DNA from: Escherichia coli
GTDB taxonomy: Bacteria > Pseudomonadota > Gammaproteobacteria > Enterobacterales > Enterobacteriaceae
DNA: 64,000 bases
Strand: one strand, 5' to 3'
NCBI RefSeq assembly: GCF_044324785.1
Contig: NZ_CP172127.1
Below the pieces are notes generated by a model that did not search any database, was not told where the DNA came from, and saw nothing but the letters and a program-made list of their open reading frames with translations. Numbering within the stretch: the first letter of the stretch is position 1; each line of letters starts with the position of its first letter. Positions 1 through 64,000 of this stretch are shown one piece after another. The translations under genes were made by a program, and so were the position numbers.

Positions 1-14031: not shown

Positions 14032-14250
14032 ATGGAAAAAGAGCAGCTGATTGAAATAGCCAATACGATAATGCCGTTTGGCAAATACAAAGGGCGTCGC
14101 TTAATCGACCTGCCGGAGGAGTATCTTCTGTGGTTTGCCCGCAAAGATGAGTTCCCGGCAGGGAAGCTCGGTGAGCTAATGCAAATCACGCTGCTGATTA
14201 AAACTGAGGGGCTGACGCAACTGGTCCAGCCCCTGAAGCGTCCTCTTTAA
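14032..14250 (+). CDS. ypeB: small conserved protein (DUF3820 type)
   Basis: 72 aa; start 2 nt after ligA stop; stop overlaps yfeH stop on opposite strand (TTAA). Confidence 0.8.
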   Translation: MEKEQLIEIANTIMPFGKYKGRRLIDLPEEYLLWFARKDEFPAGKLGELMQITLLIKTEGLTQLVQPLKRPL

Positions 14251-15245
14251 GCTTTATTGGCGCGGCTTTCCTGCTGCGCCTGTAACTGTTCGGTCTGGTG
14301 TTTGTATCGACGCGCCAGCACCGCACAGACCATCAATTGGATCTGATGGAAAATCATCAGAGGCAGCACCATCATACCGATCACCGATGTGGGGAAAAGA
14401 ATGTTTGCCATCGGGATGCCATTTGCCAGACTCTTTTTCGAACCACAAAAGACGATAGTAATTTCATCTGCCTTATTGAAGCCCAGTCGGCGTGCCATAA
14501 AGACGTTAACTACGATCACGATAGCCAGAAGAACGCAGCTGACCACCACGATAAACAGCAATGATCCCCAGCCAACTTTATGCCAGATACCATTAACAAC
14601 GGCTTCGCTAAACGCTGTATAAACCACCAACAGAATGGACGTCTGGTCAGTTTTCGCAATCCATTTTTTATTGCGCGACACCCAGTCACCAATCCACGGC
14701 CGGGAAAGATGCCCCAACACAAACGGCAGCAGCAGTTGCAGCATAATTTTACCGACCTGCTCAAGGCTGCCTCCCGCACCGTGAACATTCATCACCAGAC
14801 CAACCAGCAATGGTGAAAGGAAAATCCCCAGCAGGCTGGATGCTGACGCAGAACAAACCGCTGCCGCGACGTTACCGCCCGCCATTGAAGTAAAGGCGAT
14901 TGCAGACTGCACGGTAGCGGGGAGAATGCACAAGTAGAGAAAACCGGAGTAGAGCATCGGGTCGACATTTACCGGTTTCCACCAGGCAAACAGCACGCCC
15001 AGAATCGGAAACAATACGAAGGTGCTGCACATTACCCACAAATGCAGTCGCCAGTGCCCACCGCCAGCAATAATCGCCTCACGCGACAACTTCGCGCCGT
15101 GCATAAAAAACAGCAGGGCAATCGCTGCGGTGGTCAGATTTTCAAAGAAGGGGACGAAATCGCCTCTGGCCGGAAAGAAAGAGGCCAGCAACACCACCGT
15201 GATCAGGGTTAAGGTGAAAGGATCGAGGATACGAAAAAGTTTCAT
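14247..15245 (-). CDS. yfeH: bile acid:sodium symporter (BASS) family transporter
   Basis: 332 aa polytopic membrane protein. Confidence 0.85.
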   Translation of the reverse strand: MKLFRILDPFTLTLITVVLLASFFPARGDFVPFFENLTTAAIALLFFMHGAKLSREAIIAGGGHWRLHLWVMCSTFVLFPILGVLFAWWKPVNVDPMLYSGFLYLCILPATVQSAIAFTSMAGGNVAAAVCSASASSLLGIFLSPLLVGLVMNVHGAGGSLEQVGKIMLQLLLPFVLGHLSRPWIGDWVSRNKKWIAKTDQTSILLVVYTAFSEAVVNGIWHKVGWGSLLFIVVVSCVLLAIVIVVNVFMARRLGFNKADEITIVFCGSKKSLANGIPMANILFPTSVIGMMVLPLMIFHQIQLMVCAVLARRYKHQTEQLQAQQESRANKA

Positions 15246-15334
15246 AAAGACTCCAGATGATCGATGGTTCTATTGTGCTTCTTCCAGTTTGAGAAATAAA
15301 ATTGATTTATTGCATCCATTCATGAAGAAAACAG

Positions 15335-16261
15335 ATGAATTATTCTTTAAAACAATTAAAGGTTTTCGTCACAGTAGCGCAGGAGAAAAGTTTTAGTCGT
15401 GCAGGAGAGCGTATCGGCCTGAGCCAGTCGGCAGTGAGTCACAGTGTGAAGGAGCTGGAAAATCATACTGGTGTTCGCCTGCTGGACAGAACCACGCGTG
15501 AAGTGGTGCTTACAGATGCAGGGCAGCAGTTGGCTTTGCGTCTTGAGCGACTGCTGGATGAACTGAACAGCACGTTGCGCGATACCGGGCGTATGGGGCA
15601 ACAACTGAGCGGAAAAGTTCGGGTCGCTGCCAGCCAGACCATTTCCGCGCATCTTATTCCGCAATGCATTGCTGAAAGCCATCGCCGCTATCCAGATATT
15701 CAGTTTGTCCTGCACGATCGTCCGCAGCAGTGGGTGATGGAAAGTATTCGCCAGGGAGATGTCGATTTTGGCATCGTCATCGATCCAGGCCCAGTGAGCG
15801 ATCTGCAATGTGAAGCGATTCTTTCCGAGCCTTTCTTTCTGCTTTGCCATCGCGATAGCGCTTTGGCCGTGGAAGATTATGTACCCTGGCAGGCATTACA
15901 GGGAGCGAAATTGGTGTTGCAGGATTACGCGTCAGGCAGCCGACCGCTGATTGACGCAGCTCTGGCGCGCAACGGTATTCAGGCGAATATTGTGCAGGAG
16001 ATTGGTCATCCGGCGACGCTGTTCCCGATGGTAGCCGCAGGCATCGGCATTAGTATTCTTCCCGCACTGGCGCTGCCGTTACCTGAAGGTAGCCCGCTGG
16101 TGGTAAAGCGCATTACGCCGGTGGTGGAACGCCAGTTGATGCTGGTGCGCAGGAAGAACCGTTCACTTTCCACCGCCGCTGAAGCGTTATGGGACGTGGT
16201 ACGAGGCCAGGGCCGTGCGCTAATGGCTGGGCGGGAAGGGGATCCGCTGTATCAGATATAG
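15335..16261 (+). CDS. yfeR: LysR-family transcriptional regulator
   Basis: 308 aa; N-terminal HTH ([35 protein letters not shown]) and LysR substrate-binding domain. Confidence 0.88.
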
Positions 16262-16593
16262 ATATCGATCTGAGTCGTTTTTTCAACAGGATTTGGAAGG
16301 GATGCATTCAAAGACAAACTCTGCTCTTTCTCCTGCGCCTTTTCTGCCTGCTGTCTTTGCAACTGCGCCAGTTGTGTTTCCAGTAGGGTGATTTGCTGCT
16401 GAATCAATTCGGCCTGTTTTTGCTTGTCTTCAGCACTGCCGCTAGTGTCTGCAATCTCTTTAATTTGTTGAGTGAGTTTGATGATTTGCTGACTTATCCG
16501 CGCAATTTGTGAAGCAACATCGCTACCTTCTGATGCCCTGTTACTACTCTGTGTTTGTATGGAAGGAATTGAAGTTGAAGAGATAGTGGCCAT
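16252..16593 (-). CDS. small Gln-rich coiled-coil protein, FlxA-like in character
   Basis: 113 aa, Ser/Thr-rich N-terminus then Q/K/E coiled-coil ([27 protein letters not shown]), C-terminal ...TQIDIYI; 10-bp convergent overlap with yfeR stop; family assignment from memory of FlxA-like proteins, not searched. Confidence 0.5.
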
Positions 16594-16680
16594 TGTTCAG
16601 TCCTCGTCACTGTACGAGGTAATATCGGCAGAAGAACAAGGAACTTGAGAAGAAAAATCAATCTTACAAACCGCATATAG

Positions 16681-16708
16681 CAAAAAAGCGCCTTTAGGGC
16701 GCTTTTTT
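16681..16708 (-). terminator. rho-independent terminator ending the Val-Val-Val-Lys tRNA operon
   Basis: agcgcc-ttta-ggcgct hairpin followed (minus strand) by T-run, immediately 3' of tRNA-Lys. Confidence 0.75.
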
Positions 16709-16712
16709 ACAT

Positions 16713-16788
16713 TGGTGGGTCGTGCAGGATTCGAACCTGCGACCAATTGATTAAAAGTCAACTGCTCTACCAACTGAGCTAACGACCC
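16713..16788 (-). tRNA. lysV: tRNA-Lys (anticodon UUU)
   Basis: Reverse complement GGGTCGTTAGCTCAGTTGGTAGAGCAGTTGACTTTTAATCAATTGGTCGCAGGTTCGAATCCTGCACGACCCACCA, 76 nt, encoded CCA. Confidence 0.95.
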
Positions 16789-16792
16789 GAAG

Positions 16793-16868
16793 TGGTGGGT
16801 GATGACGGGATCGAACCGCCGACCCCCTCCTTGTAAGGGAGGTGCTCTCCCAGCTGAGCTAATCACCC
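16793..16868 (-). tRNA. valY: tRNA-Val (anticodon UAC)
   Basis: rc GGGTGATTAGCTCAGCTGGGAGAGCACCTCCCTTACAAGGAGGGGGTCGGCGGTTCGATCCCGTCATCACCCACCA; one of three identical copies. Confidence 0.95.
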
Positions 16869-16914
16869 ACTTCGGTACTTCACATTTTTACAAGAAATTT
16901 AGCTGGCGAGAAAG

Positions 16915-16990
16915 TGGTGGGTGATGACGGGATCGAACCGCCGACCCCCTCCTTGTAAGGGAGGTGCTCTCCCAGCTGAGCTAATCACCC
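16915..16990 (-). tRNA. valX: tRNA-Val (anticodon UAC)
   Basis: Identical 76-nt sequence to copy at 16793-16868. Confidence 0.95.
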
Positions 16991-17034
16991 ACTTCTCAAT
17001 TTCTTGCTACACGGCGGAGACTACATAAAGTAGT

Positions 17035-17110
17035 TGGTGGGTGATGACGGGATCGAACCGCCGACCCCCTCCTTGTAAGGGAGGTGCTCTCCCAGCTGAG
17101 CTAATCACCC
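17035..17110 (-). tRNA. valU: tRNA-Val (anticodon UAC)
   Basis: Identical 76-nt sequence; first gene of the tRNA operon, divergent from gltX. Confidence 0.95.
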
Positions 17111-17368
17111 CCGCTGTGTGGAGTCGCATTATAGGGAGAGTTCAAAATGAGTCAACGCATTTTCTAAAGAAATTGTTCGTTCGTCGTAAATTTAAGCAAG
17201 ATGATCGCAAAACAGACCGTGTTGCGCAATTTGTCAACGAAAACAATAATGCGTAAGGTTGCAACCCGAACTACATTGAGGAATCAGGCGGGAGTGATAG
17301 AATATCGCCCACTCAATTTTTCCAGGATTTGCCGGTTGTCGGCATCTTTCTAAACGTAAGGCCATTTC

Positions 17369-18784
17369 ATGAAAATCAAAACTCGCTTCGCGCCAAGCCC
17401 AACAGGCTATCTGCACGTTGGCGGCGCGCGTACTGCTCTTTACTCCTGGCTTTTTGCACGTAACCACGGCGGTGAGTTCGTGCTGCGTATTGAAGACACC
17501 GATCTTGAGCGTTCCACGCCGGAAGCTATCGAAGCCATTATGGATGGCATGAACTGGCTGAGCCTGGAGTGGGATGAAGGTCCGTACTACCAGACCAAAC
17601 GTTTTGATCGCTACAACGCGGTGATCGATCAGATGCTGGAAGAGGGCACAGCTTATAAATGCTATTGTTCTAAAGAGCGCCTGGAAGCGCTGCGCGAAGA
17701 GCAAATGGCGAAAGGTGAGAAGCCGCGTTATGACGGTCGCTGCCGCCACAGCCATGAGCATCATGCTGATGATGAACCGTGCGTTGTACGTTTTGCTAAC
17801 CCGCAGGAAGGTTCTGTTGTTTTTGACGATCAGATCCGTGGCCCGATTGAGTTCAGCAACCAGGAGCTGGATGATCTGATCATTCGCCGTACCGATGGTT
17901 CCCCAACCTATAACTTCTGTGTGGTTGTTGATGACTGGGATATGGAAATCACCCATGTTATCCGTGGCGAAGACCATATCAACAACACGCCGCGCCAGAT
18001 CAACATTCTTAAAGCCCTGAAAGCGCCGGTACCGGTTTACGCGCACGTTTCTATGATCAACGGCGATGACGGTAAAAAACTGTCCAAACGTCACGGGGCG
18101 GTCAGCGTAATGCAGTATCGTGATGACGGTTATCTGCCAGAAGCACTGCTGAACTATCTGGTGCGTCTGGGCTGGTCCCACGGCGATCAGGAAATCTTCA
18201 CTCGTGAAGAGATGATCAAATACTTCACCCTGAATGCCGTCAGCAAATCTGCCAGTGCGTTCAACACCGACAAGCTGCTGTGGCTGAACCATCACTACAT
18301 TAACGCGCTGCCGCCGGAGTATGTTGCTACTCACTTACAGTGGCACATTGAGCAGGAAAATATCGATACCCGTAACGGCCCGCAGCTGGCTGATCTGGTG
18401 AAACTGCTGGGCGAACGCTGCAAGACGCTGAAAGAGATGGCACAGAGCTGCCGTTATTTCTACGAAGATTTTGCTGAGTTCGATGCCGACGCCGCGAAAA
18501 AACATCTGCGTCCAGTAGCGCGTCAGCCGCTGGAAGTAGTTCGTGACAAACTGGCCGCGATTACTGACTGGACAGCTGAAAACGTTCATCACGCTATTCA
18601 GGCGACGGCGGATGAGCTGGAAGTGGGTATGGGTAAAGTTGGTATGCCGCTGCGTGTCGCCGTTACCGGTGCGGGGCAGTCTCCGGCGCTGGATGTTACC
18701 GTTCACGCAATCGGTAAGACCCGCAGTATCGAGCGTATCAACAAAGCGCTGGCTTTTATTGCTGAACGCGAAAATCAGCAGTAA
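17369..18784 (+). CDS. gltX: glutamyl-tRNA synthetase
   Basis: 471 aa; class I HIGH motif (HVGGART) and KMSKS-like KLSKR. Confidence 0.97.
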
Positions 18785-18800
18785 TTAGCGCATAAAAGAT

Positions 18801-18833
18801 AAACGGCAGGAGAGATACCCCTGCCGTTTTTTA
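18801..18833. terminator. bidirectional rho-independent terminator between gltX and yfeD
   Basis: aaacggcagg-agagatac-cctgccgtttttt. Confidence 0.8.
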
Positions 18834-18834
18834 T

Positions 18835-19227
18835 TTATTCTGATTCATCTATGTCGAGACGAGCAAGGAAATTACGAATTCCTTCGCGTGACAAAAATTG
18901 CGCAACTTTTTCCTGCTCACTGTGAGTCATGTTGTCTATTGCGCTGATGATTTGCCGATAAGCAGGAGTGCGAATCCCCGGTGCGTATTCGGCAAGGGGT
19001 TCTTCGGCTTCCAGAAGCATCGGCGTGTTATGGAAGGCTGGCGTGTTCTGAATAAACTCGCAAACTTGCGTATCGACCAGAATAAGTCTGGCACGACCGC
19101 CTTTCACGCCAGGAAATTTTTCCGTTTTCCAGCCTTTTTCTCTGATCCAACGGTTAACAGTTTGTTTAGCCACACCGAGGCATTCAGCCAGTTCTTCGGT
19201 GGTCATTTTATTGCGTAATCTTTTCAT
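18835..19227 (-). CDS. yfeD: putative HTH DNA-binding protein (YfeC/YfeD family)
   Basis: 130 aa; paralog of adjacent yfeC (shared motif ...QT(I/V)N(K/R)W(V/I)R(K/E)(E/K)GW(T/K)T...PGV(Q/K)GG(K/R)ARL). Confidence 0.8.
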   Translation of the reverse strand: MKRLRNKMTTEELAECLGVAKQTVNRWIREKGWKTEKFPGVKGGRARLILVDTQVCEFIQNTPAFHNTPMLLEAEEPLAEYAPGIRTPAYRQIISAIDNMTHSEQEKVAQFLSREGIRNFLARLDIDESE

Positions 19228-19228
19228 A

Positions 19229-19573
19229 TTATTTGCTATCGCGAATCCCTAAGCGTTGTAATAATCCGATAATCCCTTCCCGCAGAAGCAAGGATGTAAA
19301 CTGTTTTTGTTCAACTGGCGTCATCTCTTTCGCCAGTGTCACCAGCAACACTTCAAGCGGCGCATCACCAGACAGGGCAGGCGCTTCTCCCTGACCTTCT
19401 GGACGTTCAGCATTGCGAATATATTCACGAACCTGTTCATTGACGTGAACCAGTCGGGCTTTGCCACCCTGGACGCCTGGTTTTGGTGACGTTGTCCAGC
19501 CTTCCTTGCGTACCCATTTATTAATGGTCTGGCGGCTATAGCCGGTCAGTCTGGCAAGTTCATCTGGCGTCAT
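19229..19573 (-). CDS. yfeC: putative HTH DNA-binding protein (YfeC/YfeD family)
   Basis: 114 aa from the ATG at 19573, which is preceded by SD aaggagagg; ORF-track start at 19588 would place the SD inside the CDS. Confidence 0.8.
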   Translation of the reverse strand: MTPDELARLTGYSRQTINKWVRKEGWTTSPKPGVQGGKARLVHVNEQVREYIRNAERPEGQGEAPALSGDAPLEVLLVTLAKEMTPVEQKQFTSLLLREGIIGLLQRLGIRDSK

Positions 19574-19808
19574 CCTCTCCTTGAACATAACAATTCCCTG
19601 AATGTATGTGGGTCTATTAGTAGTTCATTTTATAACACCACTTTACAGGAAACCGTGACATGAATAACTACTGAATGCGAGCGGTTTTCCAAAATTGTTC
19701 ATTTGCCTGATTTTTCAGCGATTGAAACTACACGTTGCAATTTGCCGTTGACACATTCGGGCGGAATTCATATGATGCCGCCCGTCAACTCGACAAGCTT
19801 TACGTGAC

Positions 19809-19884
<76 letters not shown>

Positions 19885-19923
19885 AATTTTGCACCCAGCA
19901 AATTTGGTACGTAAACGCATCGT

Positions 19924-19999
<76 letters not shown>

Positions 20000-20007
20000 A
20001 ATTTCCA

Positions 20008-20036
20008 ACCCTCGCTGCAAAGCGGGGGTTTTTTGT
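20008..20036 (+). terminator. rho-independent terminator after tRNA-Ala pair
   Basis: ccctcgct-gcaa-agcggggg hairpin followed by tttttt. Confidence 0.7.
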
Positions 20037-20206
20037 CTCTGCTTTTTGCCGCTTTTGTAATACAGTCTACGTCCGGGTTAGCGCCGCCTGGTGAAAGCAT
20101 CATTGGATGAAAAATCGGCAACAGGCTGGCCCCTGTTTGCTTCGCGATGCGAATAAACTTATTATTTGTGTGCCTGAAAACCCCGATCAGTGAGAGTAGT
20201 GTACTC

Positions 20207-22396
20207 ATGTTTGTGGAGCATAACCTGATAAAAAATATCAAGATATTCACACTAGCGTTTACGCTCACCGTGGTACTTATTCAGCTATCCCGTTTTATTT
20301 CGCCACTTGCCATTATCCATTCCAGTTATATCTTTCTGGCGTGGATGCCACTGTGCGTAATGCTGTCAATCTTGTTTATCTTTGGCTGGCGCGGTGTCGT
20401 TCCCGTTTTATGCGGGATGTTTTGCACCAATCTGTGGAACTTTCATCTCTCTTTTTTACAGACTGCGGTCATGCTCGGCAGCCAGACGTTTGTCGTGTTG
20501 TGTGCCTGCGCAATATTACGCTGGCAGCTGGGGACGCGTTGGCGTTATGGTTTGACCAGCCGATATGTCTGGCAACGTCTGTTCTGGCTTGGTTTGGTGA
20601 CGCCGATCGGCATCAAATGCAGCATGTATCTTGTGGGGAGCTTTTTTGATTTCCCGCTAAAGATATCCACCTTTTTCGGCGATGCGGATGCCATTTTCAC
20701 AGTCGTTGATTTACTAAGCCTTTTCACCGCTGTGCTGATTTACAACATGCTTTTCTACTATCTCACTCGCATGATTGTAAGTCCCCACTTTGCGCAGATA
20801 TTGTGGCGCAGGGATATCGCTCCGTCGTTGGGCAAAGAGAAACGCGCATTTACCTTAAGCTGGCTGGCAGCGTTAAGCGTGCTGCTACTTCTGCTGTGCA
20901 CACCGTATGAAAATGACTTTATTGCCGGTTACCTGGTGCCCGTTTTCTTCATTATCTTTACCCTCGGGGTCGGTAAGCTCCGCTATCCGTTTTTAAATCT
21001 CACCTGGGCTGTTTCAACGCTTTGCCTTCTGAATTACAACCAGAACTTTTTGCAAGGGGTGGAAACCGAATATTCGCTGGCATTTATTCTCGCAGTGCTG
21101 ATTTCCTTTAGCGTTTGCCTGCTCTATATGGTGCGCATTTATCATCGCAGTGAATGGCTTAATCGCCGCTGGCATTTGCAGGCGCTGACCGATCCGTTAA
21201 CGCTCCTACCCAACTTTCGTGCGTTAGAACAAGCGCCGGAGCAAGAGGCGGGCAAGAGTTTTTGCTGCCTGCGCATTGATAATCTTGAGTTTATGAGCCG
21301 TCATTACGGCTTAATGATGCGCGTTCACTGTATCCGATCAATTTACCGTACGCTGCTGCCGTTGATGCAGGAAAACGAAAAGTTGTATCAATTGCCGGGT
21401 AGTGAACTGCTGTTAGTGCTGAGTGGACCGGAAACGGAAGGGCGACTCCAGCATATGGTTAACATCCTGAATAGTCGGCAAATTCACTGGAACAATACCG
21501 GGCTGGATATGGGCTATGGTGCTGCCTGGGGGCGTTTTGATGGAAATCAGGAAACCCTGCAACCCTTGTTGGGGCAGTTAAGCTGGCTGGCGGAGCAATC
21601 CTGCGCACATCACCATGTGCTGGCGCTGGATAGCAGAGAGGAGATGGTTTCCGGGCAGACCACTAAACAGGTGCTATTGCTGAATACCATTCGTACGGCG
21701 TTAGATCAGGGTGATTTGCTGCTCTACGCCCAGCCAATTCGCAACAAAGAGGGTGAAGGTTATGATGAGATCCTCGCGCGACTGAAATATGACGGCGGCA
21801 TTATGACCCCGGATAAGTTTCTGCCCCTTATTGCTCAGTTTAACCTTAGCGCGCGTTTTGATTTGCAAGTGCTGGAATCCCTGTTGAAGTGGCTGGCAAC
21901 ACATCCTTGCGACAAAAAAGGCCCGCGCTTTTCAGTCAATTTAATGCCGCTCACGCTGCTGCAAAAGAATATTGCCGGGCGGATTATTCGTCTGTTTAAG
22001 CGTTATCACATCTCCCCGCAGGCGGTCATTCTTGAGATCACCGAGGAGCAGGCGTTTTCTAACGCAGAAAGCAGCATGTACAACATCGAGCAACTGCATA
22101 AGTTTGGTTTCCGGATTGCGATTGATGACTTTGGCACCGGCTATGCCAACTACGAACGGTTAAAGCGTTTGCAGGCTGATATCATCAAAATTGATGGCGT
22201 CTTTGTGAAAGATATCGTCACGAATACGCTGGATGCGATGATTGTGAGATCAATTACCGATCTGGCGAAAGCAAAGTCATTGAGTGTAGTCGCGGAGTTT
22301 GTCGAGACGCAACAGCAGCAGGCGCTATTACATAAGCTCGGAGTGCAATATCTGCAAGGGTATTTGATTGGTCGCCCGCAGCCATTAGCTGATTAA
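20207..22396 (+). CDS. pdeA: membrane-anchored c-di-GMP phosphodiesterase (MASE1 - degenerate GGDEF - EAL)
   Basis: 729 aa from ATG 20207 (MFVEHNLIKNI...); multi-TM N-terminus, C-terminal EAL domain; synonym yfeA. Confidence 0.88.
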   Translation: MFVEHNLIKNIKIFTLAFTLTVVLIQLSRFISPLAIIHSSYIFLAWMPLCVMLSILFIFGWRGVVPVLCGMFCTNLWNFHLSFLQTAVMLGSQTFVVLCACAILRWQLGTRWRYGLTSRYVWQRLFWLGLVTPIGIKCSMYLVGSFFDFPLKISTFFGDADAIFTVVDLLSLFTAVLIYNMLFYYLTRMIVSPHFAQILWRRDIAPSLGKEKRAFTLSWLAALSVLLLLLCTPYENDFIAGYLVPVFFIIFTLGVGKLRYPFLNLTWAVSTLCLLNYNQNFLQGVETEYSLAFILAVLISFSVCLLYMVRIYHRSEWLNRRWHLQALTDPLTLLPNFRALEQAPEQEAGKSFCCLRIDNLEFMSRHYGLMMRVHCIRSIYRTLLPLMQENEKLYQLPGSELLLVLSGPETEGRLQHMVNILNSRQIHWNNTGLDMGYGAAWGRFDGNQETLQPLLGQLSWLAEQSCAHHHVLALDSREEMVSGQTTKQVLLLNTIRTALDQGDLLLYAQPIRNKEGEGYDEILARLKYDGGIMTPDKFLPLIAQFNLSARFDLQVLESLLKWLATHPCDKKGPRFSVNLMPLTLLQKNIAGRIIRLFKRYHISPQAVILEITEEQAFSNAESSMYNIEQLHKFGFRIAIDDFGTGYANYERLKRLQADIIKIDGVFVKDIVTNTLDAMIVRSITDLAKAKSLSVVAEFVETQQQQALLHKLGVQYLQGYLIGRPQPLAD

Positions 22397-22403
22397 CAGG
22401 CGT

Positions 22404-22437
22404 AAAAAAGCCGGGGAATGATCCCCGGCTTTTTTAT
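22404..22437. terminator. bidirectional rho-independent terminator between convergent pdeA and nupC
   Basis: aaaaaagccgggga-atga-tccccggctttttt. Confidence 0.85.
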
Positions 22438-22445
22438 GTATGGTT

Positions 22446-23648
22446 TTACAGCACCAGTGCTGCGATTGACGCAGACAGCACACTCACCAGGGTAGAGCCG
22501 TAAACCAGCTTCAGACCGAAGCGAGAAACCACGTTACCTTGCTCTTCATTCAGGCCTTTAACTGCACCTGCGATAATCCCGATTGAAGAGAAGTTAGCGA
22601 AGGAAACCAGGAACACAGAGATGATGCCTTCAGCACGCGGAGAGAGCGTGGAAGCAATTTTCTGCAGATCCATCATCGCAACGAACTCGTTGGAAACCAG
22701 TTTGGTCGCCATGATACTGCCCACTTGCAGTGCTTCACTGGAAGGAACACCCATCACCCATGCAATCGGATAGAAGATGTAGCCCAGGATGCCCTGGAAG
22801 GAGATGCTGTAGCCAAACCAGCCAGTCACGGTGGCAAACAGTGCGTTCAGCGCGGCGATCAGGGCGATAAAGCCGATCAGCATCGCGGCAACGATAATGG
22901 CAACTTTGAAACCTGCCAGAATGTATTCACCCAGCATTTCGAAGAAGCTCTGACCTTCGTGCAGGTTGGACATCTGGATGTTTTCTTCACTGGCATCAAC
23001 ACGGTAAGGGTTGATCAGCGACAGCACGATAAAGGTGCTGAACATGTTCAGTACCAGTGCCGCAACGACGTATTTCGGTTCCAGCATGGTCATGTATGCA
23101 CCAACGATGGACATCGACACGGTGGACATCGCCGTGGCAGCCATGGTGTACATGCGATTGCGGGAGATTTTGCCGAGGATATCTTTATAGGCAATAAAGT
23201 TTTCAGACTGACCCAGAATCAGGGAGCTGACGGCGTTAAAGGATTCCAGTTTGCCCATGCCGTTGACTTTGGAGAGCAGGAAACCAATTGCGCGGATAAT
23301 CACCGGCAACACGCGAATGTGCTGGAGAATACCGATCAGTGCAGAGATAAAGACGATTGGGCACAGCACTTTAAGGAAGAAGAATGCCAGGCCTTGATCA
23401 TTCATGCTACCAAAGACGAAGTTAGTCCCTTCGTTGGCAAATCCGAGCAGTTTTTCAAACATTTCGGAGAAGCCTTTCACGAAGCCTAAACCAACGTCGG
23501 AGTTCAGGAAGAACCACGCCAGTAACACTTCGATAACAAGCAGTTGAATAACATAACGGATACGAATTTTTTTGCGGTCGCTGCTTACCAGCAGTGCGAG
23601 AATCGCAACAACGGCAAGTGCCAGTACAAAATGAAGGACGCGGTCCAT
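22446..23648 (-). CDS. nupC: nucleoside:H+ symporter (CNT family)
   Basis: 400 aa from internal ATG ([14 protein letters not shown]...); concentrative nucleoside transporter family. Confidence 0.92.
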
Positions 23649-23915
23649 ATTTGCTCCAAATATGAGGCAGGTTAAATTTCCGTGCACATTCTATGTAACA
23701 TGGTTAAGGAAAACGAGATCTGACACACACTATAATGACGTCCTGTGACAAGCTTCAAAAATAGTGAGCTGTCATACATTTCTGCTATGTTGTGTATGGA
23801 AGCTGAAAGTTATGTAAATGTGCTAACATTAAACATAACCATAACATTCAAGTCATCAATCTTTTCGTAGTCATAATCCTGGTCTATCAGAGAAATCACC
23901 ACAACCCATTTAAAT

Positions 23916-23934
23916 GAATTTGATAATCATTCTC
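23916..23934 (+). promoter_or_regulatory. Fur-box-like operator upstream of mntH
   Basis: gaatttGATAATCATTcTC, close to Fur consensus GATAATGATAATCATTATC. Confidence 0.5.
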
Positions 23935-23949
23935 GTTTGGCATAGCATG

Positions 23950-23971
23950 AAACATAGCAAAGGCTATGTTT
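23950..23971 (+). promoter_or_regulatory. MntR operator (inverted repeat) upstream of mntH
   Basis: Perfect inverted repeat AACATAGC-aaag-GCTATGTT 13 bp upstream of mntH ATG. Confidence 0.6.
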
Positions 23972-23974
23972 TAG

Positions 23975-25222
<1,248 letters not shown>

Positions 25223-25250
25223 TTCAACTGGCGTCGTACCAGGCATCACT

Positions 25251-25340
25251 GGCGGATGCGGCGTAAAACGCCTTATCCGCCCTACGCGTTAAAGAGACGG
25301 TTTGTAGGCCCGATAAGACGCACTAGCGTCGCATCAGGCC
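25251..25340. repeat. pair of REP elements (BIME-like) between mntH and ypeC
   Basis: ggcggatgcggcgtaaaacgccttatccgccctacg and gtaggcccgataagacgcactagcgtcgcatcaggcc. Confidence 0.7.
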
Positions 25341-25363
25341 TTGTGCTCCATTGGCAAATGTGT

Positions 25364-25690
25364 TTAATGGCGGTGTCCATGTCCGCGGCCTTTTCCGCGA
25401 TGATCGTCACGATCGCGCCAGCCTTCACGATAGCCACGCTCATACGCTTTACGCTTATCCCAGCCACGATGGTAGCCATTATCATGACGCCACCAGCGGT
25501 TTTTACGCCATTCATAATTGCGATGCCAGTAGTCACGGTCGCGCCAGTGACCACCGTCCCAGTAATTACCGTAATGATCGCGATCGCCAATTTGTAATTT
25601 GATTGATGGCAGTAGGGTGATTTCACCTGCGTTTGCCGCAAGCGGGGTAAATGCCATCAGGGCGGCCGCCAGAAACAGTGACCTGAACAT
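25364..25690 (-). CDS. ypeC: secreted Arg/Asp/Trp/His-rich small protein (DUF2502 type)
   Basis: 108 aa; signal peptide [21 protein letters not shown]; charged aromatic low-complexity tail ending [10 protein letters not shown]. Confidence 0.8.
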
Positions 25691-25804
25691 TGTTATTCTC
25701 CTTCACGATCGAAGCCGTCAGCGGCCTGTTAACGCAATATTACGGGGAGGTAAAGCCCCGTATCATCGCCATAACTCTTAAATCATAAAGGAGAGCATTT
25801 TTTG

Positions 25805-27061
25805 CTAAACGTTATCGTGGGGTGGCTGTTGCTTCGGACGATTGACCATCATCATCGGCTTACCTGCTAATAACAGCCATGCCGGAAGCATGACGATACA
25901 GAGCAGCGGTAGCAATGTGGTATTGGGTACAACGACTGCCGCCATAAAAAGACTTAACCAGCCATCGCGTGTTACCACCAGCACGATGCCGAGAATAGCG
26001 CAGGAAACGGTTATTGCCGCTGGAACGGCGGGAACGTGCTCATGCAGCATCAACCCTAATGCCACGCCGACAAACACTGCCGGGAAGATTCGCCCACCGC
26101 GAAAGCCACTGGCGGCAGCAACGACCAGGGCGGCAAGTTTAATTACCGCCAGCAAAAAGTAATCGCTGGTGCTGAAAGCCTGATTTGCCACCATCTGCTG
26201 CATCTCATCCAGCCCTTTAAACAGCGAAACTGGTCCACCAATAACCCCCAGAATACCGAGAATAAATCCGCCAATACCCAGCACGAGCACCGGATTTTTC
26301 ATTTGATGCATCATCGCGTGCAACCGTGGTAAGCACCATACGGCGACCATCCCTGCTGCGATGGCAATCGCCGCGACAATTGCACCGCTGAGAATATCGG
26401 TCATTTGCATCTGTCCGTAATGCGCAATGGGCAGTGAAAAATGAGGATGGAAAAATAATCCGGTAGTTAGTGCACCAGCTGCTGCCGCCATTAACGGCGC
26501 AAAGAGACGATCCCATAGCGGAACTTCACTACTGCCATTTAAGGTTTGCGAAAATATCAACGCCGCTGCAACAGGTGTGCCAAACAGCGCGCCGATGGTT
26601 CCGGCAGAGGATAAAATAGTCCACTCCATTCGGTTGACGCGCGGTAACAGACGAGCGCCAATGGCAACCGCAAGGGCGATATTGACGGTCATGATCGGAT
26701 GTTCTGGCCCCAGGCTGACGCCACCAGCAAGACCAAGAATTAATGCTACGATAAGTCCTGGTAGCGCAGAGGGCGGAACTGGTGCGCCGATCAGCGGTTC
26801 ACAGGCGGGGTCTGGTCCGGCATGACCCTGGCTGAAACGGATAACCAACCCCACTGCAATACCCGTTAGCGTTAATATACCGATGATCCAGAGAGGTGAA
26901 TCCTGGGCTATCCCCAGAGTTCCCGGCAGTCGTTGCCAGAGCAAATTCTGTAATACCGAGGCGATTTTCATCACCACAATCAGAATAAGACTGGACGCAA
27001 TCCCAATTGCCACGGCGGGGAGCGATAATAACAACATGGTTCTGGCTCGCGGATGGAGCAT
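25805..27061 (-). CDS. yfeO: ClC-like putative ion channel/transporter
   Basis: 418 aa polytopic membrane protein. Confidence 0.85.
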
Positions 27062-27264
27062 GTTCTATTCCTTATGCGGGGTCAGATACTTAGTTTGCCC
27101 AGCTTGCAAAAAGGCATCGCTGCAATTGGTGCTGAAACGATAAAGTAATTGTGTGACCCAGATCGATATTTACAGGGAGCCTGCCTTTCCGGCGTTGTTG
27201 TTATGCCCCCAGGTATTTACAGTGTGAGAAAGAATTATTTTGACTTTAGCGGAGCAGTTGAAGA

Positions 27265-28230
27265 ATGACAAAGTATGCATTAGTCGGTGATGTGGGCGGC
27301 ACCAACGCACGTCTTGCTCTGTGTGATATTGCCAGTGGTGAAATCTCGCAGGCTAAGACCTATTCAGGGCTTGATTACCCCAGCCTCGAAGCGGTCATTC
27401 GCGTTTATCTTGAAGAACATAAGGTCGAGGTGAAAGACGGCTGTATTGCCATCGCTTGCCCAATTACCGGTGACTGGGTGGCAATGACCAACCATACCTG
27501 GGCGTTCTCAATTGCCGAAATGAAAAAGAATCTCGGTTTTAGCCATCTGGAAATTATTAACGATTTTACCGCTGTATCGATGGCGATCCCGATGCTGAAA
27601 AAAGAGCATCTGATTCAGTTTGGTGGCGCAGAACCGGTCGAAGGTAAGCCTATTGCGGTTTACGGTGCCGGAACGGGGCTTGGGGTTGCGCATCTGGTCC
27701 ATGTAGATAAGCGTTGGGTAAGCTTGCCAGGCGAAGGCGGTCACGTTGATTTTGCGCCGAATAGTGAAGAAGAGGCCATTATCCTCGAAATACTGCGTGC
27801 AGAAATTGGTCATGTTTCGGCAGAGCGCGTGCTTTCTGGCCCAGGACTGGTGAATTTGTATCGCGCGATTGTGAAAGCCGACAACCGCCTGCCAGAAAAT
27901 CTCAAGCCAAAAGATATTACCGAACGCGCGCTGGCTGACAGCTGCACCGATTGCCGCCGCGCGTTGTCGCTGTTTTGCGTCATTATGGGCCGTTTTGGCG
28001 GCAATCTGGCGCTCAATCTCGGGACATTTGGCGGCGTGTTTATTGCGGGTGGTATCGTGCCGCGCTTCCTTGAGTTCTTCAAAGCCTCTGGTTTCCGTGC
28101 CGCATTTGAAGATAAAGGGCGCTTTAAAGAATATGTCCATGATATTCCGGTGTATCTCATCGTCCATGACAATCCGGGCCTTCTTGGTTCCGGTGCACAT
28201 TTACGCCAGACCTTAGGTCACATTCTGTAA
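27265..28230 (+). CDS. glk: glucokinase
   Basis: 321 aa, [21 protein letters not shown]... ROK/glucokinase ATP-binding motif. Confidence 0.96.
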
Positions 28231-28448
28231 CTCCTTCCTGTTATATCGGGAGATAACTCTCCCGATAATCTTTTAAATCATACAGTTAATTAAACTTTTC
28301 TTTGTGTCCCCTCACAAGGCCGACCTGCGTCACACTTCCGTACAGCGGGATTAATTCTCCAGTAAATGCATTATTTGTCTGGTAACGGCGATTTGTTTTG
28401 CACGTTCATAATTTCACTCGTCAACTATCACTGAACGAGGAATTAACG

Positions 28449-28775
28449 ATGAGTAAGAAACTGATTGCTTTATGTGCGTGCCCGATGGGCCTGGCTCACA
28501 CCTTTATGGCCGCTCAGGCGCTGGAAGAAGCGGCGGTAGAAGCCGGTTATGAAGTGAAAATTGAAACCCAGGGTGCGGACGGCATCCAGAATCGTCTGAC
28601 CGCGCAGGATATCGCCGAAGCGACCATCATCATCCACTCCGTGGCGGTTACGCCGGAAGATAACGAACGTTTCGAATCACGCGACGTTTATGAAATCACT
28701 TTGCAGGACGCAATTAAAAACGCTGCGGGCATCATCAAAGAAATCGAAGAGATGATTGCCTCTGAACAACAGTAA
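28449..28775 (+). CDS. fryB: PTS fructose-like EIIB component
   Basis: 108 aa from ATG 28449 (MSKKLIALCACPMGLAHTFMAAQ..., phosphorylatable Cys); SD gagg upstream. Confidence 0.88.
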   Translation: MSKKLIALCACPMGLAHTFMAAQALEEAAVEAGYEVKIETQGADGIQNRLTAQDIAEATIIIHSVAVTPEDNERFESRDVYEITLQDAIKNAAGIIKEIEEMIASEQQ

Positions 28776-28796
28776 TATTCGACAGGGATAATTGTT

Positions 28797-30044
28797 ATGG
28801 CCATTAAAAAACGCAGTGCAACCGTTGTGCCTGGCGCATCCGGTGCGGCAGCGGCAGTTAAGAATCCGCAGGCCTCTAAAAGCAGCTTCTGGGGTGAACT
28901 CTCGCAGCATGTGATGTCAGGGATTTCACGCATGGTGCCGACCTTAATTATGGGCGGTGTGATCCTCGCTTTCAGCCAGCTGATTGCTTATAGCTGGCTT
29001 AAAATTCCTGCTGATATCGGCATCATGGATGCTCTTAATAGCGGGAAATTCTCCGGTTTCGACCTCTCCTTACTGAAATTTGCCTGGTTGTCGCAGTCCT
29101 TCGGCGGCGTGTTGTTTGGTTTTGCCATTCCGATGTTTGCTGCATTTGTGGCGAACTCTATCGGTGGCAAACTGGCGTTCCCGGCTGGTTTTATCGGCGG
29201 GTTGATGTCTACCCAGCCGACGCAACTGCTGAACTTCGATCCCAGCACTATGCAATGGGCGACCTCTTCGCCGGTGCCGTCCACCTTCATTGGTGCCCTG
29301 ATTATTTCTATCGTTGCGGGTTACCTTGTGAAGTGGATGAACCAGAAAATCCAGTTACCGGATTTCCTGTTAGCGTTCAAAACCACATTTTTGCTACCGA
29401 TTCTTTCCGCCATTTTTGTCATGCTGGCGATGTACTACGTCATCACCCCCTTTGGTGGCTGGATCAACGGCGGTATCCGTACCGTGCTGACTGCCGCAGG
29501 TGAGAAGGGCGCGCTGATGTACGCGATGGGGATCGCCGCGGCGACAGCAATCGACCTTGGTGGCCCGATCAACAAAGCAGCTGGTTTCGTTGCCTTCAGC
29601 TTTACCACTGACCACGTATTACCGGTTACCGCGCGTTCCATCGCTATTGTTATTCCGCCGATTGGTCTGGGTCTGGCGACCATTATCGACCGCCGTTTAA
29701 CCGGCAAACGTCTGTTCAGTGCTCAGCTTTATCCGCAGGGTAAAACCGCCATGTTCCTGGCGTTTATGGGGATCAGTGAAGGTGCGATTCCGTTTGCGCT
29801 GGAAAGCCCCATTACCGCCATTCCGTCCTATATGGTCGGCGCGATTGTCGGCTCAACCGCCGCTGTCTGGCTGGGCGCAGTGCAATGGTTCCCGGAGTCC
29901 GCTATCTGGGCATGGCCGCTGGTCACTAACCTCGGCGTCTACATGGCGGGGATCGCGCTGGGGGCAGTCATTACTGCGCTGATGGTGGTGTTCCTGCGTC
30001 TGATGATGTTCCGTAAAGGCAAATTGTTAATCGATAGCCTGTAA
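28797..30044 (+). CDS. fryC: PTS fructose-like EIIC permease
   Basis: 415 aa polytopic membrane protein immediately after fryB. Confidence 0.9.
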
Positions 30045-30058
30045 GAAGGAAAATCCAG

Positions 30059-31144
30059 ATGACATTACTCGCTTCGCTGCGTGACTGGCTTAAGGCGCAA
30101 CAACTGGATGCGGTGCTTCTCTCCTCACGGCAGAACAAACAGCCGCATCTGGGGATCTCCACCGGATCAGGCTATGTGGTGATTAGCCGTGAAAGTGCGC
30201 ACATTCTGGTGGACTCGCGCTATTACGCGGATGTCGAAGCCCGCACGCAAGGTTACCAGCTACATTTGCTTGACGCGACACACACGCTTGCAACCATCGT
30301 CAATAAAATCATTGCCGATGAGCAGTTGCAAACGCTCGGTTTTGAAGGCCAGCAGGTAAATTGGGAAACCGCGCACCGCTGGCAGTCTGAACTCAATGCG
30401 AAACTGGTAAGCGCCACGCCGGATGTGCTGCGGCAAATCAAAACGCCAGAGGAGGTGGAGAAAATCCGCCTCGCCTGTGGGATTGCCGATCGCGGAGCGG
30501 AGCATATTCGCCGCTTTATTCAGGCGGGGATGAGCGAATGCGAGATTGCTGCTGAACTGGAGTGGTTTATGCGCCAGCAGGGCGCAGAAAAAGCCTCTTT
30601 CGATACCATTGTCGCCAGTGGCTGGCGTGGGGCGCTGCCGCACGGCAAAGCCAGCGACAAGATTGTTGCAGCGGGCGAGTTTGTCACTCTCGATTTCGGT
30701 GCGCTGTATCAGGGCTACTGCTCTGATATGACGCGTACCTTGCTGGTGAATGGCGAAGGGGTGAGCGCCGAATCTCACCCGCTGTTTGACGTCTATCAGA
30801 TTGTCCTGCAGGCACAGCTCGCAGCAATCTCCGCGATTCGCCCCGGCGTGCGCTGCCAGCAGGTTGACGATGCCGCGCGCCGGGTCATTACAGAAGCAGG
30901 TTATGGCGACTATTTCGGTCATAACACCGGTCACGCTATCGGCATTGAAGTCCATGAAGATCCGCGTTTTTCACCGCGGGACACCACGACGCTACAGCCA
31001 GGCATGTTGCTGACCGTGGAGCCGGGGATTTATTTGCCAGGGCAAGGGGGCGTGCGCATCGAAGATGTTGTGCTGGTCACCCCGCAAGGCGTAGAAGTGC
31101 TCTACGCCATGCCGAAAACAGTGTTGCTCACGGGAGAGGCATAA
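30059..31144 (+). CDS. ypdF: Xaa-Pro aminopeptidase (M24 family)
   Basis: 361 aa; M24 metal-binding residues ([13 protein letters not shown]); stop overlaps ypdE start. Confidence 0.88.
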
Positions 31145-32181
31145 TGGATTTATCGCTATTAAAAGCGTTGAGCGAGGCAGATGCGATCGCCTCCTCGGAA
31201 CAGGAAGTACGGCAGATCCTGCTGGAAGAAGCGGATCTCCTGCAAAAAGAAGTGCGATTTGACGGCCTGGGATCGGTGCTGATCCGCCTCAATGAATCGA
31301 CAGGTCCGAAGGTGATGATCTGTGCGCATATGGATGAAGTGGGATTTATGGTGCGCAGCATCTCCCGCGAAGGGGCGATTGATGTGCTGCCAGTTGGCAA
31401 CGTGCGCATGGCTGCCCGCCAGCTGCAGCCGGTGCGTATCACCACCCGTGAAGAGTGCAAAATTCCCGGTCTGCTTGATGGCGACCGGCAGGGAAATGAC
31501 GTCAGCACCATGCGCGTGGACATTGGCGCTCGCTCGTATGACGAAGTGATGCAGGCGGGAATTCGTCCAGGCGATCGCGTCACCTTTGATACCACTTTTC
31601 AGGTTCTCCCTCACCAGCGGGTAATGGGGAAAGCGTTTGATGATCGCCTCGGTTGCTACCTGCTGGTGACGTTACTGCGCGAACTACACAGCGCCGAACT
31701 GCCTGCGGAAGTGTGGCTGGTGGCCACCTCCAGCGAAGAGGTGGGATTACGCGGCGGGCAAACCGCTACCCGTGCGGTTTCACCGGACGTTGCGATTGTG
31801 CTGGATACCGCCTGCTGGGCGAAAAACTTTGATTATGGCGCGGCTAACCATCGCCAGATTGGTAACGGGCCGATGCTGGTATTAAGCGACAAGTCGCTGA
31901 TTGCGCCGCCAAAACTTACCGCGTGGATTGAAACCGTGGCGGCAGAAATTGGCGTACCGTTGCAGGCGGATATGTTCAGCAACGGCGGCACAGATGGCGG
32001 AGCGGTGCATTTAACCGGCACCGGCGTGCCCACGGTGGTGATGGGGCCAGCGACGCGCCACGGACATTGTGCGGCATCGATTGCCGATTGCCGCGACATT
32101 TTGCAGATGCAGCAACTTTTATCTGCCCTTATTCAACGTCTTACCCGTGAGACGGTTGTTCAACTGACGGATTTCAGATGA
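31144..32181 (+). CDS. ypdE: M42-family aminopeptidase
   Basis: 345 aa, FrvX/M42 glutamyl aminopeptidase-like. Confidence 0.88.
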
Positions 32182-32205
32182 TCTCCTGATTAACCCGGAG
32201 CGGTT

Positions 32206-34701
32206 ATGTTAACGATTCAATTTCTCTGTCCTTTGCCTAACGGTATTCATGCTCGTCCGGCGTGGGAACTTAAAGAACAGTGCAGCCAGTGGCAAAGCGA
32301 AATCACTTTTATTAACCATCGCCAGAACGCAAAGGCCGATGCGAAAAGTTCGCTGGCGCTGATTGGCACCGGCACTTTATTTAATGACAGTTGCAGCCTG
32401 AACATCAGCGGCAGCGATGAAGAACAGGCGCGGCGCGTGCTGGAAGAGTACATCCAGGTGCGCTTTATCGACAGCGACAGCATTCAGCCGACGCAGGCAG
32501 AACTGACGGCGCATCCGCTACCGCGTTCATTAAGCCGTCTGAATCCTGATTTACTGTACGGCAATGTGCTGGCAAGCGGTGTCGGCGTGGGTACGCTGAC
32601 CCTGTTACAGAGCGACAGCCTCGACAGTTATCGGGCAATCCCGGCCAGTGCGCAAGACTCCACCCGGCTGGAGCACAGCCTGGCAACGCTTGCCGAGCAA
32701 CTGAACCAGCAACTGCGCGAGCGTGACGGCGAAAGCAAAACTATCCTCAGCGCCCATTTGTCGCTGATCCAGGATGATGAATTTGCAGGCAATATCCGTC
32801 ACCTGATGGCAGAACAGCATCAGGGGCTGGGGGCGGCGATCATCAGCAATATGGAGCAGGTTTGTGCCAAACTTTCTGCTTCTGCCAGCGATTATCTGCG
32901 CGAGCGGGTCAGCGACATTCGCGATATCAGCGAACAGTTACTGCATATCACCTGGCCGGAACTAAAACCGCGCAATAATCTGGTGCTTGAAAAACCGACT
33001 ATTCTGGTGGCTGAAGATTTAACCCCAAGCCAGTTTTTGAGCCTCGATTTACAAAATCTTGCGGGCATGATTCTGGAGAAAACCGGGCGCACCTCGCATA
33101 CCCTGATTCTGGCCCGCGCCTCGGCGATCCCGGTTCTTAGCGGCTTGCCGCTGGATGCGATTGCCCGTTATGCCGGGCAACCGGCGGTGCTTGACGCCCA
33201 GTGCGGCGTGCTGGCGATTAACCCGAATGACGCGGTGAGCGGTTATTATCAGGTCGCGCAGACGCTGGCGGATAAACGCCAAAAACAACAGGCGCAGGCC
33301 GCCGCGCAGCTGGCCTATTCCCGTGATAACAAGCGTATTGATATTGCGGCGAATATCGGCACCGCTCTGGAAGCGCCAGGCGCGTTTGCTAACGGCGCGG
33401 AAGGTGTTGGGCTGTTCCGTACCGAAATGCTCTATATGGATCGCGACAGCGCGCCGGACGAGCAGGAGCAATTTGAAGCCTACCAGCAGGTGCTACTGGC
33501 GGCGGGCGACAAGCCGATTATCTTCCGCACGATGGACATCGGCGGCGATAAAAGCATTCCTTATCTGAATATTCCCCAGGAAGAGAACCCGTTCCTCGGC
33601 TATCGCGCGGTACGTATTTACCCGGAATTTGCTGGCCTGTTCCGCACTCAACTGCGGGCCATTTTGCGCGCCGCCAGTTTCGGCAACGCCCAGTTGATGA
33701 TCCCAATGGTTCACAGCCTCGATCAGATCTTATGGGTGAAGGGCGAGATCCAAAAAGCGATCGTTGAGCTTAAGCGCGATGGCCTGCGTCATGCAGAGAT
33801 GATTACGCTGGGTATCATGGTGGAAGTGCCGTCGGTGTGCTACATCATCGACCACTTCTGCGATGAGGTCGATTTCTTCAGTATCGGTTCTAACGATATG
33901 ACCCAGTATCTGTATGCGGTCGATCGTAATAACCCGCGCGTATCGCCGCTGTATAACCCGATTACGCCATCGTTCCTGCGCATGTTGCAGCAAATAGTTA
34001 CCACTGCGCATCAGCGGGGCAAATGGGTAGGCATTTGCGGTGAACTGGGCGGTGAAAGCCGTTATCTGCCGCTACTGCTTGGGCTGGGCCTGGATGAGCT
34101 GAGTATGAGTAGCCCGCGCATTCCGGCGGTGAAAAGCCAGCTTCGTCAACTGGATAGCGAGGCGTGTCGGGAACTGGCACGTCAGGCGTGTGAATGTCGC
34201 AGCGCGCAGGAAATTGAAGCGTTACTCACCGCCTTTACGCCGGAAGAAGACGTTCGCCCGCTGCTGGCGCTGGAGAATATCTTCGTTGATCAGGCCTTTA
34301 GTAATAAAGAGCAGGCGATCCAGTTCCTGTGTGGCAACCTCGGCGTTAACGGGCGCACGGAACATCCGTTTGAGCTGGAAGAGGATGTCTGGCAGCGGGA
34401 AGAGATTGTCACCACCGGCGTTGGTTTTGGCGTGGCGATCCCGCACACCAAATCGCAGTGGATCCGTCATTCCAGTATCAGCATTGCCCGGCTGGCGAAA
34501 CCGGTTGACTGGCAGTCAGAAATGGGCGAAGTCGAACTGGTGATCATGCTGACGCTGGGTGCTAACGAAGGGATGAATCATGTGAAAGTCTTCTCGCAGC
34601 TGGCGCGTAAACTGGTGAATAAAAACTTCCGCCAGTCGTTGTTTGCCGCGCAAGATGCACAAAGTATCCTGACGCTGCTGGAAACAGAATTAACCTTCTG
34701 A
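32206..34701 (+). CDS. fryA: PTS multiphosphoryl transfer protein (HPr-like - enzyme I-like - EIIA-like fusion)
   Basis: 831 aa; N-terminal HPr-like (GIHARPA), central EI-like PEP-utilising domain, C-terminal EIIA(Fru)-like; synonym ypdD. Confidence 0.9.
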   Translation: MLTIQFLCPLPNGIHARPAWELKEQCSQWQSEITFINHRQNAKADAKSSLALIGTGTLFNDSCSLNISGSDEEQARRVLEEYIQVRFIDSDSIQPTQAELTAHPLPRSLSRLNPDLLYGNVLASGVGVGTLTLLQSDSLDSYRAIPASAQDSTRLEHSLATLAEQLNQQLRERDGESKTILSAHLSLIQDDEFAGNIRHLMAEQHQGLGAAIISNMEQVCAKLSASASDYLRERVSDIRDISEQLLHITWPELKPRNNLVLEKPTILVAEDLTPSQFLSLDLQNLAGMILEKTGRTSHTLILARASAIPVLSGLPLDAIARYAGQPAVLDAQCGVLAINPNDAVSGYYQVAQTLADKRQKQQAQAAAQLAYSRDNKRIDIAANIGTALEAPGAFANGAEGVGLFRTEMLYMDRDSAPDEQEQFEAYQQVLLAAGDKPIIFRTMDIGGDKSIPYLNIPQEENPFLGYRAVRIYPEFAGLFRTQLRAILRAASFGNAQLMIPMVHSLDQILWVKGEIQKAIVELKRDGLRHAEMITLGIMVEVPSVCYIIDHFCDEVDFFSIGSNDMTQYLYAVDRNNPRVSPLYNPITPSFLRMLQQIVTTAHQRGKWVGICGELGGESRYLPLLLGLGLDELSMSSPRIPAVKSQLRQLDSEACRELARQACECRSAQEIEALLTAFTPEEDVRPLLALENIFVDQAFSNKEQAIQFLCGNLGVNGRTEHPFELEEDVWQREEIVTTGVGFGVAIPHTKSQWIRHSSISIARLAKPVDWQSEMGEVELVIMLTLGANEGMNHVKVFSQLARKLVNKNFRQSLFAAQDAQSILTLLETELTF

Positions 34702-34703
34702 CG

Positions 34704-35561
34704 TTAGCCCTGAAAACGGGCGCTGTACTCTCCCGGCGTCAGACCAAACTGACGCCGGAAAACGCGACAAAAATAGTCGCTATCCGGAAAACCGCAACGC
34801 TGCGCCACTTCATGAATCGACAGATGATATTTCTGCAAAATCATCCTCGCCTTCGCCATTCGCACCCAACGCACATATTCGATAAAACGCATTGTTCCAT
34901 GCTGCGCAAACAGTTTTGACAGATGATTGGGCGTGATATTAAAAAACAGCGCCACGCTCTCACGGGTGAGCGGCTGGGCATAATTATCCTGAACCCAGTT
35001 ACAAATGCTGTGATAAAGAAAATCGCCGCGCGGCTGCGAATTGCCCGGCGGCATATTCACCACGTTACGGCAAAGATGCAGCAAACTTAACACCAGCGGC
35101 TGAATGATATTCTGCTCCAGCGGCGAACGGCTAAGATGGGTGAGTGCAGTAAGCATTGCTTCACCTTCGCCGCGTTGCAGGCTGGGAAGTTGGATCTGGC
35201 GAGCAGGATGCAACAACGACGTGGTGCGGCTATCGTAAAACGATAACCCAAGCCAGGTCGGTGCGAACACCAGGCTTAACAGCATCACCGGTTTGTTGTT
35301 GATCGGTAAATTAGCCGCGCGCGCTGGAATAAACAGCATTTCTCCTTCAACCATACGTTGCTGCTTTGCTTCCAGCAGATTGCCGTATTCGCCGCGCAGC
35401 ACGATATCCAGACGGGGAAAATCAATACATAAACTGCCCACCGGTAACGAGGCAGGCTGGCTGGCAAACCAGACGCGCCCCAGTAGTTGCGGGTTAAGCA
35501 CCAGGCCGCTGAACAGATCGGCGAAAAATTGTTGATCGGCGGGCAAGCCTGGTGCTTTCAT
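34704..35561 (-). CDS. ypdC: AraC-family transcriptional regulator
   Basis: 285 aa with C-terminal AraC-type HTH. Confidence 0.85.
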   Translation of the reverse strand: MKAPGLPADQQFFADLFSGLVLNPQLLGRVWFASQPASLPVGSLCIDFPRLDIVLRGEYGNLLEAKQQRMVEGEMLFIPARAANLPINNKPVMLLSLVFAPTWLGLSFYDSRTTSLLHPARQIQLPSLQRGEGEAMLTALTHLSRSPLEQNIIQPLVLSLLHLCRNVVNMPPGNSQPRGDFLYHSICNWVQDNYAQPLTRESVALFFNITPNHLSKLFAQHGTMRFIEYVRWVRMAKARMILQKYHLSIHEVAQRCGFPDSDYFCRVFRRQFGLTPGEYSARFQG

Positions 35562-35573
35562 GAAAGTTCCCGA

Positions 35574-36308
35574 TTAAAGATGCATTAACTGGCGGAATTC
35601 TTTAACTTTGCTGCGGCTGACCGGCACTTCAAAATCCAGATCTTTCAGCCGCAGAATATAGGTGTTATTAAACCACGGTTCGATCTCGCGGATTTTGTTC
35701 AGATTGACACAAAATGAGCGATGGCAGCGGAAAAAATGCGACGGCGGCAGCTTGCTGCAAAACTCGGTAATGTTCATCGGCATTACGTAGGATTCACGCC
35801 GCGTATAGACAAAGGTCATTTTCTCGTGCGCTTCGGCGTAATAGATATCGTTAATTGGCGTGACAATGATTCGCTCATCTTTCACCAGATTAATGGTGTC
35901 ATTCTCACGCGTTACCGTCGCGGCAGGCGTACTGCTGGTCTGCTGTTGTTGCCAGGCTGCTTCCAGTTTTTGCAGCATCCCGGTAATGCGTGACTCCTGA
36001 TACGGTTTGAGAATGTAGTCAAACGCTTCCAGTTCAAATGCTTCTACCGCATGTTCTTTCCACGCGGTGATGAACACAATAAACGGTTTATGGGCGAACT
36101 GGCTGATGTTTTGCGCCAGCAACACGCCATCCAGCGACGGAATATTGATATCCAGAAAAATGGCGTCGACGCGGTTATGCTGCAAAAACTTCAACACGTC
36201 CAGACCGTCGTCAAAGGTGCCGACAATCTCCATCTGGCTGTGCTCTTTAATTAGCCAGCTCAGTTCCTGTTGTGCCAGGAATTCGTCTTCAACAATGATG
36301 ACTTTCAC
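35574..36308 (-). CDS. ypdB: LytTR-family response regulator
   Basis: Receiver domain plus LytTR DNA-binding domain; GTG start at 36308 (VKVIIVEDE...) gives 244 aa and sits 14 nt after ypdA stop; ATG at 36326 overlaps ypdA. Confidence 0.85.
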   Translation of the reverse strand: MKVIIVEDEFLAQQELSWLIKEHSQMEIVGTFDDGLDVLKFLQHNRVDAIFLDINIPSLDGVLLAQNISQFAHKPFIVFITAWKEHAVEAFELEAFDYILKPYQESRITGMLQKLEAAWQQQQTSSTPAATVTRENDTINLVKDERIIVTPINDIYYAEAHEKMTFVYTRRESYVMPMNITEFCSKLPPSHFFRCHRSFCVNLNKIREIEPWFNNTYILRLKDLDFEVPVSRSKVKEFRQLMHL

Positions 36309-36322
36309 AATATCACTCCGGC

Positions 36323-38020
36323 TCAAAGCAATAACGTAGCCTGTGAGGCGACTGGGGTGCGTTGGTTAGGAATGTAAAACGCAATTTCCGTTCCTGGTTC
36401 CAGGCGGCGGATATGCAGCCCCTCGCCATACAATAACTTCACGCGATGATGGACATTCAGCAGGCCAATTTTATTGCCCGGCATTTCGTTCGCTTCGACC
36501 CGCTCAATGACTTTTGGATCGATGCCGTGCCCGGTATCTCGCACCGCAATGCGTACCCGATTACCGCACTCTGCAACGCTGATGGTGACAACGCCTTTAC
36601 CTTTGCAAGGCTGAATACCGTGGACAATGGCATTCTCCACCAACGGCTGGATCAGCAGGCTGGGAATGCAGCAATTCACCTCTTCATCAATATCATAGAT
36701 AACCGTCAGCTTGTCGCCAAAGCGGGCCTGCTCAATGGCAATATAGTCTTTAATTTGATACAGCTCTTTTTTGATATCGATTTGCTCATCATCTTTTAAT
36801 TCAATGTTATAGCGCAGATAACGCGACAGATTAAAGATCAGCTGGCGAGCGGTATCTGGATTCAGACGGATTGACGATGAAATAGCGTTCAGAGCGTTAA
36901 ACAGAAAATGGGGATTAATTTTGCTTTGCAGAGCGCGAAGCTCTGCCTTATTTGCCATTTCACGTAACTGCTCGGCACGCGAAACCTCCAGTTGCGTGGA
37001 GATGATTTGCGACAGACCGACCGCCATTTCCTGTAATGACGAGGTGATCTGATGCGCGTGGCAGTAGTAAATTTTCAGCGTTCCGGTCACAACGCCTTTC
37101 TCCCACAATGGGATCACCAGCATGGAATGAATCTCTGGTGTGCGGTGGGCTTCATCATTGTTTTTAATGATGATTTTTCCGTAATTCATCGCCTGTCGGG
37201 TAGTCGGACTAATGAAGTCATCGCCATTCTGATAGTTGTGTTCGCCCACGCCGACATAGGCCAGCACATGATCGGTATTAGTAATCGCCACCGCATCGGC
37301 GTGAATATCATCGCGGATAATTTCGCAGACCTTGCGTAATGACTCGCTATTGACATGGCGAAACAGCGGCAGCGTTTTGTTGGCAATATCCAGCGCCAGC
37401 TTGGCCTGCCGCGCGGCGCTGGCCTCTTTTTCGCCCTCAACGCTTTGCACCAGCAGCACAATAAAGCCGATACAGACGCTACCGAGGATCATTGGAATCC
37501 CGATTTTAGAGACGATATCGATCCCCAACGCGGTAGTTGGTGCCCAGACAATCACCAGAATCATGGTCAACGTTTCACACAACATGCCGCCGAGAATACC
37601 GACGCGCCAGCGCTGTGCTTTAGGGATTTTCAGGTTGATCCAGCCCGATATACAACCCGCCAGAATGCTGGTGATAAAGCAGGGGATCGCCGTCACGCCG
37701 CCGATATCAATTAAATAACGGTGAATACCTGCGATCACGCCGGTAATAATGCCTACCCACGGGCCAAACAGTATCCCGCCTGACATCACCGCGATAATAC
37801 GTACGTTCACCAGCGAGCCTTCTACGGGAACGCCGGACCAGGTGCTGAACAGGGCGAACAGCGAGAAAATGGCGGTAACGGCGAGCAGCTCTTTCGGTGA
37901 GTGTGCCGACTTGTGCAACAGTTCGCGAAACAGGCGGATACGGATGAGAAAGAACAGGCAGATAAGCATTAACGCTGCCCGATCGAAGACCGCCAGCAGC
38001 ATGTTGAATATTTCGTGCAC
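36323..38020 (-). CDS. ypdA: LytS/5TM-Lyt-type sensor histidine kinase
   Basis: 565 aa; N-terminal multi-TM sensor, GAF-like region, His-kinase core. Confidence 0.9.
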
Positions 38021-38396
38021 GGGTGACTCTGAATAAGGATTAAACCTCTATGATAGGTAACCTGAAGGCTGATGACCAGCAGGCCGTTTTTGAGGAAAAA
38101 CCACAATTTTAAAAGGGGATTGAAAGATAAATGGTGTATTAGCAATGCATCTCTTGATAATGCATATCTGGTTAGTAAATTTATTGAATTTATAATGTTA
38201 ATAAATTGAGTGGTAATTTTCTTGTTCGCGTAGATAAATTTCCTGTTTTTAAAGTGGAGTTCCTCATTTAAAGCCATTGATAAAAATGTTCTAAAACGCT
38301 GGACAGACAGAAATTAATCAGGCTATTTTCAAAACAGCCACCATCGTGGCAGCGTCGCTCGGACGGTCCGGGCGCTAACGTTAATCTGAGGAAATT

Positions 38397-39635
38397 ATGG
38401 CTGACACTCGCCCTGAACGTCGCTTTACGCGCATTGATCGTCTCCCGCCCTACGTTTTTAATATTACCGCTGAACTGAAAATGGCTGCGCGTCGGCGCGG
38501 CGAAGATATTATCGATTTCAGTATGGGTAACCCGGACGGTGCGACTCCGCCGCACATCGTCGAAAAATTATGTACGGTGGCCCAGCGCCCGGACACGCAT
38601 GGTTACTCTACTTCACGCGGCATTCCGCGGTTACGTCGCGCCATTTCCCGCTGGTATCAGGATCGCTACGACGTTGAAATCGACCCGGAATCAGAAGCCA
38701 TCGTCACCATTGGTTCGAAAGAGGGCCTGGCGCATCTGATGCTGGCGACGCTGGATCATGGCGACACCGTACTGGTGCCTAATCCAAGCTACCCGATTCA
38801 TATTTACGGCGCGGTGATTGCCGGGGCGCAGGTACGCTCAGTGCCGCTGGTGGAAGGTGTCGATTTCTTCAACGAACTGGAACGCGCCATTCGTGAAAGT
38901 TATCCGAAACCGAAGATGATGATCCTCGGCTTCCCGTCGAATCCAACCGCGCAATGCGTGGAACTGGAATTCTTTGAGAAGGTTGTGGCGCTGGCGAAAC
39001 GCTACGATGTGCTGGTGGTCCATGACCTGGCCTATGCCGATATCGTCTACGATGGCTGGAAAGCGCCGTCAATCATGCAGGTGCCGGGTGCACGCGATGT
39101 GGCGGTCGAGTTCTTTACGCTGTCGAAAAGCTACAACATGGCGGGCTGGCGTATCGGCTTTATGGTTGGCAACAAAACGCTGGTTAGTGCGCTGGCACGT
39201 ATTAAAAGCTATCACGATTACGGCACCTTTACGCCGTTGCAGGTGGCGGCGATTGCGGCACTGGAGGGCGATCAACAGTGCGTGCGCGACATTGCCGAAC
39301 AGTACAAACGCCGCCGCGATGTGCTGGTGAAAGGGCTGCATGAAGCGGGCTGGATGGTCGAAATGCCGAAGGCTTCGATGTATGTCTGGGCGAAAATCCC
39401 GGAACCGTATGCTGCCATGGGCTCGCTGGAATTTGCCAAGAAGCTGCTGAACGAAGCGAAGGTCTGTGTCTCTCCGGGGATTGGCTTTGGCGACTACGGC
39501 GACACGCATGTTCGCTTTGCACTGATTGAAAACCGCGACCGTATTCGTCAGGCGATTCGTGGGATTAAAGCGATGTTCCGTGCCGATGGTTTACTACCCG
39601 CCAGCAGCAAACATATTCACGAAAATGCGGAATAA
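38397..39635 (+). CDS. alaC: glutamate-pyruvate aminotransferase (class I aminotransferase)
   Basis: 412 aa PLP aminotransferase ([12 protein letters not shown] lysine motif); synonym yfdZ. Confidence 0.92.
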
Positions 39636-39649
39636 ACACCGACCTCAAA

Positions 39650-39683
39650 AATGCAAACAGGAGCCTGATGGCTCCTGTTTTTC
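39650..39683. terminator. bidirectional rho-independent terminator after alaC
   Basis: aacaggagcc-tgat-ggctcctgtttttc. Confidence 0.8.
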
Positions 39684-39699
39684 ATTGCACAGTTTGCTT

Positions 39700-39771
39700 T
39701 TAGATCATCAGGGCAAAAGTACCGGCCCAAACGATGACCATAAAAGAAATGCCCATAAAGAAATATTTCAC
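39700..39771 (-). CDS. ypdK: very small hydrophobic protein (23 aa)
   Basis: Minus-strand GTG-initiated frame giving MKYFFMGISFMVIVWAGTFALMI (GTG read as initiator Met), preceded by ggagag SD; recognised from memory as YpdK; too short for the ORF track. Confidence 0.45.
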   Translation of the reverse strand: MKYFFMGISFMVIVWAGTFALMI

Positions 39772-40126
39772 TTTACATCTCTCCGCGTAATTACTGTTAC
39801 GCCTGAATGACTTCATTACACCTGATACAGTGAGTTGACACCGGGCAAAACGACCTTAAAAGTCCTGTATTTTACCGTGGGCATCACCCCAGAATTCTGA
39901 GCTAAACTGCTCCAGACGGCGCTAATGTACGCCTAAAACTGAAACGAGACAAGAGGCATTTTCTTATTTACTTTTAGTAACTTACAGGTGTCTCATATCG
40001 GCGACAGTTTAATTTCTGGCGGTAATAATTAGAGATTCAGCGAAGGAAAAAACCTTAAGAAAAAAGCCATAAAAACCATGAGGTTATTATGGCTGATTTG
40101 AGGAGGGAAAGAGTAAGAGCAGTTTG

Positions 40127-41047
40127 TTAAATGTATAACGACGATTCACCCACCGGGCGCGTTTTAAAGCGACGGTGGATCCAGAGGTACTGCTCCGGCG
40201 CGCGCATGATCTCTTTCTCGATAATCTTGTTCATATAGGCAGCGGCTTGATTTTCATCTGCCGGGTAGCCTTCCATCTCTGGGGTGATGTACAAACGATA
40301 TCCGCTGTAATCCGCTTTTCTTACCATCGTTACGGTTAACATGGCTGCGCCAGAGAGACGTGAAAGGACATACGTACCATTGGTTGTGGCGACATTTTCC
40401 ACCGCAAAGAACGGCGCGAAGGAGCTGCCTTTACGACCATAATCCTGATCGGGAGCAAACCATACCGCTTCACCTTTCTTCAGTGCACCGACAATGCCGC
40501 GTAGATTATTTCTGCCGATCATCGCTTTGTTAGAGCGCATGCGCCCACGGGTCTGCACCCATTCCATCAGCTGATTATTATGTGGACGATAGGTAGCCAT
40601 CATTGGTTGACAAAGTCCCATCACGCGGCCGCCCAGTTCCAGCGACATAAAATGGACGCCGACAACCATTACGCCGCGATTTTGCATTTGTGCGCGTTTA
40701 AGGTTATCCAGTCCTTCAACATCAAACCATTTGCGTACGCGACTGTCGGGCCAGAACCACGCCATGCCGGTTTCTACCAGCGCCATGCCGAGTGAACGAA
40801 AGTTTTCGGCAATCATCTTCTCGCGTTCTTCCGCAGAATGCTGCGGGAAGCAAAGTTCCAGGTTTTTACGGGCGATAGATTCACGCCGTTTCAGGAATGG
40901 TCGCGCCATTGCGCCAATACGCGTGCCGAGAAAGCAGAGAACAGGATAAGGAAGCTGTACCCAAAGCCAGAGTACACCAAGCCCAAACCATGTGAGCCAG
41001 TAGCGAGGATGTAGAAACTCGCGGGAAAATTTGCATTGTGGAAACAT
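40127..41047 (-). CDS. lpxP: lipid A palmitoleoyltransferase (cold-induced late acyltransferase)
   Basis: 306 aa from internal ATG (MFPQCKFSREFLHPRYW...); HtrB/MsbB acyltransferase family. Confidence 0.88.
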   Translation of the reverse strand: MFPQCKFSREFLHPRYWLTWFGLGVLWLWVQLPYPVLCFLGTRIGAMARPFLKRRESIARKNLELCFPQHSAEEREKMIAENFRSLGMALVETGMAWFWPDSRVRKWFDVEGLDNLKRAQMQNRGVMVVGVHFMSLELGGRVMGLCQPMMATYRPHNNQLMEWVQTRGRMRSNKAMIGRNNLRGIVGALKKGEAVWFAPDQDYGRKGSSFAPFFAVENVATTNGTYVLSRLSGAAMLTVTMVRKADYSGYRLYITPEMEGYPADENQAAAYMNKIIEKEIMRAPEQYLWIHRRFKTRPVGESSLYI

Positions 41048-41399
41048 AGTTACCTTCTGTAGATACGAATTGTTGTATCGCAGAAGATTCCATGTCGACA
41101 GCGGTACACTCAATTGGTTGGGCCATCATGTACGACAATGGTTCCTGTAAAGAGTGTAAAGACTAGTCAGGACATAACCACGAGGAGCATGAATGCGGTG
41201 GCTCTACTTTATCACTGGCTGACTGCTTTCAGCTACTGATTATTAATCGTGCAAAGTAAATATTTTTCCGCACGCAATAGCGTTGCATTTAACGTGCTGT
41301 TTTCATTGATGCTTAGCAAAAATTGCCAGAGGTTAAGGATTGTCTTACTATTAAAGTGACTGAAGTTACAGGTTTTTTAGCGCGGCAGGAGGTTGAGCT

Positions 41400-41642
41400 A
41401 TGATTTATTTATGGATGTTTCTCGCCCTGTGTATTGTCTGCGTAAGCGGCTACATTGGTCAGGTCCTGAACGTGGTATCGGCGGTCTCTTCTTTCTTCGG
41501 CATGGTGATCCTCGCTGCACTCATTTATTACTTCACCATGTGGTTAACTGGCGGTAATGAACTGGTGACGGGGATATTTATGTTTCTTGCCCCGGCTTGT
41601 GGCTTGATGATTCGCTTTATGGTGGGGTATGGCAGGCGCTAG
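41400..41642 (+). CDS. yfdY: small inner-membrane protein (DUF2545 type)
   Basis: 80 aa, two predicted TM helices. Confidence 0.75.
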   Translation: MIYLWMFLALCIVCVSGYIGQVLNVVSAVSSFFGMVILAALIYYFTMWLTGGNELVTGIFMFLAPACGLMIRFMVGYGRR

Positions 41643-41718
41643 TGGGTCAGGATGGTTCATTTGGGCAGGTGTTCACATCAGCATCAGGCATGATTGTTCA
41701 CCTGCCATGTGACAGACG

Positions 41719-41994
41719 CTATCGCACAGGATGGATAAGATAATTCGCCTTTGTCGGAAAAGGGGGCGGAATTTCTTCTGTGAGGTTTAATGGTGGCGCA
41801 TCTTCTCTCAACTTAAACAAAATCGCCTGTGATGGCTGAAGTTTTGTAGAATGAGTTGTCGTCATCACTGACGTTTTTTCTGTCTCTTTATAGCTCGTCT
41901 CACTTCCACCACCAGAAATAGAAAATGCAAAAACATTGCATGCCATAATAGAGACCAATAAAAATAAGCTAAAAAGCATTAAGTTTACTTTCAT
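41719..41994 (-). CDS. ypdI: small lipoprotein
   Basis: 91 aa; signal peptide with lipobox (SIMAC). Confidence 0.75.
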   Translation of the reverse strand: MKVNLMLFSLFLLVSIMACNVFAFSISGGGSETSYKETEKTSVMTTTHSTKLQPSQAILFKLREDAPPLNLTEEIPPPFPTKANYLIHPVR

Positions 41995-42289
41995 AGAAAG
42001 TTATCCTGAAAATGGTTCACTGAAAACCTACGACGTTATGGCTGTATTTACATATAATTAATCAGTATTTACATCGATATAATAAATGACATCTCTTTTT
42101 GGTATATAAGAATAGTTCTCTGTGACAGGAAGCATATTCCTACAATTGTAAGACTAAAATACTTCTTGCGATAATAACTACAGCTGTAAGATAACCCTTT
42201 CAAAATGACCGTTGCTCTCTGATTTCTCATTTCATGCTCACCCAATATGATGGCGGCGTTTTCTAAAACTGTTAAAGAATGAGGTAAGT

Positions 42290-42922
42290 ATGAAACGTTT
42301 AATTATGGCTACGATGGTCACAGCAATTCTGGCATCTTCAACTGTATGGGCGGCTGATAATGCACCGGTAGCGGCACAACAGCAAACTCAGCAAGTTCAG
42401 CAAACCCAGAAAACGGCAGCAGCAGAGCGTATCTCTGAACAAGGTTTATATGCGATGCGTGACGTGCAGGTAGCGCGCCTGGCTCTGTTTCATGGCGATC
42501 CGGAAAAGGCAAAAGAACTGACCAATGAAGCTTCAGCTTTGTTGTCAGATGACAGTACCGAATGGGCAAAGTTCGCTAAGCCAGGTAAAAAGACCAATCT
42601 CAATGATGACCAATATATTGTCATTAATGCATCTGTCGGAATTTCTGAGAGTTATGTAGCGACACCCGAAAAAGAAGCCGCGATAAAAATTGCCAACGAA
42701 AAAATGGCGAAAGGGGATAAAAAGGGCGCAATGGAAGAGCTTCGCCTGGCCGGTGTTGGCGTAATGGAAAACCAATATCTGATGCCGCTTAAACAGACTC
42801 GTAATGCACTTGCTGATGCGCAGAAACTGCTTGATAAAAAGCAATACTACGAGGCAAACCTGGCGCTTAAAGGTGCTGAAGATGGAATCATCGTCGATAG
42901 CGAAGCACTGTTTGTGAACTAA
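42290..42922 (+). CDS. yfdX: periplasmic YfdX-family protein
   Basis: 210 aa, signal peptide [21 protein letters not shown]. Confidence 0.88.
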
Positions 42923-43446
42923 AGCTGACAGGCAATATATTGAGGTAAAGGATTTAACTCCCTCCAGCCGACAATTTTTTATGACCACAATACGACAGGT
43001 TGTGGTCATAAAATTATTTGGCGCTCGCGGTTCTATAAACTCGCATTTTATCTTCCTCAAAGTAACCCGCAATAATTCCGTGTCATCACAAATCATTTAT
43101 TATGTTATGCTTTATGGTACGCTTTAAAAAGCGTAATCATACCCTTACTTGTAAATCACCGGCGCTTCTTACAGTTGTAAGAATAACATCACAAATGTCG
43201 CGGCTCTCTCTGATTACCGCGAACCAATATTTATCATATTCTTCTTTTCGTCCTCACTACTTACCATGCAGAAAGGAATTGGAAGTGGCGATGAAATGAT
43301 TATCAGCACTTGATACAGGAATTTAAAAATATCGAGTGCAGCTACGACGATATTTTGCGGATTATTTATAGAGAGCGTTATGCCTTAAATAAACGCTAAA
43401 TTAACATATATTTAATTAACTAATAGGTATTGCTATGTCAACTCCA

Positions 43447-43455
43447 CTTCAAGGA
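43447..43455. repeat. target-site duplication, left copy (cttcaagga)
   Basis: 9-bp direct repeat flanking the IS; identical copy at 44513-44521. Confidence 0.9.
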
Positions 43456-43473
43456 GGCTTTGTTGAATAAATC
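43456..43473. repeat. IS903 left terminal inverted repeat
   Basis: ggctttgttgaataaatc. Confidence 0.9.
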
Positions 43474-43511
43474 AGATTTCGGGTAAGTCTCCCCCGTAGC
43501 GGGTTGTGTTT

Positions 43512-44480
43512 TCAGGCAATACGCACGCTTTCAGGCATACCTGCTTTCGTCATTTTGTTCAGCGCTCGTACCAGGGCCATAGCCTCCGCAACCTGACCAT
43601 CGTAGTCACGCAGCGTCAGTGAACCCCCGAACAGCTGTTTTACCCGGTACATCGCCGTTTCCGCTATCGAGCGACGGTTGTAATCTGTTGTCCATTTCCA
43701 CCGCGCATTACTCCCGGTCATTCGCTGATTAGCCACTGCACGGTTACGGTCTGCATATTCACCGGGCCAGTAACCCGCACCTTTTCGGGGAGGGATAAGC
43801 GCGCTGATTTTCTTACGCCGCAGTTCATCGTGACATAGCCGGGTATCGTAAGCGCCATCGGCGGCGGCTGACCTGATTTTCCGGTGGGTTTGCCGGATTA
43901 ACCCGGGGAAGGCCTCTGAGTCCGTAACGTTGTTCAGCGACAGGTCAGCGCAGATGATTTCATGTGTTTTACTGTCAACGGCGAGATGCAGCTTACGCCA
44001 GATACGGCGGCGTTCCTGGCCATGCTTTTTGACTTTCCACTCGCCTTCACCGAAGACCTTCAGCCCGGTGGAATCAATTACCAGGTGTGCGATTTCACCC
44101 CGGGTGGGCGTTTTGAAACTGACATTAACCGACTTTGCCCGCCTGCTGACACAGCTGTAATCCGGGCAGCGTAGCGGAACGTTCATCAGAGAAAAAATGG
44201 AATCAATAAAGCCCTGCGCAGCCCGCAGGGTCAGCCTGAATACGCGTTTAATGACCAGCACAGTAGTGATGGCAAGGTCAGAATAGCGCTGAGGTCTGCC
44301 TCGTGAAGAAGGTGTTGCTGACTCATACCAGGCCTGAATAGCTTCATCATCCAGCCAGAAAGTTATGGAGCCACGGTTGATGAGGGCTTTATTGTAGGTG
44401 GGCCAGTTGGTGATTTTGAACTTTTGCTTTGCCACGGAACGGTCTGCGTTGTCGGGAAGATACGTGATCTGATCCTTCAA
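43512..44480 (-). CDS. IS903-group transposase (DDE)
   Basis: 322-aa ORF filling the IS; IS5/IS903-type transposase sequence. Confidence 0.9.
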
Positions 44481-44494
44481 CTCAGCAAAAGTTC

Positions 44495-44512
44495 GATTTA
44501 TTCAACAAAGCC
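44495..44512. repeat. IS903 right terminal inverted repeat
   Basis: gatttattcaacaaagcc, reverse complement of the left IR. Confidence 0.9.
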
Positions 44513-44521
44513 CTTCAAGGA
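44513..44521. repeat. target-site duplication, right copy (cttcaagga)
   Basis: Identical to 43447-43455. Confidence 0.9.
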
Positions 44522-45804
44522 ATTAAAGTTCTCGATTTCACCGGTGTGCAATCTGGCCCATCTTGTACTCAGATGCTGGCCTGGTTTGGCGCTGACGTCA
44601 TTAAAATTGAACGTCCCGGCGTTGGTGACGTAACGCGTCACCAGCTGCGAGATATTCCTGATATCGATGCGCTTTACTTCACCATGCTTAACAGTAACAA
44701 ACGTTCTATTGAATTAAATACCAAAACAGCGGAAGGCAAAGAGGTAATGGAAAAGCTGATCCGCGAAGCTGATATCTTAGTCGAGAACTTTCATCCAGGG
44801 GCCATTGATCACATGGGCTTCACCTGGGAGCATATTCAAGAAATCAATCCACGTCTGATTTTTGGTTCGATCAAAGGGTTTGATGAGTGTTCGCCTTATG
44901 TGAATGTAAAAGCCTATGAAAACGTTGCTCAGGCAGCGGGTGGTGCGGCATCCACTACAGGTTTTTGGGACGGCCCGCCGCTGGTAAGCGCTGCAGCGTT
45001 GGGTGACAGCAACACCGGAATGCATTTGCTGATCGGTTTACTTGCTGCTTTGCTGCATCGCGAAAAAACGGGGCGTGGGCAACGAGTTACCATGTCAATG
45101 CAGGATGCCGTGTTGAACCTTTGCCGCGTGAAATTACGCGACCAGCAGCGTCTCGATAAGTTGGGGTATCTGGAAGAATACCCGCAGTATCCGAATGGCA
45201 CATTTGGTGATGCAGTTCCCCGCGGTGGTAATGCGGGTGGTGGCGGTCAGCCTGGCTGGATCCTGAAATGTAAAGGCTGGGAAACCGATCCTAATGCCTA
45301 TATTTATTTCACTATTCAGGAGCAAAACTGGGAAAACACCTGTAAAGCTATCGGCAAACCAGAATGGATTACCGATCCGGCATATAGTACAGCTCATGCC
45401 CGACAGCCACATATTTTCGATATTTTTGCTGAAATCGAAAAATACACTGTCACTATTGATAAACATGAAGCGGTGGCCTATTTGACTCAGTTTGATATTC
45501 CTTGTGCACCGGTTTTAAGTATGAAAGAAATTTCACTTGATCCCTCTTTGCGCCAAAGTGGCAGTGTTGTCGAAGTGGAACAACCGTTGCGTGGAAAATA
45601 TCTGACAGTTGGTTGTCCAATGAAATTCTCTGCCTTTACGCCGGATATTAAAGCTGCGCCGCTATTAGGTGAACATACCGCTGCTGTATTGCAGGAGTTG
45701 GGTTATAGCGACGATGAAATTGCTGCAATGAAGCAAAACCACGCCATCTGATATTAACGGGGGCTTCTGGCTCCCAATTTATAAAAATTTCGAGGTTATT
45801 AATC

Positions 45805-47499
45805 ATGTCAGATCAACTTCAAATGACAGATGGTATGCATATCATCGTTGAAGCATTAAAACAGAATAATATTGACACTATTTATGGTGTTGTAGGTATT
45901 CCTGTGACGGATATGGCACGCCATGCCCAGGCGGAAGGCATTCGTTATATTGGTTTTCGTCATGAGCAGTCGGCAGGCTATGCCGCTGCGGCAAGCGGTT
46001 TTCTTACCCAAAAACCAGGGATCTGCCTGACAGTGTCTGCGCCAGGATTCCTCAATGGTTTGACCGCATTGGCCAACGCAACGGTAAATGGTTTTCCGAT
46101 GATCATGATTAGCGGCTCCAGCGACCGCGCGATCGTCGACCTACAGCAAGGTGATTATGAAGAGCTGGACCAAATGAATGCGGCAAAACCGTATGCCAAA
46201 GCAGCATTCCGCGTTAATCAGCCGCAGGATCTTGGCATTGCATTGGCACGCGCTATCCGGGTCTCAGTATCGGGTCGCCCTGGCGGAGTTTATCTTGATT
46301 TGCCTGCAAATGTCCTGGCCGCGACGATGGAAAAAGACGAAGCGTTAACCACGATTGTAAAAGTTGAAAATCCGTCGCCAGCATTATTGCCATGCCCGAA
46401 GTCAGTCACTAGCGCAATTTCGCTTTTAGCAAAAGCTGAACGGCCATTAATTATCCTTGGCAAAGGCGCGGCGTATTCACAAGCTGATGAACAGCTTCGT
46501 GAATTTATTGAAAGTGCTCAGATCCCATTCCTGCCAATGTCTATGGCGAAAGGGATCCTCGAAGATACGCATCCACTTTCTGCGGCAGCTGCGCGTTCGT
46601 TTGCCCTGGCAAATGCTGACGTTGTCATGCTTGTTGGTGCACGACTGAATTGGTTACTGGCGCACGGTAAAAAAGGATGGGCGGCAGATACACAGTTTAT
46701 TCAACTGGAAATTGAACCGCAGGAAATTGACAGCAACCGCCCCATTGCTGTGCCAGTCGTTGGTGATATTGCATCCAGTATGCAAGGTATACTGGCAGAA
46801 TTGAAACAAAACACATTTACGACTCCACTGGTATGGCGCGATATTTTAAATATCCACAAGCAGCAAAATGCACAAAAAATGCATGAAAAATTAAGTACAG
46901 ATACTCAACCATTAAATTACTTTAATGCATTAAGTGCTGTGCGCGACGTATTGCGCGAGAACCAGGATATTTATTTAGTTAATGAAGGGGCAAATACCCT
47001 GGATAATGCACGAAATATTATTGATATGTATAAACCACGTCGTCGTCTGGATTGTGGCACCTGGGGTGTCATGGGCATCGGTATGGGCTATGCCATCGGT
47101 GCTAGCGTGACTTCTGGTTCTCCGGTTGTCGCCATTGAAGGTGATAGTGCTTTTGGTTTCAGTGGGATGGAGATTGAAACGATTTGTCGATATAACCTGC
47201 CGGTGACGATCGTTATTTTTAATAATGGCGGCATTTACAGAGGAGACGGTGTTGATCTCAGTGGCGCTGGTGCACCATCACCAACAGATCTATTGCACCA
47301 TGCAAGGTATGACAAATTAATGGATGCGTTTCGTGGCGTTGGCTATAACGTCACTACGACAGATGAACTTCGTCATGCTTTAACCACCGGTATTCAGTCG
47401 CGCAAACCGACCATTATTAATGTGGTCATCGACCCTGCAGCAGGAACTGAAAGTGGCCATATTACCAAACTTAACCCAAAACAAGTCGCTGGTAATTAA
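45805..47499 (+). CDS. oxc: oxalyl-CoA decarboxylase (ThDP-dependent)
   Basis: 564 aa thiamine-diphosphate enzyme family. Confidence 0.93.
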
Positions 47500-47567
47500 A
47501 TACTGACATCGTCTCCTCTTGCCAACTCATTATCGATGGTGAGGGGACCCTTATCGGAAATACTATT

Positions 47568-48512
47568 ATGCTAACATTTTTTATTGGCGATTTATTGCCT
47601 ATTATCGTAATCATGCTGTTGGGTTATTTTAGCGGCAGACGAGAAACTTTTTCAGAAGATCAAGCCCGGGCATTTAATAAACTGGTATTAAACTACGCTC
47701 TTCCTGCGGCTCTATTTGTATCTATTACCCGGGCAAACAGGGAAATGATTTTTGCGGACACTCGTCTGACCCTTGTATCACTTGTGGTTATTGTCGGATG
47801 TTTCTTTTTCTCCTGGTTCGGTTGCTACAAATTTTTTAAACGTACTCATGCAGAAGCAGCAGTATGTGCATTAATTGCAGGTTCACCTACCATTGGATTC
47901 CTGGGATTTGCAGTTCTCGATCCTATTTATGGTGATTCCGTATCAACAGGTTTAGTTGTAGCAATTATTTCTATTATTGTTAACGCAATTACTATTCCTA
48001 TTGGTCTGTATTTGCTGAATCCTTCCTCAGGAGCGGATGGTAAGAAGAATAGTAATCTGAGCGCATTAATTTCTGCGGCAAAGGAGCCAGTAGTATGGGC
48101 ACCTGTTCTGGCAACGATCCTGGTGTTGGTTGGGGTAAAAATTCCGTCAGCATGGGACCCAACCTTTAATCTGATTGCGAAGGCTAACTCAGGGGTAGCG
48201 GTATTCGCTGCGGGGTTGACTCTGGCTGCACATAAATTCGAGTTCAGTGCCGAAATTGCTTATAACACCTTCCTGAAGCTGATTCTGATGCCACTGGCGC
48301 TGCTTCTCGTTGGTATGGCATGTCATTTGAACAGCGAACATTTGCAGATGATGGTACTGGCAGGCGCTTTACCGCCGGCATTCTCCGGAATCATTATTGC
48401 CAGCCGGTTTAATGTCTACACCCGCACTGGTACAGCATCATTGGCTGTGAGCGTACTGGGCTTTGTCGTCACGGCTCCCTTGTGGATTTATGTCAGTCGA
48501 CTGGTTTCATAA
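47568..48512 (+). CDS. yfdV: AEC-family (auxin efflux carrier-like) transporter
   Basis: 314 aa polytopic membrane protein. Confidence 0.88.
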
Positions 48513-48540
48513 TTAATCATGTTATTGATTTTACATAAAT

Positions 48541-48571
48541 GCCGAAGTGTCTTTTCACCTTCGGCTTTTTT
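48541..48571 (+). terminator. rho-independent terminator after yfdV
   Basis: gccgaag-tgtcttttcac-cttcggc followed by tttttt; lies inside the ORF-track N-terminal extension of yfdE, supporting the downstream start. Confidence 0.7.
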
Positions 48572-48585
48572 CAAGGCATAAGCAA

Positions 48586-49731
48586 ATGACAAATAATGAA
48601 TGCAAAGGGCCGTTTGAAGGCTTATTAGTTATCGATATGACACATGTCCTTAATGGACCTTTCGGAACTCAACTTCTTTGTAATATGGGCGCAAGGGTAA
48701 TTAAAGTTGAGCCGCCGGGTCATGGTGATGATACCCGCACATTTGGTCCCTATGTGGATGGGCAGTCACTCTATTACAGTTTTATTAATCATGGCAAAGA
48801 GAGTGTGGTTCTTGATTTAAAGAATGCTCACGATAAAAGTATATTTATAAATATGCTTAAACAAGCTGATGTATTAGCTGAGAATTTTCGCCCAGGTACA
48901 ATGGAAAAACTGGGGTTTTCATGGGAAACGCTACAAGAAATCAACCCGCGTCTCATATATGCTTCATCGTCAGGTTTTGGGCATACCGGCCCGCTAAAAG
49001 ATGCTCCAGCCTACGATACCATCATTCAGGCAATGAGCGGGATAATGATGGAAACAGGGTACCCTGATGCTCCGCCAGTGCGCGTGGGTACCTCTCTTGC
49101 GGATTTATGTGGCGGTGTCTATTTATTCAGCGGAATAGTGAGTGCACTTTATGGCCGCGAAAAGAGCCAGAGAGGGGCGCATGTCGATATAGCGATGTTT
49201 GATGCCACGCTGAGTTTTCTGGAGCATGGTCTGATGGCATATATTGCGACAGGGAAGTCACCACAACGCCTGGGAAATCGCCATCCCTACATGGCACCTT
49301 TTGATGTTTTTGATACTCAGGATAAGCCGATTACGATTTGTTGTGGTAATGACAAGCTTTTTTCTGCGTTATGCCAGGCACTGGAGCTTACGGAACTGGT
49401 TAATGATCCCCGATTTAGCAGCAATATTTTACGCGTACAAAACCAGGCTATTCTTAAACAATATATTGAGCGAACGTTAAAAACACAGGCAGCTGAAGTT
49501 TGGTTAGCCAAAATACATGAAGTTGGTGTGCCCGTCGCGCCGTTATTAAGTGTGGCTGAGGCCATTAATTTGCCACAAACTCAGGCGAGAAATATGTTGA
49601 TTGAAGCCGGGGGAATAATGATGCCAGGTAATCCGATAAAAATCAGCGGCTGCGCGGACCCGCATGTTATGCCGGGAGCGGCAACGCTCGACCAGCATGG
49701 GGAACAAATTCGCCAGGAATTCTCATCGTAA
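48586..49731 (+). CDS. yfdE: family III CoA-transferase (acetyl-CoA:oxalate CoA-transferase)
   Basis: 381 aa from ATG 48586 (MTNNECKGPFEGLLVIDMTHVLNGPFG...); paralogous to Frc. Confidence 0.88.
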   Translation: MTNNECKGPFEGLLVIDMTHVLNGPFGTQLLCNMGARVIKVEPPGHGDDTRTFGPYVDGQSLYYSFINHGKESVVLDLKNAHDKSIFINMLKQADVLAENFRPGTMEKLGFSWETLQEINPRLIYASSSGFGHTGPLKDAPAYDTIIQAMSGIMMETGYPDAPPVRVGTSLADLCGGVYLFSGIVSALYGREKSQRGAHVDIAMFDATLSFLEHGLMAYIATGKSPQRLGNRHPYMAPFDVFDTQDKPITICCGNDKLFSALCQALELTELVNDPRFSSNILRVQNQAILKQYIERTLKTQAAEVWLAKIHEVGVPVAPLLSVAEAINLPQTQARNMLIEAGGIMMPGNPIKISGCADPHVMPGAATLDQHGEQIRQEFSS

Positions 49732-49786
49732 ATGTTAGATATGCTGGTAAATAGCTCCCACATTTGAACATTGTGGGAGCCGCTAT

Positions 49787-52700
49787 TTAGTCATTTTGTT
49801 GACAGAAAACAGCAATCTCCTGGTCTAACTCTGCAATGTGTTCTTTAACAGAGTTCAGCAACTTAAGAATTTCAGGCTTGCTGTCATCTGAAACGGGCGT
49901 TATTTCTAACTGATGGCTAATATTAATCAACTTTTGCAAATTCAGGATGTTAGCCGCACCGTGGATGCGATGAATACACTGATGGAAAGTTCTGTTGTCG
50001 CCAGCTTCTAGTGCATGAAACGCAGCGGGTAGATCTTTATGCGTTTCATGCTGGAAAGTCATGAGAATCTCCTGCATCAGTTGTAGATCGTTCGCCGTAT
50101 TATTTTTCAGGGCCTCGATATCAAGGTGGCGATACTGAGGTGCAATATGCGCAACCTGGTGTAACTGACTTAAATGTGTTTTCAGTACATCCAGGGTCAA
50201 CGGTTTGAACAAACATAAGTTCATGCCGCAATTTAACCCTTTTTCACGTTCGTTAGCCTGTGCGTTGGCTGTAAGCCCCCAGATGGGTAAGGAAGAATTT
50301 TGCTCACGGAGTTTGCGAGTCAACTCAAAACCATCCATATTCGGCATATTAACGTCAGTAATAAGCAGATCATAATGTTGCATACTGACTTTGTGTAGCG
50401 CTTGCACACCATCAGTTGCTTCATCAACATCATATCCTAATAGGTTTAGCTGGCGTTTGAGTAATAGCCTGTTGGTCGGATGATCATCCGCTATTAATAT
50501 GCTCAACTTTTCAGGGAGTGTCATAGGTTGTTCTGCTTTTGCCTCGACAGTCGCCACTTGTTGGGTAATTTCTACCGGGATTGTGATCGTAAATGTCGTT
50601 CCTATGCCTGGATGACTTTCTAATGATAAATCGCCCTGCATGTTTTTAATTAATTCTTTGCAGATCATTAAGCCTAAACCAGAACCTGTTTGCTGACGAC
50701 CTGCACTTGTTTGGCTATAGCGTTTAAACAGTTGTTGTTGTTCTTCCTGCGATAATCCACTTCCAGAATCCATAATCGTCATTTTGATAACAGCGTGGTT
50801 GTCATCAATGTGACCCAGGGAGGTCGTAATTTTTACTGCCCCCTCGGTAGTAAATTTAAGAGCATTGCTCAGTAAATTAGATAAGACCTGCTTAAACGCC
50901 TGAGGGTCGATCTTAACCTGGTAATGTTCTGGAAACGTACTGCTGCAACTTAATGCGATGGATTTGCTTGCAGCAATCGCACCGAAAGAGTGACAAGTGT
51001 TCTGGACTAAAGTAGGGATGTCGACCCATTGTGGTTGAAGTTGATAGTTACCCGACTCAATTTTGTCGACATCAAGGATTTCACCAATTAAGCCGAGGAG
51101 TGATTGTCCGGTGGCGTAGGCAAGTGAAATCGCCTCCACCCGTTGCTCCTTGCTAAGACCAGAACCCGACAGAAGTTCGAGGAAGCCCATAATGGAGCTT
51201 ATTGGTGTTCTTATTTCGTGACTCATTGTTGCCAGAAACTGGCTTTTTGCGACAGTTGCATTGATCGCTTTATTTCTCTCTACTTCGAGTGCATGAATTA
51301 AATCACGCGTCTCGGTAATATCTTGCCAACCACAAATATAAACAGCATGATCGCTGGCTGGCAGATTGCATAATGTATGCCAGTGATTAATGCATCTTTT
51401 CTCGATGCCATTATCAATTTCAAATACCTGTGTGTATATTGTTCGATTTTCTTTCGTTTCTGCTGTGACTTCATGCGCATTAGAAAAAACATCTTTAAAG
51501 GGTGAGTCACTGTTTTCTAATGGTAACATTGCATTTTTGTAGTAATCCGCAGTGAAATAATGTTCAAAAGCACTATTATGACTAATGACATTACCTTGCC
51601 AGTTTACAACATAAGTTGGATTCGGTAAGGAATCCGAGAGTGCTTTTCGGAATGATATTTGGTTTTCTAAATCACCCTGAATGACTTTACGACGACGAAC
51701 TGAGCGTAACAGGTAGAATCCCCATAAAAGGCTACTGCCAACTAATAAAACGGATAATGTCGTGACAATATAAAATTGCTCGCTATAGAGGTCCCATGTG
51801 TCAATGGTCACATTGGGCATTTTAATCCATTTTTCCGTCAGGCGCAGAACTTCGCTTGGGGGAATTGCATTCAGTGCTTTATTAATAATATCCTTAAGTT
51901 CCGGTTCTCCGCGAGGAAAAGCGAACGAAAGCGATGCATTCTGAACGCCGGGAATAAGAAAATGATAAAGTTCATTAGGATAGTAATGGTCGATCATGTA
52001 ACGCGAATTTAGCTGTGTCGCGACCAGAGCATCAAGTTCACCTTCCTTGACCTTGTGAAATGCAGCACTAGCGTTATCGACTTTTATCCACTCTACCTCC
52101 GGATACATCTCTTTTAATTGCGAATGAAGCTCATAATAATATGGAATGGCAACTTTCATTCCTTTTTTTAATGTTTGTTCACTGTCAGGCGCTTTTTGCA
52201 TGACAAAAACGTAAGGCGTTGTTATGAAGGCTTCAGCAAATGAAACATTATTTTCTCGATCTTCACTATAAATAGCGGCGGGCAATATATCCCATCCACC
52301 GGGGTTAAGCTGTGTCCCCGCATGAATATTGTGTGAAACGGTGATCGGAGAAAAATTTAAACCTGTTTGCAAGGTAATAATATTAAGAATATCACCCATC
52401 ACGCCCCGAACTGAGCCAGTTTCATCTGTCATAGAATAGGGTGGCGAGTAAGGATTTTCCAGCACCTTTAAATCGGGATGCTGCTTAATCCACTGTTTTT
52501 CATGTTCAGTGAGTTCTAATGGTTTGTTCAGAAAGGCCAGGTTTCCTGTATCAAGCCAATTTTGTGATACTTCATAGCGAACTTCATTTGTTAAAGCATC
52601 AACAAACCGATTGAGTACTTCATTAAGAACGACTGAATCTTTTCTGGTTAAGAAAAAGTTATATTGACGCGGCGAGTTATAATATTTCACTACATTTAAG

Positions 52701-53380
52701 GAGTGAGTGAAATAGCGGGAAATCATACTGCTGGTAATAATGTTACTACCAATAAAGTAATCATTCTGTCCGGCTGAGACGGATGCTAATGCCTGATATA
52801 AATTTGTAAAAGAGATAATTGTTGCTTTTGGAAATGATTGATGAATTACCTCGTCTGGAGGGTAATTTGCTACCCGAGCAATATTTACTGGTTTTGATGA
52901 GGTAAGCGGTCTCATTGAATCGTGAAGGGTGGTGACCAGCGCCGGAAAGGTAATTATCAGCGGTTTGGTTGCAGCAATGTCATCATTAAGAGGCGGCGAA
53001 GCAACTAAATGTGATAACACTATATCGACTTCACCTTCTTCCAGCGCGTCCATTGCTTTTTGATGATCGGCGTATTCCCGGAGTGTTAATTTGATATTTA
53101 ACGCTCTTTTTAAAAGATTTAAATAATCAGCATTAATACCACGAACCCGTTGCTGCGAATCGGTATGCAACAACGTAGCCGTTTGGGACTTGTGTACTGC
53201 AATCACAAGATTTTTTTTGCTCGCTAACCAACGTAATTCCTTGTTGCTCAGACGTAGTGGATCAAGTGTGACACGGTTGTTACTACTGATGCCACGATAT
53301 TCGATGTAATCTTCGTCTGCGAAACTTATGGTCGACCAAAGACCACAACAGAGAAGAAAAATATAGGGTAAAAACTTCAT
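49787..53380 (-). CDS. evgS: hybrid sensor histidine kinase EvgS
   Basis: 1197 aa; tandem periplasmic solute-binding domains, TM, HisKA/HATPase, receiver, HPt. Confidence 0.95.
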   Translation of the reverse strand: MKFLPYIFLLCCGLWSTISFADEDYIEYRGISSNNRVTLDPLRLSNKELRWLASKKNLVIAVHKSQTATLLHTDSQQRVRGINADYLNLLKRALNIKLTLREYADHQKAMDALEEGEVDIVLSHLVASPPLNDDIAATKPLIITFPALVTTLHDSMRPLTSSKPVNIARVANYPPDEVIHQSFPKATIISFTNLYQALASVSAGQNDYFIGSNIITSSMISRYFTHSLNVVKYYNSPRQYNFFLTRKDSVVLNEVLNRFVDALTNEVRYEVSQNWLDTGNLAFLNKPLELTEHEKQWIKQHPDLKVLENPYSPPYSMTDETGSVRGVMGDILNIITLQTGLNFSPITVSHNIHAGTQLNPGGWDILPAAIYSEDRENNVSFAEAFITTPYVFVMQKAPDSEQTLKKGMKVAIPYYYELHSQLKEMYPEVEWIKVDNASAAFHKVKEGELDALVATQLNSRYMIDHYYPNELYHFLIPGVQNASLSFAFPRGEPELKDIINKALNAIPPSEVLRLTEKWIKMPNVTIDTWDLYSEQFYIVTTLSVLLVGSSLLWGFYLLRSVRRRKVIQGDLENQISFRKALSDSLPNPTYVVNWQGNVISHNSAFEHYFTADYYKNAMLPLENSDSPFKDVFSNAHEVTAETKENRTIYTQVFEIDNGIEKRCINHWHTLCNLPASDHAVYICGWQDITETRDLIHALEVERNKAINATVAKSQFLATMSHEIRTPISSIMGFLELLSGSGLSKEQRVEAISLAYATGQSLLGLIGEILDVDKIESGNYQLQPQWVDIPTLVQNTCHSFGAIAASKSIALSCSSTFPEHYQVKIDPQAFKQVLSNLLSNALKFTTEGAVKITTSLGHIDDNHAVIKMTIMDSGSGLSQEEQQQLFKRYSQTSAGRQQTGSGLGLMICKELIKNMQGDLSLESHPGIGTTFTITIPVEITQQVATVEAKAEQPMTLPEKLSILIADDHPTNRLLLKRQLNLLGYDVDEATDGVQALHKVSMQHYDLLITDVNMPNMDGFELTRKLREQNSSLPIWGLTANAQANEREKGLNCGMNLCLFKPLTLDVLKTHLSQLHQVAHIAPQYRHLDIEALKNNTANDLQLMQEILMTFQHETHKDLPAAFHALEAGDNRTFHQCIHRIHGAANILNLQKLINISHQLEITPVSDDSKPEILKLLNSVKEHIAELDQEIAVFCQQND

Positions 53381-53384
53381 GTGG

Positions 53385-53999
53385 TTAGCCGATTTTGTTA
53401 CGTTGTGCGAATGTGTAAAGATCCATCAGTGATTTACATTCTAATTTTTCCATCAGGCGACTTTTATAAGTGCTGACAGTTTTGTTGCTGATGAACATTT
53501 TTTCAGCAATGTCATTATTATCCTTGCCATCAAGAATATATCGCATGACACTAATTTCTTGTTTCGATAAGGAGTCGAGTTTTTGCTGGTCGGACGTTAA
53601 ACTTCCAACAAACCGGTTGAGAGAGAAGGGGAAATAGCAGTAGCCATTTTTTGCAGCTTCAATAGCCGCAATGATATTGTTCATGCCTTCTTTTTTACTC
53701 ACGAATCCATTAGCGCCAGCATCAGCACAATGTTTCCCGTAAAAATGGTCATTTTTAGCGGAGACGATAATAATAATTCCGCTATATTGACGCTTCCTTA
53801 GCGTTTCTAACACCTGGATACCGTTAACTCCGGGGATATCGACATCAATGATGACGATATCAGGCTTAAGTGTTTCCACCCGCTGAACGGCGCTTCCGCC
53901 TTCAGTCAACTCTGCTAAGATTTCAATATCGTTTTTGATCAATAAATTACGAATAGCTGCGATAGCAAGAGGATGGTCATCAATAATTATTGCGTTCAT
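53385..53999 (-). CDS. evgA: response regulator EvgA (NarL/FixJ family)
   Basis: 204 aa; receiver domain plus LuxR-type HTH. Confidence 0.95.
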   Translation of the reverse strand: MNAIIIDDHPLAIAAIRNLLIKNDIEILAELTEGGSAVQRVETLKPDIVIIDVDIPGVNGIQVLETLRKRQYSGIIIIVSAKNDHFYGKHCADAGANGFVSKKEGMNNIIAAIEAAKNGYCYFPFSLNRFVGSLTSDQQKLDSLSKQEISVMRYILDGKDNNDIAEKMFISNKTVSTYKSRLMEKLECKSLMDLYTFAQRNKIG

Positions 54000-54223
54000 A
54001 GATTATTCCCTTTGCAATGAAGCATCTCCCTTCTCCCTGTAGTAATACAGACATAAGGCATCATCTCATTTTCTCAATAAAAATAAGAAAATTTGAGCTT
54101 CCTTTAAGATAATTCGACAAGTATACCATATAAATAGTCGGCATAAATGAAATGTCAACAATAAAATCAGGGATTGTACCGATGATTTATAGTTTCACAT
54201 TAGCACTATAAGTCTTCTCACTA

Positions 54224-54241
54224 ATCCTACAGGCGTAAGAA
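54224..54241. promoter_or_regulatory. candidate EvgA box (18-bp imperfect inverted repeat) in evgA-emrK divergent intergenic region
   Basis: aTCCTACAggCGTAAGAA, resembling the reported EvgA half-site TTCPyTACA in inverted orientation. Confidence 0.45.
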
Positions 54242-54414
54242 TTGTATTGCAAAAGCCACGGTTTAGTCCTCTGTTGTTTCTTTTGCACCTCATTTAAATT
54301 AGGCCTCCAACGTTCCTGGGATAATGTGCAACACATGCACTGTGTTTGATATGAAGAATGAATACTCTTTTCATTCAATTCATAAATTTCATCTATGCGA
54401 AATGAGAGATAATA

Positions 54415-55578
54415 GTGGAACAGATTGATTCAAATAAAAAACATTCTAACAGAAGAAAATACTTTTCTTTATTGGCGGTAGTTTTATTTATTGCGTTTTC
54501 AGGTGCCTATGCCTATTGGTCAATGGAATTAGAAGACATGATTAGTACAGATGACGCCTATGTCACGGGGAATGCAGATCCAATTTCTGCACAAGTTTCA
54601 GGCAGCGTCACTGTCGTTAATCATAAAGATACGAACTACGTTCGACAGGGTGACATTTTAGTCTCACTGGATAAGACTGATGCCACTATCGCACTCAATA
54701 AAGCTAAAAATAATCTGGCCAATATTGTTCGGCAAACGAATAAACTGTACTTACAGGATAAACAATACAGTGCCGAAGTCGCTTCAGCACGTATTCAGTA
54801 TCAACAATCTTTAGAAGATTATAACCGTCGTGTACCTTTAGCGAAGCAGGGGGTTATTTCAAAAGAAACGCTGGAGCATACCAAAGATACGTTAATAAGT
54901 AGCAAAGCGGCATTGAATGCTGCTATTCAGGCTTATAAAGCGAATAAAGCTTTAGTAATGAACACACCATTAAACCGTCAGCCACAAGTCGTTGAAGCGG
55001 CGGATGCAACCAAAGAAGCCTGGTTAGCGCTTAAACGTACGGATATTAAGAGTCCTGTTACCGGCTATATTGCCCAGAGAAGCGTTCAGGTCGGCGAAAC
55101 AGTGAGTCCCGGACAATCGTTAATGGCTGTCGTACCGGCACGTCAAATGTGGGTTAATGCCAACTTTAAAGAAACACAACTTACGGATGTGCGGATTGGT
55201 CAATCGGTCAATATTATCAGCGATCTTTATGGTGAAAATGTTGTGTTTCATGGTCGGGTGACAGGGATCAATATGGGAACCGGCAATGCGTTCTCCTTAT
55301 TACCTGCACAAAATGCGACAGGGAATTGGATCAAAATCGTTCAGCGTGTACCGGTTGAGGTTTCTCTTGATCCAAAAGAACTCATGGAACATCCCTTGCG
55401 TATTGGTTTATCGATGACTGCAACTATTGATACCAGGAACGAAGACATTGCCGAGATGCCCGATCTGGCTTCAACCGTGACGTCCATGCCTGCTTATACC
55501 AGTAAGGCTTTAGTTATCGATACCAGTCCGATAGAAAAAGAAATTAGCAACATTATTTCGCATAATGGACAACTTTAA
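54415..55578 (+). CDS. emrK: multidrug efflux membrane fusion protein (EmrA paralog)
   Basis: 387 aa HlyD-family periplasmic adaptor; stop overlaps emrY start. Confidence 0.92.
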   Translation: MEQIDSNKKHSNRRKYFSLLAVVLFIAFSGAYAYWSMELEDMISTDDAYVTGNADPISAQVSGSVTVVNHKDTNYVRQGDILVSLDKTDATIALNKAKNNLANIVRQTNKLYLQDKQYSAEVASARIQYQQSLEDYNRRVPLAKQGVISKETLEHTKDTLISSKAALNAAIQAYKANKALVMNTPLNRQPQVVEAADATKEAWLALKRTDIKSPVTGYIAQRSVQVGETVSPGQSLMAVVPARQMWVNANFKETQLTDVRIGQSVNIISDLYGENVVFHGRVTGINMGTGNAFSLLPAQNATGNWIKIVQRVPVEVSLDPKELMEHPLRIGLSMTATIDTRNEDIAEMPDLASTVTSMPAYTSKALVIDTSPIEKEISNIISHNGQL

Positions 55579-57116
55579 TGGCAATCACTAAATCAACTCC
55601 GGCACCATTAACTGGTGGGACGTTATGGTGCGTCACTATTGCATTGTCATTAGCGACGTTTATGCAAATGTTGGATTCCACTATTTCTAACGTCGCAATA
55701 CCGACAATATCTGGATTTCTGGGAGCATCAACAGACGAAGGCACCTGGGTTATCACTTCGTTTGGCGTAGCAAATGCCATTGCGATCCCTGTTACCGGCA
55801 GGCTGGCACAAAGAATAGGCGAATTAAGATTATTTTTACTTTCAGTAACCTTTTTTTCGCTGTCTTCATTAATGTGTAGTTTATCGACCAATCTTGATGT
55901 GCTGATATTTTTTAGAGTCGTTCAGGGGTTAATGGCGGGGCCGTTAATTCCACTGTCACAGAGTTTATTATTAAGGAATTATCCACCAGAAAAAAGAACA
56001 TTTGCTCTGGCATTATGGTCTATGACCGTGATTATCGCTCCGATATGTGGGCCGATATTGGGCGGCTATATTTGTGATAACTTTAGTTGGGGCTGGATAT
56101 TTTTAATCAATGTCCCTATGGGGATTATCGTCCTGACATTATGCTTAACCTTACTTAAAGGAAGAGAAACTGAGACTTCACCGGTCAAAATGAATCTACC
56201 AGGACTGACCCTGTTAGTGCTCGGTGTTGGTGGCTTGCAAATTATGCTTGATAAAGGTCGTGATCTGGATTGGTTCAACTCGAGTACAATAATAATATTA
56301 ACAGTGGTATCAGTTATTTCTCTGATCTCTTTAGTCATTTGGGAGTCGACCTCAGAGAATCCGATTCTTGATCTCAGTTTGTTTAAGTCCCGTAATTTCA
56401 CCATTGGTATTGTGAGTATCACATGCGCGTATTTATTTTACTCTGGGGCGATAGTCCTTATGCCGCAGTTACTCCAGGAAACGATGGGGTATAATGCGAT
56501 ATGGGCCGGACTTGCTTATGCGCCCATCGGCATCATGCCGCTATTAATTTCACCTTTGATAGGACGTTATGGCAACAAAATAGACATGCGGTTGTTAGTG
56601 ACATTTAGTTTTTTGATGTATGCGGTTTGCTATTACTGGCGTTCTGTGACATTTATGCCAACGATTGATTTTACAGGCATCATTTTGCCACAGTTTTTTC
56701 AGGGATTCGCCGTCGCCTGTTTCTTTTTACCCTTAACAACGATTTCGTTTTCAGGTTTGCCAGATAATAAATTTGCCAATGCCTCGAGTATGAGTAATTT
56801 TTTTCGTACCTTGTCAGGATCAGTTGGTACGTCGTTGACAATGACGCTGTGGGGACGCCGAGAATCATTACACCATAGTCAGTTGACAGCAACAATCGAT
56901 CAATTTAACCCCGTGTTTAATTCATCGTCACAAATTATGGATAAATATTATGGTTCGCTTTCAGGGGTTCTTAATGAAATTAATAATGAAATAACTCAGC
57001 AGTCACTTTCAATTTCTGCAAATGAGATTTTCCGTATGGCGGCTATTGCTTTTATCTTACTTACGGTATTGGTTTGGTTTGCGAAACCGCCGTTTACAGC
57101 GAAAGGTGTTGGGTGA
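55578..57116 (+). CDS. emrY: MFS multidrug efflux pump (EmrB paralog)
   Basis: 512 aa, 14-TM major facilitator. Confidence 0.92.
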   Translation: MAITKSTPAPLTGGTLWCVTIALSLATFMQMLDSTISNVAIPTISGFLGASTDEGTWVITSFGVANAIAIPVTGRLAQRIGELRLFLLSVTFFSLSSLMCSLSTNLDVLIFFRVVQGLMAGPLIPLSQSLLLRNYPPEKRTFALALWSMTVIIAPICGPILGGYICDNFSWGWIFLINVPMGIIVLTLCLTLLKGRETETSPVKMNLPGLTLLVLGVGGLQIMLDKGRDLDWFNSSTIIILTVVSVISLISLVIWESTSENPILDLSLFKSRNFTIGIVSITCAYLFYSGAIVLMPQLLQETMGYNAIWAGLAYAPIGIMPLLISPLIGRYGNKIDMRLLVTFSFLMYAVCYYWRSVTFMPTIDFTGIILPQFFQGFAVACFFLPLTTISFSGLPDNKFANASSMSNFFRTLSGSVGTSLTMTLWGRRESLHHSQLTATIDQFNPVFNSSSQIMDKYYGSLSGVLNEINNEITQQSLSISANEIFRMAAIAFILLTVLVWFAKPPFTAKGVG

Positions 57117-57220
57117 TGGTAAAAGCAAGGGGTTATAGCGGGTAAGACCGGGGATCTTAAGTCTGCGCCATCGGCAGCATCGCTCACCCAGGGAAAGGAT
57201 GGCGATGCTGCGTTGAAACG

Positions 57221-58552
57221 TTATGAACGGCCTTTTGCCAGATATTGATTCATCTCTTCTTCCGGCACCATTCCACCTCCCGTCGCCCACACCAGATGAG
57301 TGGCATTATGCAGTTGTTCTGCGCTGAAACCGTGCATCTGTTGGTAACTTACTGATGCGCACACGCGCTGAGGCCCGGCCATACCCGCCAGTGCCGAAGG
57401 TTCAAGACGAATACCTTCTTCCTGCGCCAGCCAGCCAAGCATGTCATACATGGTTTGATCGCTAAGGGTATAGAAGCCATCCAGTAGACGCTCCATTGCC
57501 CGCCCGACAAAGCCTGATGCGCGACCAACTGCAAGGCCATCCGCTGCGGTAAGGTTGTCGATACCAATATCCTGAACAGAAATCTGATCGTGTAATCCTG
57601 TATGGACGCCTAACAACATACAAGGGGAGTGCGTTGGTTCGGCAAAAAAGCAGTGAACATGATCGCCAAACGCCAGTTTAAGCCCGAATGCGACGCCACC
57701 AGGACCACCGCCAACACCACACGGCAGATAGACAAACAGAGGGTTATCAGCATCGACAATACGACCTTGCTCGGCAAATTGCGCTTTAAGACGCTGGCCT
57801 GCGACGGAATACCCAAGGAACAACGTGCGGGAATTCTCGTCATCAATAAAGAAACAGTTCGGGTCAGACTGCGCTGCTTTACGTCCTTCCTCGACGGCAA
57901 CACCATAATCTTGCTCATATTCCACGACCGTAACGCCATGGCTGCGCAGTTTCGCTTTTTTCCATGCCCGGGCATCAGCAGACATATGTACTGTCACCTT
58001 AAAGCCAATGCGGGCGCTCATAATGCCGATTGATAACCCCAGATTTCCGGTTGAGCCCACAGCAATGCTGTATTGGCTAAAGAACTGTTTAAATTCCGGA
58101 GAAAGCAGTTTGCTGTAGTCATCTTCAAGCGTCAGCAACCCCGCTTCCAGAGCCAGTTTTTCTGCATGTGCCAGGACTTCATAAATCCCGCCGCGTGCTT
58201 TTATGGAGCCGGAAATGGGCAAATGGCTATCTTTTTTCAGTAGCAGTTGCCCGCTGATCGGTTGTTGATATTCCTTTTCCAGCCGTTTTTGCATAGCCGG
58301 AATGGCAACCAGTTCTGATTCAATAATCCCCCCAGTGGCAGCAGTTTCAGGAAATGCTTTTGCCAGATAGGGTGCAAAACGAGATAAGCGCGCATGGGCG
58401 TCCTGAACATCCTGTTCGGTCAGGCCAACATAAGGTAAACCTTCAGCCAATGAGGTCGTGCCAGGATTAAACCAGGTGGTTTCTTTAAGAGCAACCAGAT
58501 CCTTTACCAACGGATACTGGGCGATGAGCGAGTTCATTTTAGCGTTTTCCAT
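57221..58552 (-). CDS. dsdA: D-serine ammonia-lyase (D-serine dehydratase)
   Basis: 443 aa PLP enzyme (SGSIKARGG lysine motif). Confidence 0.95.
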
Positions 58553-58569
58553 AGTACGTCTCTTTGCGC

Positions 58570-64000: not shown

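Follow-up and report, generated by a model that had tools for sequence, protein, structure and literature searches.

The reading frame at positions 39700-39771 (minus strand) of the 64,000-nucleotide (nt) stretch of Escherichia coli DNA analysed here (hereafter, the window) is ypdK, a small gene that is already known and annotated automatically, and is not new. That the frame is ypdK and a real coding gene we regard as practically certain, and we put the best explanation as a whole, in which ypdK is a real, already described and translated small gene, at a probability of about 85%.

Identity of the 23-codon frame

ypdK lies between alaC (38397-39635, plus strand) and lpxP (minus strand, stop at 40127). 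Read on the minus strand from 39771 to 39700, the frame runs from GTG AAA TAT TTC to ATG ATC TAA and translates as VKYFFMGISFMVIVWAGTFALMI up to the stop; the coding sequence, defined by sequence, RefSeq, profile (HMM) match, conservation and dN/dS, consists of a GTG start, 23 codons and a TAA stop, and encodes MKYFFMGISFMVIVWAGTFALMI. A Shine-Dalgarno (SD) motif, GGAGAG (39779-39784, minus strand), stands 7 nt (ATGTAAA) before the GTG, with its GGAG core 9 nt from the GTG. An earlier note on this DNA had described a GTG-initiated 23-codon minus-strand frame preceded by ggagag, and both are present as it described them.

The same note had named the product YpdK, and three lines of evidence agree on this name. 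RefSeq calls the same 72-nt coding sequence 'membrane protein YpdK' (WP_010723117.1), which in K-12 MG1655 is b4680 (2496921-2496992). The coding sequences of the window and of K-12 are identical, and a few positions of the leader and of the terminator flank differ between them. The NCBIfam equivalog model NF033437 'YpdK' matches the peptide over positions 1-23 of 23 with 57.5 bits (curated cutoff 30; E = 9.4e-16). The genomic place is also the same as that of K-12 b4680, downstream of lpxP and convergent with alaC. ypdK is listed among the 18 small open reading frames (ORFs) of Hemm et al. in a 2010 paper (PMC3009722).

A query of 801 nt around ypdK hit 5422 of the 5426 complete E. coli genomes, with at least 80% of its length covered in 5420, and alaC, 'ypdK: membrane protein YpdK' and lpxP are annotated under the match in all of the E. 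coli matches listed. The note's description of the gene as unannotatable by length proves wrong in practice, because the NCBI pipeline annotates ypdK in about 5420 of the 5426 complete genomes.

Purifying selection on the reading frame

The frame was compared across other Enterobacterales in 80 alaC-anchored loci, one genome per species. Because AlaC and not YpdK served as the probe, the choice of loci is biased neither for nor against the small frame. tblastn found ypdK, convergent with alaC, in 75 of the 80 loci, among them those of Escherichia, Salmonella, Citrobacter, Enterobacter, Kluyvera, Kosakonia, Phytobacter, Cedecea, Buttiauxella and others, and also of Pantoea, Erwinia, Mixta and Serratia. 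With the window included (n = 76), the product has 23 residues in 56 sequences and 24 in 20.

Variation across 69 distinct ypdK nucleotide sequences follows the codons, with a mean entropy of 0.58, 0.19 and 1.13 at the first, second and third positions, respectively. Residues Y3, M6, G7, S9, G17, T18 and F19 are invariant, and the third positions of their codons vary at Y3, G7, S9, G17, T18 and F19, M6 having a single codon. The exact E. coli YpdK is encoded by nine nucleotide sequences, and all nine sites at which these vary are third positions. Within E. coli, identity of at least 99% is seen for the 72-nt gene in 4771 of 5423 records, and for the 801 nt around it in only 265 of 5423. The pooled pN/pS of the frame is 0.28 and its median pairwise dN/dS is 0.17, whereas the ratio exceeds 1 in four of five control frames. 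These patterns show that purifying selection maintains the ypdK frame in Enterobacteriaceae, Erwiniaceae and Serratia. The earlier note had held that its reading would fail if the frame were not conserved and synonymous and nonsynonymous changes were equally frequent; the comparison across the alaC-anchored loci gave the opposite on both points.

We give next to no weight to the possibility that the stretch owes its conservation to a non-coding role, for example as terminator or 3′ untranslated region of alaC or as a small RNA, with the 23-codon frame incidental. Its position would suit such a reading, as the stretch adjoins a terminator and belongs to a short transcript (about 268 nt), and the antisense in-phase control frame has a lowish pN/pS as well, 0.30-0.42. 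That antisense frame, however, is interrupted by stop codons in 5 of the 69 sequences, and a low ratio is expected for it as an echo of the wobble positions that it shares with ypdK. Non-coding conservation is also at odds with the three-base periodicity of the variation, with invariant amino acids whose third positions are free, with the ratios of 0.17-0.28 given above, and with the conservation of length, GTG and SD motif in 75 species.

One of the 80 loci is too short to judge. Among the 79 informative loci ypdK is decayed or absent in four, and the gene is therefore dispensable in some lineages. In Erwinia endophytica (L068:5285-5320), the 3′ third of ypdK alone remains (...WVGVFYLML, then the stop), an apparent remnant. 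No ypdK was found within 4 kb of alaC in Symbiopectobacterium (L078), in Lonsdalea (L081) or in a record labelled Pseudomonas resinovorans. In that last record (L080, DSM 21078), the best aligned segment of AlaC is 91% identical to enterobacterial AlaC, which may reflect contamination, mislabelling or horizontal transfer.

Two rare variants were seen within E. coli (L083:201-272 and L084:201-272). In O157:H7 strain SS17, a 1-nt deletion in a C-run shifts the frame and gives a 20-residue product that is annotated as ypdK all the same; the frameshift may be an assembly error. Strain 19SZHZ803Rt carries G17S, at a glycine that is invariant elsewhere.

An invariant GTG start codon

The GTG (39769-39771, minus strand) is the start codon in 76 of 76 ypdK sequences from three families, and the next codon is AAA or AGA. 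In 75 of the 76 the GGAG core precedes the GTG by 6-10 nt, and it is invariant in a plain MAFFT alignment (A1). Such an invariant, weak start suggests selection on the expression level or on local RNA pairing.

The ORF listing gives the same frame as a 38-residue ORF that begins at an in-frame ATG at 39816 (MKSFRRNSNYAERCKVKYFF...), and in the window the frame is indeed open from that ATG. Nonetheless, we consider it extremely improbable that the real product is this 38-residue protein. Upstream of the GTG, the frame is closed by a stop after a single open codon in 30 of the 76 species, and any in-frame ATG is present in only 23 of them. The spacing of GGAG suits the GTG and not the ATG, the extension occupies a stretch that carries a covarying RNA hairpin, and the NCBIfam model has 23 positions. 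We take the GTG as the start because the extension is not conserved, the GGAG is correctly spaced and the stretch carries that hairpin.

A stand-alone transcription unit

ypdK is preceded by a sigma-70-like promoter (39924-39952, minus strand), with a -35 element TTGTCT (39952-39947), a 17-nt spacer and a -10 element TACATT (39929-39924), which places the transcription start at about 39917-39919. The promoter block GTACATTAGCGCC is kept in 67 of 76 species regardless of the upstream gene, and in nearly all of these 67 it is found some 120-165 nt ahead of the GTG. Across species the -10 element reads TACATT in 53 cases, TAAATT in 8 and TAGATT in 5, with a -35 element TTGTnn at 17-nt spacing. 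The E. coli promoter agrees with the consensus at only 8 of 12 positions, which is under the threshold of the promoter scan, and the scan therefore missed it.

From the conserved promoter, the transcript was predicted to start at about 2496772-2496776 of K-12 (about 2494794-2494798 in the older numbering) before any transcript data were seen. A tiling-array transcript at 2494795-2494997 (U00096.2) covers ypdK (2494943-2495014) and starts 148 nt upstream of the GTG (PMC3009722, supplementary file 3). In window coordinates this transcript spans about 39919-39717, and its start agrees with the predicted promoter. The same tiling array reports a log2 change of +1.06 for the ypdK transcript after UV, an induction of about twofold (PMC3009722); no LexA box that would explain it was seen by eye. 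The tables of transcription start sites from two Cappable-seq studies have no entry near the ypdK locus.

At its other end, ypdK shares with the convergent alaC a bidirectional intrinsic terminator hairpin (39655-39680, both strands) with an 11-bp G+C-rich stem between an A-run and a T-run. Its fold energy is -23.6 kcal/mol (z = -3.5) for the minus strand and -22.1 kcal/mol (z = -4.2) for the plus strand. A Term-seq 'primary' 3′ end is listed for ypdK at K-12 position 2497040 in M63 glucose (PMC7815308; Adams et al. 2021, supplementary file 1, M63 sheet); it lies 48 nt past the ypdK stop and just after the shared hairpin, at about 39652 of the window (minus strand). The placement of the frame just past a bidirectional alaC terminator, as the earlier note had it, is borne out by the stem, strong on both strands, and by this 3′ end. 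The end is listed in only one of three growth conditions (PMC7815308), which suggests that expression of ypdK is low or conditional. No Term-seq 3′ end appears in the M63 sheet between the lpxP terminator (2496632) and 2497040, nor inside the leader (PMC7815308).

A start at about 39919 and a 3′ end at about 39652 give a transcript of about 268 nt. ypdK is a stand-alone transcription unit of this length, its start site resting on one tiling-array boundary. The surroundings of the gene lead to the same conclusion, because the upstream gene varies and what is conserved is the convergent arrangement with alaC. Only 12 loci have lpxP upstream, with varied genes on either strand elsewhere, and the gap from ypdK to the upstream gene is mostly at least 190 nt.

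Several features of the neighbourhood were recorded alongside. lpxP has its own terminator at about 40040-40095 (minus strand; GCCATAA...TTATGGC, then TTTTTT), and a Term-seq 3′ end for lpxP is listed at K-12 position 2496632 in an entry marked as antisense to the EcoCyc small-RNA candidate tpke70 (PMC7815308). This candidate is on the opposite strand over the 3′ part of lpxP, and not over ypdK. In five Citrobacter loci (L005-L009), ypdK and lpxP are separated by a plus-strand ORF of 218 residues whose N terminus resembles a signal peptide, so that lpxP is about 1 kb away. In 14 Erwiniaceae (among loci L058-L082), a gene for an HlyD-like membrane-fusion protein lies on the same strand about 100-210 nt upstream of ypdK; this family-specific neighbour might hint at an efflux-related partner.

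Conserved helices in the 5′ leader

The leader of ypdK, about 148 nt long (39772-39919, minus strand) as delimited by the tiling-array start and the conserved promoter, is predicted to hold two conserved helices with compensatory changes across Enterobacteriaceae. We regard this as a modest side finding that is possibly new.

The first helix is a hairpin abutting the SD motif, GCGTAA-cagtaa-TTACGC (39785-39802, minus strand), which is indicated by covariation and occurs in the minimum free energy (MFE) and centroid folds of the E. coli leader. Of 51 distinct Enterobacteriaceae leaders, 50 have a stem of 4-7 bp, whereas no leader of Erwiniaceae or Serratia has one. Stems of at least 5 bp form in 88% of native leaders, compared with 17% of shuffles, 51% of cross-species arm swaps and 4-23% of shifted anchors. 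On the plain MAFFT alignment A1, 86% of cells are paired and five of the six pairs carry double-sided changes. Compensatory cells number 39, whereas shuffling yields 14.1 +/- 2.7 (0 of 500 shuffles); slid registers are all much worse.

The second is a long-range helix obtained with RNAalifold on 50 whole leaders. Its 5′ strand (GGGGUGAUGC; GAGGUGAUGC) lies at 39881-39890 and its 3′ strand (the GGUGUCAACUC region; GCAUCAGCUC) at 39832-39841, both on the minus strand. Here 94% of cells are paired and four of eight pairs show double-sided changes, whereas slid registers pair in at most 55% of cells. Taken together, the two helices have 68 compensatory cells, whereas shuffling yields 25.8 +/- 3.6 (0 of 500). 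The core of the long-range helix, like the SD hairpin, is contained in the MFE and centroid folds of E. coli; the single-sequence fold of the E. coli leader as such has a z of -1.58, which is not exceptional.

A possible 5′-proximal stem-loop (UCUGGAGC...GCUCAGA, with one bulge; 39896-39916, minus strand) is weakly supported. Its arms differ between genera, yet around half of the species keep them complementary; stems of 6 bp or more form in 41% of leaders against 19% in shuffles (maximum 30%), and the energy signal is weak (mean z = -0.37, p = 0.004). An outer helix enclosing the SD motif (TTCATT/GATGAA) is 62% paired with almost no compensatory change, and is not claimed.

Other candidate elements in the leader were discarded. 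Matches to sigma-54 and sigma-E promoters, seen by eye, are inconsistent between species. A TATAAT-like block about 45 nt upstream had been considered as a promoter, with the GAGGTGATG block as SD motif and ATG; the consensus fold places GAGGUGAUGC and GCAUCAGCUC, which adjoins the TATAAT-like motif, in one helix. In the window, the ATG in GAGGTGATG opens a leader ORF of 22-23 codons (MMPTVKYRTFKVVLPGVNSLYQV; 39816-39884/39887, minus strand) after a GGGG/GAGG motif. Across species, the SD-like motif and ATG of this block are found in only 25 of 67 leaders, and the ORFs that start there range from 4 to 62 codons. With a pN/pS of 0.73 on a protein-guided alignment and a flat entropy of 1.32/1.12/1.43 over the three codon positions, the ORF gives no sign of coding selection. 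A search for attenuation by a leader peptide accordingly found no conserved, coding-selected ORF in the leader.

The conserved blocks of the ypdK-lpxP spacer are thus the promoter and the two strands of one RNA helix. The earlier note had supposed that similar small proteins may be hidden nearby. For this spacer the idea finds no support, because the spacer consists of the ypdK promoter and a folded leader, and the upstream ORF in it lacks coding selection.

Two further observations bear on the extent of the leader. In Erwiniaceae and Serratia, it differs from the leader of Enterobacteriaceae. The E. coli species representative SCPM-O-B-8794 (L003:5372-5488, compared with window 39769-39918) is without 33 nt of the mid-leader, between the strands of the long-range helix, and this part seems dispensable. 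A search of the leader against Rfam 15 on both strands gave a best score of 23.5 bits, against a gathering threshold of 65.6, to an unrelated plastid family.

Judged from the sequence comparisons, we would give even odds that the leader is regulatory. That it constitutes an undescribed conserved structured RNA element of Enterobacteriaceae, which might control YpdK translation in response to a signal or act in trans as a dual-function RNA, is possible but distinctly less likely. The second of these roles, in which the leader of the ~268-nt transcript would base-pair in trans, is compatible with ypdK being a translated gene, and we hold it to be improbable. The transcript is short and monocistronic with its own promoter and intrinsic terminator, it carries covarying helices, and it has highly conserved segments outside the predicted helices, all of which a dual-function RNA might be expected to have. 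Regulation in cis, however, explains the conservation of the leader equally well, and the leaders of Erwiniaceae and Serratia differ. We know of no base-pairing target, Hfq binding or trans activity for ypdK RNA.

A single hydrophobic helix

By its sequence, YpdK is a protein of 23 residues that is predicted to consist almost wholly of one hydrophobic helix. Residues 4-23 have a GRAVY of 2.15, in line with the single hydrophobic helix of the earlier note, and the sole charged residue in 40 distinct homologs is a K or R at position 2. The sequence therefore has the single hydrophobic segment of about 20 residues and the flanking positive charge of a single-pass membrane protein. Hemm et al. reportedly detected YpdK as a tagged protein in 2008. 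The invariant residues form two motifs, M6-G7-x-S9 and W15-x-G17-T18-F19. Clustering of the conserved residues on one helical face is not significant (P = 0.30), and a simple one-face packing interface is unsupported because they do not lie on one face.

The literature searched reports no function for YpdK. In the mechanism that we propose, YpdK would span the inner membrane once, with the N terminus on the cytoplasmic side according to the positive-inside rule. Packed against a larger membrane protein, or as an oligomer, it would serve as a small partner with an accessory or regulatory role. The motifs M6-G7-x-S9 and W15-x-G17-T18-F19 may be the contact sites, and the structured leader and the weak GTG start would probably set or regulate a low level of translation. 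That YpdK works by binding a larger membrane protein or by self-association is a tentative proposal, whose chance we place a little below one half. Characterised small membrane proteins of E. coli work with partners, as in the pairs AcrZ-AcrB, MgrB-PhoQ, CydX-CydAB, MgtS-MgtA and KdpF-KdpABC.

A hydrophobic peptide of this size could also be a toxin in the manner of the type I toxins Ibs, Ldr, ShoB and TisB, its translation restrained by the leader and the weak start. Size and hydrophobicity are similar, and the long structured leader, the hairpin at the SD motif and the invariant GTG would fit; as in these toxins, a short hydrophobic peptide is combined with a structured leader near the ribosome-binding site. 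Type I toxins, however, typically have a patchy, multi-copy distribution. ypdK is instead single-copy, strictly syntenic (75 of 80 loci), strongly conserved and under purifying selection across three families, with a median of one place per E. coli genome and no paralog within the 64-kb window. A search for a cognate antisense or overlapping small RNA found none over ypdK, tpke70 being situated over the 3′ part of lpxP, and found no Rfam small RNA on either strand. Because of the single-copy synteny and the purifying selection, we consider a toxin-like role very unlikely.

Relation to known systems and significance

The nearest counterpart of the gene in the window is YpdK of K-12 itself, with the same coding sequence and the same neighbours. 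Like YpdK, the small proteins AcrZ, MgrB, CydX, MgtS, KdpF and PmrR have fewer than 50 residues and one hydrophobic helix and are conserved across enterobacteria. They differ in that their partners are known and several are encoded in the operon of the partner, whereas ypdK stands alone with a variable upstream neighbour. There is also no sequence relationship between YpdK and these proteins; a Pfam search with the YpdK peptide matched no family.

At the level of the transcript, the layout of ypdK is that of SgrS/SgrT and AzuCR/AzuC, which are RNAs of a few hundred nt with their own promoter and terminator, a protein of fewer than 50 residues and a structured non-coding part (PMC12612679; 10.1101/2021.04.27.441574). 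The resemblance of ypdK RNA to these systems is in layout only.

ypdK exemplifies, in textbook fashion, the small proteins that length cut-offs overlook. Finding it again adds nothing new in itself, because it has been known for years and its annotation is now automatic. What our analysis adds is, first, a quantified account of purifying selection across three enterobacterial families, together with the invariance of the GTG start, and second, a model of the transcript (promoter, 148-nt leader and shared terminator) in agreement with the tiling-array and Term-seq data. Finally, the evidence for a conserved folded leader, which the covariation suggests for Enterobacteriaceae, may offer a handle on when YpdK is made.

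Follow-up and report, generated by a model that had tools for sequence, protein, structure and literature searches.

A recent IS903B insertion in codon 8 of frc very probably abolishes formyl-CoA:oxalate CoA-transferase in a strain of Escherichia coli

In the Escherichia coli strain represented by NZ_CP172127.1 (GCF_044324785.1), codon 8 of frc (yfdW) has been hit by one recent IS903B transposition, which very probably leaves the strain with a null allele for formyl-CoA:oxalate CoA-transferase. The insertion lies in a stretch of 64,000 nucleotides, hereafter the window, whose coordinates are used throughout. The locus shares its gene order, EvgA boxes, yfdV spacer promoter and protein sequences with the yfdX / yfdWUVE (frc-oxc-yfdV-yfdE) locus of K-12, and differs from it in that frc is split after codon 7, such that the FCOCT step should be missing. 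Induction of yfdX, frc, oxc and yfdV by EvgA and by acid has been reported (PMC3720670, PMC4283999, PMC10746267), and papers on the locus credit EvgA with its control (PMC3720670, PMC4283999). The latter two papers describe EvgA-dependent induction of both yfdX and yfdWUVE, and PMC3720670, citing Fontenot 2013, states that YfdW and YfdU are needed for the oxalate-induced acid-tolerance response.

Results

Structure and origin of the insertion

The interrupting sequence is a complete IS903B (IS5 family, IS903 group) of 1,057 bp, whose ends, at 43456-43473 and 44495-44512, are perfect 18-bp inverted repeats (GGCTTTGTTGAATAAATC; chance expectation of zero matches), and which is flanked by a 9-bp target-site duplication, CTTCAAGGA (Table 1). 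It is identical at 1057/1057 positions to the copies that E. coli strains ECGC74 and LA3 carry, where RefSeq names the transposase 'IS5-like element IS903B family', and 99-100% identical to RefSeq-annotated IS903B copies. The sole IS5-type DDE open reading frame of the element is intact and antisense to frc and the operon; under a longest-ORF rule it encodes 322 aa (969 nt, the same extent as in the RefSeq annotation), and it covers positions 1-289 of all 289 in NF033579 (IS5 family transposase) and scores 357 bits where 140 is the cut-off. A preliminary description had frc split after codon 7 by an insertion sequence with its transposase antisense to the operon, which the boundaries, repeats and frames all confirm. 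IS903 was originally described on Tn903. Element length, 18-bp inverted repeats, 9-bp target duplication and single DDE transposase frame are shared with IS903/IS903B, from which we found no difference; this is a canonical copy of a known element and an ordinary event, in which only the chromosomal insertion site is new.

Two relatives, L012 and L015, carry the uninterrupted site ATGTCAACTCCACTTCAAGGAATTAAAG, where CTTCAAGGA occurs once, and match the flanks in the window with 0-2 mismatches (and one gap in L012). Excision in silico of the element and one copy of the duplication restores a 416-aa Frc, 100% identical to YfdW of E. coli K-12 and to YfdW in PDB 1pt5/1pqy. Because Frc is restored on excision and near-identical relatives possess the empty site, the insertion is, on these comparative grounds, genuine, recent and strain-specific, and none of the public genomes searched has it. 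A 1,401-bp junction query of 5,426 complete E. coli genomes returned no collinear match at window-level identity, and the exact junction sequence was absent both from GTDB representatives and from JGI metagenome contigs. The IS903B insertions inspected near frc all differed from that in the window in both site and target duplication, and duplications of 9 bp also accompany eight other IS903B insertions.

Table 1. Features of the interrupted frc locus, in window coordinates.
Feature	Position	Strand	Basis
EvgA box TTCCTACAATTGTAAGAC, upstream of yfdX	42137..42154	+	motif search (PMC3720670)
yfdX, intact, 210 aa	42290..42922	+	NF007645, full length
Terminator-like 15-pair hairpin, then T-rich tail	42977..43013	+	hairpin scan 3' of yfdX
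Promoter-like TTTATC-18-AATAAT, yfdX-frc spacer	43047..43076	+	counterpart of K-12 RpoD-SELEX promoter
EvgA box TTCTTACAGTTGTAAGAA, intact, left of the IS	43166..43183	+	motif search
frc 5' fragment, codons 1-7	43435..43455	+	reading frames
Left target-site duplication CTTCAAGGA	43447..43455		direct repeat
IS903B	43456..44512	-	inverted repeats; identity to ECGC74 and LA3 copies
IS903B transposase ORF	43512..44480	-	ORF; NF033579 match
In-frame TGA stop in IS end	44465..44467	+	reading frames
Sole outward/hybrid promoter-like match at junction, TCAACA-16-TAAAGT, 8/12 (chance level)	44502..44529	+	consensus scan
Right target-site duplication CTTCAAGGA	44513..44521		direct repeat
frc 3' fragment, candidate restarts GTG 44546 and ATG 44573	44522..45751	+	ORFs; comparison with YfdW
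oxc (yfdU), intact, good Shine-Dalgarno	45805..47499	+	full length vs NCBIfam equivalog
RpoD promoter CTGACA-19-CATTAT, oxc-yfdV spacer	47503..47533	+	exact match to K-12 promoter
yfdV, intact	47568..48512	+	314/314 of NF007384
yfdE (acetyl-CoA:oxalate CoA-transferase), intact, 381 aa	48586..49731	+	full length vs NCBIfam equivalog
evgS and evgA, both intact	49787..53999 (evgS 49787-53380; evgA 53385-53999)	-	two-component system activating the locus

Coding capacity of the frc fragments

No frc gene joined without interruption to its own start and ribosome-binding site is present in the window. From the ATG at 43435-43437 the 5' frame retains codons 1-7 (MSTPLQG), enters the element and stops at a TAA (43468-43470), leaving an 11-aa peptide, MSTPLQGGFVE. 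The 3' fragment, which begins at codon 8 and keeps the stop, carries no mutation when compared with K-12 YfdW and is closed to translational read-in by the TGA within the IS end, which is in frame with it. Its first standard in-frame start is GTG 44546 (Val16), for a product of 401 aa where the native one has 416, and a second candidate restart follows at ATG 44573-44575 (Met25), giving 392 aa. A Shine-Dalgarno sequence was looked for at both and found at neither, and the duplex energy with the anti-Shine-Dalgarno at the GTG (-2.3 kcal/mol) is the weakest among the starts tested, that of oxc being -6.6 kcal/mol. Both the in-frame stop and the GTG without an obvious Shine-Dalgarno had been noted previously and are confirmed; the accompanying statement that no in-frame ATG follows the element holds from the IS end to the GTG, but fails at Met25.

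The residues lost in either restart fall at the beginning of the CoA-transferase III domain. Pfam CoA_transf_3 (PF02515) matches residues 5-393 of the reconstructed Frc from model position 1, residues 4-20 align with the paralogue YfdE PFEGLLVIDMTHVLNGP, and the conserved block P-x-x-G-(I/L)-x-V-(L/I)-D-x-T occupies the Frc N-terminus. The structural argument about residues 1-15 is drawn from these domain boundaries and from the conservation between Frc and YfdE; AlphaFold2, run on the reconstructed sequence by itself to see residues 8-13 as the first strand, gave an unusable model (pLDDT 34). Restarting at Val16 or Met25 would drop residues 1-15 or 1-24 respectively, including the conserved N-terminal core. 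Functional Frc would not be made, because the 5' part yields an 11-aa stub, the 3' part is shut off by the in-frame stop in the element, and the possible restarts have no ribosome-binding site and lack the conserved block. Hence, a Frc null is most likely the condition of this strain, and the loss of formyl-CoA transferase that had been predicted is what the split gene, the stop and the restarts without a Shine-Dalgarno would lead one to expect.

Regulatory sequences and operon expression

A perfect 18-bp inverted-repeat EvgA box, TTCTTACAGTTGTAAGAA, is found 252 bp 5' of the frc ATG, while the box upstream of yfdX, TTCCTACAATTGTAAGAC, has one mismatch to TTCYTACANNTGTARGAA, and a further related box occurs at 54224. 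EvgA-binding inverted repeats have been described upstream of yfdX and of yfdW (PMC3720670), and the boxes in the window, taken with the K-12 induction reports, support direct EvgA control of the locus; the EvgA part of an earlier assignment of the operon to the EvgA/YdeO acid-response regulon is thereby upheld, while the analysis yielded no support for the YdeO part. Genomic SELEX in K-12 assigned an RpoD promoter, TTTATA-18-AATAAT, to frc, and another, CTGACA-19-CATTAT in the oxc-yfdV spacer, to yfdV (PMC3946193); each has its counterpart here (Table 1). The hairpin 3' of yfdX is terminator-like and would separate yfdX from the frc transcription unit. Among the downstream genes, all intact, the start of yfdE had been placed at GTG 48547 and is corrected to ATG 48586.

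The operon had been called decapitated. It is true that frc is cut off, but neither the EvgA box nor the native promoter region is damaged, both point into the element, and the term is overstated for the operon as a whole. Nor, as had been supposed, must oxc, yfdV and yfdE all depend on the element for transcription, since yfdV and yfdE have their own RpoD promoter in the oxc-yfdV spacer and would need no transcription through or out of the IS. Upon acid or EvgS activation, the EvgA-box promoter would still fire into the element, and the transcript would then be untranslated for approximately 1,075 nt, a distance that includes a stretch richer in C than in G (C/G of 1.5-1.75 across 43510-43780), which is a possible Rho entry site. 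Rho-dependent polarity is therefore expected, on general principles, and should lower oxc; polarity on oxc, the gene most exposed to it, is likely, and yfdV-yfdE would keep at least basal expression from the spacer promoter. The strain should lose the acid-tolerance response that oxalate induces, with general acid resistance unaffected.

Recurrence of IS903B at the locus

Within approximately 1.2 kb of the frc start, the 5,426 complete genomes contain IS903B in the orientation seen in the window in 18 genomes (7 events) and in the flipped orientation in 4 genomes (3 events), so that ten independent events besides that in the window lie near frc. Queried in the window's orientation and with unchanged geometry, the evgA-emrK interval gave 8 genomes with IS903B (genomes being counted rather than independent events) and a fryA control of 55% GC gave none; these counts come from single-orientation queries with one geometry, are confounded by clonal relatedness and are set against only two control loci. 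The frc locus itself has a GC content of 33-47%. Including the window, 8 independent insertions share one orientation and 3 have the opposite (two-sided binomial p = 0.23). Insertions of either orientation are scattered over promoters, yfdX, frc and oxc, mostly as singletons or in small clones. An appearance that all insertions had one orientation was rejected as an ascertainment artefact of single-strand joining once a flipped-IS control had returned the 3 opposite events, and a combined dual-orientation query (flank, IS, reverse-complemented IS, flank) was discarded, being confounded by 45 records of inverted IS pairs.

One insertion, in AR_0019, is 15 bp from the site in the window, and five draft contigs from distinct lineages begin 2-3 nt past that site. 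A look-up of the 401-aa product returned draft contigs only, which begin 23-36 nt before the GTG; Nextera adapter sequence opens two of these contigs. Other IS families also occur in the operon: 2012EL-2448 has an IS3-family element in yfdE, and 730V1 has an IS5 in the spacer.

Discussion

The insertion might be an assembly artefact, that is, an IS repeat misplaced within frc; misassembly at IS elements is common in general and nothing about it is particular to this locus, but a perfect 9-bp direct repeat around a complete element, single-copy in the empty-site relatives, is a signature of transposition that misjoining does not make, and therefore counts against an artefact, to which we attach almost no credence. 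It is also extremely improbable that a shortened, functional Frc of 401 aa (from GTG 44546) or 392 aa (from ATG 44573) keeps the pathway working. The longer frame is open and its product is accepted by gene callers on draft contigs, and PGAP elsewhere calls comparable IS-interrupted frc or oxc genes intact by means of an ATT start in the IS end; yet the GTG has no Shine-Dalgarno, and its use would remove at least the first 11 positions of CoA_transf_3, including the block conserved in Frc and YfdE. The ATT starts are best regarded as an annotation artefact, because one pattern, a start 13 nt inside the element, recurs at three unrelated sites, and the corresponding ATT in the window (44500) is out of frame. 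A null allele is also the outcome of mgrB::IS903B in colistin-resistant Klebsiella pneumoniae, where the same element disrupts a short 5' coding region. The frc insertion differs from it in having no known selectable phenotype, in that its target is the gene of an acid-tolerance enzyme, and in that the downstream operon genes may suffer polarity.

Gene activation by insertion sequences is familiar from IS5 at bgl and flhDC and from elements with outward -35 sequences or complete promoters. As there, an IS end here sits directly 5' of genes that are otherwise intact, in a region silenced by H-NS, and the element might act as a mobile promoter, giving EvgA-independent, constitutive expression of the frc remnant, oxc, yfdV and yfdE, the operon being rewired rather than silenced. 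A -35-like TCAACA in the inverted repeat stands 16 bp from TAAAGT in frc, 8 of the 11 independent insertions around the locus (including the window) have the window's orientation, and IS903-group elements from Paracoccus have driven reporter genes in E. coli (PMC9208149). Against this, the junction match of 8/12 is at chance level, the 8:3 bias in orientation is not significant, and a hybrid -10 element would be different at each of the other insertion sites. Consensus scans, which can miss weak or non-canonical promoters, found no plus-strand match of at least 9/12 across the whole element, promoter-like counts equal to the shuffled expectation within it, and only chance-level 8/12 matches in a search for an oxc promoter in the 3' part of frc (45400-45806). 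In the literature on enterobacterial IS903/IS903B we found only gene disruption, for instance of mgrB, and no report of an outward promoter. We consider IS-driven expression, which the preliminary description had offered as an alternative, very unlikely, and unlike the IS5 cases, with neither an outward signal above chance nor a significant orientation bias, the frc insertion is not assigned to the gene-activation class. It is likewise unlikely that lineages are positively selected to lose or alter the oxalate/formyl-CoA module, as might happen if the acid-induced operon is costly in some niches. The ten other independent insertions, the other IS families in the operon and the draft-contig breaks beside the target site could be read in favour of selection, but the AT-rich neighbour evgA-emrK takes hits about as often (8 genomes, one orientation only) and the GC-typical control none, the insertions scatter over the locus in both orientations, most of them outside expanding lineages, and a bias of IS903 towards H-NS-bound DNA is documented (bioRxiv 10.1101/2024.02.16.580519).

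Recurrence in both orientations fits target preference rather than selection. IS903 hotspots have been shown to coincide with H-NS-bound DNA in a reinterpretation of Swingle et al. 2004 (bioRxiv 10.1101/2024.02.16.580519), and the K-12 yfdX-frc spacer is H-NS-bound by genomic SELEX (PMC3946193). The landing of the element in frc would thus reflect preferential capture of IS903 by AT-rich, H-NS-bound DNA. The AT-rich target, the bound K-12 spacer and the clustering of insertions here and at evgA-emrK, as opposed to the GC-typical control, all resemble H-NS-directed transposon capture as studied previously; the present evidence differs in being comparative genomics of natural isolates, with H-NS occupancy known from K-12.

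For the strain itself, we predict no formyl-CoA transferase, no oxalate-induced acid-tolerance response and probably lowered oxc, a prediction relevant only to the phenotyping of this isolate. The locus is a clean natural case of IS903B in H-NS-bound, AT-rich DNA, for which the matched empty-site relatives could act as isogenic controls. It also carries a warning for annotation: several IS903B-interrupted frc and oxc genes are shown as intact by PGAP, with an ATT start in the IS end, and pangenome or presence/absence analyses will therefore miss such knock-outs.

A broader proposal, which we regard as speculative and improbable, is that the AT-rich island flanking evgAS (yfdX-frc-oxc and evgA-emrK) is a population-wide IS903B hotspot with a micro-hotspot in the first ~30 bp of frc, through which the EvgA acid response recurrently, and possibly under selection, has its oxalate-dependent branch switched off or rewired in E. 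coli lineages. The micro-hotspot refers to the site in the window, that of AR_0019 and the five draft-contig breaks.

The interrupted locus

Between approximately 42 and 54 kb the window carries the E. coli yfdX / frc-oxc-yfdV-yfdE / evgSA / emrKY region, whose full-length genes were called by NCBIfam equivalogs (see table); the start of yfdE, set at 48547 in the preliminary description, is corrected there. Apart from ordinary tRNA clusters, an Rfam scan of the window returned nothing at gathering score.

Features of the window at and around the frc locus
Feature	Position	Strand	Remark
EvgA box (yfdX)	42137		one mismatch; upstream of yfdX
EvgA-like box	42175-42192		degenerate, 3 mismatches
yfdX	42290-42922		full length
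Hairpin with T-rich tail	42977-43013		strong; 3' of yfdX
EvgA box (frc)	43166-43183		perfect, TTCTTACAGTTGTAAGAA; 252 bp upstream of frc ATG
frc 5' remnant	43435-43455		ATG and seven codons
Direct repeats	43447-43455, 44513-44521		9 bp, either side of IS
IS903B	43456-44512		within frc
Transposase ORF	43512-44480	minus	
GC-rich hairpin	44212-44230		in transposase coding region
Junction promoter candidate	44502-44529		TCAACA-16-TAAAGT
oxc	45805-47499		full length
yfdV promoter copy	47503-47533		exact 31-mer
yfdV	47568-48512		full length
yfdE	48586-49731		full length
evgS	49787-53380	minus	full length
evgA	53385-53999	minus	full length
EvgA box (evgA-emrK)	54224		known site
tRNA Lys-Val-Val-Val	16713-17110		
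tRNA Ala-Ala	19809-19999		
tRNA Arg-CCT	61160-61234		

The block inserted in frc is exactly 1,057 bp long, ends in perfect 18-bp inverted repeats (two matches in the window against none in 100 shuffles) that extend imperfectly to 33 nt, and has a copy of the direct repeat CTTCAAGGA on either side. Its sole long ORF, which aligns over the full length of NF033579, an IS5-family transposase model, runs antisense to the operon, as originally described. Strains ECGC74 and LA3 carry copies without a single difference from it in 1,057 bases, and RefSeq calls their transposase "IS5-like element IS903B family". The element's size, its terminal repeats, the 9-bp target duplication, the transposase and the match to named copies all place it in IS903B, and no second copy occurs in the 64-kb window. 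The hairpin in the transposase coding region (CCCTGCG-GGCTG-CGCAGGG, 7 pairs) is terminator-like on the transposase strand.

When the IS and one repeat copy are deleted in silico, a 416-aa protein results whose sequence equals that of E. coli K-12 YfdW (PDB 1pt5, 1pqy; 100% identity); hence the frc remnant is undecayed. Near-identical relatives were recovered by querying with the EvgS protein exactly as encoded in the window. L012, an ENA scaffold, shows 0 mismatches across the 2.7 kb left of the IS and the 16.7 kb right of it, the latter with one gap, and L015, a 5.7-Mb GenBank contig, differs from the window by 0-2 mismatches; both have an uninterrupted ATGTCAACTCCACTTCAAGGAATTAAAG with a single CTTCAAGGA. 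The window equals this empty site plus the IS and a 9-bp duplication, which is the signature of transposition and argues against misassembly, so that an assembly artefact is barely conceivable. A 1,401-bp junction query found no collinear match at window-level identity in 5,426 complete RefSeq E. coli genomes, every IS903B insertion inspected near frc lying at another site with another target duplication, and the junction sequence was not found in GTDB species representatives or JGI metagenome contigs. The insertion is genuine, recent and strain-specific.

From 44513 to 64000 the best identity to the same complete genomes is only 98.4%, with divergence evenly spread, yet an identical EvgS is present in 268 blocks of the public assembly collection and one ENA scaffold has 0 mismatches to the window; the window's lineage seems to have no complete RefSeq genome. 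In the near-identical relative GCA_053151395.1, where the frc site is empty, IS1 splits evgA, the gene of the operon's activator (L015:6605-7996).

Probable consequences for frc and the downstream genes

Only seven codons (MSTPLQG) remain at the native frc start, as the preliminary description had recognized, before the sequence turns into GGCTTTGTTGAATAAATC... and TAA at 43468-43470 ends the frame, leaving an 11-residue stub. On the 3' side that account correctly located an in-frame stop in the IS end (TGA, 44465-44467) and the first standard start of the 401-aa remainder, GTG 44546, but was mistaken that no in-frame ATG follows the IS, since Met25 is encoded at 44573, downstream of the GTG. 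The reported want of an obvious Shine-Dalgarno there is borne out by anti-Shine-Dalgarno pairing of -2.3 kcal/mol, the poorest among the starts tested (oxc -6.6, yfdX -6.9). Pfam CoA_transf_3 begins at Frc residue 5 (model position 1) and residues 4-20 align with the paralogue YfdE (PFEGLLVIDMTHVLNGP on the YfdE side); a product initiated at Val16 or Met25 would therefore be without the first conserved block of the fold, which in class III CoA-transferases presumably forms the opening strand and loop of the large, nucleotide-binding domain. With this block lost and a ribosome-binding site absent, the allele is best called null, judged from sequence, and translation of a functional shortened Frc from the remaining frame is highly improbable.

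EvgA control of the locus, proposed at the outset, is upheld by the boxes upstream of frc and yfdX, which agree with published binding of EvgA to inverted repeats and induction of yfdX and yfdWUVE (PMC3720670). In evgS-constitutive mutants frc and oxc rank among the genes with the strongest induction (PMC4283999), and under acid stress so do yfdX, frc, yfdV and oxc (PMC10746267). The degenerate box follows the yfdX box at a distance of 20 bp, and in strain YJ6 an IS903-like element directly adjoins its counterpart.

The hairpin and T-rich tail after yfdX make frc its own transcription unit, and the frc promoter and activator site are intact, now pointing into the IS. The predicted transcript would go without translation for a minimum of 1,075 nt, 43471 to 44545; within it C exceeds G over 43510-43780 (C/G 1.5-1.75), and it has no convincing intrinsic terminator. 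An EvgA-driven transcript entering the IS untranslated would be expected to impose Rho-dependent polarity on oxc. The K-12 genomic-SELEX map assigns to yfdV an RpoD promoter, CTGACA-19-CATTAT, in the oxc-yfdV spacer (PMC3946193); given the exact copy here, yfdV and yfdE need not rely solely on transcripts that cross the IS, and a yfdV(-yfdE) transcript apart from the EvgA-driven one would be implied. To call the operon "decapitated" is thus an overstatement.

Recurrent insertion and its interpretation

Complete genomes were searched, with the design of the junction query, for IS903B copies up to about 1.2 kb from the start of frc; this search joins pieces on one strand only and was hence rerun with the IS reverse-complemented. 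Each further copy has its own 9-bp duplication. In the window's orientation, 18 genomes represent seven independent events: in frc, 15 bp beyond the window's site (AR_0019, TTCTCGATT), at about codon 46 (six 0H strains among the matches, 0H15-0H26, ACGTAACGC) and mid-gene (AH04, AH02 and CT01, TATCCGAAT); at about codon 29 of oxc (ECGC74, CTATTTATG); at codons 3-5 of yfdX (165, CREC-591, 779 and CM188248, CGTTTAATT); and upstream of yfdX (EC21Z-137 and CT29, TAAAACTGT; YJ6, GATAATAAC). Three events in four genomes have the opposite orientation (LA3, 730V1 and AW1.7, the last present twice), giving ten independent events in 22 complete genomes around yfdX-frc-oxc, the window excluded.

With identical query geometry, a control of ordinary base composition in fryA (55% GC) gave no genome with IS903B and the AT-rich evgA-emrK spacer (38% GC) gave eight. 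The AT-rich island in which insertions recur corresponds to 41800-45800 and 53400-55000 of the window. Around frc the GC content is 33-47%, the K-12 spacer between yfdX and frc is marked as H-NS-bound (PMC3946193), and E. coli IS903 hotspots coincide with H-NS-bound DNA (bioRxiv 10.1101/2024.02.16.580519); together these explain the recurrence as target preference, and selection on frc, though it may contribute, is not required.

Expression of the downstream genes driven by the IS itself is unlikely. In the element no plus-strand sequence reaches 9/12 as a promoter match, the one candidate at its junction scores 8/12, the level of shuffled sequence, and orientation is split 8 to 3 (window counted) without significant bias (p = 0.23); in the promoter test applied, the window's IS903B differs from promoter-donating insertions. 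In our judgement the insertion is very likely a plain loss of frc function, probably with a polar effect on oxc. It is a fresh instance of an already known kind of IS903B disruption, the same kind of event as the well-known mgrB disruptions in Klebsiella, of local interest for the phenotype of the isolate and a natural example of H-NS-associated IS903 targeting.

Several neighbouring cases may be noted. Five NCBI draft contigs of distinct lineages (L017-L021), with 8-76 differences per 4.1 kb, share a start 2-3 nt past the window's target duplication (window-equivalent 44523/44524), a hint that other repeats have inserted within 10 bp as well; two others, L016 and L022, have Nextera adapter sequence at their start. 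Strain 730V1 has both IS5 and IS903B in the yfdX-frc spacer (L009:331-2504), and STEC 2012EL-2448 an IS3-family element in yfdE with a truncated evgS (L023:5565-9565). RefSeq/PGAP annotates IS903B-interrupted frc (AR_0019, 0H26; L002:4217-5452, L001:4316-5452) and oxc (ECGC74; L003:4566-6200) as ordinary genes, taking as start an ATT that lies 13 nt into the IS end (ATT CAA CAA AGC C, then target), which looks like an annotation artefact hiding knock-outs; the window's equivalent ATT (44500) is out of frame.

Follow-up and report, generated by a model that had tools for sequence, protein, structure and literature searches.

A complete IS903B insertion sequence interrupting frc, the formyl-CoA transferase gene, in Escherichia coli

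The stretch of Escherichia coli DNA analysed here (64,000 nucleotides, hereafter the window) carries, on the plus strand, the genes yfdX, frc (yfdW, encoding formyl-CoA:oxalate CoA-transferase), oxc, yfdV and yfdE, with frc divided into two pieces by a mobile element. The first of these genes, yfdX (42290–42922), was recognised by an NCBIfam profile and is followed by an intergenic region that extends to 43434 and, according to the literature, holds the EvgA-dependent promoter of frc on the plus strand, upstream of the element; a terminator-like hairpin is found in the same region (42977–43013). The 5' fragment of frc (43435–43455, plus) consists of the start and codons 1–7, encoding MSTPLQG, and reads directly into the element, while the remainder of the gene, codons 8–416 and the stop (44522–45751, plus), is severed from both its start codon and its promoter. 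Downstream, oxc (45805–47499), yfdV (47568–48512) and yfdE (ORF 48547–49731, with a profile match from residue 14) are intact and each was identified by an NCBIfam equivalog model. EvgA reportedly binds ahead of both yfdX and yfdW and induces yfdX and yfdWUVE, and both the operon structure of frc-oxc-yfdV-yfdE and its EvgA sites have been described (PMC3720670).

The element between the two pieces of frc is 1057 bp long (43456–44512). Its left end, distal to the transposase start, is formed by GGCTTTGTTGAATAAATC (43456–43473, plus), which is the same as the ends of IS102 (pSC101) and IS903B (Rts1), and its transposase-proximal end by the exact reverse complement (44495–44512, minus), so that the two make perfect 18-bp terminal inverted repeats. 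With up to three mismatches allowed, this repeat has only two matches in the window, compared with 0.07 expected from shuffled sequences. A composite transposon was ruled out, as the inverted repeat was found only twice in the 64 kb. Both ends of the element are directly abutted by a 9-bp direct repeat, CTTCAAGGA (43447–43455 and 44513–44521), for which the probability of a chance match at fixed positions is about 4^-9. An element of this length, with perfect 18-bp inverted repeats and a flanking 9-bp repeat, had been described in an earlier note on this DNA; all of these features were found in the sequence, and every coordinate in that note was correct. The same holds for the one transposase ORF that it had listed (43512–44480, minus), which is the single ORF of the element and encodes 322 amino acids from a TTG, in agreement with the RefSeq CDS model for identical copies (969 nt). 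We refine its start to an in-frame GTG at 44435, giving a transposase of 307 amino acids (43512–44435, minus), the length characterised for the IS903 transposase.

The 307-residue protein scored 357.6 bits against the NCBIfam model for IS5 family transposases (NF033579, cutoff 140) and contains the Pfam domains DDE_Tnp_1_5 (PF13737) and DDE_Tnp_1 (PF01609). Residues D121, D193 and E259, reported as the catalytic D-D-E positions of the IS903 transposase (Tavakoli et al. 1997), are all present. The family of its transposase, its length, its ends and the 9-bp duplication all place the element in the IS903 group (IS5 family), as had been claimed beforehand from the sequence. Over its full length it is 100.0% identical to many copies on E. 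coli chromosomes and plasmids, and on this identity to annotated copies the whole of 43456–44512 (minus, by the strand of the transposase gene) can be described as a complete IS903B isoform of 1057 bp, the label given by RefSeq to the identical E. coli copies being ‘IS5-like element IS903B family transposase’ (WP_000654812.1). IS903-like sequence occurs in 1,993 of the 5,426 complete E. coli genomes surveyed (median, 2 places per genome; highest number, 47), and the element is carried by at least 5,000 plasmids, mainly of Klebsiella and Escherichia.

Comparison with two named members of the group, IS903B and IS102, points to the same isoform. By the convention of ISfinder, a copy counts as an isoform when its DNA is at least 95% and its transposase at least 98% identical to the prototype, and the window copy lies above both values in relation to the Rts1/Tn2680 IS903B copy, from which it differs at 31 of 1057 nucleotides (97.1% identity) and in two amino acids, K156N and S189A (305/307 residues the same, 99.3%). 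Those differences apart, it resembles the IS903B prototype (Tn2680 of plasmid Rts1) in its 1057 bp, identical 18-bp ends and 9-bp duplication. IS102 of pSC101 also has its architecture, terminal repeats and 9-bp duplication in common with the window copy, and IS903 of Tn903 its architecture and 9-bp duplication; however, the window copy is not IS102, because it differs from it at 75 nucleotides (92.9% DNA identity) and at 14 amino acids. Of the two named members compared, Rts1 IS903B and IS102, the distances are thus 31 versus 75 nucleotide differences, and the element is, on these comparisons, more precisely an IS903B isoform. In the literature, IS903B of Rts1 is given as 1057 bp with a 9-bp duplication, the IS903 group is placed in the IS5 family, and its members are said to be more than 94% identical to one another (PMC12670165). 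The same paper, citing Mollet et al. 1985, places the prototype IS903B within Tn2680 on plasmid Rts1. For IS903/IS102, too, target duplications of 9 bp are on record (PMC12670165, PMC2577343).

The differences from the Rts1 prototype are unevenly spread, since 27 of the 31 fall within a 170-bp patch at element nucleotides 381–552 (window positions 43836–44007). The patch is no nearer to IS102, and only 2 of the 31 differences alter the protein. Because the differences are clustered in this patch and the patch is not IS102-like, the isoform that predominates in E. coli looks like a mosaic, and recombination between IS903-group isoforms is suggested as the origin of the patch.

The insertion point lies 21 nucleotides into frc, and the 9 duplicated base pairs correspond exactly to codons 5–7. 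Read from its own start codon, the interrupted gene encodes MSTPLQGGFVE, 11 amino acids, and then a stop. On the other side, the end of the element that precedes the frc remnant has an in-frame stop at 44465 and offers no ATG, GTG or TTG, the first possible start being a GTG at 44546 (codon 16). A functional Frc is very unlikely because translation stops after 11 residues and the remnant has no start codon before codon 16; frc has almost certainly been knocked out by the insertion. Deletion of 43456–44521, i.e., of the element and one copy of the repeat, joins MSTPLQG to IKVLDFT... and gives an ORF of 416 amino acids whose product is identical to YfdW of E. coli K-12 at 416 of 416 positions (PDB 1pt5/1pqy) and scores 784.6 bits against the formyl-CoA transferase model TIGR03253 (cutoff 504.2). 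It had been proposed that the insertion was inside frc, with MSTPLQG before it and the remainder of frc after the second repeat copy, and that removing the element together with one repeat would restore the gene; both proposals are borne out by this restored protein and by the empty site described below. For annotation purposes, frc is here a pseudogene that a mobile element has split, and it should not be entered as a shorter gene of 401 amino acids. In strain AR_0019 (L001, locus 2861–4096), RefSeq calls the frc remnant that lies 3' of an IS903B copy an intact ‘frc’ of 411 amino acids whose start is inside the end of the element. This 411-residue ‘frc’ is an annotation artefact, and caution is advisable when frc is scored as present or absent. 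Two Logan contigs that encode the truncated Frc of 401 amino acids were set aside as artefacts, since Nextera adapter sequence stands at their start.

Contigs encoding exactly the Oxc protein of the window were looked up in search of an empty site. The restored window, without the element and one repeat copy, was identical to an ENA metagenome scaffold of 230 kb (L018) at 8196 of 8196 nucleotides. When the element was kept in the query, the two flank alignments on this scaffold overlapped by exactly the 9 bp of CTTCAAGGA, which occurs there once. Scaffold L018 evidently is a perfect empty site from a sister strain. Since the flanks match it base for base, the transposition appears to have been clean and evolutionarily very recent, and a recent event is also indicated by the exact sequence match between the element and many other copies that circulate among chromosomes and plasmids of E. 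coli; the insertion had been called recent before any such comparison, and this view is upheld by the match of the restored locus. It had also been called strain-specific, and none of the 5,426 complete E. coli genomes carries an insertion sequence at exactly this position of frc. The insertion of AR_0019 comes closest; it lies 16 bp downstream and has a duplication of its own, TTCTCGATT. The alternative, that related genomes have the 1057 bp as a regular component of frc, did not hold. The junction, being unique among the 5,426 complete genomes, is a handy strain-specific marker.

We propose that the DDE transposase would have bound the 18-bp terminal inverted repeats, that the 3' ends of the element would then have been joined to target DNA cut with a 9-bp stagger, and that gap repair would have produced the CTTCAAGGA duplication. 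Frc would thereby have been cut to the 11-residue peptide, and the rest of frc, along with the co-transcribed oxc-yfdV-yfdE, would have been parted from the EvgA-activated promoter by 1 kb of insertion sequence in antisense orientation. IS903-group elements have been reported to give simple insertions, cointegrates and adjacent deletions (PMC12670165, PMC3003695).

Regarding the choice of site, a target motif, WTTYA-N9-TRAAW, is available for IS903 (PMC2577343, Table 1). The flanks of the window copy, CTCCA and ATTAA, match it at 5 of the 10 specified positions, and the other insertions at the locus at 2 to 8 of 10. With a motif match of only 5/10, the site was no longer attributed to a canonical hot-spot sequence, and in the mechanism proposed here a strong match to the local motif would not be what determined the landing site. 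Most likely, the element would have landed where it did because the surrounding low-GC block acts as a regional sink for IS903-type elements, of the kind offered by H-NS-bound, AT-rich DNA. The GC content of the block hit (40–58 kb) is 0.40–0.48, against 0.49–0.57 elsewhere, and of 32 IS903 insertions obtained experimentally in E. coli, 19 were found in H-NS-bound DNA, a behaviour termed ‘transposon capture’ (PMC11335895).

The regional distribution was surveyed with queries made of 300 bp of flank, the insertion sequence and another 300 bp of flank, full coverage being taken to mean an IS903-type element within approximately 1.6 kb. At the frc site, such an element was found nearby in 18 genomes (7 distinct sites) in the same orientation and in 4 genomes (3 sites) in the opposite one, i.e., IS903B lies within approximately 1.6 kb in 22 genomes, at about 10 distinct positions in or beside yfdX, frc and oxc. 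The control at evgA (53447) gave 8 genomes and those at nupC (23447) and fryA (33447) none, and about 7 insertion sites were counted in evgA/evgS/emrK across the 5,426 genomes. From the 4,742 chromosomal places of the element in those genomes, about 1.5 genomes would be expected per site and orientation. Each of the eight same-orientation copies fetched (8/8) has its own intact 9-bp duplication, including that of YJ6, which is an IS5-family relative of 91% identity. The other natural IS903B insertions at this locus (AR_0019, the 0H26 series, AH04, ECGC74, EC21Z-137, strain 165, LA3 and 730V1) are of the same or nearly the same isoform as the window copy (97.6–100% identity) and have their own intact 9-bp duplications, whether they lie within yfdX, frc or oxc or in the intergenic DNA upstream, but all of them are at other positions. 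As judged from GC content at the locus and from the literature, the IS903B pile-up in yfdX-frc-oxc-yfdV-yfdE-evgS-evgA-emrK-emrY (40000–58000) is consistent with targeting of H-NS-bound, AT-rich DNA, and it modestly extends the H-NS capture of IS5-family elements to natural isolates.

The same clustering could also have an adaptive origin, with loss of the EvgA-regulated oxalate/formyl-CoA pathway being selected in some niches and explaining the independent IS903B hits. In accordance with this, the roughly ten sites in yfdX-frc-oxc and the roughly seven in evgA/evgS/emrK stand against none at two of the control sites, and several insertions hit the 5' portion of frc or oxc. We nevertheless consider it unlikely, for targeting alone predicts the same pattern in a low-GC block when IS903 is reportedly captured by H-NS-bound, AT-rich DNA, and several of the insertions lie in intergenic DNA on the upstream side of yfdX, without damage to frc or oxc. 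Moreover, the operon has been reported as non-essential for general acid resistance (PMC3720670), so that relaxed selection suffices. The three control sites compared are too few to part targeting from selection, and selection is a possible alternative for which the pattern has no need. A more specific form of the proposal, which we rate slightly lower still, is that the EvgAS-controlled block (yfdX-frc-oxc-yfdVE-evgAS-emrKY) is a convergent target of IS903B in which knock-outs of oxalate acid tolerance are selected in host or farm niches, and that a hot spot of very local extent may exist at frc nucleotides 13–45. This short segment has insertions at +0 (the window) and +16 (AR_0019), and contigs of several draft genomes break at +10 and +11.

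With its intact ends, ORF and D-D-E residues, and with identical copies present at many different sites, the window copy can reasonably be regarded as probably still mobile. That the element might instead be an immobile relic, intact in structure and with transposition lost, for instance through inactivating substitutions or host control, would accord with the two residues, K156N and S189A, at which its transposase departs from the Rts1 prototype. Such a relic is, however, highly improbable: the catalytic residues and both inverted repeats are preserved, and the exact 1057 bp is present at many sites on chromosomes and plasmids, up to dozens per genome, with its own duplications where examined, and therefore points to recent transposition of this very isoform.

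As for the consequences of the insertion, the transposase gene is antisense to the frc operon, and the element stands between the EvgA-activated promoter region and frc-oxc-yfdV-yfdE. No outward-facing promoter was detected in it by a consensus promoter scan. Polarity on the co-transcribed oxc-yfdV-yfdE is probable, with some read-through possible, and a frc null combined with such polarity would be predicted to result in the loss of oxalate-induced acid tolerance. What this means for the strain is a predicted loss of formyl-CoA transferase and a probable reduction in the expression of oxc, yfdV and yfdE. The opposite effect, in which an outward or hybrid promoter at the transposase-proximal end of the element would activate oxc-yfdV-yfdE independently of EvgA, is conceivable to the extent that other insertion sequences are known to form hybrid promoters and that the end of this element abuts AT-rich target DNA. 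We give it very little credence, since the promoter scan returned no plus-strand promoter-like site in the element or at its right end, the best candidate found by hand, TTCAAC-17-TAAAGT, matches at only 7 of 12 positions, and frc would be without a start codon whatever the transcription.

An assembly artefact, in which a copy of the element was misplaced in frc during repeat resolution, is practically negligible: although many E. coli strains have several copies of IS903B, misassembly usually stems from repeats and draft assemblies often break near this position of frc, a misplaced repeat would not make a perfect 9-bp target duplication abutting both ends, and both junctions are base-precise with respect to the empty site. 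Taken as a whole, the locus is best explained, in our judgement with near certainty, by a complete and apparently functional IS903B that transposed recently into the chromosomal frc, the loss of function being its expected consequence.

With respect to known biology, what is new here is the insertion site; the element itself is very well known, and the disruption of genes by IS903B is already known and routine. IS903B is among the most widespread insertion sequences of the Enterobacteriaceae, and the case adds nothing new to general biology. Among the papers searched, none connects IS903B with formyl-CoA transferase, which we attribute to the triviality of such a finding rather than to its novelty. 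In Klebsiella pneumoniae, disruption of mgrB by IS903B has been reported in connection with colistin resistance (e.g. PMC10569121). The two cases are alike in that the same element inactivates a chromosomal gene by simple insertion; unlike the mgrB disruptions, which have a clear selected phenotype, the insertion in frc gives no evident sign of selection.

Some further observations concern the rest of the locus and of the window. A look-up of the exact truncated Frc product (401 amino acids) led only to contigs of other lineages (98.0–98.6% identical) that begin 2–3 nucleotides past the duplication. Those from several NCBI draft assemblies (L012–L016; 98.1–98.6% identical to the window) begin at 44523 or 44524, in frc codons 8–9, and these starts may represent further repeat insertions in frc nucleotides 13–45; GCA_012611325.1 and GCA_012732095.1 are among the assemblies concerned. 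An Rfam scan of the whole 64-kb window returned seven tRNAs only, none of them in or near the element. The clusters tRNA-Lys(TTT)-Val(TAC)x3 (16713–17110, minus) and tRNA-Ala(GGC)x2 (19809–19999, plus) are ordinary. At the other end of the window (60119–62242), dsdC (60119–61060) is followed after 100 bp by tRNA-Arg(CCT) (61160–61234), then by an ORF of 310 amino acids without an NCBIfam match, and then by mlaA. No prophage or island was found in the window on the dsdC side of this tRNA; E. coli K-12, in contrast, has the CPS-53 prophage at argW. The segment frc-oxc-yfdV-yfdE-evgS (44522–52000) is unusually divergent, with only 4 of 5,439 records at least 99% identical to it, the best being a soil isolate (99.1%), and over the 7.5-kb flank the best match among complete RefSeq E. 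coli genomes is VCSW7, also at 99.1%. The flanks of the nupC control, in contrast, are at least 99% identical in approximately 4,500 records. These figures suggest that the 44522–52000 block belongs to a distinct allele lineage or has undergone recombination.

Follow-up and report, generated by a model that had tools for sequence, protein, structure and literature searches.

In Bordetella, the GerE-type regulator BvgA binds at fha and ptx as a dimer to an inverted repeat of TTTCCTA-like half-sites, which is located well upstream of the promoter. Several BvgA dimers are lined up at these promoters with a period of 22 bp, reaching down to position -46.5. BvgS is the ortholog of EvgS (PMC5706723). 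For the EvgAS system of Escherichia coli, direct regulation of emrKY together with binding of EvgA at the emrKY promoter region has been described (PMC9496106, PMC8350985, PMC5706723, all citing Kato et al. 2000), and every gene known as directly EvgA-regulated has an EvgA site (PMC4283999). Either a pH of 5.7 or evgS1 induces PemrK reporters, and this induction requires evgA/evgAS (PMC5706723; PMC6393483). Genomic-SELEX data for EvgA exist in RegulonDB-HT (PMC10949920).

Work on the emrKY-evgAS control region dates back to about 2000, and PemrK serves routinely to report EvgS activity. The present analysis adds little new biology. The sequence that had been flagged in a preliminary description very probably corresponds to the already known EvgA operator of this region, in which case a reader of the sequence alone had located a real operator. 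The predicted start and geometry of the emrK promoter and the invariant flank positions of six EvgA promoters are the sole new elements.

The EvgA box in the evgA-emrK spacer

The window analysed here, a stretch of 64,000 nt of E. coli DNA, contains the evgS-evgA / emrK-emrY locus. The minus strand carries evgS (49787-53380) and evgA (53385-53999, ATG at 53999), whose product is a response regulator that combines a receiver domain with an HTH of the GerE/LuxR type. On the plus strand, emrK (54415-55578, GTG start at 54415) is the first gene of emrKY and encodes the membrane-fusion subunit of the EmrKY-TolC pump, followed by emrY (55578-57116). Over 601 bp around the spacer the sequence agrees with that of strain N3 at every position (100% identity), and this stretch is carried by 5398 of 5426 complete E. 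coli genomes. The spacer of K-12 MG1655 (NC_000913.3 2483340-2483754) could be aligned without gaps at 97.8% identity and has the identical EvgA box; coordinates were converted as K-12 = 2537754 - window.

The spacer between evgA and emrK spans 415 bp (54000-54414) and had been described as AT-rich, in agreement with its GC content of 34.0%. The value is 49.1% for the whole window and 40-42% for evgS, evgA, emrK and emrY; the spacer is therefore AT-rich within a locus that is already AT-rich. The label "intergenic" holds insofar as this DNA separates the divergent genes evgA (minus) and emrK (plus), but it overlaps evgL (K-12 b4781; 53996-54025, minus strand), an annotated leader ORF of nine codons (MLHCKGNNL) whose stop codon overlaps the evgA ATG.

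For evgA, leaders from -124 to +8 and from -114 to +7 have been reported, with the evgL ATG at +89 (PMC11210196). The promoter belonging to the -124 start (54123) is found at 54131-54158 on the minus strand and consists of a -35 element TTGACA (54158-54153), a 16-bp spacer and a -10 element TATTTA (54136-54131). In an alignment of six spacer sequences this -10 (TAAATA on the opposite strand) is invariant and the -35 region is largely conserved. The second promoter, with the -114 start (54113), occupies 54113-54128 on the minus strand and has the extended -10 TGGTATACT (54128-54120). The evgA 5' leader (54000-54123, minus strand) contains four GGA motifs and is bound by CsrA, and translation of evgA requires translation of evgL, through which it is coupled to CsrA control (PMC11210196). 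With two evgA promoters, a CsrA-bound leader and evgL, the spacer is not purely non-coding and also encodes the evgL/CsrA translational control module. An Rfam search of 53800-54800 gave no match at E <= 1.

The preliminary description had placed an imperfect inverted repeat of the EvgA half-site about 175 bp upstream of emrK. We found ATCCTACAGGCGTAAGAA exactly at 54224-54241 (K-12 2483513-2483530, without strand assignment), an imperfect inverted repeat of 18 bp that is separated by 173 nt from the emrK GTG. It differs at two positions from the consensus TTCYTACA-N2-TGTARGAA, which reportedly goes back to Masuda and Church in 2003 and was also re-derived in this analysis from six loci. Compared with TTCYTACANNTGTARGAA, 14 of the 16 specified positions agree, and the two mismatches are an A instead of T at position 1 and a C instead of T at position 11; with both repaired, the emrK box would read TTCCTACAGGTGTAAGAA.

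When up to three mismatches were allowed, TTCYTACANNTGTARGAA matched four times in the 64-kb window compared with 0.55 expected matches, and all four sit in promoter regions of EvgA-regulated genes, i.e. yfdX (two), frc and emrK. The EvgA-like boxes of yfdX (ATG at 42290) are located at 42137-42154 and 42175-42192, have one and three mismatches and are 38 bp apart from centre to centre, and the frc box at 43166-43183 (ATG at 43435) is perfect. The frc and yfdX promoters had been named before as part of the window, and together with evgSA and emrKY these boxes place it within the EvgAS acid-resistance and efflux neighbourhood, as proposed.

Many partial matches are to be expected in AT-rich DNA, and the box could in principle be a chance palindrome, with EvgA acting elsewhere in the spacer. 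This reading is extremely unlikely: a match with at most two mismatches arose in 0.065% of 20,000 spacer shuffles (p = 0.00065), the emrK box is the sole match with up to four mismatches in a 10-kb stretch of K-12 around the locus, and it falls within the spacer's most conserved block and has the same register as five other promoters (see below). In the literature examined, a text search for the literal box sequences or the half-site string returned no match. Transcription of the operon downstream of the box is EvgA/EvgS-dependent, as known from the PemrK data of K-12 with its identical box, and the box is very probably the functional EvgA site.

In the strain analysed, an IS903-type element of 1057 bp (43456-44512) is inserted directly after codon 7 of frc. 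The element has the inverted repeats GGCTTTGTTGAATAAATC, a transposase ORF on the minus strand (43512-44480, DDE_Tnp_1 domains) and a 9-bp target duplication, CTTCAAGGA, and is absent from strain N3. By the insertion, the rest of frc-oxc-yfdVE is cut off from the frc promoter with its perfect EvgA box.

Conservation of the box

Relatives of the locus were found by scanning one genome per species with EvgA, which returned few close relatives. In the six-sequence alignment of the spacer, with identities down to 65%, 14 of 18 box columns are invariant compared with 56% of all spacer columns. The top-scoring 18-bp windows of this alignment are at 54235-54253 and overlap the box. Nowhere in the spacer is an invariant run longer than GTAAGAATTGTATT (54235-54248, 14 bp, no strand assigned), which comprises the emrK-proximal half-site and 7 bp of flanking DNA.

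As this run reaches 7 bp past the EvgA box, the conserved block might be a composite site that serves a second GerE-type regulator in addition to EvgA. RcsB is detectable as a homologue of EvgA, and GTAAGAAT presumably resembles the left half of the RcsAB box. However, a right half-site for RcsB or GadE is not visible and the literature examined makes no mention of such a site, and we consider a composite site very improbable.

In SCPM-O-B-8794, a genome labelled E. coli and belonging to a cryptic lineage, EvgA is 98% and the spacer 86% identical, and a perfect box, TTCTTACACCTGTAGGAA, is present at the same position. Among the 5426 complete E. coli genomes, not one has this perfect-box allele. 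A divergent emrK/evgA arrangement is also present in Yersinia vastinensis IP38594 (590-kb contig, 1449-3615), with 94% identity for EvgA and 65% for the spacer; its box, TTCTTACACGTGTAGGCA, has one mismatch and the same position as the emrK box. The combination of a 94% identical EvgA and a retained box in Yersinia suggests that the whole module was horizontally transferred. A 29-bp deletion in the Yersinia vastinensis locus takes out the -114 evgA promoter.

Outside of these genomes, an Enterobacter MAG with an EvgA-like protein of 68% identity contains the palindrome TTCCTACGTCTGTAGTCC (CCTACG..TGTAG) in the DNA that separates a HlyD-family (EmrK-like) gene from the evgA-like gene. In Hafnia alvei (EvgA-like protein, 66%), where the evgA-like gene is next to a gene for an amino-acid permease, GTCCTACGTATGTAGGCG is found between the two. 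No box-like palindrome was detected in the DNA examined of the EvgA-like loci of Klebsiella (KvgA) and Buttiauxella. In orthologous loci the box is conserved in a way that indicates selection. Within the species, the box-centred 40-mer is present in 5038 of the 5398 E. coli genomes carrying the region and the adjacent 40-mers in 901 and 213; because these flanking 40-mers carry population-rare alleles, the counts measure polymorphism and not a neutral rate.

Two further observations were made during the genome comparison. In E. coli NCTC10444, an IS1A lies just beyond the evgA promoters (~54178 onward in the window) and fimbrial genes take the place of emrKY; this strain has no EvgA box any more but an intact evgAS with its proximal promoters. 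A 398-bp contig of Rhizobium cauense HU25 encodes part of an EvgA protein, with 100% identity to E. coli EvgA, which is almost certainly due to assembly contamination.

A register common to six EvgA promoters and the predicted emrK promoter

Six promoters were compared, all read in the direction of the target gene. The window provided emrK, yfdX box 2 and frc, and K-12 provided safA, ydeP and yegR. Counted from the end of the box, all of them have CA at +9/+10, TC at +26/+27 and T at +31. For a random register 0.24 invariant columns in 60 would be expected instead of these five, and none of 20,000 random registers reached five. With the comparison restricted to four unrelated promoters, the invariance was reached in 0.3-0.5% of random-register trials. 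A fixed register to the core promoter is therefore common to the EvgA promoters. On the other hand, the register may not be rigid, since the TTTAAACACTA block that ydeP and yegR have in common is shifted by 5 nt with respect to their boxes. Taken together, conservation in related loci and the register common to five other EvgA promoters indicate that the box is the EvgA site of the emrKY promoter.

In the emrK promoter, the invariant CA corresponds to 54250-54251 (plus strand) and possibly represents a secondary EvgA contact or a contact of alpha-CTD. The TC and T columns are part of TCCTCT (54267-54272, plus strand), are invariant in related loci as well, and would be located at about -40 to -35 of the predicted emrK promoter. 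At offsets 3-10 after the box, each of the six promoters agrees with a left half-site in 4-5 of 8 positions, and no right half follows. Between box and -35 region, the six promoters contain isolated invariant positions and no convincing secondary palindrome. For yfdX, the promoter-proximal box alone fits the register of the other EvgA promoters. Upstream of the box, emrK (54205-54212) and safA (K-12) have ACTATAAG at the same offset, -19 to -12; this octamer resembles the half-site TGTAAGAA and could be an auxiliary contact or a coincidence.

Downstream, the best summed sigma-70 -10 score over the six promoters was obtained at offset +54, with a marginal permutation p-value of 0.04. The hexamers at this offset are TAAATT, ATATTA, AATTTA, TATTAT, TATTCT and TATGAT, and a -10-like hexamer begins at +53/+54 after the box. 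The ydeP 5' leader begins 178 nt before the start codon (-178), a position listed as the start of a "5' leader" transcript and not explicitly as a mapped start site (PMC11210196). It is equivalent to offset 66 from the ydeP box and fits a -10 at +53/+54 as well as a box centre at -74.5. The gadE transcript in the list that gives the ydeP value is clearly shorter than the gadE leader.

By transferring the ydeP leader length via the six-promoter register, we predict the emrK -10 to be TTAAAT (54294-54299, plus strand), in which the T..AAT columns are invariant and the equivalent in Yersinia vastinensis is TAGAAT. Transcription would start at 54303-54310 (plus strand; K-12 2483444-2483451), giving a leader of about 105-112 nt, and on balance the box would be centred near -74.5 of the emrK promoter. 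The predicted -35 (TGTTGT) begins with the invariant T at 54272 and is poor, and the -10 is also weak.

An alternative with the same box and the same regulator is a class II geometry, in which the box overlaps or abuts the -35, its centre is at -41.5 to -46.5 and transcription starts near 54274-54280 (K-12 2483474-2483480). The -10 would then be TTTAGT/TAGTCC (54262-54269) or TCCTCT (54267-54272). The arrangement is reminiscent of the promoter-proximal BvgA dimer at fha, which is said to be placed in this way. A centre at -41.5 with TTTAGT at 54262-54267 as -10 was initially favoured, supported by the hexamers at offset 21-26 (TTTAGT in emrK, TATAAT in yegR) and by the invariant TC..T (26-31) at a fixed distance in the six promoters. 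It was demoted because the ydeP start that follows from the leader length is at offset 66 and not at about 33-40. Furthermore, most hexamers at offset 21-31 lack the key -11 A, and the best summed -10 score is found at offset 54. We therefore regard a class II geometry as unlikely and retain the upstream position of the box near -74.5.

The start list of Kim et al. 2012 contains no start for emrK, yfdX, frc, ydeP, safA or yegR. A generic promoter scan returned nothing for emrK; its one plus-strand match is unrelated to either gene, and matches were fewer than in shuffles. Shuffled sequences fold as well as the predicted emrK leader does (z = -0.68). A terminator-like hairpin at 54326-54340 was rejected as a riboswitch or attenuator, having a stem of 5 bp that is not conserved in the Yersinia vastinensis locus.

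A published K-12 start maps inside emrK, to 54612 on the minus strand, antisense to the 5' coding region of emrK and 613 nt upstream of evgA, with a TTGTCG-17 bp-TATGAT promoter. In K-12 it is listed as NC_000913.2 2481164 +, and this distal start is the only one given on the evgA strand (Kim et al. 2012); in addition, a strong SELEX peak of the sigma-S holoenzyme has been found inside emrK (PMC5493296). Transcripts from 54612 would cross the emrK promoter and the EvgA box.

Proposed role of the box and comparison with related systems

Besides activating emrKY, the box might mainly or also serve as an autoregulatory operator of evgAS, acting from far upstream of the -124/-114 starts or via a third, unmapped evgA promoter. 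Reportedly, Tanabe et al. in 1998 and RegulonDB describe evgAS as positively autoregulated. The divergent layout would be compatible with such a role, as are the box-like palindromes upstream of the evgA-like genes in Hafnia and the Enterobacter MAG, which are found even with another divergent partner. Two invariant -10-like blocks, TACAAT (54178-54173; TACAAT/TATAAT in the alignment) and GAAACTATAA (54196-54187), are found on the way from the mapped evgA promoters to the box, so that an evgA promoter nearer to the box, as yet unmapped and possibly autoregulated, is conceivable. In contrast, the two mapped evgA starts are unusually far away, with the box centre at -109.5 relative to one and at -119.5 relative to the other, and the register of the six promoters is found on the emrK side and not on the evgA side. 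Moreover, NCTC10444 keeps an intact evgAS even though IS1 removed both box and emrKY, and macrophages induce emrK without a significant change of evgA (PMC6393483). Autoregulation through the box thus deserves some weight, short of an even chance.

The best explanation, which we hold with considerable confidence, is that the box is the primary operator for a dimer of EvgA~P and that EvgA~P activates the emrKY promoter. EvgA consists of receiver and GerE domains (solved structures 5f64 and 8zwn), with NarL as the next relative among solved structures; from the GerE/LuxR-type HTH and the kinship to NarL, binding as a dimer to an inverted repeat is to be expected. In the proposed mechanism, mild acid would activate EvgS, and the resulting EvgA~P, a NarL/FixJ-type regulator, would bind as a dimer to the box at 54224-54241. 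Box-bound EvgA~P would then activate the otherwise weak sigma-70 promoter of emrKY on the plus strand. A box near -74.5 would imply upstream, class I-like activation, and the conserved DNA between box and -35 may harbour further weak contacts of EvgA or alpha-CTD. The box may also feed back on evgAS.

More speculatively, EvgA promoters might share an extended architecture, a reading that we consider rather unlikely, in which a box at about -74.5 is combined with invariant contacts at about -57/-56 (CA), -40/-39 (TC) and -35 (T). We know of no description of such an architecture for EvgA. If it applies, EvgA~P would spread or recruit alpha-CTD between box and -35, as BvgA does. The two mismatches that are fixed in the E. 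coli emrK box and absent from the sister lineage would in this case restrict emrKY to high levels of EvgA~P.

BvgA promoters and EvgA promoters are alike in having conserved DNA between the primary site and the -35. In contrast to the BvgA array, the EvgA promoters contain isolated invariant dinucleotides instead of a convincing secondary palindrome. Among the EvgA targets themselves, ydeP, safA-ydeO, yegR, yfdX and frc/yfdWUVE carry the same 18-bp inverted repeat with 0-3 mismatches. With emrK they further have in common the CA (+9/+10), TC (+26/+27) and T (+31) columns as well as a -10-like hexamer some 53 nt downstream of the box. The emrK box is one of the more degenerate, with two mismatches including one beside the centre. 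It is the only EvgA box that is positioned in a divergent region shared with the gene of the regulator itself, whereas yfdX is distinguished by two boxes. Finally, the operators of NarL/FixJ-type regulators, such as the 7-2-7 site of NarL, are bound by members of the same family (Response_reg and GerE) and are likewise built from inverted half-sites with a 2-bp spacer; compared with NarL, the EvgA half-site has a different sequence and comprises 8 bp instead of 7 bp.
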